A DNA stretch of 27,396 nucleotides. Source: a virus. Lineage: Duplodnaviria > Heunggongvirae > Uroviricota > Caudoviricetes. Below, in pieces: positions 1 to 27,396 of the stretch. The notes under the pieces are model-generated. The model saw nothing but the letters and a program-made list of their open reading frames with translations. It was not told the origin of the DNA and did not search any database. How positions within the stretch are numbered: the stretch's first letter is position 1; each line of letters starts with the position of its first letter. The translations under genes and the position numbers were made by a program. The stretch is from IMG/VR virus record IMGVR_UViG_2541047887_000006, one strand, 5' to 3'.

Positions 1-334
1 TCAGCCAACAAATTTAGCAACAAATACAGCAACCGCCGCCGTGAAAATGGTTGTGCATACTGGCACAATAATGCCACTCCAACGCCACTTCGTATTATCA
101 TCAACCTTGTCAAACCGCCGATTCATCTCATCCATAATCTTGTCAAAGCGTTTATCCATCGCTTCGGTAAGCTCACCCTTCAGGCTGTTAATGTCTGATT
201 TGAGCTGCTCTTTCAGGTGAGCTGTATCAGATTTAAGCTCACCTTTCAGATTCGCAATATCGCATTTAAGATCACCTTTCAGATGAGCAATGTCTGCTTT
301 GAGCTCACCTTTCACCTCACCAACATCGGCTTTG
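1..334 (-). pseudogene. 3' portion of an IS911-interrupted gene: coiled-coil protein with five 11-aa tandem repeats and a C-terminal hydrophobic anchor; function unknown
   Basis: ORF track 1..315 (its GTG at 315 is just the first start after the IS). Frame is continuous with 1588..1784 once IS911 and one GTT copy are removed. Stop TGA at 3..1. C-terminal hydrophobic stretch IIVPVCTTIFTAAVAVFVAKFV. Confidence 0.6.
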
Positions 335-335
335 G
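171..335 (-). repeat. Five imperfect 33-bp tandem repeats, in frame, encoding 11-aa units (K-x-D-I/T-A/G-x-L/V-K-G-E/D-L)
   Basis: Units read directly at 171-203, 204-236, 237-269, 270-302, 303-335, sharing the core gctcacctttcag...atttga. Confidence 0.85.
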
Positions 336-367
336 TTTGAAGTGGTCAACAAAAACTGGCCACCGAG

Positions 368-1515
<1,148 letters not shown>

Positions 1516-1587
1516 TATGGCACCTGTGTTGTTCTGAGGTGAGCATATCACCTCTGTTCAGGTGGCCAAATTCAGTAAACCACTTCA

Positions 1588-1784
1588 GTTGAGAGGTTTG
1601 TAGTGCGTTCAGCAAGCGTCGCAAGGTCGTTTCTTGTTAGCGATAAATCACCTTCGAGCCGCTCAATTCGCCTTTCAAGTTTATCTGACATTCCGCCTCC
1701 ACTATCACCGCCTCCCCCATCGAAAGAATTGCCAATGTCCTCACGAATAAGGGTTATGCCATGCTCACTTTTAGCATATGCCAC
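1588..1784 (-). pseudogene. 5' portion of the IS911-interrupted coiled-coil gene
   Basis: GTG start at 1784-1782 preceded by GGGAGGG 7 nt upstream (minus strand). The track ORF 1572..1784 reads 5 codons into the IS end before stopping. N-terminal region has a Gly/Asp-rich stretch GGGGDSGGG. Confidence 0.55.
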
Positions 1785-2183
1785 TCAGATTCCCTCCCAA
1801 ACTATATATCCTTTGTCTCTTGCCCAACAAACAACTGTGTGGGCTGTATATGTGGATGTGAAGCCGCAATAAGAACATGACACTTCATACCGAGTATTGT
1901 AGATGTTAATGGGCTCGTTCTCCTTGTGTATGGGAGTGACATATTCCCAATCATTTGAATCATCATAATCATCAAGTTCAGGGTCTGTGCCGTGAACAAC
2001 CGTATGTGGAATAAACAAATCTGGGCGCCCACACGAGAGACAAGAGGTTCTGGCTCCTCTATCTTTGAGGAATTGAATAAATAATTTGGGCGAAATCTGT
2101 TGCAGAACCTGCAAATGCCCACGTTCATTATCATTAAGAGACCTGTCTGCATATGGAAAATCATCAAATTTAAGAGGCTTCAT
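1785..2183 (-). CDS. Hypothetical Cys-rich protein (two CxxC motifs, CLSCG and CSYCG); AT-rich cargo gene translationally coupled to int
   Basis: ORF track 1785..2198. ATG at 2183 has GGAG 9 nt upstream; the start lies 11 nt inside the int 3' end. Stop TGA at 1787-1785 abuts the next gene's GTG. Confidence 0.5.
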   Translation of the reverse strand: MKPLKFDDFPYADRSLNDNERGHLQVLQQISPKLFIQFLKDRGARTSCLSCGRPDLFIPHTVVHGTDPELDDYDDSNDWEYVTPIHKENEPINIYNTRYEVSCSYCGFTSTYTAHTVVCWARDKGYIVWEGI

Positions 2184-3162
2184 ATAAGGCATCTCCAAGG
2201 GGATTAAATCTCACCGCATCCTGCAGGTAATCCGGCGCAAGATGGGCATAAATCATCGTTGTCTGAATCTTTGCGTGCCCCAAAATTTTCTGGAGGGTCA
2301 GAATATTGCCGCCGTTCATCATGAAATGACTGGCGAAGGTGTGGCGCAGCGCATGAACAGCCTGGCCGTCAGGAACATCAGGTGCGACCGTTTTGATGAC
2401 ATCGCGAACCAATGAATAATCCAGCGTCGGAAACACCAGTTTCCCGCCCCGTTTTTTGATCTTTTCAAACAGGCTTTCAGAAATAGGAACGGTACGGTTT
2501 TTGCTGTTCTTCGTTTTTGAAAAAGTGATTCGACAATGAAGAACACGGCGCTGCTCCAGTGCCGCTACCTCGCCCCATCGCGCCCCGGTCGACAGAAGGA
2601 TTTCGACAGCCAGCCGTTCATCGGGATTTTCAGCCAGTGCATCCAGCAACTGAACACATTCAGACTTACTCAGGTATCCCATTTCGCGCTCGTTAACCTT
2701 CATTCCTTTAAGGCCTTGAACGGGGTTATCGTTAAGAAAATGGCCGGATGAGATGAGTGCGGTAAACATCGCGCTTAACGCCCCAATCTCTCGATTTATG
2801 GTGCTGGGCTGTATCCCCTGCTCTATCCTGGACACACGTAGCTCGGTGAGCATCGTTGTATTAAGTTTATGCACGCACGGGTCATCCATTGCTTCACTCA
2901 AGCGCAGCAATTTAAGGCGCGTGTTATGCCCTGACTTCATTAGCTGGCCGTGGTATTTCCACCACAAGTCAATAAGCACTGACAGAGGACGGCGATCAAT
3001 AGAGTTTCCTTTCCACTCATTGTTATGCTGTTGCGCCAGCACCCACCGCTCATATAAAACTGCATCCGATTTCGTTTTAAATTTTTTGCGAATGCGTTTG
3101 CCTTTACGCCCCTCAGGGCGCATGTCAAGAAGATACCCTCCCGGAATTGATTTTATGCTCAT
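2170..3162 (-). CDS. int: P2-type tyrosine integrase
   Basis: ORF track 2170..3312; internal ATG at 3162 matches the P2 Int N-terminus (MSIKS... vs MAIKKL...). Catalytic motifs ARWGE, HALRHTFAS, IYAHL. Lies directly downstream of C as in P2. Confidence 0.93.
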   Translation of the reverse strand: MSIKSIPGGYLLDMRPEGRKGKRIRKKFKTKSDAVLYERWVLAQQHNNEWKGNSIDRRPLSVLIDLWWKYHGQLMKSGHNTRLKLLRLSEAMDDPCVHKLNTTMLTELRVSRIEQGIQPSTINREIGALSAMFTALISSGHFLNDNPVQGLKGMKVNEREMGYLSKSECVQLLDALAENPDERLAVEILLSTGARWGEVAALEQRRVLHCRITFSKTKNSKNRTVPISESLFEKIKKRGGKLVFPTLDYSLVRDVIKTVAPDVPDGQAVHALRHTFASHFMMNGGNILTLQKILGHAKIQTTMIYAHLAPDYLQDAVRFNPLGDALYEAS

Positions 3163-3211
3163 TCGTGAAACCCCAGCGTTACAAGACCACCATGCCCCCA
3201 GCGTTCCATGA

Positions 3212-3520
3212 TTAGCCGGGCTGTGTACCAGTCTTGCGGGATTTTTGAGAAGACGATGTGTTTTCTGGCCCATCAGGGGAGAGAGAGGGACTGATCTGCC
3301 CAGCAGCCTCATTTGTTTTTCCCGTCATAAGCCAATTCATGTACTTAAAAAAGCGAGGGTGATTAACAATCTTGATAAGCACTTCGCCCCCTATGTTTTC
3401 AATCCGCCCCGTTTCATAACGACGCAAAGTGCCGATAGGCACATCAATCAGGCCGCAAAATTCTTCGCGCGTTAAATCCTCTGATTCACGAATCACTCTA
3501 ATTTTTTCACCGATAAGCAT
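3212..3520 (-). CDS. C: P2 C-type immunity repressor
   Basis: ATG at 3520 with AGGAA upstream. 102 aa resembling P2 C (EKI...L.R...L.......G.P.GTL..YE.GR ... GQI.P.L...G.....S...QK.G). Confidence 0.85.
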   Translation of the reverse strand: MLIGEKIRVIRESEDLTREEFCGLIDVPIGTLRRYETGRIENIGGEVLIKIVNHPRFFKYMNWLMTGKTNEAAGQISPSLSPDGPENTSSSQKSRKTGTQPG

Positions 3521-3616
3521 TGACAGTGTTCCTATAAGTACACTAAGCTTGCGCACAAGGTGTACTTATAAGTACACCAAGTCACAAACAACCACAGATA
3601 GCGCAGGTTATCACAC
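3521..3616. promoter_or_regulatory. Immunity-switch region between divergent C and cox-like genes, with operator-like repeats
   Basis: Perfect 18-bp palindrome GTGTACTTATAAGTACAC at 3560-3577, plus an upstream direct copy TATAAGTACAC at 3533-3543. TTGACA hexamer at 3520-3525. Promoter assignment itself is inferred. Confidence 0.5.
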
Positions 3617-3895
3617 ATGGCAAAAGTCCTGAACACACACGAACAGGCAGACTTTGAGCGTTTAGCAGCGTTCTATCCCTACCGCGATGAGCATGGGTTA
3701 CCAGTACTTGAAGAAAGCCTGAAAGATTACGCAAAGCGTACCAACCAAGCTGTTAACACAGTGAAAAGACAGGCTGACAGAGGTTCAATTCCCATCAACC
3801 AAGATGAAAAGAACTCAAGACGCACAGTAAATCTCTTCGCTCTTTTCCTGAAAACAATCAGGAGCGCAGAAAAATACGTGCAGATGACAAAATAA
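3617..3895 (+). CDS. cox: Cox-like excisionase / early-promoter regulator (putative)
   Basis: First gene of the rightward early operon, divergent from C, 92 aa. Position and size match P2 cox; sequence similarity is weak. Confidence 0.5.
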   Translation: MAKVLNTHEQADFERLAAFYPYRDEHGLPVLEESLKDYAKRTNQAVNTVKRQADRGSIPINQDEKNSRRTVNLFALFLKTIRSAEKYVQMTK

Positions 3896-3909
3896 CGAGG
3901 TGTCATTTT

Positions 3910-4248
3910 ATGCTGAAGCAACGCCGTAATTTTCGTACCGGAACAGAACGCCACGCTAACCGTTTCACTACCAGTGCATCACGCAGCAACATCCGCTACA
4001 GCCTGAGTGATACACACGCAACGCCGGATAGCTACCCAGTAAAACAAATCGGCGAGCACACCTGGCTGATTGAGAAAGCTGGAATCGTGATCCACAAATG
4101 CCCACGCAATCCGTTTACCGGAAACCGCATTTTTGCATTGAGCTGTGGCGACAATCAGTTCGGGCAGGATTTCACATTATACGAAGCACTTCGCACGGTT
4201 GATCGTCTGCTTCGCGGGCAAAGTTTTATTAAACAGACTGATTTATAA
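3910..4248 (+). CDS. Hypothetical early protein
   Basis: ATG 3910 with GAGGTG 8 nt upstream. ORF track 112 aa. Confidence 0.6.
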   Translation: MLKQRRNFRTGTERHANRFTTSASRSNIRYSLSDTHATPDSYPVKQIGEHTWLIEKAGIVIHKCPRNPFTGNRIFALSCGDNQFGQDFTLYEALRTVDRLLRGQSFIKQTDL

Positions 4249-4258
4249 CAGGTGCTTT

Positions 4259-4546
4259 ATGACCAAAGACCATGCACAAGGTGTATTTATCCGTTTTATT
4301 GATTTTCGCGGTGAACTGTTATTACGTGCATCCGCTATTGACGGAGTGACTCCGGCGGGTAAAAACGGAGCCGACGAAGCCACTTACGTTTATCTGAACG
4401 GCACGCGACTGCTTGTGGAACTTCCGTACCAGACCGTACGAGAAATCATTAGCGAAGCTGAAAAGGCACGCCAGGTTAATGGCGATGAACCCTATATCGA
4501 AATTATTTGTATGGATTCAGAAGCTGAAATACAGAAAGCAGATTAA
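4259..4546 (+). CDS. Hypothetical early protein (95 aa)
   Basis: ATG 4259 with AGGTG upstream. Internal Met of track ORF 4145..4546 chosen to avoid overlap with the preceding gene. Confidence 0.6.
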   Translation: MTKDHAQGVFIRFIDFRGELLLRASAIDGVTPAGKNGADEATYVYLNGTRLLVELPYQTVREIISEAEKARQVNGDEPYIEIICMDSEAEIQKAD

Positions 4547-4557
4547 AGGGCGTTGTG

Positions 4558-4800
4558 ATGGGCAAAGAATATAAAACTCTCATTAACAAAGCACTTGAGT
4601 GTTTTTATTTTCGCTTAAGTGCATCAGGCGCTCATGCTGAACGTGCGGCCCGTGACTCATTGACCAGAGCAATCCGAAGTCTGTATGACGTGGCTTTTTA
4701 CGCTGATGATCTGGATGCACTTAACGAACTTTCCGAGCTGATCTGTGCCGCAGAATGCGGGGAACATATTGAACCGTATAAGCTGGGAAATATCGCATGA
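4558..4800 (+). CDS. Hypothetical early protein (80 aa)
   Basis: ORF track 4555..4800; ATG at 4558. Confidence 0.55.
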   Translation: MGKEYKTLINKALECFYFRLSASGAHAERAARDSLTRAIRSLYDVAFYADDLDALNELSELICAAECGEHIEPYKLGNIA

Positions 4801-4910
4801 GTATATTTATCTCATGGCTTGTTCTGATTATTTCGGTGGTCTGCGCCATTGGGATTATGCGAATTATTAATTCAGTAAAAAAGATTGAACGCTTTTTCAC
4901 TGAAGAATAA
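4797..4910 (+). CDS. Small hydrophobic peptide (37 aa, single predicted TM: MSIFISWLVLIISVVCAIGIMRII...)
   Basis: ATG 4797 overlaps the upstream stop (ATGA). Below the ORF-track size cutoff; translated by hand. Confidence 0.35.
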   Translation: MSIFISWLVLIISVVCAIGIMRIINSVKKIERFFTEE

Positions 4911-4996
4911 CCGCGCAAATAAGACCCCAGGTTAAATAAGAAAATGTGAAAACAATCCGCATTCGCGGAGGTATTCGCACACGCCAAGGAGGCGTA

Positions 4997-5200
4997 ATGG
5001 CAATTAAGCATTTTCCTGTCGTTCGTTTCACCTCCAGAGGACGTGAATACGAAGTTGACGAACGCCTGATTACCACAATCGACAAACACCGTTCAGAAAA
5101 GGATGCACATCACATCTATCTCACTGACGGCACTTACTTCTGCGCCACCAACGTGGTGCAGGTAAATCTTATCAGACAGGTACAGGAGTCACGCAGATGA
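4997..5200 (+). CDS. Hypothetical early protein (67 aa)
   Basis: ATG 4997 with AGGAGG upstream; stop overlaps the next start (ATGA at 5197). Confidence 0.55.
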   Translation: MAIKHFPVVRFTSRGREYEVDERLITTIDKHRSEKDAHHIYLTDGTYFCATNVVQVNLIRQVQESRR

Positions 5201-5442
5201 TCATTCTGGACTACATCGCTGCCAATCCGGGTTGTAGCGGTGGAGAAATCGCCGCAGCACTGAATACACCAACCACAACCATTAATGCGGAGCTACGCCG
5301 TCTCTGGCGCAGCGGTTCAGTCATAAGAAAAGAGCGCAAAACAGGCGGTCGCTTTTCTTATCAGGTAAACCCGATGCCGTTTGGGTGTAGCAACCCACTA
5401 ACCCAGATGTTCAACCAGCTACTGAGGGAAATCAGAGCATGA
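5197..5442 (+). CDS. Small putative winged-helix DNA-binding protein
   Basis: 81 aa, translationally coupled to the upstream gene. HTH-like segment GGEIAAALNTPTTTINAELRRL. Confidence 0.55.
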   Translation: MIILDYIAANPGCSGGEIAAALNTPTTTINAELRRLWRSGSVIRKERKTGGRFSYQVNPMPFGCSNPLTQMFNQLLREIRA

Positions 5443-5583
5443 GCACCTCCAACTGCCGGAAACCACGTCGGGCTTCAGCAGCTCATCCGGCAGCAAAACA
5501 AACTCCATTAATTCCTGTTCCGGGCCTTTCCTGCACCTTGCGGCGGGAGGCCTTCGCACATCTGTAACAAGAGGATTGCCGCA

Positions 5584-5949
5584 ATGATTCTCGCCAACGA
5601 CTTTCTTGAATACCTGCTCAACACAGAACGTGATCTTGCCGCTTGCGTGCGTGATCGTTATGACATGTACCTGAAATCCCTGCCTGTACCGCAGCTCGCT
5701 GACGGAAAGATTGTTATTGATGGTCGCTACATGATTGACAGCCACGAGGGAAATTACAGGCTTTACCGCATTGAAGGTGGCACCCCGTCCGTTATTGGCA
5801 TTTACCAGCGCCCATCCTCTGCAATCGTCGATGTGATTGCCGACAGCATCCGCATCACACATCGCCATGCCGACACAGAAGACACCGTGCTGGAAATTCA
5901 GCGGCTGGCTACAGTCTGCCGCGACACCCTGAATGGCATGACGAAGTAA
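5584..5949 (+). CDS. Hypothetical early protein (121 aa) preceding A
   Basis: ATG 5584 with AAGAGGA 8 nt upstream. Confidence 0.6.
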   Translation: MILANDFLEYLLNTERDLAACVRDRYDMYLKSLPVPQLADGKIVIDGRYMIDSHEGNYRLYRIEGGTPSVIGIYQRPSSAIVDVIADSIRITHRHADTEDTVLEIQRLATVCRDTLNGMTK

Positions 5950-5955
5950 ATCACT

Positions 5956-8721
5956 ATGACGGCAGAGTACATCAGGGACTGGCAACAACCGCGCCACGCA
6001 GTGGGGCGTGAAGGAACGGGGATCCCCGCTCCTGAATCCGCGCTTTCCTCCTGGCTGGATGCCTACCGGGTAGAGAACGAGCGCCGCCAGGAAATGGCTG
6101 ATGCGGCGTTCTCCGCAACGCCGCTGGGCAACCTGATTAATAAAAGCCTGGACGCACAGGAAAAACAGGACAAAACCATCACACTGGCAGGAGATGCCAG
6201 AAAACAGGCACGCGGCGCGGTGGATGAAGCCATGGCCTCGCTGCGCCTGCTGCCGTCCTATCTGCGCGATCCGCTTATTCGCCACCTCTCCTTCCTGCGC
6301 AAAAAACAGGAAGCCGATCGTCAGAAAGGCAAAAAGAGCTGGCAGGCTGAACGCTACGCGCGCGGAAACCTGCGCAAAATATTCGAACGTCTGGAGCGCA
6401 CCGATCACCGCTGGCTGACACAGGGTTATCGCTCCCTTGCCGGACGCGAACGCCTGGACGATTTGCTTTACCTGCCGCAGCTCAACAAACACCAGATACA
6501 GACACTGGCCACCATGACGGCGGCGATGTTCAGCAGCACCTTCGAAAAACTCTGCGATGGCTTTGGCGCGACCGATGGCGAACTGACCATGGATGTAACG
6601 CTGAAGGCGTATCAGATGCTGGCCCGCATGGCGTTACACCTGCACGCCATGCCTCCACATTATGACGCACTGACAACAGACAAAGACCGGAGGAACGAAC
6701 CGGACACGGAGCTGCTGCCGGGCGCAATCCTTCGCCTGACCTGTGCAGAATGGTGGAAACGCAAACTGTGGCTGTTACGTTGCGAGTGGAGAGAAGAACA
6801 ACTCCGCGCCGCCTGTCTGGTTTCCAGAAAAACATCGCCCTATCTGAGCCAGGACGCGTTAAGCGAGTTTCGCGCACAGCGCGAGAAAACACGCGATTTC
6901 CTGAAAAGTTTCATGCTGGAAAATGAAGACGGGTTCACGATTGATCTCGAGACAGTGTATTACGCGGGAGTAAGTAACCCGGTTCACCGTAAGGCAGAAA
7001 TGATGGCCACCATGAAGGGGCTGGAACTTCTGGCCGAAGCCCGTGGTGACAAAGCGGTGTTTCTGACTGTCACCTGCCCGTCAAAATACCACGCAACAAC
7101 GGAGAACGGTCATCCGAACCCCAAATGGAACGGGGCCACCATGCGCGACTCCAGCGATTACCTGGTTAACACGTTTTTTGCGGCGGTCCGCAAAAAACTG
7201 AACCGCGACGGCCTGCGCTGGTATGGCATCCGCACGGTGGAGCCTCACCATGACGGCACCGTGCACTGGCATATGATGGTCTTTGCTCATCCGGAAGAAA
7301 TCGACAGCATCGTGGCCATCACCCGCGATATTGCCATTCAGGAAGATCGTCACGAACTGGGCGATGATATTACTCCGCGCTTTAAGGCGGAGTATGTCGA
7401 CGGCTCAAAAGGCACACCAACCAGCTATATCGCGACCTACATCGGAAAAAACCTGGACAGCCGCGCCGTAGATGGCATCGACCCGAAAACGGGCAAGCCA
7501 CGCGTTGACCACGAAACCGAAAAATCAATGGCCGAGAGCGTGGAGCGCGCCATTGGCTGGGCGCGTCTTCATCGGGTCCGCCAGTTCCAGTTCTTTGGCA
7601 TCCCCTCCCGTCAGGTATGGCGTGAACTCCGCCGCCTTGCCAGCCAGATGGCACGCAACCCGGAAGGCCCGCAACGGCTGAAGGATGATGCAATGGATGC
7701 GGTACTCGCTGCCGCTGATGCCGGGTGTTTTGCCTCCTACATTGAAAAACAGGGCGGCGTACTTGTTCCACGTAAAGACTACCTGATTCGCACCGCCTAC
7801 GACCTCGCAGATGAGCTGAACGATTACGGCGAGCAGAGTGTACAGATTTACGGGATCTGGTCGCCGCTCATCGGGGAGTCTTCCCGCGTGTGCACGCACC
7901 CGGATAACTGGAAGCTGGTAAGACGTAAACCGGAAGCGGAAGACAGCGCCCGCGAAAATGGTTTTGACCTTCAGGGCGGCCCTGCCGCCCCTTGGACTCG
8001 TGGCAATAACTGTCCCCGTGTACAGGAAACGGACAACAACGGGACAGAACAGCCGGAAGAACGGCCAGCACCGTGGCCGCAGCTTCCTGACGGCGTTGAT
8101 GTGGATGAATGGATGCGCTCACTGAAACGGCAAGAACGCCGGGCGCTGATGCGTTCGCTGCGTGACAAACAGGCAAAAAACAGCAGTGATGAAATGCAGA
8201 GCTGGACACAGAGCCGCAAACAGCAGCGGCCTTTGCCTGATAACCACGAATTACTCGCTAAAGAATGGCGGGAATCTGCTGAATCTCTCGGCCTGCATAT
8301 CGGTGAACAGCAGATGCAGCACCTGTTACGGGGCGGCAGCCTGTACGTTGACGGCAGCATCATTGCACCGCAGGGATTTGAAATTGTACGCAAACCGGAT
8401 ACCCGCCCGGACAGCCGAATCACGCAGCTCTGGCAGCGCCTGAGCCGTAATCACGGCGTAAGCAGCACGGAGATCCGCCATAACCCGGTCGCCAGCTATC
8501 TGGAACAGCTGGGGGCATCAGACCCCGAAGCCGCCGCACGCATGGTATCCACACTTCAGCAGGACCAGAACACCATGAAAACCCCCGTTACCGTGCTTTC
8601 TGACATGCTGCGCGTCATCCGTGACGCAGAGCACGCACAGAGAATCAATGAAACCACTGAACGCGCACGTCACAAGGCGGGTCTGTTGCAGGACAAAGGC
8701 AATAGCGAGAAGAAAAAATAA
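5956..8721 (+). CDS. A: P2 A-type rolling-circle replication initiation endonuclease
   Basis: 921 aa. HUH motif TVHWHMMVF and tyrosine pair SYIATYIGKN as in P2 gpA. Confidence 0.9.
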   Translation: MTAEYIRDWQQPRHAVGREGTGIPAPESALSSWLDAYRVENERRQEMADAAFSATPLGNLINKSLDAQEKQDKTITLAGDARKQARGAVDEAMASLRLLPSYLRDPLIRHLSFLRKKQEADRQKGKKSWQAERYARGNLRKIFERLERTDHRWLTQGYRSLAGRERLDDLLYLPQLNKHQIQTLATMTAAMFSSTFEKLCDGFGATDGELTMDVTLKAYQMLARMALHLHAMPPHYDALTTDKDRRNEPDTELLPGAILRLTCAEWWKRKLWLLRCEWREEQLRAACLVSRKTSPYLSQDALSEFRAQREKTRDFLKSFMLENEDGFTIDLETVYYAGVSNPVHRKAEMMATMKGLELLAEARGDKAVFLTVTCPSKYHATTENGHPNPKWNGATMRDSSDYLVNTFFAAVRKKLNRDGLRWYGIRTVEPHHDGTVHWHMMVFAHPEEIDSIVAITRDIAIQEDRHELGDDITPRFKAEYVDGSKGTPTSYIATYIGKNLDSRAVDGIDPKTGKPRVDHETEKSMAESVERAIGWARLHRVRQFQFFGIPSRQVWRELRRLASQMARNPEGPQRLKDDAMDAVLAAADAGCFASYIEKQGGVLVPRKDYLIRTAYDLADELNDYGEQSVQIYGIWSPLIGESSRVCTHPDNWKLVRRKPEAEDSARENGFDLQGGPAAPWTRGNNCPRVQETDNNGTEQPEERPAPWPQLPDGVDVDEWMRSLKRQERRALMRSLRDKQAKNSSDEMQSWTQSRKQQRPLPDNHELLAKEWRESAESLGLHIGEQQMQHLLRGGSLYVDGSIIAPQGFEIVRKPDTRPDSRITQLWQRLSRNHGVSSTEIRHNPVASYLEQLGASDPEAAARMVSTLQQDQNTMKTPVTVLSDMLRVIRDAEHAQRINETTERARHKAGLLQDKGNSEKKK

Positions 8722-8901
8722 CCAAGAAAGAAATCATCAATTGTATGAAGGTAGAGTTTAGACATGGTAAGGACGTTCCATGGGGCACACTGTAATTTCA
8801 TATAGTATTCCTCTTCCCTGTTTGATAAAAAAGTGCAATACTATAAATAGTCCAGTTAAATGCTTTTTCAATTCACTTAAAATCAAGAGGTTACAGTTAA
8901 G
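8722..8901 (+). promoter_or_regulatory. AT-rich intergenic region upstream of the ATPase-protease operon; probable promoter
   Basis: 180 bp, noticeably AT-rich. TTGATA at 8822-8827 and TATAAA at 8842-8847. AAGAGG RBS at 8885-8890. Confidence 0.3.
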
Positions 8902-10023
8902 ATGGGCGACTTAGGTGGTATTCAGTCAGATTTAGCCCAACTAGTTAGACTGGTAATAACTGAACAGTATGATGACGTTCGGTTATATGTCGCTCGCTTG
9001 GTGCGTAAATATCGGGAAACTATGCCTGCTCTATCCGAGCAGCTTGATCTTTATCTACGAAATAAACCGCAAAAGCCTGCACAAAGCCTGCGTAAGGTTA
9101 CCGCACCAAAACAAGCGCTGCCTCAAACCATGCCTGTGGACGAGGAGTCAAGGCTTACCTTGCTTAAAGCACCAAATGAAAAGATTGTGAGCAAACCTCT
9201 ACTGTCCAGTCAGATAGAAGACTCACTGGATCAAATTATTCTTGAGCGGAAGCACATCGATCGCCTCAAGACTCTCGGCTTACAACCAACACGCTCTGCC
9301 ATTTTTGTTGGCCCTCCGGGTGTAGGTAAAACACTTACGGCAAGCTGGTTAGCTCAGAAATTAGGGGTTCCTTTTTACGTTCTTGATTTAACGGCAGTAA
9401 TGAGCAGCTATCTGGGCAAAAGCGGAAATAACCTTCGGGCAGCTCTAGATTTTGCGAAGAAAGGGCCGTGCGTTCTTCTGTTAGATGAAATTGATTCAAT
9501 CGCCAAAAAGAGAAGTGATGATTCTGATGTTGGAGAATTAAAAAGACTTGTTACCGTGATACTCCAGGAGGTTGACGAATGGCCGTCTTCTAGTTTGCTA
9601 CTTGCTGCAACTAACTTCGCTGAGTTGATTGATCCAGCACTATGGAGACGTTTTGATTTAGTGCTCAATTTTGAGAAGCCAGATAGCGAAAGTATTAAAG
9701 AAGCAATTAAACGCTTTTCGGGTCCCGACTACGCGATTTTTGCACGTTGGATAGATCTACTGGCTATTATGTTCAAAAATGAATCTTTTAGTAATATTGA
9801 GCGTTCTATCAACAAATTCCGACGTTCGGTCGCTTTAGGTATTTCCTCAGATGAAGAGTTGATTGGGTCGTTCATTAAAGATGGTTTATCAGAATTAGAC
9901 AGGAATGAACGTAAAGAAATTGCAGTTACTCTAAAAAGAAATTCTAAATTATCCCAGCATGCCATATCAGACTTAACCGGAGTCAGTAGGGATACAATTA
10001 GAAAATACAGTCAAAAAATGTAA
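8902..10023 (+). CDS. AAA+ ATPase with C-terminal HTH-like tail; IetA-like by architecture
   Basis: Walker A GPPGVGKT, Walker B VLLLDEID. C-terminal LSQHAISDLTGVSRDTIRKY. 373 aa, first gene of the operon. Confidence 0.8.
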   Translation: MGDLGGIQSDLAQLVRLVITEQYDDVRLYVARLVRKYRETMPALSEQLDLYLRNKPQKPAQSLRKVTAPKQALPQTMPVDEESRLTLLKAPNEKIVSKPLLSSQIEDSLDQIILERKHIDRLKTLGLQPTRSAIFVGPPGVGKTLTASWLAQKLGVPFYVLDLTAVMSSYLGKSGNNLRAALDFAKKGPCVLLLDEIDSIAKKRSDDSDVGELKRLVTVILQEVDEWPSSSLLLAATNFAELIDPALWRRFDLVLNFEKPDSESIKEAIKRFSGPDYAIFARWIDLLAIMFKNESFSNIERSINKFRRSVALGISSDEELIGSFIKDGLSELDRNERKEIAVTLKRNSKLSQHAISDLTGVSRDTIRKYSQKM

Positions 10024-10046
10024 TACAGCATAGATAAGGAGTATGT

Positions 10047-12272
10047 ATGGCGAAAACTAATTTTCTGATTGGACGCGGCGAATTATTAACCAGCGATATT
10101 CCTGGTCCTAAAAGAGTGCCCGGAAAAGCTGAGGTTTATTCTCTTTACGAATCGAAACAACGTTTATTGCCGCAAATTGCATCTACTATAGAAAATTTTG
10201 ATGATTTACCCAGTCAGGCATGTCCTTATGATTATGCTGTGGCTAAGTTGACGTTGAATCCAAGCTATATTGCACGCTCTTTTTTTCCTGCAAAAATGCT
10301 TAAGTCTACCGGGTTAACGTCTATTGGCAGCAGGACGGTAAAAATTACGCCTCAAAGCTGGAAGCGAAAAGTTACTGTGTCAGAAGTAACTACGACACAA
10401 ATGTTTGTTGCTGGTAAAAGAGAATCCTTCAAAGAGTTACCTCATTGGGTGTCAGAACTCAAAGAGTTTTCTGACGAAGCGATTGATTTTGCACGCATAG
10501 AACGGTTCGATGCCTATTTACCCGAAGAGCGTATTATTACCATTGGTGAGCAGGATTCTTCGTATTTTGAGGTTGGTGTTCATTTACTGCCAGATAATGA
10601 ACAAGACTTGGTTCAGCAACAATTTGTTCAGTTTGCATCAAATTTGAACATCAAAGTACATACTTCATTAGCTTTTACCGCTGGTACATTATGGTTCGTG
10701 CCAATCCAGGCCGATAGAATTACTATTAGTAAGCTTGCGAAATTTACATTTGTACGAGTAATAAGACCGGTTCCAAGATTGCGTGGGATTAGACCAATAC
10801 AAAGGAACTACGGTCCTTTAGCTCAGTGTAAATTACCTGCTGAGGGCCCCGTATCTTCAGAAATAAAAGTTGCGATTCTTGATGGTGGTTTACCATCAGA
10901 GCACGCTATATCGCCATGGTTAAAATCCTATAGAGTTTTGGACGATCATGCAGAGGATGATCCAGACGGTTTAGAGCATGGTTTAGCTGTGTCTTCAGCC
11001 TTTTTATTTGGACCAATAAGTAATAAATCGGAAGCGAAAAGACCATACTCTTATATTGATAACTTAAGAGTTTTGGACAACAAGACCTGCCAAGAAGATC
11101 CGCTGGAACTATATCGAACTTTGGGCTTTATTGAAGAGGTATTGTTGTCTCGCCAGTATCAGTTTATCAATCTAAGTTTAGGTCCAGACCTACCAATTGA
11201 AGATACGGAAGTTCATGCATGGACTTCCGTTATTGATGATTTGTTAAGTGATGGTGAAACATTAATGACTGTTGCTGTTGGCAACAATGGAGAAATGGAT
11301 CGCAAGTCTGGTAATGCAAGAATTCAAGTACCAGCCGATTGCGTTAATGCTCTTGCTGTTGGTGCTTGTGATACAGTTAATGATACGGAATGGAAACGAG
11401 CACCATATAGCGCCATTGGGCCAGGCAGAAGTCCTGGCGTGATGAAACCGGATTTAGTTGCGTTTGGTGGTGACACAGACGAGTACTTTCATGTTTTAGG
11501 TAAAGGTAAGAAGCCTGTAATCATACCCCAGCTAGGAACAAGCTTTGCCTCTCCTTACGCCTTACGAGCAGCTGTTGGTGTTCGGGCAATTTTAGGGAAC
11601 GATTTGAGCCTACTAGCAATCAAAGCTTTGTTAATTCATGCGTCAAAACAGCTTGATCATCCTTGTACAGAAGTTGGCTGGGGAAAACTGCCTGAAGACT
11701 TGAACGACATTATAGTCAGCCCTGATGGTGTTGCCCGTATCGTCTACCAAGGTGAATTGAAACCAGGAAAATACTTACGCGCTTCTCTTCCAATACCTGA
11801 AGGTGGCTTGAAAGGTAGAATAAACTTAGCGGCAACTTTCTGTTATGCAACAACCACTGATCCACAAGACCCAGCTTCCTATACAAAAGCTGGTTTGGAA
11901 GTGACATTCCGGCCAAATGATTCAAAAATCAAAGACGGAAAACAAAATGCTGAAACCAAGGGATTCTTTGAACTGGCCAAATATTCAACTGAAAGTGAGC
12001 GACGTTCTGACATGGGCAAATGGGAGACCGTCTTACATAATTCGAAGAACATGCTAGGTTCAACTCTAAAAAATCCTGTATTTGACATTCATTATAACGC
12101 TCGTGAGGCCGGTGCAAGCATAGCCAGCCATAAGGCAGAAAAAATCAAGTATGCTCTTATAATTACCATTAAGGCATCAAAGCACCAAGACCTGTATAAC
12201 GAAATTTTACGTACTTATAATCAGGTGCTCGTGCCAATTCAACCGCAAACATCAATTCCTATTCGTTCGTAA
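10047..12272 (+). CDS. Subtilisin-like S8 serine peptidase, apparently cytoplasmic; IetS-like by architecture
   Basis: Catalytic Asp in VAILDGG, His in EHGLAVSS, oxyanion Asn in INLSLG, Ser in GTSFASPYA, in canonical D-H-N-S order. No N-terminal signal peptide. AAGGAG RBS 5 nt upstream; 23 nt downstream of the ATPase stop. Confidence 0.85.
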   Translation: MAKTNFLIGRGELLTSDIPGPKRVPGKAEVYSLYESKQRLLPQIASTIENFDDLPSQACPYDYAVAKLTLNPSYIARSFFPAKMLKSTGLTSIGSRTVKITPQSWKRKVTVSEVTTTQMFVAGKRESFKELPHWVSELKEFSDEAIDFARIERFDAYLPEERIITIGEQDSSYFEVGVHLLPDNEQDLVQQQFVQFASNLNIKVHTSLAFTAGTLWFVPIQADRITISKLAKFTFVRVIRPVPRLRGIRPIQRNYGPLAQCKLPAEGPVSSEIKVAILDGGLPSEHAISPWLKSYRVLDDHAEDDPDGLEHGLAVSSAFLFGPISNKSEAKRPYSYIDNLRVLDNKTCQEDPLELYRTLGFIEEVLLSRQYQFINLSLGPDLPIEDTEVHAWTSVIDDLLSDGETLMTVAVGNNGEMDRKSGNARIQVPADCVNALAVGACDTVNDTEWKRAPYSAIGPGRSPGVMKPDLVAFGGDTDEYFHVLGKGKKPVIIPQLGTSFASPYALRAAVGVRAILGNDLSLLAIKALLIHASKQLDHPCTEVGWGKLPEDLNDIIVSPDGVARIVYQGELKPGKYLRASLPIPEGGLKGRINLAATFCYATTTDPQDPASYTKAGLEVTFRPNDSKIKDGKQNAETKGFFELAKYSTESERRSDMGKWETVLHNSKNMLGSTLKNPVFDIHYNAREAGASIASHKAEKIKYALIITIKASKHQDLYNEILRTYNQVLVPIQPQTSIPIRS

Positions 12273-12285
12273 TCCTTCAAGACAT

Positions 12286-12316
12286 AATGCCCCTCAATTT
12301 GAGGGGCATTTCTTTG
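12286..12316 (+). terminator. Rho-independent terminator after the ATPase-protease operon
   Basis: 10-bp stem AATGCCCCTC / GAGGGGCATT, loop AATTT, then TCTTTG. Confidence 0.7.
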
Positions 12317-12341
12317 CACAAAAGTGCACAAATTTGCACAA
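12315..12341. repeat. Three direct TGCACAA repeats at exact 10-bp phasing
   Basis: tgcaca at 12315-12320, 12325-12330 and 12335-12340, followed by a T7 run. Confidence 0.8.
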
Positions 12342-12379
12342 TTTTTTTGAACGACTTTTTGCCCTTCCGGCCCGCATGG

Positions 12380-12500
12380 CGGCTGGATCCGTCAAGGATC
12401 CGTGCGTGCACAAAAAACGCGTTTTTCCTGCGCGCAGGTGACGGGGGAACAGCCCGCGTTTCAGGGGGTAAACAGCATTCCCTGAACGATGTCGCAGAGA
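12380..12500. other. Candidate cos region (cohesive-end site) of the P2-like genome
   Basis: Non-coding stretch between the A-side accessory genes and Q. G-rich block GGTGACGGGGGAACAGCCC at 12437-12455 matches 13 of 19 positions of the P2 cohesive end as I remember it. Position inferred, not verified. Confidence 0.25.
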
Positions 12501-12711
12501 CACAACAGAATGGCCATATTTCTCACGCTGAGCATGAAAAAGGCGTGAGGGCTTTTGATTTGATGGGGTGAAAGGTAAGGCCGTCAAAATCGCACTGAGG
12601 CAGCGAGAACATACAGTCAACGCGGTGGAATTGCGTAAGAGTCTGACCGTCGATGGTGGCGATAAACTGGAAGGCGTCGTGAAATTATCTGATTGATACA
12701 GGAGCTGGAGA

Positions 12712-12740
12712 GCCGGGGCATAAATTTTTTATGCCCCGGC
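12712..12740. other. Perfect 13-bp-stem hairpin (GCCGGGGCATAAA-TTT-TTTATGCCCCGGC)
   Basis: Read directly. No U-run on either side, so not a canonical terminator. Confidence 0.6.
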
Positions 12741-12839
12741 GAAGCAGCAGACAAGCGAAGCGCGTCAGCGATACGGCACCTTGCCGACCATACTTCATAA
12801 GTGCAAAATACGAGCAAAGAAATCAATGGAGGCTGTCTT

Positions 12840-13364
12840 ATGGTCATTAATTACAAGCAGTTAAGAGAAAAACGGGAGCAGGTAAAGGAGAGCTTTCGCC
12901 GCAATGAAGATCTGACCCCGCTTGTACGCCTTGCCCAGGGCATTGTTGATGCTTATGAAATCTCGCTGGAGCTGCCATCACAGACCTGGACAGATAGCGA
13001 CGGTAATCGCCAGCATTACGTTTCATGCGGACTGGAAGCAGCCGAAGGATTTCGCAGAATGCCTTTATCCCAGATCCCTGCCGCTACCCCCAAAGCACGG
13101 GGCAGCAATGATGAGCGAAAACTGACTTTTAGTATTGAAACGGTGGTTGACGACACACCTGGCGAAGTCGCGTTCGTGCACACGCCTGTTTCGATCGCAA
13201 TGTATAACGATGAAATACAGGTTCGCGTTAATAATAATATCGTGCCACTTAAAGAAGGTAATTCACCCTACACCACCGTTTGTGAAGCCATTCAATATTA
13301 CGTTCTCTCTGAAATTGATAATCTCAAGCCTGACGGCACCCAGAAAATGGTTCAACTCTGGTAA
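12840..13364 (+). CDS. Hypothetical moron protein (174 aa), convergent with Q
   Basis: ATG 12840 with GGAGG 7 nt upstream. Bracketed by the hairpin at 12712-12740 and the bidirectional terminator at 13370-13395. Confidence 0.6.
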   Translation: MVINYKQLREKREQVKESFRRNEDLTPLVRLAQGIVDAYEISLELPSQTWTDSDGNRQHYVSCGLEAAEGFRRMPLSQIPAATPKARGSNDERKLTFSIETVVDDTPGEVAFVHTPVSIAMYNDEIQVRVNNNIVPLKEGNSPYTTVCEAIQYYVLSEIDNLKPDGTQKMVQLW

Positions 13365-13369
13365 AAAGG

Positions 13370-13395
13370 ACAGCCCCATCACGGGGCTGTTTTTT
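13370..13395. terminator. Bidirectional rho-independent terminator shared by the moron (plus) and the P-Q operon (minus)
   Basis: Stem ACAGCCCC / GGGGCTGT, loop ATCAC, T6 on plus and T5 on minus. The Q stop codon lies in the loop. Confidence 0.7.
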
Positions 13396-14425
13396 CATCA
13401 AGAAGAGCATAAGAGTTAAAACGGATCACCTCTTCGCCAAGCCAGTCATTGATGTGCTTCATAGCCTCCATGACGGGCATCAGCTCGTTAATTGCGTAAA
13501 CCCGCGCTGCCTTCTCCACATCGCCAAACGCACTTTTTTCGCCCGGCATCGCCCCCATCAGTTGCGGCGGAACGCGGTGCGCAGCCAGCACATCATCACG
13601 GGATGCCGCCTTAACATTCATGAATTCATCTTTTGCGGTGATCTGCTGGAACGGCAAAATTTGCACCCCCTCTTTGCCCCCGTTGGGCGCATGAATGAGC
13701 ACGTTTTTAAACGCACCACCACCACGTGCCCCCTGTAGCGTTTCTTTCAGGGAGTCCATGCTTTCGCGGTTTACCTGCGCTGCACCGATGTAGATAATGC
13801 ACCCGGCGTGGGATCCGTTGTCGTAGTACAGTTTTCTGAACATGTCCGCCGAATGAGAAAGGCTGGCCGAGAGTAATGCGCCAAGATATTCCGGCATGCC
13901 GTAGATTTCCTGGTTAATATCCGGATTCATCAGGTGGCACACTTTGCCAGGACGAAACTGAAACGCGTCCTTGCCATCCTGCACATACCACCATGATTCA
14001 AGATCGCTTCCGCGTCGCATGTATTTCGCCAGGGCGTGCCGTAATTTAAGCGGTTCGCCGAGCATATTGCTTCGAAGCTCAAGGAATGCGTTACCGAACA
14101 CAAACCAGTCCAGCGCCAGCGCCGAGAAATCCTGCCGGGAAAGCAGCGGGTGCGGGATGTAGCAACCGAGTAATACATTGCGCTTAAAGTAAAGCGCAGA
14201 CTGATGCCAGGACGTTTGCCGGGCTGCTCTTGCCAGACCGTACCAGTCCACCGGGGTTTCATACCACCGCCCGTTATCAGCACAGTACATATTGTCCAGC
14301 AGGTCATGCCCGGTCAGGCGATAAGGACCATCAAATGTGAATGCACTGAGCGATGATTCTTTCCTGAGCGCATCAGCGAGATCAATGCGTGAACTCATGC
14401 GCACTTTTTTATTTTTTCTGCTCAT
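13379..14425 (-). CDS. Q: Portal protein
   Basis: 348 aa matching P2 gpQ pattern (HNGRWYETPV, FVFGNAFLE, PDINQE, HAG.I.Y). ATG overlaps the P stop (TGATG). Confidence 0.92.
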   Translation of the reverse strand: MSRKNKKVRMSSRIDLADALRKESSLSAFTFDGPYRLTGHDLLDNMYCADNGRWYETPVDWYGLARAARQTSWHQSALYFKRNVLLGCYIPHPLLSRQDFSALALDWFVFGNAFLELRSNMLGEPLKLRHALAKYMRRGSDLESWWYVQDGKDAFQFRPGKVCHLMNPDINQEIYGMPEYLGALLSASLSHSADMFRKLYYDNGSHAGCIIYIGAAQVNRESMDSLKETLQGARGGGAFKNVLIHAPNGGKEGVQILPFQQITAKDEFMNVKAASRDDVLAAHRVPPQLMGAMPGEKSAFGDVEKAARVYAINELMPVMEAMKHINDWLGEEVIRFNSYALLDEKTAP

Positions 14426-16176
14426 CAGAACTCCATAACCGTGAAACGCTCGTTTTCTCCTTCGCCGCCAATTGGTTCGTTAATGACAGCAAGCATGGTT
14501 GCCCACGCAAGGTCGCCGTGGCTGATCCCCCTCGCGCGGTCCGTTTCGTAAGTGATAAAGCCGCCCGGTGTTTTCACCTTACGCACGGCGTTAAAGGCTG
14601 CGACCAGCTCGCGTTCGGCGCGATCGTATTCCCACCGCCCGGCACGCATTATTTGCAGCATTTTCAGTACCAGCGACCGTTTTGATGACAGCGTGAAGGT
14701 GTACGGAATAGCAGCAGGGAAAAACCGTTTCACTATCTGATAAACAGCCTCCCCGTTCCCGCCTGTCACATCAATGCCGATGTGTTCCACGTTGTAGCGA
14801 CACGTGAACTCTTCAATGACTCTGGCCTGTTCTTCAAACTCCAGCCCCTGAACGCGTCGCGTCTCCACCGTTCGAAAACGGCCGCCAGGAACAGCCGGAG
14901 GAACCACCACGGACACAGCGCCGCTGTCGCCGTTTCCACTGCTGCCGTTTGCGTCATACCCAATCCATACCGGACGATTCCCCATCGGGCGGGGAGCAAA
15001 AGGTTTCCAGTCTTTCCAGTCGTCGTATCCGTCAACACCGCAGCCAATCAGGATATTCAGGTTAAATGCCGATTCCCCTTCGCGGACAAACTCACACATA
15101 TAGAGATTGAGGAACTCGTCTTCGGTGTTTTCATCACGAATTTCGTCGATATCGGTGTGTTTCCAGCCGTGATTAACCACATCTTCCAGCGTGACAATTT
15201 GCCGCCACGTCCGGTCAGGGCAGATAAGCCCGTTATGCAGCGTTTTCCAGTCCACAGAAAAACGCTGGCGTTTATGCGAGGCCTTTTTCTCGTTCCAGCG
15301 GTCGCCGTTCCAGTAGGCGTATGCCTCGTGCGTTTCGGTGGATGGCGTGGAGAAGTAGGTGCGCCGCAATCCGCTGAGGGTTGCCATAGCGCCAGCCACC
15401 TTGCGCAGTTCAGCAAAGCGACTGACCCAGAAAAATTCATCAAAATAAAAATTGCCCGTATAGGACTGCGCCGACGCAGCAGAAGTGCCGAGAAAATGCA
15501 GCTCTGCGCCGTTGGAGAGGATGATTTTATCGCCCCCTTTCAGCTCCACATCAACTTCAGCCGCAGCCTTCTGAATAATGCTTTTAAACTGGAACGCCTG
15601 ACGACGCGACGCAGACAAAAAAATCTGGTTACGCTGGTAAGGTTGCGCCACATCGTCACGCAGCGCCATCAGCAGTGCTTCCTGTGCAAAATACCAGGTC
15701 GCGCCAATCTGTCGGGATTTCAGGATCATCCTGTTACGTATCCCGGCTTCCCTGCAAAGGGTCAGGGAGTCAAACCAGCCCCGCTGATGCCACTCCAGCC
15801 TGCTGATGATTTTTTCCCGCAGTGCGGCAATCTGTTCCGGCGTGAAATGATTTTTGAGTTTTTTCGCCCGGCCTTTCTTTCCTGTGGCCGTCGCATCCGG
15901 CTGGCCATCATGCATTTTTTTAAGCTGCCGGGTCAGCAGGTCTATTTCCTTAAAGTCACCGCCTGTTTTATTCTGTTTTTCAGTAAGCTGGATGAGGCGC
16001 GCATCGATGGACTGCGTGACACGCTGCACGGGTGGCGTTTCATCCCACTGGTCGCGTTTTTTCCACGCATAAATCGTGTTCGGGTTTATTCCCATCAGAC
16101 GTGATATTTCTGCGGGCGGATAACCCTGCCAGTAAAGTTGCCGCGCACGCTGGCGCACAAAAGCGTCCTGAATCAT
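14425..16176 (-). CDS. P: Terminase large subunit
   Basis: 583 aa immediately upstream of Q and divergent from O, matching the P2 gpP position and size. Confidence 0.9.
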   Translation of the reverse strand: MIQDAFVRQRARQLYWQGYPPAEISRLMGINPNTIYAWKKRDQWDETPPVQRVTQSIDARLIQLTEKQNKTGGDFKEIDLLTRQLKKMHDGQPDATATGKKGRAKKLKNHFTPEQIAALREKIISRLEWHQRGWFDSLTLCREAGIRNRMILKSRQIGATWYFAQEALLMALRDDVAQPYQRNQIFLSASRRQAFQFKSIIQKAAAEVDVELKGGDKIILSNGAELHFLGTSAASAQSYTGNFYFDEFFWVSRFAELRKVAGAMATLSGLRRTYFSTPSTETHEAYAYWNGDRWNEKKASHKRQRFSVDWKTLHNGLICPDRTWRQIVTLEDVVNHGWKHTDIDEIRDENTEDEFLNLYMCEFVREGESAFNLNILIGCGVDGYDDWKDWKPFAPRPMGNRPVWIGYDANGSSGNGDSGAVSVVVPPAVPGGRFRTVETRRVQGLEFEEQARVIEEFTCRYNVEHIGIDVTGGNGEAVYQIVKRFFPAAIPYTFTLSSKRSLVLKMLQIMRAGRWEYDRAERELVAAFNAVRKVKTPGGFITYETDRARGISHGDLAWATMLAVINEPIGGEGENERFTVMEF

Positions 16177-16330
16177 TGCTCCCCCTGAGTAATTACAGGA
16201 AGATTACCCGCGCGCGAAACCGTTCTCCTTAACCCCCTGTTCTGGCCGTTTTCTTACAACAAAAGCCATTTGTATCAGCCTGTTACGCTTTGCCATCATG
16301 ACTGAAGAACCAGTCAGAGGGGCAAAAACT
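16177..16330. promoter_or_regulatory. Divergent late-promoter region between P-Q and O-N-M-L operons
   Basis: Inferred from P2 organisation. I could not find a canonical TGT-N12-ACA activator dyad (only TGT-N15-ACA at 16238-16258). Confidence 0.35.
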
Positions 16331-17167
16331 ATGGCTAATGAAAAAAAGACATCCCGCAAAAAGTTTCGCGTGGCTGTCTCCGGATCAACTGTTGATGGCC
16401 GCGAAATCAGCCCGGTACATCTGCGTGAAGCCGCCGAGAACTTCAACCCGGATGTTTACGCTGCCCGCGTGAACGTTGAGCACTATCTCTCGCCATGCCC
16501 GTCAAGCGAATTTTCCGCAATGGGCGATGTCACCGCGCTGAGTACGGAAGATATTACGGAAGGCCCGCTGGCCGGACGTACTGCGCTGTATGCAGAAATC
16601 GAACCGACCGAGCGCATGAAGCAGCTTGTCGCTGACGGCAAGAAAATCTATTCCAGTATCGAACTGCACCCGCAGTTCTCCGTTAACGGGCGCGCCTATC
16701 TGGTCGGGCTGGCGATGACCGACACCCCGGCAAGCCTGGGCACTGAGCGCCTGAAATTCACGGCACAGCAACGTCAGGCGGTGATGACGTTCAACAGTAT
16801 CCAGGGTGAAGCGCCGCTTATCTCCGAAGCCATTGAGTCTGAAATCATCGAAATGGCAGAACAACACCAGGAAGAAGGCACCCAGTGGTTTAACCGCGTA
16901 ATGGGGATTATTGGCCGTGGCCGCAAAGCGGATGACGCCAGTTTTTCCCGTATTCAGGAAGCGGTGGAAGGCGTCGCAACGTCACAGGCCGACATTATCG
17001 ACCGTTTTAATGTGCTGGAAGCCCGCCATAAGCAGGACCGTCAGAAAATCACGTCACTGACCACAGAGCTGACAGCACTGAAGGAAAAACTGCGCACGCA
17101 GGACGGCGATCCGCAGAACCGCTTCACCGCAACGGGCGCAGCCTCCGACCAGCTGGCTGACTTCTGA
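16331..17167 (+). CDS. O: Capsid scaffolding protein
   Basis: ATG 16331 with GAGGGG upstream aligns with the P2 gpO N-terminus (MAKKVSKFFRIGV vs MANEKKTSRKKFRVAV). Track ORF starts 33 nt earlier at 16298. Confidence 0.85.
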   Translation: MANEKKTSRKKFRVAVSGSTVDGREISPVHLREAAENFNPDVYAARVNVEHYLSPCPSSEFSAMGDVTALSTEDITEGPLAGRTALYAEIEPTERMKQLVADGKKIYSSIELHPQFSVNGRAYLVGLAMTDTPASLGTERLKFTAQQRQAVMTFNSIQGEAPLISEAIESEIIEMAEQHQEEGTQWFNRVMGIIGRGRKADDASFSRIQEAVEGVATSQADIIDRFNVLEARHKQDRQKITSLTTELTALKEKLRTQDGDPQNRFTATGAASDQLADF

Positions 17168-17190
17168 TAAGACAAAGGAGCAAATTTTTT

Positions 17191-18243
17191 ATGAATCTGG
17201 TGATGTCAGATATTACCCGCAACAAGCTGGGTTGCTATATGGCGCAGCAGGCGTCGCTTAACAATATCCCGGTATCTGCACTGGTATCGCGATTTACCGT
17301 GGAACCCGCGGTGCAGCAGCGTTTTGAAAACGCCTCAAAGGAAAGTACCGAATTTACGAAAAGAATTAACGTGATCGGCGTGACCGACCAGAAAGGCGAA
17401 AAAATCCTCCTGGACACCACCGGGCCAATTGCGCGCACGAATAGCAGTTATGACGGCATCAAACGCCGTAACCCGAATAACGTGATCGATATGAAGTCTC
17501 GTCAGTACCAGTGCGAACAGGTGAACTACGATACCTTTATTTCGTACCCACAGCTTGATACCTGGGCGGCCCACAGCGATTTTCAGTCCCGTATCAGTAC
17601 ACAGATCGCCCGGCAGGTAGCGCTTGATCGCATCATGATTGGCTTTAACGGCACATCCCACGCCTACGAGTCTGATTTTCACACCAACAAGCTGCTTCAG
17701 GACGTTAACGTGGGCTGGCTGGAGCACATCAGAACCGATGCCAGCGAGCGCGTAATGAATGACGTGACGCTTACCTCCCGCAACATGGACAACACTGTGG
17801 CGCACGCGGGTAAGTATGCGAATGCCGATGCTCTGGTACAGGATGCGCGCTCATCCCTGCTGGATGAATGGCACAAGGAAGCTGACGACCTCGCGGTGAT
17901 TATGGGGCGCAACCTGTTTAACTCGCTGCGTCTGCCCGTGCTGAACAGCATCAGCGGCCAGAATCCCAATGCGGAATTACTTGCCGGGCAGCTCATCCTG
18001 TCATCGCGCACCATTGGCGGGCTGGGCGTGTTCCTTGCGCCGTTCTTCCCGGATGCAACGATGCTTATCACCTCGTTCAACAACCTGTCGATTTACTGGC
18101 AGAAAGGTTCAATGCGTCGCCTGATGAAAGACGAGCCGGAATACAACCGCATCGCCACCTACCAGTCCATCAATGACGCTTATGTCGTTGAAGACTATGG
18201 CAAGTGCGCGATGATCACTGGCCTGAAGTTCGCCGACAGCTAA
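17191..18243 (+). CDS. N: Major capsid protein
   Basis: 350 aa with clear similarity to P2 gpN (FTVEP, GFNG, VGWL, DAMLIT, NLSIY, YVVEDY). AAGGAG RBS. Confidence 0.93.
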   Translation: MNLVMSDITRNKLGCYMAQQASLNNIPVSALVSRFTVEPAVQQRFENASKESTEFTKRINVIGVTDQKGEKILLDTTGPIARTNSSYDGIKRRNPNNVIDMKSRQYQCEQVNYDTFISYPQLDTWAAHSDFQSRISTQIARQVALDRIMIGFNGTSHAYESDFHTNKLLQDVNVGWLEHIRTDASERVMNDVTLTSRNMDNTVAHAGKYANADALVQDARSSLLDEWHKEADDLAVIMGRNLFNSLRLPVLNSISGQNPNAELLAGQLILSSRTIGGLGVFLAPFFPDATMLITSFNNLSIYWQKGSMRRLMKDEPEYNRIATYQSINDAYVVEDYGKCAMITGLKFADS

Positions 18244-18252
18244 TCAACTCAC

Positions 18253-18271
18253 GGCGGGCATCATGCCCGCC
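18253..18271 (+). other. Stem-loop between N and M (GGCGGGCA-TCA-TGCCCGCC), possible attenuator or RNA-stability element
   Basis: Perfect 8-bp GC-rich stem with no following U-run. Confidence 0.4.
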
Positions 18272-18288
18272 TGTAACGGAGAGAAAAA

Positions 18289-19089
18289 ATGATTACTCCT
18301 GCACAACAACACTGGCAGAACGTGATGGCACAGCGCGCAGGCCGGGCGAATGAAGGTGTGGACCACGCCGCGCGTACCGCGCATGAAGAGGTGCTGTATC
18401 GTCTGCGTCTGGCACAGGCCAGGCTAAAGGGCGTACAGGCCAGAAGCGCGAAAGCCGCCATCAAAAAAGAGTTGTTGCCGGATTTTTCCGGCTGGATTGA
18501 GGGAACGCTGGAAGCTGACGGCGGGCAGCAGGATGAAGTGATTGCCACGCTGATGGTGTGGGCGATTGACTGCGGCGATCTTCCGCTGGCGCTGCGTATT
18601 GGTGCATATGTGGTCCGTCACAACCTCATCATGCCGGATAACTTTGGCCGTACTGCTGCCACGGTACTGACCGAAGAAATCTGCAACCCGGTACTGACGC
18701 AGGCCGGGACGGATGCCGACGCGGATTTATCCGCCTTTATCGAACCACTGGACACACTTTGGGAAATTGTCGCCAACCAGGACATGCCGGACGAAGTGCG
18801 CGCCAAATTATGCAAGGCGTGTGCCTTTGCCCGTCGTGGCCTGACCGATGCAGACAACATGGCCTCATCACTGAAGCTGCTGCGCGAAGCGATGCACCTG
18901 AACCCGAACGCAGGTGTGAAACGCGAGATTGCAACCCTTTCCCGCGCCCTGAAAAAAGCCGATTCCGCAGCCGCACCAGAAGACGCCAGCGCACAGCAGA
19001 CGCAGGACGAAAGCAGCAAAAGTAAAAAGACAACGCAGAAGCCTGCAACACGAAAAATCACCGCGTCGCAGAAGGCGAAGCGCGGTTAA
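18289..19089 (+). CDS. M: Terminase small (endonuclease) subunit
   Basis: 266 aa with P2 gpM-like motifs (KKELLP, DMPDEVRAKL, NAGVKREI) and a basic C-terminal tail. Confidence 0.88.
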   Translation: MITPAQQHWQNVMAQRAGRANEGVDHAARTAHEEVLYRLRLAQARLKGVQARSAKAAIKKELLPDFSGWIEGTLEADGGQQDEVIATLMVWAIDCGDLPLALRIGAYVVRHNLIMPDNFGRTAATVLTEEICNPVLTQAGTDADADLSAFIEPLDTLWEIVANQDMPDEVRAKLCKACAFARRGLTDADNMASSLKLLREAMHLNPNAGVKREIATLSRALKKADSAAAPEDASAQQTQDESSKSKKTTQKPATRKITASQKAKRG

Positions 19090-19192
19090 CGACTGACCCC
19101 GTCAGCGGGCGGCGTGCGCGGTGTTCCGGTTTGACTCCGTGACCGTTTACACCGCGCACCCACCGCCCGATTTTTTTTCAGGAGTGAACTCC

Positions 19193-19687
19193 ATGAGTAT
19201 GGTTGCCAGAACTGAACCAGGACCCGCAGAGGACGACATCACCGATACCGATGATGGCGACACTCGCATTTCAGCAGGTGCATTCTGGCCGGATATTGTG
19301 CTGCGCGAGCTGCGTCTGGCGGTACGACTGCCGGGCCGCGTGACCACCTCCCGCCTGCTGCATACCGCCACTGGGGCCGTGGCTCACGTTACCCGCGAAC
19401 TGGAAGCGTGGCAGCAGGAACAGCAGGCGGCTGGCCATCAGACGCTGGCCGATGTTCCGGCACCCGTAATTAACGGAGAAAGCGTCAATCTCTGGCACTG
19501 GCGCAATGCTGTTTATACCGCCACACGTGCCCTGATTCTGGAGCGTTACCGCGATGCGGACACAACGGACAAGGGCGATCGCCGGGCGGACGCACTGGAT
19601 ATACAGACATCGGATTTGTGGCGTGATGTGAGCTGGGCCATCTCTGACATTCTGTGCCGCCCGCGAATCTTTGCGGAGTTGTGCTGA
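19193..19687 (+). CDS. L: Head completion / stabilisation protein
   Basis: ATG 19193 with GGAG 8 nt upstream. Matches P2 gpL (GAFWPD, RVTTSRL, GESV, ILERYRD). Track ORF starts at GTG 19121. Confidence 0.85.
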   Translation: MSMVARTEPGPAEDDITDTDDGDTRISAGAFWPDIVLRELRLAVRLPGRVTTSRLLHTATGAVAHVTRELEAWQQEQQAAGHQTLADVPAPVINGESVNLWHWRNAVYTATRALILERYRDADTTDKGDRRADALDIQTSDLWRDVSWAISDILCRPRIFAELC

Positions 19688-19887
19688 TGAAAGTGAAGGC
19701 ACTGGAAGACGACACCGTGGATTCGCTCTGTTTCCGGTACTACGGCACGACGCAGGGCGTCACCGAAAAGGTGCTGGATGCCAACCCCGGACTCTGTCAG
19801 CAGGTATTTCTGGACGCCGGGCAGGAAGTGGAGATGCCGGAGCCGGAGAAGAAGAAACGAGAAATGATTCAGTTGTGGGGGGAGTAG
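19687..19887 (+). CDS. X: Tail protein X
   Basis: 66 aa; ATG overlaps the L stop. Similar to P2 gpX (GDT.D..C.RYYG.T.GV.E.VL.ANPGL). Confidence 0.85.
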   Translation: MKVKALEDDTVDSLCFRYYGTTQGVTEKVLDANPGLCQQVFLDAGQEVEMPEPEKKKREMIQLWGE

Positions 19888-19889
19888 CA

Positions 19890-20213
19890 GTGAGCACCAT
19901 TCAAACAGGGATCACAGAGCAGGTTATTGCGTGGCTCTTTGACCACCTGCCAACGGTTTATGCAGTAGGCGCGGCGGTCAGCATTTCCGCGCTGATGAGT
20001 CTTTATGACGGACGAACACTGGTTCAGACCGTAACGGGATCGCTGGCGTGCGGCGTTCTTGCCATGGCCGTGGCCGGGTCGTTGCGCTTCTTCGGGTTTC
20101 CTGAAGATGCCGTAACGTTTATCGGCGCATCAATCGGTTTTATGGGGGCAGAGAAAGTACGCGACAAGGTTATTGCGGCCTTTAATCGCAGGGTGAAGGA
20201 GAAGGACGAATGA
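19890..20213 (+). CDS. Putative holin (possible dual start; internal ATG at 19995 would give a 72-aa two-TM form)
   Basis: GTG 19890 directly after X with GGGGGGAG RBS. Hydrophobic segments followed by a charged C-terminal tail (KVRDKVIAAFNRRVKEKDE). Directly precedes the endolysin. Confidence 0.6.
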   Translation: MSTIQTGITEQVIAWLFDHLPTVYAVGAAVSISALMSLYDGRTLVQTVTGSLACGVLAMAVAGSLRFFGFPEDAVTFIGASIGFMGAEKVRDKVIAAFNRRVKEKDE

Positions 20214-20602
20214 GCAACACATTTAAATTCAGCAGCCGGAGCGAAAAGAATTTGCAGGGCGTAAATCCTGATCTGGTGAAAGTGACCCGACGGGCACTGG
20301 AAATTTCGGAAGTGGATTTTGGTATCACCGAAGGATTGCGCAGTCGTTATCGTCAGAAGCAGCTCGTGACCACAGGCAAGAGCCAGACCATGAACAGTCG
20401 CCATCTCACAGGGCATGCCGTGGATGTTGTGGCTTATGTCGGCAACCAGGTGTCATGGGAATGGCCGCTGTACGAAAAAATCGCAGCAGCATTCAGACAG
20501 GCCAGCCAGGAACTGAATATTCCGGTGGAATGGGGCGGCGACTGGAAGCCCCTGAAAGACGGACCGCATTTTCAGTTACCACACGGAGCCTATCCGGCAT
20601 GA
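20210..20602 (+). CDS. Endolysin, peptidase M15 family (L-alanyl-D-glutamate endopeptidase, T5-endolysin-like)
   Basis: 130 aa. Metal-binding pattern HLTGHAVDV and C-terminal His. ATG overlaps the holin stop (ATGA). Confidence 0.8.
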   Translation: MSNTFKFSSRSEKNLQGVNPDLVKVTRRALEISEVDFGITEGLRSRYRQKQLVTTGKSQTMNSRHLTGHAVDVVAYVGNQVSWEWPLYEKIAAAFRQASQELNIPVEWGGDWKPLKDGPHFQLPHGAYPA

Positions 20603-21006
20603 AGCTCTGGCCCACGCTTGGCGTCGCTTTCCTTCTGATTGCCGCATGGGGAACATCCATGCGTCTGTCGTGGTCGCTGGGCCGGGAGAACGCCAGAAAC
20701 GAAGCGCAGGCCAGCACCCTGAAAAGTACCGTCGACACACTGAATATCATCAGCGCCGGGGTACAGGATATGCAGCAGGTGCTGGCTCAGCTCCGCGCGG
20801 AAAATCAGCAACGCAATCAGGACGGAGAGGTAAGACGTGAACAGCTACGCAACGATATTGCAAAAGATGAATGCGCCCACGCTTTGCCTGACGCTCGTTT
20901 TACTGACAGGTTGCGCAGGCACGCAGAACGCGCCAGGGCCAGCGCCGTCAGTCCGGCTTATACCGCAGACGCTGACCATGCCGGTAACGCCCCCCCCCTT
21001 CCCTGA
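20599..21006 (+). CDS. i-spanin (Rz / LysB-like)
   Basis: ATG overlaps the endolysin stop. N-terminal TM (LWPTLGVAFLLIAAWG) then coiled coil. Confidence 0.75.
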   Translation: MKLWPTLGVAFLLIAAWGTSMRLSWSLGRENARNEAQASTLKSTVDTLNIISAGVQDMQQVLAQLRAENQQRNQDGEVRREQLRNDIAKDECAHALPDARFTDRLRRHAERARASAVSPAYTADADHAGNAPPLP

Positions 21007-21148
21007 CCCACCCACATGGGGAAACCTCGGAATATGGGGCGACCGCCTTCTGGATGCACTGGAAACCTGTAACGCGGATAAACGGGCCATTGCTGAACTG
21101 GATAAGAGAATAGCCGAACTGACACACCAGACGGGAGTAACACAATGA
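20867..21148 (+). CDS. o-spanin lipoprotein (Rz1 / LysC-like), overlapping the 3' end of the i-spanin in another frame
   Basis: Lipobox LLTGC and Pro-rich mature region. Alternative GTG start at 20837. Confidence 0.7.
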   Translation: MNAPTLCLTLVLLTGCAGTQNAPGPAPSVRLIPQTLTMPVTPPPFPDPPTWGNLGIWGDRLLDALETCNADKRAIAELDKRIAELTHQTGVTQ

Positions 21149-23024
21149 CCAGTAAGAACTTTGCACTGATTACAGCCATGACACAGGCTGAACTGACTCA
21201 AAAGGTGAATGAACATCTTGCGAAAGGGTGGCATCTTCAGGGGGAGACGCGGGTTGCCTACGAACCCGGCACCCCGTGGTATCTAATGCAGGCAATGGTG
21301 GCCGATGGCACTACAGACATCTCACCTGATTCCCCCCAGCACGGCAGCGTGCCGGAGTGGTATTACGTGGTGGTACTTGCTGGTCAATCCAATGCCATGT
21401 CATATGGTGATGGAATGCCGCTGCCGGATTCTTACGATGCGCCCCACCCACGCATTAAGCAACTGGCCCGTCGCAACACAGTGACTCCCGGTGGTAAAGC
21501 ATGCGCATTTAACGACATCATTCCGGCAGACCACTGCCTGCATGATGTTCAGGATATGAGCGCACTGAATCATCCGAAGGCAGACCTGAGCAAAGGGCAG
21601 TACGGCTGTGTCGGCCAGGGCTTACATATTGCCAAAAAACTGCTTCCGTATATCCCGAATAACGCGGGGATCCTGCTGGTACCATGCTGTCGTGGTGGTT
21701 CGGCATTCACCCAGGGCGCGGAGGGGACATTCAGTGCGGACACGGGGCCAGCCAGGATTCGGCACGCTGGGGTGTGGGTAAACCGTTATACCAGGACCTG
21801 ATCGCACGCACCAAAGCGGCATTACAGAAGAACCCGAAAAATGTGTTGCTGGCGGTGTGCTGGATGCAGGGCGAATTTGACATGAGCGCTGCCACCTACG
21901 CACAGCAACCGGACCTGTTCACGGCCATGCTGAAGCAGTTCCGTACTGACCTTTCCGGATTTAACGCGCAGTGCCATGGCGGCAGTGCTGCAGTTGTACC
22001 GTGGATTTGTGGCGACACGACGTATTACTGGAAAAACACATACGGCACACAGTATGACTCCGTCTACGGCGCGTACAAAAACAGGGAGAGCGACAACGTT
22101 TTCTTTGTGCCGTTCATGACCGACGGTAACGGCAACAACACGCCCACCAACTTACCGGCAGAAGACCCGGATATTGCTGATGCAGGTTATTACGGCGCGC
22201 AATCCCGTAGTAATGGTAATTGGGTATCGTCAAATCGCCCGACACATTTCAGTTCATGGGCGCGCAGGGGCATTATTTCGGATCGCCTGGCAACCGCTAT
22301 TCTGAACGCAGTTGGTCGAACCAGCGCCTTCATCAGCGGTACCGCACCGGAGATTAAACCCTCGCCCGGCGGCGACACTCCATCGGGGCCGTCTGATGGT
22401 GACACATCCGTTCGTACAGTCTCCCTGCTGCCGACAGCCGGAGAGGCTGCTGCGCAGGGCTGGACCATCACCGGCGGCAGTGTTGCGCTGGAAGATGGTG
22501 TGTTTAAGGTTACCAAGCAGAGCAATAAAACCTGGTCCCTGATGCATCCGGTGGATGACGCAGTCTCCCTGCTGACACGGGGTGGCAGACTGAGCTGTAA
22601 GTTTCGACTGTCAGGCGCACTGACCAACAACCAGTTCGGTCTGGGAATTTATCTGTATACCGATGTAGCGTTACCTGACGTCGTGGCGATGACCGGGACT
22701 GGTAACCCGTTCCTGATGTCGTTCTTCACCCAGACCACAGACGGCAAACTGAATCTGATGCATCACAAGAAAGCCGGAAACACAAAGTTGGGCGAGTTCG
22801 GGAATTACAGTAACGACTGGCAGACGCTGGAGCTGGTGTTCACCGCCGGCAGTGCCACGGTTACTCCGAAACTGAATGGAGTGGCTGGACCGGCATTCCA
22901 GGTCATAAAAGACAGTCTGACACTGGGGCTGAATGCACTGACGCTGACGGATATTACCAAAAATGCAACGTATGGCGTCGATATCGGCAGCCTGGTGCTG
23001 GAAATCAATAATCCCGCAGCATAA
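21145..23024 (+). pseudogene. NanS-p-like sialate O-acetylesterase (DUF1737-like N-terminus, SGNH/GQSN esterase, C-terminal lectin-like domain), split by a frameshift
   Basis: Track ORFs 21145..21801 and 21684..23024 overlap in different frames. GQSN motif VVVLAGQSNAMSYGDG. Frame switch maps to the G4 run at 21744-21747; one extra G would read ...SADTG-ASQDSARWGVGKPLYQDLI... Confidence 0.6.
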
Positions 23025-23047
23025 GGAAGAGCAGGAGAGCAAAACAG

Positions 23048-23515
23048 ATGTTTAAGACAAACAGTCTGCGAGAGTCCATGCTTCATGGGTGTCGGTGGTG
23101 CCAGGCTAATCCCGAGAAATTCACCATTTTCGTGGAGAGCGGCAACATTGAAACGACCGGGGAAACGCCCTCGTTTGTTTACCGCTATCAGATGGTGATG
23201 TTTGTCATGGATTACGCCGGAGAGCTGGACGACCTCACGCTGCCGCTGCTGGCGTGGTTATCCGAAAATCAGCCACAGTTGTTGCTCAACCCTGAGCGTA
23301 ATCAGGACATCAAATTCTCCGCCGTTATCAATGACGATGACAGCGCCGATCTCCTGTTTACGCTCCCCCTGCGGGAACGCGTTCGCATTACGCGCAACAG
23401 TCAGGGGACACCGCAGGCAGAACACCTGCAGGAGCCAAAACCCCGTCTGCCCTCTTCCGAAGGCGACTGGTCGCATGTATTCCAGGATGTGACGTGGGGT
23501 GAAAGCGATGGATAA
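23048..23515 (+). CDS. R: Tail completion protein
   Basis: 155 aa, similar to P2 gpR (P.LAWL.ENQP). Confidence 0.8.
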   Translation: MFKTNSLRESMLHGCRWCQANPEKFTIFVESGNIETTGETPSFVYRYQMVMFVMDYAGELDDLTLPLLAWLSENQPQLLLNPERNQDIKFSAVINDDDSADLLFTLPLRERVRITRNSQGTPQAEHLQEPKPRLPSSEGDWSHVFQDVTWGESDG

Positions 23516-24143
23516 AGCATTCACCCGCGTGGATGAAACCTTTGAGGCCATCCGCGACAGCCTGAATCAGCAGGCCATCAATAACATCGCCAGAAAGCTG
23601 GCACAGGATTTACGCCGCGCCCAGCAGGCGCGTATCCGGTCACAGAAAGCGCCGGACGGGACCGCATGGACACCACGCAGACGCCGCGTAACCCGGATAC
23701 AGGAACGTATTCGCTTTATCTGGAATAACGAAGCACGCACGCTGAAAAACTGGCATCACGACACGGGGAAATACGGGCGAACCATTACCGGGTGGGATGA
23801 GGATAAAAACAATATCCGCACGTTTTACCGGGATGACATCGACCGTTTTCTGGAAATACGCACCCGGCGCATCAACCAGGACAGCACCAGGCGCGTCCCC
23901 ATGTTCGTAAAACTGCGCACCGCCCGCTACCTGAAAGCCCGTGCAGATGCTTCCGGTGTGACGGTGGGTTACAGCGGCGTGGCCGCACGTATTGCACGCG
24001 TTCATCAGTTCGGTGAGCGCGATCAGGTTGCGCCGGGCATTTTCACCGATTACCCGGTACGTGAGCTGCTGGGTATCAGCCAGGCAGATGAGCGCCTGAT
24101 TTATAACACGGTGCTGGGCCGGATTGCGGAGGCTGTACGGTGA
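23508..24143 (+). CDS. S: Virion morphogenesis / tail completion protein (gpS-like)
   Basis: Position between R and V. ATG 23508 (track ORF starts at GTG 23499). Confidence 0.65.
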   Translation: MDKAFTRVDETFEAIRDSLNQQAINNIARKLAQDLRRAQQARIRSQKAPDGTAWTPRRRRVTRIQERIRFIWNNEARTLKNWHHDTGKYGRTITGWDEDKNNIRTFYRDDIDRFLEIRTRRINQDSTRRVPMFVKLRTARYLKARADASGVTVGYSGVAARIARVHQFGERDQVAPGIFTDYPVRELLGISQADERLIYNTVLGRIAEAVR

Positions 24144-24721
24144 GCGCAGAACTCATGCGACTGCTGAGCAACATCATCCGCACCGGGATCATCTCTGAAG
24201 TTGATGAGAAGTCCTGGCGCGTGCGCGTTCGCAGCGGCGAACTGGAAACAGGCTGGCTGCGCTGGAACACCACGCGCGCGGGAGCCTTCAATGTGTGGCT
24301 GCCGCCATCACCAGGCGAACAGGTGGTAATTGCCTGCATTGGCGGCAACCCGGAAACCGCCATGATAATTGGCAGCCTGTGGAGTGATGCCAGTCCGGCC
24401 CCCGGCAAAAGCCTGAAAGAAATCGTGGTCAGCGCGCCGGATGGCGCGGTGTTCCGCTACGACGCGGACGCAGGCGCACTGAGCGCCAGCGGCATGAAAA
24501 CGGCCACCCTGCAGGCATCCGTCAGCGTGACACTGGATACGCCCGTCGTGGAATGCACAAACCTTCTGAAAACAGCCGAGATTGACGTCACAAAAGGGGG
24601 AAAGATGAGCGGCAATATCACGCACAGCGGCGGCGATTTCACCTCAAACGGCATCACAGTGCATACGCATAAGCACGGTGGCGTTAAAGGTGGCAGCGAT
24701 TCGACAGGAGGCCCGCAGTGA
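24140..24721 (+). CDS. V: Baseplate spike / assembly protein
   Basis: GTG 24140 with GGAGG 7 nt upstream. Matches P2 gpV (IRTGII, VTLDTPVVECTN, HTHKH). Confidence 0.88.
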   Translation: MSAELMRLLSNIIRTGIISEVDEKSWRVRVRSGELETGWLRWNTTRAGAFNVWLPPSPGEQVVIACIGGNPETAMIIGSLWSDASPAPGKSLKEIVVSAPDGAVFRYDADAGALSASGMKTATLQASVSVTLDTPVVECTNLLKTAEIDVTKGGKMSGNITHSGGDFTSNGITVHTHKHGGVKGGSDSTGGPQ

Positions 24722-25068
24722 CAACCCGCTACACAGGAATGAACCCGGACGGAACGGGAAACCTGAACGATATGGAGCACCTGAAACAGTCAGTCAGGGA
24801 CATCCTGACCACCCCGCTGGCAAGCCGGGTTATGCGACGGGAATATGGCAGCCTTGTGCCTGATTTGATTGACGAACCCATGAATAACACCACGCGTCTG
24901 CAATGCATGAGTGCTGCCGTGATTGCGCTGACACGATGGGAACCCCGCATTGCCCTGGATGCCATCGACGTTGTCTGGAAAGCGGGAGGCCGCGCCGGGG
25001 TGACGCTGTCGGGCACTGTCATGCAGACCATGCAGAATGTTGAGTTAACCATCACGCTGAGGGAGTAA
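24718..25068 (+). CDS. W: Baseplate wedge protein (GPW/gp25 family)
   Basis: GTG 24718 with GGAGG upstream. MTTRYTGMN... matches the P2 gpW N-terminus MTARYLGMN, and SRVMRREYGSL matches. Confidence 0.88.
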   Translation: MTTRYTGMNPDGTGNLNDMEHLKQSVRDILTTPLASRVMRREYGSLVPDLIDEPMNNTTRLQCMSAAVIALTRWEPRIALDAIDVVWKAGGRAGVTLSGTVMQTMQNVELTITLRE

Positions 25069-25071
25069 ATC

Positions 25072-25968
25072 ATGCCTGCTGTTGACCTTTCCCAGTTACC
25101 GGAACCCGCCATCATCGCGAAGCCTGATTTTGAGGCAATTCTGGCTGACACAAAGGCCATGATGATTGCGTCCTATCCTGCCGAACAGCGTGAAGCCGTC
25201 TCCGCCGCGCTGGAGCTGGAATCGGAACCCCTGAACGTTATCGCCCAGACAACAGCGTTTCGTGAAATGCTGTTACGCCAGCGGGTCAATGAGGGTGCAC
25301 GCGCCTGCATGTTAAGCCACAGCGCCGGGACAGACCTGGACAACCTCGCGGGCAATATGAACACAAAGCGCCTGGTTATCACTCCGGCAACGGATACCAC
25401 CGACGCGGTGATGGAAAGCGACACATCACTGAGACTGCGGGCGCAACGGGCGTATGACGGTCTGAGTGTTGCTGGCCCGTCAGGCGCATACGAGTATTTT
25501 GCACGCAGCGCCAGCGGTCTGGTACGCGACGCGCGAGCCATCAGCCCGTCTCCGGCCAACGTGACGGTTTCCATCCTGTCCACTGAAGGCGACGGCACAG
25601 CAACGGAGGCGTTGCTTAATACCGTTCGCGCCGTTCTGAATGCAGAGGATACCCGCCCGGTGGCCGACCGCCTGACCGTACAGAGCGCCAGAATCGTGAC
25701 ATGGCGGCTGAATGCAAAACTGTACTTTTACCCCGGCCCGGAATCCGAACCTATTCTGGCCGCGGCTGAATCGTCGTTCAGGAAGTGGCTGGCTGAGCAG
25801 GGGCTTATCGGTCAGGACGTGGCGTTGTCCGCCATTGCTGCCGCACTGCATGTGCACGGTGTGCAACGCGTGGAGATAATCGAACCCACACAGAATATGG
25901 CCATCAGCGACATACAGGCGGCGCGCTGTGAGTCATTCACCATCAGCGAAGGTGGACGCAATGAGTAA
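25072..25968 (+). CDS. J: Baseplate assembly protein
   Basis: 298 aa, strong similarity to P2 gpJ (LESEPL, RQRVNE, GLSVAG, RPVADR.TVQSA, YPGPESEPI, HV.GVQRVE). Confidence 0.92.
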   Translation: MPAVDLSQLPEPAIIAKPDFEAILADTKAMMIASYPAEQREAVSAALELESEPLNVIAQTTAFREMLLRQRVNEGARACMLSHSAGTDLDNLAGNMNTKRLVITPATDTTDAVMESDTSLRLRAQRAYDGLSVAGPSGAYEYFARSASGLVRDARAISPSPANVTVSILSTEGDGTATEALLNTVRAVLNAEDTRPVADRLTVQSARIVTWRLNAKLYFYPGPESEPILAAAESSFRKWLAEQGLIGQDVALSAIAAALHVHGVQRVEIIEPTQNMAISDIQAARCESFTISEGGRNE

Positions 25969-26569
25969 TTCGTTGTTACCACCATCAGCCAGCAATTTCA
26001 TGCGTTGTGCCGAAGCCGTCGGAACACGCATTACAGACATTCCGGTAGACCTCAACACGCTGTGGTCGCCGGACACCTGCCCGGTGCATCTGCTGCCTTA
26101 TCTCGCCTGGGCGTTTTCCGTTGACCGCTGGGATCGCAACTGGCCGGAAGAGACAAAGCGACAGGTGATTCGTGATGCATGGCTGATACACCGACACAAA
26201 GGGACCATCAGCGCACTGCGAAGAGCCGTGGAGCCTCTCGGCTACCTGATTGAAGTAAAGGAGTGGTGGCAACTCAACGAGGAGCCGGGAACATTTCGCA
26301 TTGTTGTCGGAGTACTTGATCAGGGCATCACCGATGAAATGTATCAGGAACTTGAGCGCCTTATTGCGGATGCAAAACCAGTAAGTCGCCATCTGACGGG
26401 GCTGGCGATCAGCCTGAGTGTGAACGGAAAGATTTTCGTTGGTACGGGATGCTATCACGGCGATGCCCTGACGGTTTATCCCTACACCCCGGAGTCCATT
26501 ATTGTCGAAGGGGATTATTTCCCTGCCCCGGCCATTCATTTAATTGATAATCTGAGAGTAAACGCATGA
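25961..26569 (+). CDS. I: Tail protein I
   Basis: ATG 25961. Similar to P2 gpI (LLPWLAWAFSVDRWD, VIRDA, HKGTI, VEPLGYLI, ERLIADAKP.SRHL). Confidence 0.9.
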   Translation: MSNSLLPPSASNFMRCAEAVGTRITDIPVDLNTLWSPDTCPVHLLPYLAWAFSVDRWDRNWPEETKRQVIRDAWLIHRHKGTISALRRAVEPLGYLIEVKEWWQLNEEPGTFRIVVGVLDQGITDEMYQELERLIADAKPVSRHLTGLAISLSVNGKIFVGTGCYHGDALTVYPYTPESIIVEGDYFPAPAIHLIDNLRVNA

Positions 26570-27396
26570 CAGTGAAATACTACGCCATTCTGACTAATCA
26601 GGGCGCGGCACGACTGGCTAACGCGACGATGCTCGGCAGTAAGCTGAATCTGACGCGAATGGCCGTTGGTGATGCAAATGGTGTGTTACCAACACCAGAC
26701 CCTGCACAAACAAAACTGATTAACCAGAAACGCATTGCACCGCTGAATCTTCTGAGTGTTGACCCTAACAATCAGAGCCAGATTATTGCGGAGCAAATCA
26801 TCCCTGAAAGCGAGGGAGGATTCTGGATCCGTGAGATTGGTCTTTATGATGATAAAGGTGTACTCATTGCGGTGGCAAACTGCCCGGAAACGTACAAACC
26901 GCAGTTGCAGGAAGGCAGTGGACGCACCCAGACTATCCGCATGATTCTGGTTGTCACGAACACCGAAGCCATCACGCTGAAAATCGACCCGTCTGTGGTT
27001 CTGGCAACCCGCAAATATGTGGATGATAAAATATCAGAGCACGAGCAGTCACGACGTCACCCGGACGCCTCGCTGACCGCAAAAGGCTTTGTTCAACTTA
27101 GCAGTGCCACGGACAGTCAATCAGAAACTGAGGCTGCCACGCCGAAGGCTGTGAAAATCGCGTATGATCTGGCCCGGGGAAAATACACAGCCCAGGATGC
27201 AACAACGACCCGTAAAGGGATCGTACAACTGAGCAGTGCCACCAACAGCACCTCTGAAACGCTGGCCGCCACACCAAAGGCCGTCAAGGCTGCATATAAC
27301 CTGGCTGCCGGCAAGGCGCCCGTCAGCCACACTCACCCGTGGAGTCAGATAACGGGAGTGCCTGCTGCCTCGCTGACGGCAAAAGGCACCGTACAA
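26566..27396 (+). CDS. H: Tail fiber protein, N-terminal 277 codons (3' end outside window)
   Basis: ATG overlaps the I stop (ATGA). Conserved P2 gpH N-terminal segments (GGFW.RE.GLYDD.G.LIAVAN, YVDDKI.EHEQSRRHPDASLTAKGF.QLSSAT) and tail-fiber repeats. Open to the window end. Confidence 0.9.
   Translation, partial: MTVKYYAILTNQGAARLANATMLGSKLNLTRMAVGDANGVLPTPDPAQTKLINQKRIAPLNLLSVDPNNQSQIIAEQIIPESEGGFWIREIGLYDDKGVLIAVANCPETYKPQLQEGSGRTQTIRMILVVTNTEAITLKIDPSVVLATRKYVDDKISEHEQSRRHPDASLTAKGFVQLSSATDSQSETEAATPKAVKIAYDLARGKYTAQDATTTRKGIVQLSSATNSTSETLAATPKAVKAAYNLAAGKAPVSHTHPWSQITGVPAASLTAKGTVQ

Follow-up and report, generated by a model that had tools for sequence, protein, structure and literature searches.

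The five 33-bp repeats at the beginning of the window, by which we mean the whole 27,396-nucleotide stretch of viral DNA that was analysed, are likely to encode the stalk of a small membrane protein, tail-anchored and DUF1640/CCDC90-like, whose gene is cargo of a P2-like prophage and has been inactivated here by an insertion sequence. From its N-terminus onwards, the protein would comprise a flexible Gly-rich segment, a heptad helix, an L-S-T-K-A-D neck, seven hendecads (five of a K-x-D-I type followed by two of an M-D-x-x-x-R-F-D-K type), a linker and one hydrophobic helix. For this window, the finding amounts to coding repeats of a known family in a dead gene and is of modest interest.

The array is encoded on the minus strand. 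When unit boundaries are set by the lysine (K) register, it occupies 169-333 and consists of five in-frame units, namely KADVGEVKGEL (unit 1, 333-301), KADIAHLKGDL (unit 2, 300-268), KCDIANLKGEL (unit 3, 267-235), KSDTAHLKEQL (unit 4, 234-202) and KSDINSLKGEL (unit 5, 201-169), which correspond to residues 67-121 of a 176-aa protein and form the variable part of the stalk. At 210-333, Tandem Repeats Finder called a repeat of period 33, present in 3.2-3.8 copies that match at 74-77%. The period-33 self-identity of the array was 0.69 compared with 0.26 +/- 0.04 (maximum 0.39) in 5,000 shuffles, which places it far beyond chance. A previous sequence-only reading of this DNA was thus right in proposing five in-frame 33-bp tandem repeats, and the minus-strand translation agrees with its description of 11-mers of the K-x-D-I-A-x-L-K-G-E-L type. 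Its coordinates, 171-335, designate the same array but are displaced by 2 nt from the K register. The units, which it had called near-identical, turned out to be diverged, with a pairwise DNA identity of 58-79% (mean 68%) and a longest exact in-register match of 13 nt. Nor does the array stand immediately before the membrane anchor, as had been stated. Two more 11-mers, TEAMDKRFDKI (168-136) and MDEMNRRFDKV (135-103), which together span 103-168 on the minus strand and residues 122-143, keep the 11-residue register of the five units, and a 10-residue linker then separates the last of them, ending at residue 143, from the anchor, which starts at residue 154.

In the window, the gene that contains the repeats is a pseudogene, interrupted at 338-1587 and inactivated by an IS3-family element of 1,250 bp lying on the minus strand. 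The element is bounded by terminal inverted repeats of 27 nt and contains orfA (1551-1213, with an HTH_Tnp_1 domain) and orfB (1186-368, with an rve domain), as well as an A6G slippery motif at 1264-1258 in the orfA/orfB overlap. It is 100% identical over 1,250 bp to an element found at the same site in strain M1/5 that RefSeq names 'IS3-like element ISEc52 family', and presumably it also resembles IS911. On one side lies the 3' fragment of the gene (1-334, minus strand), which runs from the last base of codon 66 to the stop codon at 3-1, the first position of the window being part of that stop codon, and whose frame is open to 334. On the other side, the 5' fragment (1588-1784, minus strand) begins with a GTG at 1784 and encodes residues 1-31, residues 32-63 and the start of L64-S65-T66. 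The two 3-bp copies of the target-site duplication, GTT on the plus strand and AAC on the minus strand, are found at 335-337 and 1588-1590. Both gene flanks are 100% identical to the uninterrupted allele of E. coli strain 2D (CP059003; locus L001), where they overlap by exactly 3 bp; the element thus arrived by clean transposition, duplicating 3 bp of its target. Excision of the element and of one GTT restores an ORF of 531 nt and 176 codons, and not the protein of about 177 residues anticipated before. The element cut inside codon T66, within the conserved L-S-T-K-A-D neck motif. Disruption of the gene by insertion sequences was seen repeatedly among related loci, which shows that it is dispensable.

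The reconstructed frame behaves as coding sequence. Differences between units concentrate at the third codon position (30/23/51 at positions 1/2/3), and a comparison of alleles gave a dN/dS of about 0.3 for the N-terminal helix and for the divergent anchor alike. Together with the 'DUF1640 domain-containing' or 'CCDC90 family' labels that intact copies bear in RefSeq and with a profile match to the PDB entry 6h9l_A (see below), these values argue against the possibility, raised in the sequence-only reading, that the frame is not coding in intact homologs. In RefSeq, translation starts at an internal ATG at 1691, which gives a protein of 145 aa. Starting from the GTG at 1784 gives the 176-aa form, in which the start codon abuts the stop codon of the preceding ORF (TGA-GTG) and is preceded by a GGGAGGG located 7 nt 5' of it. 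The upstream frame is open in all alleles examined, at least to a start abutting or overlapping the stop of the preceding ORF, and it reaches still further upstream in loci L003 and L010. Moreover, the N-terminal peptide of the Klebsiella homolog is recognisably alike (VAALKRDRGITLL vs VAYAKSEHGITLI), and the alignment with phrog_9415 begins at residue 23 of the 176-aa form. The open frame, the GGGAGGG, the Klebsiella similarity and the phrog_9415 alignment favour the longer form over the 145-aa form and make it plausible.

The coiled-coil and structure predictions that had been called for were carried out on the 176-aa form. AF2, run on an alignment of 31 sequences and for the monomer only (mean pLDDT 68.7, pTM 0.30), predicted that the Gly-rich residues 1-31 are disordered (pLDDT <50) and that residues 32-141 form one unbroken helix, with a pLDDT of 77-89 across the repeats, followed by a break at residues 142-144 and a terminal helix at residues 145-175. 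Hydrophobic residues recur with 3.5 residues per turn over residues 32-65, before the units, with 3.67 over the five units and with 3.67-3.7 over residues 67-143; hence a heptad segment precedes a hendecad segment in the protein. A periodicity of 11 residues over three turns (3.67) is that of a slightly right-handed, nearly straight coiled coil (PMC4786415). The neck motif L64-S65-T66-K67-A68-D69 is situated at the boundary between the two segments, and across 31 aligned family members D69 never varies, with T66 and K67 each conserved to 90% or more. The C-terminal hydrophobic anchor, IIVPVCTTIFTAAVAVFVA, covers residues 154-172 (16-72, minus strand), with a Kyte-Doolittle mean of 2.43 over 19 residues and a helix in the AF2 model, and only the four residues KFVG follow it before the stop codon. 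The hendecad coiled-coil stalk is thus supported by the 3.67 periodicity, the continuous predicted helix and the family-profile matches, and the 11-residue coiled-coil or stalk reading of the repeats proposed earlier gains further from the finding that 11 is the best self-repeat offset in 25 of 26 sampled distant relatives, which contain about 4-9 units. A fold search of the PDB with the AF2 monomer returned insignificant matches only, to long helices such as vimentin, and is uninformative since a single helix carries no fold information.

The window protein is a phage-borne, head-less new member of the known DUF1640/CCDC90-like family (PF07798), whose named relatives are human MCUR1 and CCDC90B, yeast Put6/Put7 and prokaryotic homologs including PDB 6h9l. 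The PF07798 profile matches it at E = 6.7e-6 and 26.5 bits, which is below the gathering threshold of 33.5 bits, and over profile positions 68-171 only. It does so in 25 of 31 relatives at E <= 1e-3, with a best E of 2.3e-10, and the distant members P0056, P0140 and P0065 pass it at 40-54 bits. DUF1640 proteins have been described as prokaryotic and mitochondrial integral membrane proteins in which a motif [aliphatic]-A-T-K-[polar]-[D/E] opens the C-terminal stalk (PMC4786415). In the window protein, this motif is present as L-S-T-K-A-D, with S instead of A, and the 3.67 periodicity, the hydropathy of 2.43 and the AF2 helices agree with a stalk and a single C-terminal anchor. An (A/S)-T-K-x-D neck, a coiled-coil stalk and one C-terminal hydrophobic helix are therefore common to the family and to the window protein. 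On the contrary, the canonical N-terminal head is absent, profile positions 1-67 being unmatched and residues 1-31 predicted to be disordered. Distant members that possess the head match PF07798 from profile position 1, whereas here it is replaced by the disordered Gly-rich peptide of 31 residues and a heptad helix of 32 residues. Another difference is that the window protein is carried by a P2-like prophage and not by a chromosome or an organelle.

Profile searches extend this relationship. A search of the PDB with the alignment profile gave 6h9l_A at E = 1.9e-7, with ATKEDIEALRK 11-mers aligning with the units, whereas a single-sequence search of the PDB with the window protein gave nothing significant; we take 6h9l to be the archaeal protein of Adlakha et al. 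2019. When 1.84 billion representatives were searched exhaustively with the profile, 6,482 scored at E <= 1e-3, and 966 reached E <= 1e-10, although some of the 6,482 may be spurious, as coiled-coil profiles attract compositional matches. Most of the 26 sampled members have the ATKxD motif and, no more than 8 residues from the C-terminus, a hydrophobic segment. Tandem 11-mers are a usual feature of the wider DUF1640/CCDC90-like family, and the repeats of the window are ordinary coding repeats. Further Pfam matches of the protein or its relatives, to Apolipoprotein, Mer2, Baculo_PEP_C and similar families, were judged to be compositional and due to the coiled coil. With PADLOC, weak matches were obtained to ZorA, LmuB and LeoBC (E = 2e-5 to 1.5e-3); every one of them fell on coiled-coil segments and was judged in the same way, and a defence role was therefore not accepted on their account. 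To our knowledge, no bacterial member of the family has a known function. In human MCUR1, organized as head, neck, stalk and anchor, stalk length was reported to be important for its interaction (review, PMC8224590).

The repeat gene comes last in a P2-like prophage that sits next to btuC, and is cargo at the integrase end of that prophage. Core chromosomal DNA, present in 5,426 of 5,426 genomes, restarts about 110 bp past the stop codon and opens with a terminator-like hairpin. Everywhere examined, the locus has the same order on one strand: an HTH repressor, the integrase, a small ORF (129-166 aa), the repeat gene and btuC. In the window, the small ORF encodes 132 aa (MKPLKFDD...; 1785-2183, minus strand) with two CxxC pairs. 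It matches phrog_4293, of unknown function, at E = 2.5e-30, and gave no match in Pfam, NCBIfam, PADLOC or the PDB. Its stop codon directly adjoins the start of the repeat gene, at its other end it overlaps the integrase gene (3' end of the latter), and a small ORF lies at the same position in all related loci. Directly upstream of this two-gene cassette is the P2-like phage integrase (2170-3162, minus strand), which contains Int_N and Phage_integrase domains and is named 'phage integrase' in RefSeq. The same cassette is found in a Klebsiella P2-like element, between the integrase and tail genes. Apart from this element, a tblastn search of a phage collection retrieved Liberibacter phages only, and no cultured E. 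coli phage with the gene. The Liberibacter phage homolog adjoins a primase and not lysis genes, a context that provided no functional clue.

In P2, the repressor and the integrase are expressed in the lysogen. From the gene order and the lack of a good promoter match, we infer that the cassette is co-transcribed with the integrase gene; in L001, the stretch from the integrase gene to the repeat gene showed no promoter-like plus-strand site, which is a weak negative. Lysogens probably express the gene as an accessory one of the lysogenic-conversion type, and its product possibly works together with that of the upstream ORF.

Unit number varies between strains, as the sequence-only reading had expected. 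Close enterobacterial homologs contain 2, 3, 4, 5, 6 or 7 K-x-D units, always in exact 11-aa steps. Differences in unit number occur within each N-terminal type, which indicates that the changes are recurrent. Outside the array, P0004 with three units and P0012 with two have practically the same sequence as the window protein. At the DNA level, the junctions are those of in-register deletions and duplications. The 3-unit allele, on a contig of 227 kb, seems to match the window gene everywhere but in its first unit, a unit-1/unit-3 hybrid whose 3' bases are those of unit 3 of the window; this is the outcome expected of an in-register 66-bp deletion across the shared GAAAGGTGAGCT. The 6-unit allele (222-kb contig) has its third unit duplicated with 32/33 identical positions, and the 7-unit allele (117-kb contig) contains its second unit three times, with identities of 33/33 and 32/33. 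All three alleles reside at the same locus on contigs of 117-227 kb. In a second class of alleles, one of the two M-D-x-x-x-R-F-D-K units is missing.

The comparison of copy number across strains also revealed how stable the array can be. The gene is present in 39 of 5,426 complete E. coli genomes, and all 36 full-length copies from this set have five units, in serotypes that include O157:H7, O145, O26, O103 and O55:H7. Likewise, large protein clusters are dominated by five-unit alleles. The variation would therefore result from occasional unequal recombination or slippage between diverged units rather than from rapid phase variation. The mechanism of slipped-strand or recombinational change suggested earlier can be retained in this occasional form, while frequent slipped-strand change is unlikely given that the units are only 58-79% identical.

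It could be argued that the array is a contingency locus, in which frequent slipped-strand mispairing produces rapid and selectable, phase-like length variation within clonal populations. The difference in unit number between very close alleles such as P0004 and P0012, and the perfectly identical adjacent units of some alleles, speak for it. This explanation is nevertheless quite improbable in view of the divergence of the units with their short exact in-register matches (<=13 nt), of the constant five units in 36 of 36 complete-genome copies from several serotypes and of the prevalence of five-unit alleles in large clusters. Besides, unit changes are in-frame and hence provide no on/off switch, and the repeat number of the analogous Borrelia gene bdrT was stable in culture (PMC3303823). 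With classical variable-number tandem-repeat or contingency genes for surface proteins, the window gene has in common in-frame repeats whose strain-variable number sets protein length. Unlike them, its units are diverged and do not vary in number in complete E. coli genomes, and its product is predicted to be tail-anchored in the inner membrane and not surface exposed. That the repeats act as DNA, for example as protein-binding sites near the attachment site, with the open frame being incidental, is hardly conceivable. The array does lie within about 450 bp of the prophage-chromosome junction, but the third-position bias and the dN/dS value, the conservation of the 11-residue pattern, neck and anchor in distant proteins, the Pfam and PDB profile matches and the freedom of unit number to vary between otherwise identical prophages are all at odds with it.

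Other alternatives concern the protein itself. Instead of a continuous hendecad helix, the K-x-D units might form the short beta-layers of an alpha/beta coiled coil such as that of the prokaryotic Tcar0761-type proteins, which likewise consist of short tandem repeats around T-K-x-D-I-A (MATKDDIAN) (PMC4786415). Every unit has a K-x-D-[I/V] that resembles the (A)TKxD beta-layer motif, and the best solved relative, 6h9l_A, repeats a full ATKEDI every 11 residues. We nonetheless regard this as unlikely, for S/A-T precedes the K in the first motif only and the later units read E-L-K-x-D, so that the full neck consensus occurs once, in contrast to the Tcar0761 repeats. In addition, beta-layers arise from spacings of 6 or 9 residues, the period of 9 in Tcar0761 straining the helix into them, while a period of 11 fits an unstrained, near-straight helix (PMC4786415). 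The AF2 helix is unbroken, though a monomer model could not reveal a beta-layer. A lysis or membrane-damaging factor of the holin, XhlA or spanin kind, in place of a stalk or scaffold, would share the overall shape of a coiled coil with one hydrophobic helix, and weak PHROG matches to an Rz-like spanin (E = 0.006), a holin (E = 0.007) and a hemolysin (E = 0.02) were obtained. The matches to phrog_9415, of unknown function (E = 3e-15), and to PF07798 are far stronger, and the gene belongs to the lysogeny arm, sharing its strand with the repressor and integrase genes, and not to the late region. Adding to this the primase neighbourhood of the Liberibacter homolog, away from lysis genes, a lytic role is very improbable.

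Considering the repeats as the stalk-coding part of a tail-anchored DUF1640/CCDC90-like protein, alleles with 2-7 units would arise occasionally through misaligned recombination or replication slippage between diverged 33-bp units. Since 11 residues make three helical turns, the gain or loss of whole units would keep the hydrophobic seam in register and should be tolerated, with stalk length changing by an estimated 1.6 nm or so per unit. By analogy with the family, the protein is probably a parallel oligomeric rod, trimeric if it follows its relatives, that keeps its N-terminal part a fixed distance away from the inner membrane, on the cytoplasmic side. The N-terminus would be in the cytoplasm because yeast homologs are matrix-facing (PMC7519068) and because no more than four residues follow the anchor.

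A close parallel in layout, which appears to fall within the wider family, was found in Borrelia. A tblastn search of plasmids retrieved genes for 'Bdr family repetitive protein' with 33-35% identity over 77-81% of the query at E = 1e-6 to 9e-6, scores of a kind that coiled-coil composition inflates. A Bdr protein of B. miyamotoi passes PF07798 at 45.1 bits, and hhalign of the family profile against Bdr gave a confident alignment of 24 anchor-region columns only. No published link between Bdr and CCDC90 was found in the literature searched. The B. miyamotoi protein has the same layout as the window protein, with an N-terminal domain, imperfect tandem 11-mers of the LKSDIxxVKSD type and a C-terminal hydrophobic anchor. 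[quoted passage not shown] In both systems, therefore, unit number differs between strains (2-7 here) with nearly identical flanks. On the other hand, Bdr units carry KID or KIE and Bdr has been called 'unique to Borrelia' (PMC4370689), while the window units are K-x-D-I without KID or KIE. Bdr also forms a large paralogous family in each genome, in contrast to the single copy per prophage found here.

A further step would be to regard the small CxxC ORF and the DUF1640-like protein as a two-gene lysogenic-conversion module of P2-like prophages, an enterobacterial counterpart of Bdr, in which the rod is a molecular ruler under selection for length. Its length, set in hendecad steps of 1.6 nm (2-7 units), would place the N-terminal peptide or a partner at a given spacing from the inner membrane, where it might interfere with a membrane complex of the host or with phage DNA that enters the cell. 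We consider this extension doubtful. If it were true, what Bdr, a riddle since the 1990s, and the prokaryotic relatives of MCUR1/CCDC90 do could be studied conveniently in E. coli. DUF1640/CCDC90-like proteins occur widely, prokaryotes alone providing thousands of representatives, and the role of human MCUR1 is still debated. In any case, natural alleles that differ in stalk-unit number alone, along with IS knock-outs, give a genetic handle on stalk length and on the binding partner.

As regards the rest of the window, an Rfam scan of its whole length detected no RNA family. The remainder consists of P2-like prophage and includes a replication endonuclease gene, and the other ORFs, judging by their size and gene order, are presumably the P2 portal, terminase and capsid genes.

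At least three separate IS3-family insertions into the 531-bp repeat gene were found across the window and the related loci (elements at window 338-1587, L012 3724-4972, L004 3477-4690 and L002 4751-6000). The window and E. coli M1/5 (NZ_CP053296.1; L002 4575-6337) share both the element and its insertion site, at gene nt 195-197 with an AAC duplication. In CP044151, a 94%-identical element was inserted 12 bp downstream of this site (gene nt 207-209, ATG duplication), while strain 300709 carries another, different IS3-family element at about gene nt 476. Because the two neck-region insertions are only 12 bp apart, they suggest either that this is a favoured target or that the repeat gene is under relaxed selection. 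On the other side of the element, M1/5 lacks the integrase, the repressor and the partner ORF, and the element adjoins early-region genes, which suggests an IS-associated deletion that took place later than the insertion.

The RefSeq start of the intact repeat protein is an internal ATG giving 145 aa, and other gene callers start at an upstream GTG or ATG to give 154-192 aa. The upstream start region lies at window 1691-1784 on the minus strand and at 6001-6093 in L001, the uninterrupted locus of E. coli strain 2D. Upstream of the internal ATG, every allele has an open frame, which codes for a short conserved peptide and then a Gly-rich linker (GGGGDSGGG), so the start may be misannotated. The GTG is abutted by the stop codon of a 132-aa ORF (window 1785-2183, minus strand) that is located between the integrase and repeat genes and is left without annotation in RefSeq in strain 2D. 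This ORF looks zinc-ribbon-like by its two CxxC pairs (CLSCG and CSYCG), and its sole match is phrog_4293, of unknown function. Its counterparts fall into two size classes, 129-132 aa versus 160-166 aa, and in eight loci each form was paired with one type of repeat-protein N-terminus, MAY/VAxAK versus MGN. This pairing may reflect simple linkage or a partnership.

Downstream, the window ends at the stop codon of the repeat gene. Outside it, at L001 6641-6655, GGCCGCTCTGCGGCC and the T run after it make up a strong hairpin resembling a terminator, at the exact point where the DNA common to all E. coli genomes restarts after the prophage. Given this position, cassette transcripts would be expected to end at a host terminator.

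Elsewhere in the window, adjacent plus-strand ORFs of 373 and 741 aa (8902-12272) match the anti-phage defence proteins IetA (E = 1e-77) and IetS (E = 1e-51), respectively, and form a defence pair. They are flanked by a replication gene and by minus-strand ORFs of 348 and 583 aa (13379-16176), which are portal- and terminase-sized, a position that looks like the variable 'hotspot' of P2. A plus-strand 187-aa ORF (12801-13364), with the IetS-like gene on one side and the 348-aa ORF (13379-14425) on the other, had no match in PADLOC and is a further unexplained cargo gene of this variable region.

Finally, the family profile built from relatives of the repeat protein also matched numerous distinct segments, as many as 12, of several very long proteins, namely P0050 (3,006 aa), P0060 (2,156 aa), P0063 (1,723 aa) and P0148 (2,072 aa). 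On account of these multiple matches, the same 11-residue unit type may serve not only small anchored proteins but also giant ones.

Follow-up and report, generated by a model that had tools for sequence, protein, structure and literature searches.

Tandem palindromic boxes as candidate operators of the C-cox immunity switch in a P2-type prophage

The window analysed in this study, a stretch of 27,396 nucleotides from a tailed-phage record (IMG/VR record IMGVR_UViG_2541047887_000006), carries the switch region of a P2-type prophage, in which two tandem boxes of closely similar sequence, O1 and O2, flank the -10 element of a predicted early promoter, Pe. We consider positions 3520-3578 to be the Pe/O1/O2 unit of this switch, in which a dimer of the immunity repressor C on each of two palindromic operators silences Pe and sets immunity; we would give this reading a probability of roughly 70%. 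The system as such is an ordinary lysis/lysogeny switch and no new kind of system. Its one twist is the palindromic nature of the sites, which occur here in a protein family and a promoter layout that are otherwise known for the reading of direct repeats. P2 C, in particular, is commonly cited as a repressor whose dimer is symmetric although its sites are non-palindromic direct repeats (PMC2995052).

The setting of these boxes is that of a resident E. coli prophage. An E. coli SE11 prophage located between btuC and ihfA matches the region with 100% identity; its C gene carries the same annotation, and its late genes belong to the P2 family. A leftward operon comprises C and, downstream of it, int (Int_N/Phage_integrase in Pfam), while a rightward operon begins with the cox-like gene and continues into the early genes, including a replication protein (Phage_GPA in Pfam); this is the gene order of a P2-type switch. 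The cox-like protein gave no match in Pfam, and it matches the HTH of P2 Cox locally. Of 5,426 complete E. coli genomes, about 119, or some 2%, carry the immunity region, and the boxes are the probable determinant of immunity in this type of prophage. A search at the DNA level with positions 3150-3950 returned no match in the phage collection: this immunity class is not represented among sequenced phage isolates, and the closest C protein in that collection is 53% identical.

By its sequence and its predicted fold, the product of the leftward gene is a repressor of the P2 C family. It matches P2 C (PDB 2L49/2XCJ) across residues 3-98 with a phmmer E-value of 4e-16, and its AF2/AlphaFold monomer model, which has five helices, a pLDDT of 81 and a disordered tail (residues 84-102, pLDDT <50), finds 2xcj_A as the best match in Foldseek (TM 0.85, rmsd 1.4 A, 42% identity), followed by complexes of P22 c2 with its operator. 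Given the homology to 2XCJ, C probably dimerizes. Its predicted recognition helix, helix 3, spans residues 29-37 and reads IGTLRRYET. For P2 C, residues with a backbone or scaffold role have been distinguished from those proposed to confer specificity (Y31, S35 and Y36, with R41 also listed; PMC2995052). In the protein of the window, R13, R20, T33, L34, Y37, E38 and R41 of P2 C are kept as R11, R18, T31, L32, Y35, E36 and R39, and the proposed specificity residues Y31, S35 and Y36 are replaced by I29, R33 and R34.

The features of the region are collected in Table 1. The gap between the start codon of C (3520-3518, minus strand) and the ATG of the cox-like gene at 3617 measures 96 bp (3521-3616), and from its left edge the plus strand reads caTTGACA, O1, TAAGCT, 9 bp, O2. 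An earlier note on this DNA, made from its letters alone, had recognized here a C/cox switch region, which the matches of both proteins bear out as that of a P2-like prophage, and had pointed to an 18-bp palindrome in the gap. The positions it gave for the gap, the palindrome and the upstream copy are exact; the palindrome, GTGTACTTATAAGTACAC at 3560-3577, is the inner part of a perfect 20-mer found with a repeat finder. In O2, half-sites GGTGTAC and GTACACC (left arm 3559-3565) enclose a centre of 6 bp, and 10 of 10 pairs form, against 8 of 10 in O1. The centre of O2 is AT-rich. Taken as 22-nt frames (3526-3547 and 3560-3581), the two boxes are 86% identical and follow each other at a distance of 34 bp, from start to start as well as from centre to centre. 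Their right halves contain the direct repeat TATAAGTACAC, at 3533-3543 and 3567-3577. The upstream occurrence was described in the earlier note as a direct copy of a half-site: the sequence is indeed there, but it is the right half of a full copy of the box. What had been seen as one palindrome with an additional half-site is a tandem of two copies of one dyad-symmetric putative operator, the upstream one with a degraded left half.

Table 1. Coordinates of the immunity region, numbered from the first letter of the window
Feature	Position	Strand	Remarks
C-type immunity repressor gene	3212..3520	minus	102 aa; Pfam HTH_3; phrog_147, E=2.5e-31
Exchangeable immunity cassette (from sequence comparison)	3330..3600		~270 bp; C codons 1 to ~63, Pe, O1 and O2
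Pe -35, TTGACA (predicted)	3520-3525	plus	Part of the top-scoring promoter of the region; shares the last base of the C start codon
O1, putative operator, GTGTTCCTATAAGTACAC	3526-3543		Imperfect dyad; 16/18 identical to O2
Shine-Dalgarno sequence of C, AGGAA (putative)	3529-3533	minus	8 nt before the ATG, within the left half of O1
Pe -10, TAAGCT (predicted)	3544-3549	plus	PWM scan; TAANNT in relatives, TAA conserved, T6 invariant
Variable stretch between -10 and O2	3550-3558		Mean pairwise identity 0.36 among relatives
O2, putative operator, GGTGTACTTATAAGTACACC	3559-3578		Perfect 20-bp palindrome; repeat finder and palindrome scan
Right part of the intergenic region	3579-3616		Travels with the cox-like gene; cox Shine-Dalgarno AGG at 3603-3605
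Pc, best candidate (tentative)	-10 TATCTG 3600-3595; -35 TTGCCA 3623-3618	minus	PWM score 8.0, weak
cox-like gene	3617..3895	plus	92 aa; opens the early operon; phrog_575 'Cox-like excisionase and repressor', E=1.1e-7

The degraded half of O1 has a plausible cause. Read on the minus strand, O1 is GTGTACTTATAGGAACAC; its two asymmetric bases give rise to an AGGAA, a plausible Shine-Dalgarno sequence of C; the left half would thus be imperfect because the same bases must encode the ribosome-binding signal of C on the other strand. The corresponding CC at 3531-3532 is invariant in the 12 aligned sequences discussed below and is the sole position of O1 that never pairs. Therefore, we regard the 'half-site copy' as that half of a full operator, the right one, which is free of this constraint.

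Pe was assigned from our own PWM scan, in which TTGACA-18-TAAGCT is the top-scoring promoter of the region, and from homology to P2 and WPhi, whose promoters (annotated in the case of P2 Pe) have their TTGACA at the same position. The -35 element is unchanged in all 12 aligned sequences, and TTGACA-17/18-TANNNT is the best PWM match for WPhi and for four further immunity classes as well. The standard promoter/terminator scan found no promoter in the region at its threshold, and the -10 element TAAGCT is weak. O1 is exactly the 18-bp spacer between -35 and -10, and O2 would begin just behind the start of transcription, covering about +3 to +23 relative to a start predicted at about 3555-3557. 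The two candidate repressor sites therefore flank the -10 element, at a spacing within the 22-34 bp of the family. A convergent promoter of C, Pc, is predicted with far less strength than Pe, for which homology and conservation can be adduced; the distance between the -10 elements of Pe and of the Pc candidate, 51 bp, compares with 55 bp in the annotation of P2.

A chance origin of the boxes is excluded by statistics together with their conservation across relatives. O2 is the sole perfect palindrome with arms of more than 7 bp in the window, and arms of at least 10 bp appeared anywhere in the window in only 32 of 1000 first-order Markov simulations (3.2%), which corresponds to about 1e-4 per 96-bp gap. 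Allowing up to three mismatches, the 18-mer is found at two places only in the 27.4 kb, O1 and O2, and two or more matches were obtained in 0 of 100 shuffles; the same search yielded no third, distal operator. A half-site-like sequence within the C gene, TTTAAGTACAT at 3339-3349, was dismissed as an operator, as it lies inside the conserved FFKYMNW codons of C. Likewise, other exact copies of the 18-mer in viral contigs are unrelated coding sequence (GVLISTP in an antirepressor-like ORF, and an RdRp-like ORF).

A protein search provided a graded series of C homologues, for which the flanking DNA was then recovered from contigs. The resulting alignment (A3, n=12) comprises the window, an E. coli variant (C 88% identical) and ten further loci (C 62-83%) from Klebsiella, Yersinia, Salmonella (three), Edwardsiella, Providencia and three metagenomes, so that the window and its eleven relatives span six genera: Escherichia, Klebsiella, Yersinia, Salmonella, Edwardsiella and Providencia. 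A genome-contig scan based on an alignment of three sequences yielded no more than two near-identical loci. Both boxes are kept in all eleven relatives, as is the core of helix 3, GT[LM]RRYET, and the order TTGACA, O1, TAANNT, a short variable stretch and O2 is the same throughout, with O1 and O2 33-34 bp apart. The mean pairwise identity is 0.85 in O1 and 0.88 in O2, compared with 0.36 between the -10 element and O2 and 0.33 to the right of O2. At the other end of the scale, in a near-identical E. coli population (24 distinct sequences), the boxes have 2 and 3 variable sites out of 18, versus about 0.07-0.13 per site elsewhere; a lower polymorphism of the boxes than of their surroundings is not seen in these 24 sequences, whose numbers are too small for a test.

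The symmetry of O2 is not peculiar to this repressor either. Some ten classes of viral contigs whose C proteins have other helix-3 sequences possess a different, again palindromic O2 (for example GGTACGTATACGTACC, GGTAGCAATTGCTACC, GGAGCTAATTAGCTCC and GGGTTCTTTAAGGAACCC) with an imperfect O1 located 31-34 bp upstream, and most of these O2 dyads are significant against shuffles at p<=0.03. Palindromic O2 sequences that were equalled in 0 of 300 shuffles each accompany the L-413C-type C, the C of UTI89 PhiECO5 and that of the E. coli class L004. The earlier note had taken the arrangement in the window for an unusual one, a view that its recurrence across these classes does not support. In the operators of P2, WPhi and the E. 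coli class L003, by contrast, the shuffle test found no significant dyad, in agreement with the experimental literature. From their sequences, the P2 C family would hold operators of both kinds, palindromic and non-palindromic. The literature on P2-family operators that we examined makes no mention of palindromic ones; it describes the operator as non-palindromic direct repeats of 8-10 bp, a description to which the boxes of the window do not conform. The boxes of the window show that the claim that all classes seem to recognize direct repeats is not general.

The most serious alternative is that C of the window reads its DNA in the manner proposed for P2 C. In essence the picture drawn in the earlier note, it holds that C recognizes only the directly repeated right halves TATAAGTACAC through one specific helix per dimer, and that the left arm of O2 is incidental or serves something else. 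As that note correctly stated for P2, all three characterized members of the family, P2, P2 Hy dis and WPhi, bind non-palindromic direct repeats, in WPhi with the same spacing of 34 bp (PMC1904268, PMC1904263), and one helix per dimer has been proposed to be the specific one in P2 C (PMC2995052). In the 12 sequences, moreover, the right half of O1, AAGTACAC, is the best conserved part of all (0.94), and O1, if it works, does so with a degraded left half. As outlined above, however, the Shine-Dalgarno sequence of C accounts independently for the asymmetry of O1, and the left arm of O2 does not look incidental: it is conserved like the right arm (half-sites 0.91), O2 is dyad-symmetric in 95% of cells, and changes in the left arm are mirrored in the right. 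Such symmetric double changes occur in three pairs, a number reached in only 6 of 500 shuffles; they turn the half-sites into GGTGTTC...GAACACC in Yersinia and into ACTGTAC...GTACAGT in one metagenomic relative. With palindromic O2 boxes of different sequence recurring in many classes as well, we consider it unlikely that only the right halves are read.

Symmetric covariation is, on the other hand, equally expected of an RNA or a DNA hairpin. The dyad could accordingly act in RNA, as a stem-loop of O2 in the transcripts from Pe and Pc, with a pairing between O2 and O1 that masks the Shine-Dalgarno sequence of C and so controls stability or translation. Folding energies predicted for the O2 hairpin are -11.5 kcal/mol (plus strand) and -12.5 kcal/mol (minus strand), with z-scores of about -3.6 to -3.9, and in the centroid structure of the 70-nt Pc leader O2 is paired with O1. 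O2 is also situated where the two transcripts are predicted to overlap, and its double changes leave the pairing intact. Yet the sequence of the stem is conserved beyond what pairing demands, since 4 of its 10 pairs never vary among the 12 sequences and its half-sites do not covary freely, and O1 keeps an O2-like sequence without a comparable pairing of its own (73% of cells, with one pair that never forms). Across classes, the sequence of the boxes shifts with helix 3 of the repressor; Rfam gave no family match, with only chance matches below threshold, and the terminator scan found no terminator-like T run. We therefore judge a primary role in RNA to be improbable. RNA structure could be a secondary consequence of the symmetry and not an alternative to it.

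Comparisons with other E. coli classes indicate with which gene the boxes are inherited. Relative to the classes L004 and L003, the window is 0.96-1.00 identical up to 3299, that is, in int and the C-terminal tail of C; identity falls to 0.48-0.72 across 3350-3599 and mostly returns to 0.76-0.98 beyond 3599, with a single dip to 0.60 at 3750-3799 in the comparison with L003. About 112 E. coli genomes share positions 3580-3720 and the cox-like gene with the window at 83-85%, and are nearly the same in int and the tail of C, but differ from it in the N-terminus of C and in the boxes. Conversely, the loci of Klebsiella, Yersinia, Edwardsiella and Providencia have the same boxes, but what follows to the right in the intergenic region is unrelated and the cox-like genes differ, and a Klebsiella-type viral contig (C 70%) has the identical O2 20-mer beside a different cox gene. 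As judged from these sequences, Pe and the candidate operators travel with that part of C which binds DNA and dimerizes, in a cassette of about 270 bp that is exchanged independently of cox, which is the pattern that an immunity determinant should show. The boxes being conserved with the helix core in six genera and swapped with the DNA-binding part of C, the suggestion in the earlier note that they may define the immunity specificity of this phage has become the more plausible.

The same distribution makes it very improbable that the boxes serve another protein, such as a Cox-like protein, integrase or IHF, or arose by chance: P2 Cox does act in the C-cox intergenic region (PMC3448106) and the centre of O2 is rich in A and T, but the boxes persist beside different cox-like genes and vanish beside nearly the same cox and int, the sites of Cox and Apl consist of short direct repeats spaced by one turn (PMC7498355) and not of 20-bp dyads, and chance is excluded by the 18-mer shuffles, the Markov simulations and the conservation.

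In the mechanism we propose, each operator would be bound by one symmetric dimer of C (3520..3212), both recognition helices IGTLRRYET reading the GGTGTAC half-sites around the 6-bp centre. By analogy with the C proteins of P2 and WPhi, for which cooperation and DNA bending have been shown (PMC1904263), the two dimers would probably cooperate and bend the DNA. Their spacing counts against this model, as 34 bp amount to 3.2 helical turns and would not place the two dimers exactly on one face of the helix. Occupation of O1, within the spacer, and of O2, at the transcription start, would keep RNA polymerase away from Pe; cox and the early genes would be silent, and the lysogen would be immune to phages with the same boxes. 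If one C dimer per operator shuts off Pe in this way, the boxes would therefore determine immunity specificity. In addition, O2 would lie in the path of transcripts from the convergent Pc, and high levels of C could lower the synthesis of C, as reported for P2 (PMC3448106). The assumption of a single specific helix, which the authors of the P2 C structure had to make (PMC2995052), would not be needed in the class of the window.

The immunity specificity of this prophage is uncharacterized. C was set against three of the named classes I-X of P2-like coliphages with a criterion of at least 95% identity, and is neither class I (P2, about 47% identical) nor class III (WPhi, with a different helix 3) nor class IX (UTI89); its class could already have a name among II (that of P2 Hy dis), IV-VIII or X.

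More tentatively, and at odds that we would set slightly below even, the P2 C family might consist at its root of ordinary dyad binders, with a symmetric dimer on each of two palindromic boxes in tandem; the direct-repeat reading by P2, P2 Hy dis and WPhi would be a decayed special case in which one arm alone of every box is still recognizable. If this is true, the class of the window would provide a symmetric, crystallizable complex, with natural symmetric variants of O2 in Yersinia and a metagenomic relative, and thereby a way to test directly how asymmetric sites came to be read by a dimer that is itself symmetric, which has been asked since the structure of P2 C appeared in 2010. In any case, this class should offer a simpler, symmetric model complex for the study of specificity changes in the P2 C family.

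Among the named systems, those of P2 and WPhi are similar to the window in layout and different from it in symmetry. With P2, the window has in common the protein family and fold, the annotated sequence of a -35 element TTGACA over the start of C, O1 in the spacer, a -10 element and O2, and two sites that are presumably both needed; P2, however, uses non-palindromic repeats of 8 bp that are 22 bp apart and whose dyad is not significant (equalled in 136 of 300 shuffles). WPhi, of class III, likewise has TTGACA beside the start of C, O1 in the spacer, O2 after the start of transcription, a distance of 34 bp and, as predicted for the window, a convergent pair of C and cox (PMC1904268, PMC1904263). 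It reads cat-TTGACA-GTAACC[TATTGGTGAC]T-TATATT...[TATTGGTGAC], with 34 bp between the repeats (PMC1904268). Its half-sites are 10-bp direct repeats, TATTGGTGAC, with a dyad that is not significant (112 of 300 shuffles equal), whereas the repeats of the window are palindromes of 18-20 bp; its intergenic region is longer (152 bp versus 96 bp), and the two C proteins have the common family fold but different helix-3 sequences (IALGTVKNYESGH in the window and VPIGTLRRYETGR in WPhi).

Closer in symmetry are two systems for which we found no experimental mapping of the operators in the literature. The L-413C-type Peduovirus C, which is also that of KC618326 ('Escherichia phage P2'), R18C and P24B2, is accompanied by the same layout, TTGACA-TGGTGCCTATATAGGGAC-TAAATT...GGAACCTATATAGGTTCC, and so is the C of UTI89 PhiECO5 (class IX), with the palindromic O2 TTCTTCACCACATGGTGAAGAA and a gene order identical to that of the prophage in the window. 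Both differ from the window in the sequences of their boxes and of helix 3, and their C proteins are only about 47% identical to that of the window.

Beyond the P2 family, the repressors P22 c2 and 434 have the HTH_3 fold and bind as symmetric dimers to palindromes of 14-18 bp, with two half-sites and a centre that is not contacted; the symmetric crystal dimer of P2 C superimposes on these palindrome binders (PMC2995052). They are, however, two-domain repressors that dimerize on DNA and act at three adjacent operators, shared with Cro, between divergent promoters, whereas the window has a one-domain, presumably pre-formed dimer, two putative operators, promoters predicted to be convergent and a Cox with its own sites. 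A lambdoid operator system was accordingly rejected for the window, given only two copies of the box in 27 kb, the predicted convergence of the promoters and a Cox-like protein of another family. Finally, the controllers of the C.Esp1396I type, although without close homology to C and without a role in phage immunity, and although their boxes lie 15 bp apart from centre to centre at a single promoter that is activated and then repressed, are likewise small HTH_3 dimers that bind cooperatively to directly repeated palindromic boxes, with one dimer per box (PMC2995052).

A cassette of about 270 bp, comprising the N-terminus of the C repressor gene together with the predicted early promoter Pe and the inferred operators O1 and O2, has been swapped between prophages, as seen on comparing window 3330-3600 with the E. 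coli loci L003 and L004, which belong to other C/operator classes, and with locus L005. In the same comparison, the integrase and the C tail are 96-100% identical, and most of the cox-like gene shows 76-94% identity. On the right, the joint of the cassette lies at ~3579-3584, within a few bases of O2.

O1 and O2 are palindromes of almost the same sequence, which makes the RNA copy of one complementary to that of the other. The centroid fold of the leader predicted for Pc, the putative promoter of C (window 3521-3590, minus strand), pairs the two. In this modeled structure, the pairing would bury the Shine-Dalgarno sequence of C, which may constitute a translational side effect.

A 226-kb contig labelled Vagococcus sp. 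(L099, NZ_JBQPOM010000071.1) contains the window's immunity region, which is otherwise enterobacterial, with proteins 98% identical and a single O2 arm mutated (GGTGTGC...); the label probably reflects assembly contamination or mislabelling. Separately, the metagenomic relative L183 encodes a second HTH_3 ORF (95 aa; 862-1149) between C and the integrase gene.

The exact 18-mer at the core of O2 is also present in unrelated viruses, within coding sequence (viral contigs L052, L060, L064 and others; L088, L095). In an antirepressor-like ORF it encodes GVLISTP, and it also occurs within an RdRp-like ORF with a GDD motif. These copies are coincidental and have no connection with the operator.

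Outside the switch region, a coiled-coil ORF is split by an IS3-family element (window 337-1588) with the ends TGAAGTGG / CCACTTCA. The entire left part of the window (1-2184) has no match to the prophage of E. coli SE11, which carries other cargo genes in its place. In the replication gene A protein, the Phage_GPA domain covers only residues 179-503, followed by a long C-terminal extension.

Features at the left end of the window and replication gene A
Feature	Window position	Strand	Product or domain
Coiled-coil ORF, halves flanking the IS3-family element	1..315 and 1572..1784	minus	
IS3-family orfA	1551..1213	minus	HTH_Tnp_1
IS3-family orfB	1186..368	minus	rve
Replication gene A	5956-8721		921 aa; Phage_GPA

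Among other P2-family phages, no significant dyad was found in the operators of P2 and WPhi. UTI89 PhiECO5 (class IX) has TTCTTCACCACATGGTGAAGAA in the corresponding place (L173, ~35883-35985). In phages with the L-413C-type Peduovirus C, O2 is a perfect 18-20-bp palindrome, GGAACCTATATAGGTTCC (L184, KC618326.1, locus ~395-455), and the promoter layout around it is that of the window.

Follow-up and report, generated by a model that had tools for sequence, protein, structure and literature searches.

IetAS is reportedly an anti-phage system described by Gao et al. 2020. As represented there and in PADLOC and NCBIfam, it comprises an AAA+ ATPase encoded upstream of an S8 peptidase of approximately 740 aa in a two-gene operon, an arrangement shared by the locus presented here. 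The system was originally described as a plasmid-stability toxin-antitoxin (TA) system that stabilises pTiC58 (earlier work cited in PMC13069673). According to the same publication, IetS is the toxin and IetA the antitoxin, an ietA mutant was not clonable, and the protease of ietHAS is required for defence. The ietAS of B. cereus acts by abortive infection with SPbeta yosG as the trigger (10.1101/2022.08.27.505566), and a subtilase toxin of the IetS kind is toxic in E. coli (10.1101/2021.01.21.427616), while cloned E. coli ietAS by itself displayed only limited activity (Wu et al.). IetAS is common; one porcine ETEC collection, for instance, has it in 35 strains. The P2 gpA-gpQ region constitutes a hotspot for variable cargo that is enriched in defence systems (Rousset et al. 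2022, PMC9122126), and system 7 of this hotspot is ietAS, with 400 occurrences (Table S5B of that study).

A cargo cassette between gpA and the portal gene

In the window (i.e. the whole stretch of 27,396 nucleotides that was analysed), two open reading frames with ATG starts on the + strand, separated by 23 nt, encode proteins of 373 and 741 aa, and are embedded in the following features:

5956..8721, + strand: gpA replication endonuclease, left flank; backbone, outside the system (Pfam Phage_GPA 3e-131; annotation)
8693..12314, unstranded: ietAS cargo cassette with its own promoter and terminator, in the gpA-portal hotspot (BLAST breakpoints and GC content)
8801..8845, + strand: inverted repeat TATAGTATT - 27 nt - AATACTATA, candidate operator (putative)
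8834..8842, + strand: putative extended -10-like element TGcAATACT (upstream alignment; predicted rather than mapped)
8848-8854, + strand: conserved TAGTCCA, downstream of the -10-like element
8902..10023, + strand: ietA, classical-clade AAA+ ATPase, 373 aa (PADLOC IetA, Pfam AAA, AF2, Foldseek)
10047..12272, + strand: ietS, cytoplasmic S8 subtilase, 741 aa
12286..12316, + strand: predicted intrinsic terminator of the operon, 11-bp stem AAUGCCCCUCA/UGAGGGGCAUU with U-rich tail
12840..13364, + strand: WP_000236495, backbone gene without assigned function (175 aa), right flank; outside the system (phrog_5091 1.8e-67)
13379..14425, - strand: portal protein gpQ, right flank; backbone (annotation of the identical region in NZ_CP053296)

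The limits of the cassette were defined by comparison with prophages of the same backbone that carry other cargo, namely ParM/StbA (L002) or Dam + AAA (L003): BLAST homology to these ends at 8692/8678 and restarts at 12315/12313, with sharp breakpoints. The GC content of 8693-12314 is 41.1%, as against 56-58% in the flanks (57.6% in gene A, 55.6% in the late genes), and that of the upstream stretch 8722-8901 is 33.3%; similarly, GC3 is 32-36% for the ietA/ietS pair versus 64-69% for the phage genes. Shine-Dalgarno-like elements are present at 8885-8890 (AAGAGG, ietA) and 10036-10041 (AAGGAG, ietS), and the adjacent, co-directional ATPase and subtilase genes share one terminator and thus represent a single operon. 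The G+C-rich terminator stem (12286-12310), followed by TTTCTTTG, was not picked up by a simple pattern scan; its fold has a predicted energy of -25.3 kcal/mol (z = -5.6 versus shuffles), with an equally good fold in none of 200 shuffles. Only these two genes lie between promoter and terminator, their neighbours being gpA and the 175-aa backbone protein, and portal, terminase, GPO scaffold and P2-family capsid genes are annotated downstream of the cassette. The first-pass annotation had proposed a self-contained unit at 8722..12316, with an AT-rich promoter region, two co-directional genes 23 nt apart, a strong terminator and a GC content clearly below that of the flanking phage genes, situated in an accessory slot where P2-like phages carry variable cargo. 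The reading frame coordinates, the boundaries derived from the alternative-cargo prophages, the composition and codon data, the terminator fold and the position between the Phage_GPA gene and the portal gene all agree with this description.

The region is cargo, acquired horizontally, that occupies the gpA-to-cos/portal hotspot of an E. coli prophage of the P88/P2-like type (Peduoviridae). At least one flank is matched by 1447 (approximately 1,450) complete E. coli genomes, many of which carry other cargo; the present cassette occurs in 42, and ParM/StbA or Dam + AAA cargo was found between identical flanks. WP_000236495 adjoins the portal gene with either of these alternative cargos as well, occurs 167 times with various cargo in Table S5A of Rousset et al. 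2022 (PMC9122126), and has no match to defence profiles or Pfam. A megablast search of 50,697 phage records with the cassette gave no match, and the flank as query returned only relatives of the backbone (P88-like phages, Xuanwuvirus). The P2 19-mer cos was not found with up to three mismatches allowed; the linear record of the related phage Xuanwuvirus P884B11 starts at window position 12360, 45 nt past the cassette, although this record start may not be a physical end. The cassette has in common with P2 old/tin the cos-proximal gpA-portal slot and the ecological role of prophage-borne exclusion cargo, whereas the proteins and mechanisms are unrelated. The locus is a further confirmed case of defence cargo in this slot, presumably beside cos, of P2-like prophages.

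Among complete E. coli genomes, 41 of the 44 copies span the full length without interruption at a nucleotide identity of at least 99.6%, one carries an IS5 interruption and another is truncated; the ietAS clone of Wu et al. derives from ECOR52, which is not among these 44 genomes. The A-then-S order is strict, and the genes are spaced by -4 to +30 nt, in the eight loci compared (E. coli, Serratia, Enterobacter, Photorhabdus, Morganella, Salmonella, Nitrosomonas and Stenotrophomonas). Those of Serratia and Enterobacter occupy the P2-like gpA-portal slot, those of Photorhabdus and Morganella lie in satellite-like islands with integrase/AlpA/Ash, and that of Stenotrophomonas is in an island with an SLFN-like helicase and MazG. 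Homologues at 65-77% identity extend across beta- and gamma-proteobacteria. Homologues also occur on 49 plasmids; in the plasmid collection, an Enterobacter hormaechei record has a related copy with an IS3 insertion.

The two proteins and their described relatives

Among the AAA+ ATPases, IetA falls into the classical clade, and its C-terminal HTH is invariant. Its AF2 model (pLDDT 74) comprises an N-terminal three-helix bundle (residues 3-53), a linker (55-95) with pLDDT below 50 which yet contains a conserved PVDxxSRLxLLK motif, the AAA+ module (approximately 103-330) and the HTH (334-372), of which residues S362-K368 are invariant in the homologue alignment. Walker A (GPPGVGKT, 137-144), Walker B (VLLLDE, 191-196) and the SRH (ATN...DPALWRRFD) are likewise invariant; Pfam AAA matches residues 134-258 (2.6e-30), and Foldseek analysis of the model returned p97, FtsH and Rpt at E values of about 1e-12. 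A pore-loop-like S-Y-L-G motif is located at 169-172, the aromatic Y170 being replaced by Leu in most homologues, which weakens the idea of IetA as an unfoldase.

In IetS, Pfam Peptidase_S8 covers residues 271-546 (2.5e-19), and D279, H311, N413/N414 and S499 are invariant across 34 homologues. The N-terminal region holds two beta-alpha-beta-beta-alpha-beta modules resembling subtilase prodomains (63-156 and 173-241) and an invariant Arg-rich linker (approximately 237-253) ahead of the catalytic domain, while a beta-sandwich forms the C-terminus (approximately 560-725); the AF2 model is unreliable in the catalytic core. A PDB sequence search yielded no solved IetA or IetS, returning only subtilisins (E about 1e-4) and p97/Cdc48-type AAA proteins. 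No hydrophobic N-terminal segment or signal peptide was detected (Kyte-Doolittle(19) maximum of 0.18 in the first 40 windows), nor was a membrane segment (protein-wide maximum of 1.54), and a secreted protease was ruled out because the signal peptide is absent.

Both proteins match PADLOC profiles over their full length, IetA PDLC02196 at 1e-77 (residues 9-372 versus positions 5-370 of 374) and IetS PDLC02197 at 1.1e-51 (residues 36-726 versus positions 38-733 of 749). Three further IetA models (2e-72 to 7e-41) and six further IetS models also match, and PADLOC TRIP13 is a secondary match of IetA (2e-15). The profiles and the cassette proteins are alike in size (374 and 749 positions), and the catalytic residues are intact here. 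Gene 1 had initially been read as a Walker A/B AAA+ ATPase and gene 2 as a 741-aa S8 peptidase with a complete D-H-N-S set and no signal peptide, their size and order resembling those of the IetA/IetS pair; these assignments hold, the catalytic set being D279, H311, N413 and S499, and the alternative of a distinct ATPase-protease system is not needed. By sequence, the cassette is an IetAS-family module and an already catalogued copy: the exact trio WP_000502620 + WP_001556981 + WP_000236495 is listed for the P2 gpA-gpQ hotspot in Table S5A of Rousset et al. 2022 (PMC9122126) and the family is detected by standard defence-annotation HMMs, and the arrangement is therefore not new. The finding as such is neither surprising nor novel.

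The top NCBIfam matches of the pair are IteA NF042959 and IteS NF042956, but the equivalog cut-offs are missed (223.3 versus 510 bits and 135.3 versus 900 bits, respectively), and the cassette is therefore not of the lineage on which those models were built; NCBI-named IteS proteins are only 24-28% identical to the cassette IetS. The 510-bit cut-off is also missed by the pTiC58 ATPase (198.8 bits) and by the IetA labelled as ietAS by Rousset et al. (253.1 bits), indicating that it defines one narrow lineage rather than the family. System 7, from which the latter protein comes, resembles the cassette in its hotspot and its two domains; its IetA likewise has an HTH at the C-terminus and is 43% identical to the cassette IetA over 298 residues. 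The system belongs to a different sequence lineage, and its listed order, S8 then AAA, would be expected if it lay in the slot in the opposite orientation. The same gpA-gpQ slot is hence occupied by at least two IetAS lineages, with IetA proteins 43% identical.

The AAA+/S8 pair of Agrobacterium pTiC58 has the same ATPase-then-protease order (with a 3-nt gap) and, judging from annotation and PADLOC matches, is presumably the founding ietA/ietS TA pair of Yamamoto et al. 2009. Both pairs match PDLC02196 and PDLC02197, and the AAA core of the pTiC58 ATPase is 35% identical to the cassette IetA (1e-41). However, this ATPase has 328 aa, lacks the C-terminal HTH and matches profile positions 2-322 of 374, and the pTiC58 pair is plasmid-borne whereas that of the cassette is prophage-borne. 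Its S8 protein has 836 aa and is not significantly aligned to the cassette IetS by BLASTP (E = 0.01), which argues that the IetS 'family' is heterogeneous. The ietHAS system (Liu-DS4; NAR 2026, PMC13069673) has IetA-like and IetS-like components but requires an additional SNF2-family helicase, IetH; membership of this system was ruled out because no such helicase gene is present in the operon or adjoining it. CBASS with HORMA-TRIP13 (TRIP13/Pch2) may resemble the cassette in logic only, with an AAA+ ATPase as negative regulator of a defence effector pathway, whereas the cassette has no HORMA protein or cyclase and its effector is a subtilase.

Proposed function and competing readings

We consider it quite likely that this IetAS module is TA-like abortive-infection cargo of a P2-like prophage hotspot. 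Family membership and cassette anatomy were observed here, while the TA, trigger and abortive-infection logic would be carried over from other IetAS homologues. In this scheme, IetS would act as a cytoplasmic, toxic subtilase effector and IetA as the AAA+ ATPase that keeps it harmless, i.e. the antitoxin. A phage-encoded or phage-induced trigger would lift the restraint by IetA, and the freed IetS would cleave cellular and/or phage proteins, halting growth before the phage cycle is completed; such abortive infection would protect the lysogen population and hence the prophage. The anatomy suggests, moreover, that IetS is zymogen-like, given its prodomain-like modules and Arg-rich linker, and is probably activated by release or processing of its N-terminal region, that IetA, being an ATPase of the unfoldase type, probably uses ATP to hold or remodel IetS (cf. 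TRIP13, which keeps the CBASS HORMA off), and that its HTH probably autoregulates the operon at the conserved promoter as in type II antitoxins. Weighed against the proposed function were the scores of the cassette lineage under the NCBIfam cut-offs, the limited activity reported by Wu et al. and the heterogeneity of the IetS family.

A more specific version of this scheme is put forward tentatively, and we deem it unlikely as it stands. Here, IetS would be a double-locked zymogen, restrained by I9-like prodomain modules and by IetA, which would unfold or strip prematurely matured IetS in an ATP-driven fashion and repress the operon through its HTH. Once IetA was blocked or titrated by a phage factor, a burst of proteolysis would follow that could not be reversed. 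The inactivation of IetS by IetA would be irreversible because a subtilase without its prodomain cannot refold. If true, IetAS would have its first mechanistic model, with a regulatory logic that is new for a defence protease. The wider value of the locus lies in IetAS itself, a common system whose mechanism was called poorly understood in the first-pass annotation, in agreement with the literature as of April 2026 (PMC13069673). The details added here are the prodomain-like modules and C-terminal beta-sandwich of IetS, the classical clade and invariant HTH of IetA, and the conserved putative extended -10 element, and the anatomy points to the IetS modules and Arg-rich linker, the IetA HTH and linker motif, and the promoter for mutants and assays that address mechanism.

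Alternatively, the cassette may serve mainly in prophage addiction or stabilisation, killing or arresting cells that lose or silence the prophage, with anti-phage activity secondary or absent. Such a role would fit the function in plasmid stability for which the IetAS TA system was first described (cited in PMC13069673), the plasmid-borne homologues, the limited protection by cloned E. coli ietAS alone (Wu et al.) and the fact that the slot very often holds ParM/StbA partition, i.e. maintenance, genes (Rousset et al. 2022, PMC9122126, and the flank comparison). Yet an integrated prophage is seldom lost by segregation, the gpA-gpQ slot is enriched for defence systems, and IetAS homologues protect against phages through abortive infection with a defined phage trigger (PMC13069673; 10.1101/2022.08.27.505566), and addiction as the main role therefore appears distinctly improbable. 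The addiction and defence roles are not mutually exclusive.

A two-component ATP-dependent protease with ClpXP-like logic, in which IetA would unfold substrates (e.g. phage proteins) for IetS and serve as activator or specificity factor rather than inhibitor, seems very unlikely. The classical AAA clade does include the unfoldases Cdc48/p97, FtsH and proteasomal Rpt, IetA has the pore-loop-like motif, and the ATPase gene strictly accompanies the protease gene in the loci compared, but the pore-loop aromatic is Leu in most homologues and IetS has prodomain-like regulatory modules of its own. To our knowledge, moreover, no subtilases of the S8 family form chambered, self-compartmentalised proteases. 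The published genetics, furthermore, describe IetS as toxic without functional IetA, with ietA mutants not clonable (PMC13069673). Least credible of all is that the cassette is inert or in decay, or is a moron that encodes a secreted protease and has no role in phage defence: while the IS5-interrupted and truncated E. coli copies and the IS3 insertion in the E. hormaechei copy could be read in this way, both reading frames are intact and retain every catalytic and nucleotide-binding residue, nearly all E. coli copies are full-length, identity is maintained across beta- and gamma-proteobacteria, IetS has neither signal peptide nor membrane segment, and the operon comes with a conserved predicted promoter and a terminator of its own.

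Conservation of the upstream region

The half-sites of the inverted repeat and their spacing are identical in the orthologous cassettes of Serratia (L004) and Enterobacter (L016), whereas an alignment of eight upstream regions revealed that the symmetry is lost in more distant orthologues. The idea of a strict palindromic operator is weakened by this distribution, as the repeat survives in the closest orthologues alone, while the others show block-wise conservation that overlaps the -10 element; the loss of the palindrome in distant orthologues also speaks against the operator and autoregulation detail of the proposed function. A -35/-10 consensus scan of the upstream region gave only weak candidates. 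The pattern TGnn-A-T/C-A-A/C-T is retained in seven of the eight aligned regions, that of Stenotrophomonas included, and the -10-like element is followed in seven of eight by TAGTCC(A/G), or TAGCCCA in Salmonella (L015); in Nitrosomonas (L007), TAGTCCA is present elsewhere in the upstream region.

Anatomy and location of the ietAS cassette

Comparison of the window with prophages bearing other cargo revealed that similarity ends sharply at 8678/8692 and restarts at 12313/12315, and these breakpoints establish the cassette as 8693..12314. The cassette contains the following features, in window coordinates.

Features of the ietAS cassette
8801-8809 and 8837-8845: inverted repeat upstream of ietA, TATAGTATT and AATACTATA, 27 nt spacer
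8834-8842: extended -10-like element, TGcAATACT
8885-8890: Shine-Dalgarno-like element of ietA, AAGAGG
8902..10023, + strand: ietA, encoding the AAA+ ATPase IetA (373 aa)
10036-10041: Shine-Dalgarno-like element of ietS, AAGGAG
10047..12272, + strand: ietS, encoding the S8 subtilase IetS (741 aa), 23 nt after ietA
12286-12310: terminator hairpin directly after the ietS stop codon, 11-bp G+C-rich stem followed by a T-rich tail

The ietAS block is compositionally foreign to the prophage, with a GC content of 41.1% (8693-12314) as against 57.6% for the replication gene on the left and 55.6% for the late genes on the right, and a third-position GC content (GC3) of 32-36% in ietA and ietS as against 64-69% in the phage genes. 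The 180 nt upstream of ietA are lower still, at 33.3%. The terminator hairpin has a folding energy of -25.3 kcal/mol (z = -5.6), with none of 200 shuffled sequences folding equally well; it was not picked up by a simple pattern scan. The first-pass annotation had proposed two co-directional genes 23 nt apart, an AT-rich upstream region, a GC content below that of the flanks and a strong terminator, all of which were borne out, and its limits (8722-12316) were nearly those defined here by homology. Its placement of the unit in a P2-like accessory slot likewise holds, as the left neighbour is a replication endonuclease (Phage_GPA, 3e-131), while on the right the cassette is followed by the gene for a 175-aa backbone protein, the portal, terminase, scaffold and P2-family capsid genes and the remaining P2-like late region. 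In P2-like prophages, the cos-proximal stretch from gpA to gpQ is a defence hotspot (Rousset et al. 2022, PMC9122126), and an ietAS cassette at this location is already known: 'Peptidase_S8 | AAA', labelled 'ietAS (Gao et al, 2020)', is the seventh commonest hotspot system, with 400 occurrences (Table S5B, PMC9122126).

Upstream of ietA, the inverted repeat recurs, equally spaced, in the cassettes of Serratia and Enterobacter, and a second conserved block, ACTGTAAnnnnATATAG, is shared by five enterobacterial cassettes. When eight upstream regions were aligned, the symmetry of the repeat was not kept in distant orthologues; the repeat is regarded as a candidate operator only. The -10-like element is kept in seven of the eight regions, as far as Stenotrophomonas, and TAGTCC(A/G) follows it in seven of the eight, with a Salmonella variant TAGCCCA; in Nitrosomonas, TAGTCCA occurs at another place.

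Family membership and protein features

Membership of the IetAS family, suggested in the first-pass annotation from gene size and order, was established by profile searches. IetA aligns over its full length with the PADLOC profile of that name (1e-77; residues 9-372 on profile positions 5-370 of 374) and IetS matches its IetS counterpart (1.1e-51, residues 36-726 against 38-733 of 749), and several further PADLOC sub-models of both proteins also match. The NCBIfam models IteA and IteS are the top matches, with bit scores well below the equivalog cut-offs (223 versus 510 and 135 versus 900, respectively); since the same IteA cut-off is missed by the ATPase of the Agrobacterium pTiC58 pair, taken as the founding IetA/IetS (199 bits), and by the IetA of an ietAS labelled as such by Rousset et al. 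(253 bits), this shortfall says nothing about family membership. In PHROGs, both proteins fall into families of unknown function (phrog_3757, 4e-133, and phrog_3964, 4e-255).

The IetA of the P2-hotspot ietAS representative of Rousset et al. is 43% identical to that of the window, while the pTiC58 ATPase is 35% identical over the AAA core (1e-41) and lacks the C-terminal helix-turn-helix (HTH) present in the window protein. The pTiC58 S8 protein could not be aligned to the window IetS by BLASTP despite both matching PADLOC PDLC02197, indicating that the IetS 'family' is a set of divergent lineages, one of which is represented in the window. Judged by sequence identity, this lineage is well conserved, with IetS homologues sharing 65-77% identity in Serratia, Photorhabdus, Morganella, Pantoea, Burkholderia, Nitrosomonas, Stenotrophomonas and others.

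IetA is a classical-clade AAA+ protein (Pfam AAA, 2.6e-30), matched best in both sequence and fold by Cdc48/p97, FtsH and the proteasomal Rpt subunits; TRIP13 is a secondary PADLOC match (2e-15). The Walker A (GPPGVGKT, 137-144) and Walker B (VLLLDE, 191-196) motifs noted in the first-pass annotation are present, and the pore-loop position reads S-Y-L-G in the window and S-L-L-G in most homologues. In the structural model (pLDDT 74), a bundle of three helices at the N-terminus is joined by a low-confidence linker to the AAA module, after which comes a C-terminal HTH, also of three helices, with residues S362-K368 invariant in the homologue alignment. Within the otherwise low-confidence linker (pLDDT <50) lies an invariant motif, PVDxxSRLxLLK (residues ~77-89, window 9130-9170), still recognisable in a 43%-identical sister lineage (MPVDGDSRRNLLQE) and a possible docking site or pseudo-substrate for IetS.

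IetS (Pfam Peptidase_S8, 2.5e-19) carries the complete D-H-N-S set that had been reported, D279, H311, N413/N414 and S499 being invariant among 34 homologues. A hydrophobic N-terminal segment was looked for and is absent, in line with the earlier statement that the protein has no signal peptide. The catalytic core is poorly modelled; residues 30-240 are confident and form two beta-alpha-beta-beta-alpha-beta units (63-156 and 173-241), followed by an invariant Arg-rich linker (R237, R240, P243, L245, R246, R249, P250 and R253). The C-terminal part matches beta-sandwich domains. In the fold matches for IetS, generic ferredoxin-like folds score alike, and the match table lists no query coordinates.

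Proposed mode of action of IetAS

The remaining interest lies in how the IetAS family works, a mechanism which the first-pass annotation described as poorly understood and which 'remains unknown' with respect to anti-phage activity as of April 2026 (PMC13069673). For other lineages, the roles of toxin and antitoxin have been assigned to IetS and IetA, respectively; defence requires the protease, and an ietA mutant was not constructible (PMC13069673). An ietAS of Bacillus cereus works through abortive infection, with the SPbeta protein YosG as trigger (10.1101/2022.08.27.505566), and a related subtilase from a mycoplasma is toxic to E. coli (10.1101/2021.01.21.427616). We infer a mechanism in which IetS would be a zymogen-like cytoplasmic subtilase under ATP-dependent restraint by IetA, by a logic analogous to that of TRIP13 in CBASS; the operon would probably be autoregulated by IetA through its HTH, and a phage trigger would lift the restraint, leading to proteolysis and cell arrest.

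A toxin-antitoxin function serving mainly to stabilise the prophage is plausible and need not exclude a role in defence. A ClpXP-like protease, in which the ATPase would 'unfold and feed', is disfavoured, being opposed by the published antitoxin genetics, while decaying cargo and a secreted protease are ruled out by the intact, conserved open reading frames and the absent signal peptide.

Distribution of the cassette and its prophage

The cassette is 100% identical in E. coli M1/5 (NZ_CP053296) and was found in 44 of 5,426 complete E. coli genomes, in every case on the chromosome. Forty-one copies are complete and unbroken, with a nucleotide identity of ≥99.6%; the remaining three comprise one divergent copy (84.8%), one with IS5 in ietS (E. 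coli E06, match H122) and one truncated (E. coli 7-27 20A, match H148). A further match (H56), from the plasmid collection (an Enterobacter hormaechei record of 607 kb), carries IS3 (ISEc52) in a 90%-identical ietS. At least one flank is common to approximately 1,450 genomes, with this cargo in only 42; other cargo between the same flanks includes ParM/StbA partition genes, and a Dam methylase with an AAA protein.

In Serratia and Enterobacter, the orthologues too occupy the gpA-portal slot, and in Photorhabdus and Morganella they lie in satellite-like islands with integrase, AlpA and Ash; the Nitrosomonas orthologue adjoins an IS element, and that of Stenotrophomonas shares a small island with MazG and an SLFN-like helicase. 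ietA is immediately 5' of ietS in all eight loci, with gaps of -4 to +30 nt. The Photorhabdus (L013, 3857-7226) and Morganella (L014, 2126-5495) cassettes belong to the same lineage (IetS 73% identical) and lie in small integrase/AlpA/Ash/Bro-N islands resembling P4-like satellites, indicating that the cassette moves between helper-phage and satellite-like elements. Both adjoin CoiA-like nuclease genes.

The nearest relatives of the backbone are P88-like phages of the genus Xuanwuvirus. The 175-aa gene (WP_000236495, phrog_5091, 12840-13364, + strand) is always beside the portal gene whatever the cargo, and belongs to the backbone, outside the ietAS system. Phage P2 is not known to have a gene at this position. 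Between the cassette and this gene, 12315-12800 is conserved non-coding backbone with a strong hairpin (GCCGGGGCATAAA/TTTATGCCCCGGC) at ~12712-12740. The P2 cos 19-mer was searched for, allowing up to three mismatches, and is absent; the linear record of the related Xuanwuvirus P884B11 begins at window 12360, a possible site of cos.

Genes in the left part of the window
368..1186, - strand: IS3-family transposase ORF
2170..3312, - strand: integrase
3212..3556, - strand: HTH repressor
3910..4248, + strand: DUF4761

The window is collinear with M1/5 except for a 3.4-kb block (1588-5025, including integrase and repressor) that is absent from M1/5. The M1/5 prophage thus appears to be the same one, truncated on the left and adjacent to an IS. 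In the window, an IS3-like element adjoins the prophage end. A second cargo gene, between the lysis and tail genes (21145-23024, + strand), is split in the window into the overlapping ORFs 21145..21801 and 21684..23024, has no PADLOC match and is annotated in M1/5 as a frameshifted pseudogene. With its DUF1737, SASA-type carbohydrate acetylesterase and DUF6645 domains, it looks like a NanS-p-like prophage esterase.

Follow-up and report, generated by a model that had tools for sequence, protein, structure and literature searches.

Why does a P2-like prophage carry a single small gene, running head-on into its portal gene, at a place that P2 itself leaves empty? In the 27,396-nucleotide stretch of tailed-phage DNA analysed here (the window), a 525-bp open reading frame (ORF) on the plus strand, at 12840–13364, encodes a protein of 174 amino acids, from an ATG at 12840 to a TAA at 13362–13364, and is convergent to the portal gene Q (13379–14425, minus strand; Pfam Phage_portal, E = 8.3e-18). 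Its GGAGG ribosome-binding site lies at 12828–12832, 7 nt 5′ of the ATG. A program-made list of reading frames had started the ORF at a GTG at 12801, giving 187 amino acids; we take the ATG as the real start because MVINY begins all homologues. The order along the window is gpA (5956–8721), IetAS, a conserved block that presumably holds cos, the ORF, and Q. An initial annotation had noted the ORF, its good ribosome-binding site, its orientation towards Q, and a downstream bidirectional terminator with the Q stop codon in its loop, all of which are present. It had also taken P2 to have no gene here, and this is so: between cosL (1–19) and Q (187–1221) of P2 there is the terminator tQ (160–181) and no gene. 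Its description of the phage as P2-like holds in the broad sense, although the phage is not P2 proper: it is P88-like (Xuanwuvirus group) and without P2 cos similarity.

Alignment with P88, P88_4B11 and 500465-2, which are P88-type relatives that lack the ORF, sets the borders of an inserted cassette of 628 bp (12769–13396, read on the plus strand) that comprises a leader, the ORF, the bidirectional terminator and a new 3′ end of Q. The left edge falls at 12768/12769 and the right edge at 13396/13397, within the final codons of Q; empty junctions in E. coli genomes measure 814 bp and filled ones 1428 bp. The intrinsic terminator at 13370–13390 works on both strands by its features, with TTTTTT after the stem on the plus strand and CCTTTTT on the minus strand, so as to end both the ORF and the Q-P operon, and its loop contains the Q stop codon TGA (13379–13381). 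When portal C-termini with and without the cassette are compared, the Q stop and last five codons (EKTAP*, 13379–13396, minus strand) come from the cassette, and the ancestral tail reads TQPTS*. A fossil of the ancestral Q stop persists at 12765–12767 (TGA on the minus strand, TCA on the plus strand), at the end of backbone homology, where the stop of P88 Q aligns. Base composition differs modestly, with 47.6% GC in the cassette, 51.4% in the backbone and 52.9% in Q, and a GC3 of 0.48 against 0.59. These comparisons indicate that a 628-bp single-gene moron was inserted into a P2-like prophage of the P88 type, between the ancestral post-Q hairpin and the final codons of Q; the cassette brought with it an ORF with a strong ribosome-binding site, the bidirectional terminator, and the five-codon Q tail.

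The hairpin just named, at 12712–12740, had been proposed as the upstream boundary of the cassette. It exists as proposed, being perfect (13 bp, 100% complementary, with a 3-nt loop) and folding with a low energy (dG of −31.6 and −29.3 kcal/mol; z = −6.7 versus shuffles at −31.6). Its role as left boundary is ruled out, as the alignment puts it in the backbone common to ORF-less phages, in which it stands about 25 nt past the Q stop. A T tract is lacking on both strands, so that read-through from an early or hotspot transcript is possible. The hairpin is part of a conserved non-coding backbone block (12308–12768), situated between the cargo of the gpA–Q hotspot and Q, which is 92–99% identical among P88-type phages with or without the ORF. 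We presume from its position that this block holds cos: a search for the P2 cos core GGCGAGGCGGGGAAAGCAC that allowed up to 3 mismatches gave no match, BLAST of the P2 cos junction against 12273–12840 gave nothing significant, and cos is therefore placed only from the conserved block and from the linear record of P88_4B11, which begins at the equivalent of window position 12359/12360.

It is informative to examine how often the junction is filled. The ORF-bearing junction is found in 397 of 5,426 complete E. coli genomes (~7%), a genome being counted as a carrier if at least 80% of 12273–13400 is present. Among the 1,098 E. coli genomes that have a P88-type junction, it is filled in ~36% and lacks the ORF in ~64%, and empty and filled junctions are otherwise 93–94% identical. 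The gene is likewise missing from the isolated phages P88, P88_4B11, 500465-2 and others, and it appears to be dispensable for the phage, as judged by comparison with isolated relatives that do without it. The possibility raised at the outset, that this might be a gene conserved in all P2-like phages with a structural role, does not agree with its absence from P2, from the relatives of P88 and from most junctions. Presence and absence in collinear P88-type phages give good support to the original proposal that the single gene lying between the cos-proximal region and Q is a moron.

The ORF site does not behave as the neighbouring cargo site does. In all 60 E. coli rows that were sampled, each with its two flanks joined, the junction was either empty or occupied by a member of the protein family phrog_5091, to which the 174-aa protein belongs, and no other cargo was seen. 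The cargo that precedes the cos block changes independently of the sub-site next to Q: here the hotspot cargo beside the ORF is IetAS, and elsewhere the ORF is accompanied by ParM/partition genes, an XF1762-family protein, an ASCH-domain protein, a ClpX-type zinc-finger protein, or an HTH/Peptidase_M78 protein. Hence, over the 60 sampled rows, the ORF sub-site is not a rapidly swapping hotspot and the ORF lies outside the exchanged cargo. Another P2-like prophage (locus L042) carries a member only 26% identical on the opposite side of the same hairpin, so that the hairpin stands between that member and Q, and its Q retains the ancestral C-terminus; this family member was inserted independently.

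The general location has a history. The cosL–Q junction is described as a hotspot in P2-like phages, with ORF1–4 of phiRSY1 as one case (PMC5694545), and that paper cites Dodd & Egan 1996 (phage 186) and Nakayama 1999 (phiCTX) for it. The present insertion resembles these in occupying the same spot, from the left cohesive end to the portal gene, and in adding non-essential genes while leaving the Q-P operon undisturbed; it differs in that the others belong to other gene families, whereas P88-type E. coli junctions are only empty or filled with phrog_5091 (60 rows). The ORF also lies within the gpA–gpQ interval analysed as a P2 defence hotspot by Rousset et al. 2022 (PMC9122126), and a 96–97% identical orthologue, WP_000236495 (read at locus L003), appears at least 167 times in the supplementary table of that study as the last “hypothetical” before gpQ. 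Like P2 old and tin, the ORF is single, non-essential and cos-proximal. Unlike the hotspot cargo, it lies between the conserved cos block and Q, is outside the swapped segment and co-occurs with many cargoes, and unlike the hotspot systems it shows neither a defence domain nor a match to a PADLOC model and has no reported anti-phage activity. A literature search for WP_000236495 or phrog_5091 returned no paper text, the accession occurring only in the supplementary table of PMC9122126. We conclude that the 174-aa gene is a moron at the already known cosL–Q insertion site; a function within conflict is what we infer beyond this.

Is the ORF a real gene, and what does it encode? The product matches the phrog_5091 profile with E = 1.4e-67, residues 1–168 aligning to positions 1–164 of 164, and the dN/dS against diverged orthologues is 0.07–0.12, which places the ORF under purifying selection; an alignment of orthologues that are 46–96% identical has 62 invariant columns. 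Conserved positions include Y39, S42, D104, D105, C148, E149 and Q152, the last of which is K in most relatives. The profile match and the dN/dS indicate a genuine gene and no chance reading frame. The predicted protein is 19.8 kDa, mildly acidic (pI 5.0), soluble and cytoplasmic. No motif had been recognised in it at first reading, and the profile and structure searches agree, having given no domain and no clear structural relative. Specifically, no catalytic, membrane or DNA-binding signature was found in the protein, nor a signal peptide, membrane segment or regulator domain; Pfam and NCBIfam gave zero matches for it or for 54 relatives; and the models for ArdA, KlcA/ArdB, Ocr-like and other anti-restriction or anti-defence families that have Pfam models were unmatched. 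PADLOC assigned 0 families to the 174-aa protein, with two marginal single hits (E ~0.005–0.009) among the 54 relatives, and the protein likewise has no PDB match, a profile search of PDB sequences with those relatives having given nothing meaningful.

The AlphaFold model of the protein is confident (pLDDT 89.9), and the predicted fold is a beta sheet of ~8 strands preceded by two helices at the N-terminus and followed by one at the C-terminus. Foldseek searches of this model against PDB and BFVD gave nothing at E < 0.001. Generic alpha+beta matches were seen to the PI31/Fbxo7 FP domain and, likewise, to Mog1/PsbP-like proteins, DUF1795-like proteins (DcrB, SciW, PA0094), Imm52 and DarA of P1, at 3–11% identity and 3–9 Å rmsd across such matches, which is too little to claim a fold family common to the modelled protein and these modules.

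Beyond P2-like phages, the family is broad, with 89 cluster representatives at E < 1e-3, and all 54 of the 54 aligned relatives match phrog_5091; the window protein is a member that shows no difference from this family, which itself has no assigned function. A scan of genome contigs with a profile from a narrow alignment recovered two loci only. Distant relatives (21–33% identity) occur as single genes in unrelated temperate phages of Enterobacterales, at sites that are classic for morons, namely the gap between the Q antiterminator and holin genes, the gap from the spanin to HNH/terminase genes, the gap between tail-chaperone and tape-measure genes, and also inside baseplate clusters, after the ant gene, and after gpA. 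No conserved neighbour or partner gene was found across the family loci. At 31 of the 34 listed loci, several of which are near-duplicates, the gene is followed within ~75 nt by a terminator-like hairpin that has a T run. The family moves between temperate phages of Enterobacterales as a unit on its own, in most cases with a terminator behind it. The relatives at moron sites of unrelated phages, the gene's own terminator and the slightly lower GC add to the support for the moron reading.

In HK97 and HK022, as Juhala and colleagues reportedly described in 2000, morons are promoter–gene–terminator units in the late operons of lambdoid phages. The present cassette is like these in being a single gene that is present or absent in collinear genomes and in carrying its own terminator; its base composition departs only modestly from that of the flanks, and relatives of the ORF occupy the Q–holin and Rz–terminase gaps of such phages. 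The difference is that lambdoid morons have their own promoter, whereas here there is only a weak candidate site, a tentative sigma-70 promoter (TTGCCG-17-CAAAAT, 12781–12809, plus strand) with 8/12 matches that falls under the promoter-scan threshold. Its hexamers are unchanged in orthologue L046, read TTGTCT-17-CAAAAT with a diverged spacer in the Salmonella orthologue L043, and are missing in orthologue L045. No Ogr-type TGT-N12-ACA late-promoter element was visible by eye upstream of the ORF. A family-wide signal at about −60 from the ATG, the best site in 17 of 31 loci, was rejected as promoter evidence because the site proved to encode, in frame, a 12-aa N-terminal extension (MLIRNxxxMEKx), which in many members has a ribosome-binding site of its own.

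Our overall best explanation, to which we give a probability of roughly 0.5, is a moron whose product is a stoichiometric binder, perhaps a prophage-expressed exclusion factor. The protein would act by binding its target stoichiometrically and not by catalysis, and would serve phage–phage or phage–host conflict. The best single guess would be an exclusion (lysogenic-conversion) factor expressed by the prophage, comparable to Tin, Old and Fun of P2 but unrelated to them, and transcribed from the weak candidate promoter of its own. With regard to function alone, exclusion or defence is a tentative assignment, somewhat short of an even chance. The related proposal that phrog_5091 is a new single-protein conflict module with an unseen fold, either an exclusion factor or an immune inhibitor, that works by pure binding with its alleles setting target specificity, comes close to even odds.

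The same properties would also suit anti-defence, in which a small acidic soluble protein neutralises a host or rival immune protein or sequesters an immune signal, and divergent alleles deal with different variants. Stand-alone defence proteins usually have an effector domain or a membrane segment; the 174-aa protein has neither, so that an inhibitor fits about equally well, and its small size, solubility, low pI and lack of a catalytic motif are in keeping with this. The gene runs in the same direction as the late, lytic-phase operons in most other phages, which points to expression in the lytic phase rather than in the lysogen there, and the distant allele in its place at the same locus in L042, together with two phrog_5091 paralogues on one phage contig, is typical of arms-race genes. 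We nonetheless consider anti-defence unlikely. Isolated and virulent phages are almost devoid of the family (it occurs in 5 of 50,697 phage records, and 0 of these belong to a known virulent group), the terminator that the gene carries downstream suggests that it is expressed autonomously, and Pfam gave no match to catalogued families such as ArdA, KlcA and Ocr. Most known anti-defence genes lie in early regions, whereas the genes of this family sit at late or moron sites. Two observations tell against an exclusion factor as well: no PADLOC defence or candidate model was matched, and the candidate promoter is weak.

The seat of the gene beside cos and Q would be explained if the protein were a phage-intrinsic packaging or cos accessory that aids or regulates the terminase, the portal or the DNA ends. 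In every P2-like lineage that has the family gene, the gene adjoins both the portal gene and the cos region; at several lambdoid loci HNH, TerS and TerL come directly after it; and the family has a conserved basic N-terminal helix (consensus IRKKRxQ...KR..R). However, its absence from the isolated phages P88 and P88_4B11 and from the empty junctions, other members that lie far from packaging genes (in tail/baseplate clusters, after ant, in the antiterminator–holin gap), and the lack of a DNA-binding domain match make this improbable. A lysogenic-conversion factor that acts on host physiology outside phage conflict, such as a modulator of stress, growth or virulence, is not much better placed and seems quite unlikely. 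The moron architecture would suit it, as would neighbours annotated as a tellurite resistance protein and a TciB-like protein in phage CharmingMan and the frequency of the ORF in clinical lineages of E. coli (ST131, O111:H8 and other human isolates), although strain sampling is itself biased to clinical isolates. Against it, the protein has no exported, membrane or regulatory features, and the family keeps to phage contexts, no chromosomal homologue having been seen.

If the protein is a true exclusion or counter-defence factor, a widespread family joins the catalogue of phage conflict; otherwise it is an ordinary moron. In either case this is a common gene under purifying selection, with no annotated relative and a confident fold without a structural neighbour, on the border of the prophage defence hotspot that has been studied best, where it has so far been tabulated as “hypothetical”. 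A single 525-bp gene with natural presence and absence variants makes a cheap and well-posed experimental target. The names given at source to the window protein and its distant relatives are “hypothetical” or “uncharacterized” with one exception, the NCBI label “site-specific integrase” on a 161-aa Edwardsiella protein, which looks like a misannotation.

In this P2-like prophage, a 174-aa ORF (12840-13364, + strand), with an ATG start and a GGAGG ribosome-binding site ahead of it (12828-12832, +), lies, as the initial annotation had described, convergent to the portal gene Q (13379-14425, - strand); both Q and the terminase gene P (14425-16176, - strand) face it. We place the start at 12840 because every homologue opens with MVINY at this ATG; a GTG at 12801 from a mechanical ORF list is rejected on the same grounds. 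A terminator stem at 13370-13390 scores well against shuffled sequence on both strands (z = -5.8 on the + strand, -4.1 on the - strand). Because a run of A precedes the stem and a run of T follows it, this terminator can be read in both directions, and the TGA of Q (13379-13381) sits inside its loop, again as proposed. The statement that P2 has no gene here is also correct: at the equivalent position, P2 has only cosL, tQ and Q.

Comparing this junction across related P2-like prophages, a check that the annotation had called for, defines the insert exactly. The non-coding block at 12308-12768 matches P88-type phages (Xuanwuvirus and relatives) at 92-99% identity and is unlike P2, whose cos was sought in the cos-proximal region and was not detectable. 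In alignments with P88, P88_4B11 and 500465-2, which all lack the ORF, the equivalent block continues directly into the Q stop codon, whereas homology between the window and these relatives ends at 12768 and restarts within Q at 13397; the insert is therefore 12769-13396, or 628 bp. The perfect 13-bp hairpin at 12712-12740 (z = -6.7 versus shuffled sequence), which had been taken as the upstream bound of the cassette, does exist, but the same break in homology makes it a backbone element, found ~25 nt past the Q stop in the ORF-less phages; it is very stable and has no U tract, so that a transcript coming from the hotspot side might read through it. Aligned with the P88-type relatives, the TCA at 12765-12767 is a fossil of the ancestral Q stop. 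The cassette supplied a new Q tail (EKTAP* replacing TQPTS*) and likewise brought the canonical bidirectional terminator. By comparison with these relatives it is a dispensable, probably autonomous one-gene unit, and the proposal of a single-gene moron between the cos region and the portal gene stands, given its absence from the ORF-less relatives and the location of other relatives at moron sites.

A promoter scan found no promoter upstream of the ORF. A weak candidate, TTGCCG-17-CAAAAT at 12781-12809, is conserved in one orthologue (L046), missing from another (L045) and kept in the Salmonella orthologue (L043) as TTGTCT-17-CAAAAT although the spacer has diverged. A promoter-like position apparently shared across the family is an artefact of an in-frame 12-aa N-terminal extension (MLIRNxxxMEKx) in many members (loci L017, L019, L020, L022, L032, L035, L037 and others). 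This extension, absent from the window's subfamily, lies ~36-40 nt 5′ of the MSITY start, has its own Shine-Dalgarno and varies at synonymous third positions; two alternative starts may be used in the members that carry it.

Orthologues at 88% (E. coli), 63% (Salmonella) and 56% identity (another E. coli lineage) occupy the same convergent site beside the portal gene. Measured against the window, the 88% orthologue has a dN/dS of 0.12 and orthologues at 96-97% have values of 0.07-0.08, while dS of the ORF is 2-4 times that of the adjoining portal gene. The ORF is thus constrained, yet faster-evolving than its neighbour or more often exchanged, and such codon-level comparison shows it to be a real gene under purifying selection. 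E. coli DG343-1 (L042) also has a family member beside Q, with just 26% identity (HMM E = 1e-24), but it is inserted left of the same hairpin, which thus lies between it and Q, and this Q retains its ancestral C-terminus. Because the two insertions are on opposite sides of the hairpin, the phrog_5091 family entered the junction at least twice, once on each side. A backbone-conserved 42-aa ORF (MKGKAVKIALRQRE..., 12568-12696, +), ‘hypothetical’ in the P88 annotation, is annotated in DG343-1 (L042 5193-5399) as an in-frame fusion to the divergent member (236 aa); this is probably an over-extended start call, since a ribosome-binding site and ATG stand ahead of the family domain.

Searching 5,426 complete E. 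coli genomes with the two flanks joined as the query recovered the junction in 1,098. Among the 60 rows sampled in which both flanks are joined, empty junctions span 814 bp and filled ones 1428 bp, apart from one divergent case of 1385 bp. At least 80% of 12273-13400 is held by 397 genomes (~36% of junctions, 7% of genomes). Flank identity to the window is mostly 97-100% at filled junctions and mostly ~93-94% at empty ones; the distribution of the cassette therefore largely follows a backbone sublineage rather than repeated gain and loss. The RefSeq protein WP_000236495, a 96-97% identical orthologue (read in locus L003), is listed at least 167 times by Rousset et al. 2022 (PMC9122126, supplementary table), as the last ‘hypothetical’ ahead of gpQ; no paper text mentioning this accession was found. 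Salmonella enterica strain s1 (L013, CP191473.1) encodes a protein of the E. coli type at 97% identity, whereas the usual Salmonella orthologues are just 60-63% identical, which suggests either a recent intergeneric prophage transfer or a mislabelled record. A 100%-identical copy is also encoded by NZ_MK439959.1 (228 kb) and CP054248.1 (542 kb), both deposited as E. coli plasmids, which may contain an integrated P2-like prophage or be misassembled.

A word-indexed search recovered nothing beyond close relatives from E. coli, Salmonella and Trabulsiella; a full HMMER profile scan gave 89 cluster representatives, most of 155-175 aa and 21-33% identical, with named sources in E. coli, Salmonella, Klebsiella, Serratia, Trabulsiella, Xenorhabdus, Edwardsiella and Providencia. 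The profile search proposed for the protein places it in an already catalogued family: all 54 aligned members match phrog_5091, which has no function on record, and these 54 gave no meaningful match in Pfam, NCBIfam, PADLOC or PDB-sequence searches. All source labels are hypothetical except for one Edwardsiella ‘site-specific integrase’, apparently a misannotation. Conserved motifs comprise a basic N-terminal helix (MxITYxDIRKKRxQ), AYxxSLxLPxxxWxDxxGxxxxYV, FxIxTVxDDxPxGG and VCExIK. With a deep alignment, AlphaFold (pLDDT 89.9, pTM 0.80) predicts two N-terminal helices, ~8 strands and a C-terminal helix, a fold that we leave unassigned.

The genomic settings of relatives (five look-ups and 24 IMG/VR loci) are textbook moron behaviour. 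Members lie in the gaps from late antiterminator to holin, from spanin to HNH/TerS/TerL and from tail chaperone to tape measure; within or ahead of E217/Pam3-type baseplate clusters; immediately 3′ of a P22-type ant gene; and immediately 3′ of gpA in a Trabulsiella P2-like prophage, beside HicB and Phd-Fic. No conserved neighbour family was found among these contexts. A GC-rich hairpin with a T run lies at most ~75 nt downstream at 31 of the 34 listed loci, several of which are near-identical copies. One record, IMGVR_UViG_2627854076_000003 (51.7 kb; L015 and L026), carries two divergent paralogues, one in a baseplate cluster and one after the spanin gene. Among 50,697 deposited phage genomes, just five have a member; four of these are P2-like (P88-type), one is lambdoid, and none of the five belongs to a known virulent group. 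The family has spread horizontally among temperate phages.

The product is soluble, does not look like an enzyme and evolves under purifying selection; it would act through binding a partner, and we infer that phage-phage or phage-host conflict is its likeliest arena. Our tentative preference, with a probability of about 0.4, is prophage-expressed exclusion, because of the family's restriction to temperate phages, its moron architecture and its place here next to a defence hotspot. That the protein instead acts in anti-defence is rather doubtful, although its small, acidic, binder-like character, the orientation shared with late genes in most other phages, and allele replacement and paralogues would all fit; some other modulation of the host seems unlikely. 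A role accessory to packaging or cos, suggested by position, is more improbable still, since the gene is missing from close relatives, and other members are found far away from packaging genes. The role of the cassette, whether exclusion or otherwise, is easily testable.

A moron at such a site is a known kind of feature: the cosL-Q junction of P2-like phages has long been described as a place where foreign genes are acquired (PMC5694545, with reference to Dodd & Egan 1996 and Nakayama 1999), and the gpA-gpQ interval is a published defence hotspot (PMC9122126; also PMC13586616). What is new is the precise structure of the insert, its prevalence, the two independent insertions, the moron behaviour seen throughout the family and the absence of a structural relative in PDB and BFVD searches. 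In the window, gpA is followed, upstream of the cos block, by the IetA/IetS defence pair (8902-12272, +; PADLOC E = 1e-77 and 1e-51), an AAA ATPase of 373 aa and an S8 protease of 741 aa, which is cargo of this hotspot; its GC content is ~41% versus 52% for the window, and a perfect 12-bp hairpin terminator (12286-12310) follows it. The hotspot cargo varies among cassette carriers, others having ParM/partition, XF1762-family, ASCH-domain, ClpX-type zinc-finger, Ead/Ea22-like or HTH/Peptidase_M78 proteins.

The cos of P88-type phages is unlike that of P2. One strand carries four (T/G)TGCACAA sites in a stretch of 100 bp (12314-12341 and 12406-12413, +), three of them at exact 10-bp spacing, just left of the opening point of the linear P88_4B11 record (window 12359/12360). 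Their window-wide count is not above chance, so that only the clustering is notable; in P88-type phages the cluster may serve as terminase-binding or cos elements. In the same conserved cos-proximal block, 12385-12436 holds two direct copies of GGATCCGT at 11-bp spacing, with two BamHI sites, and after them a 17-nt imperfect palindrome, TGCGTGCACAAAAAACG/CGTTTTTCCTGCGCGCA.
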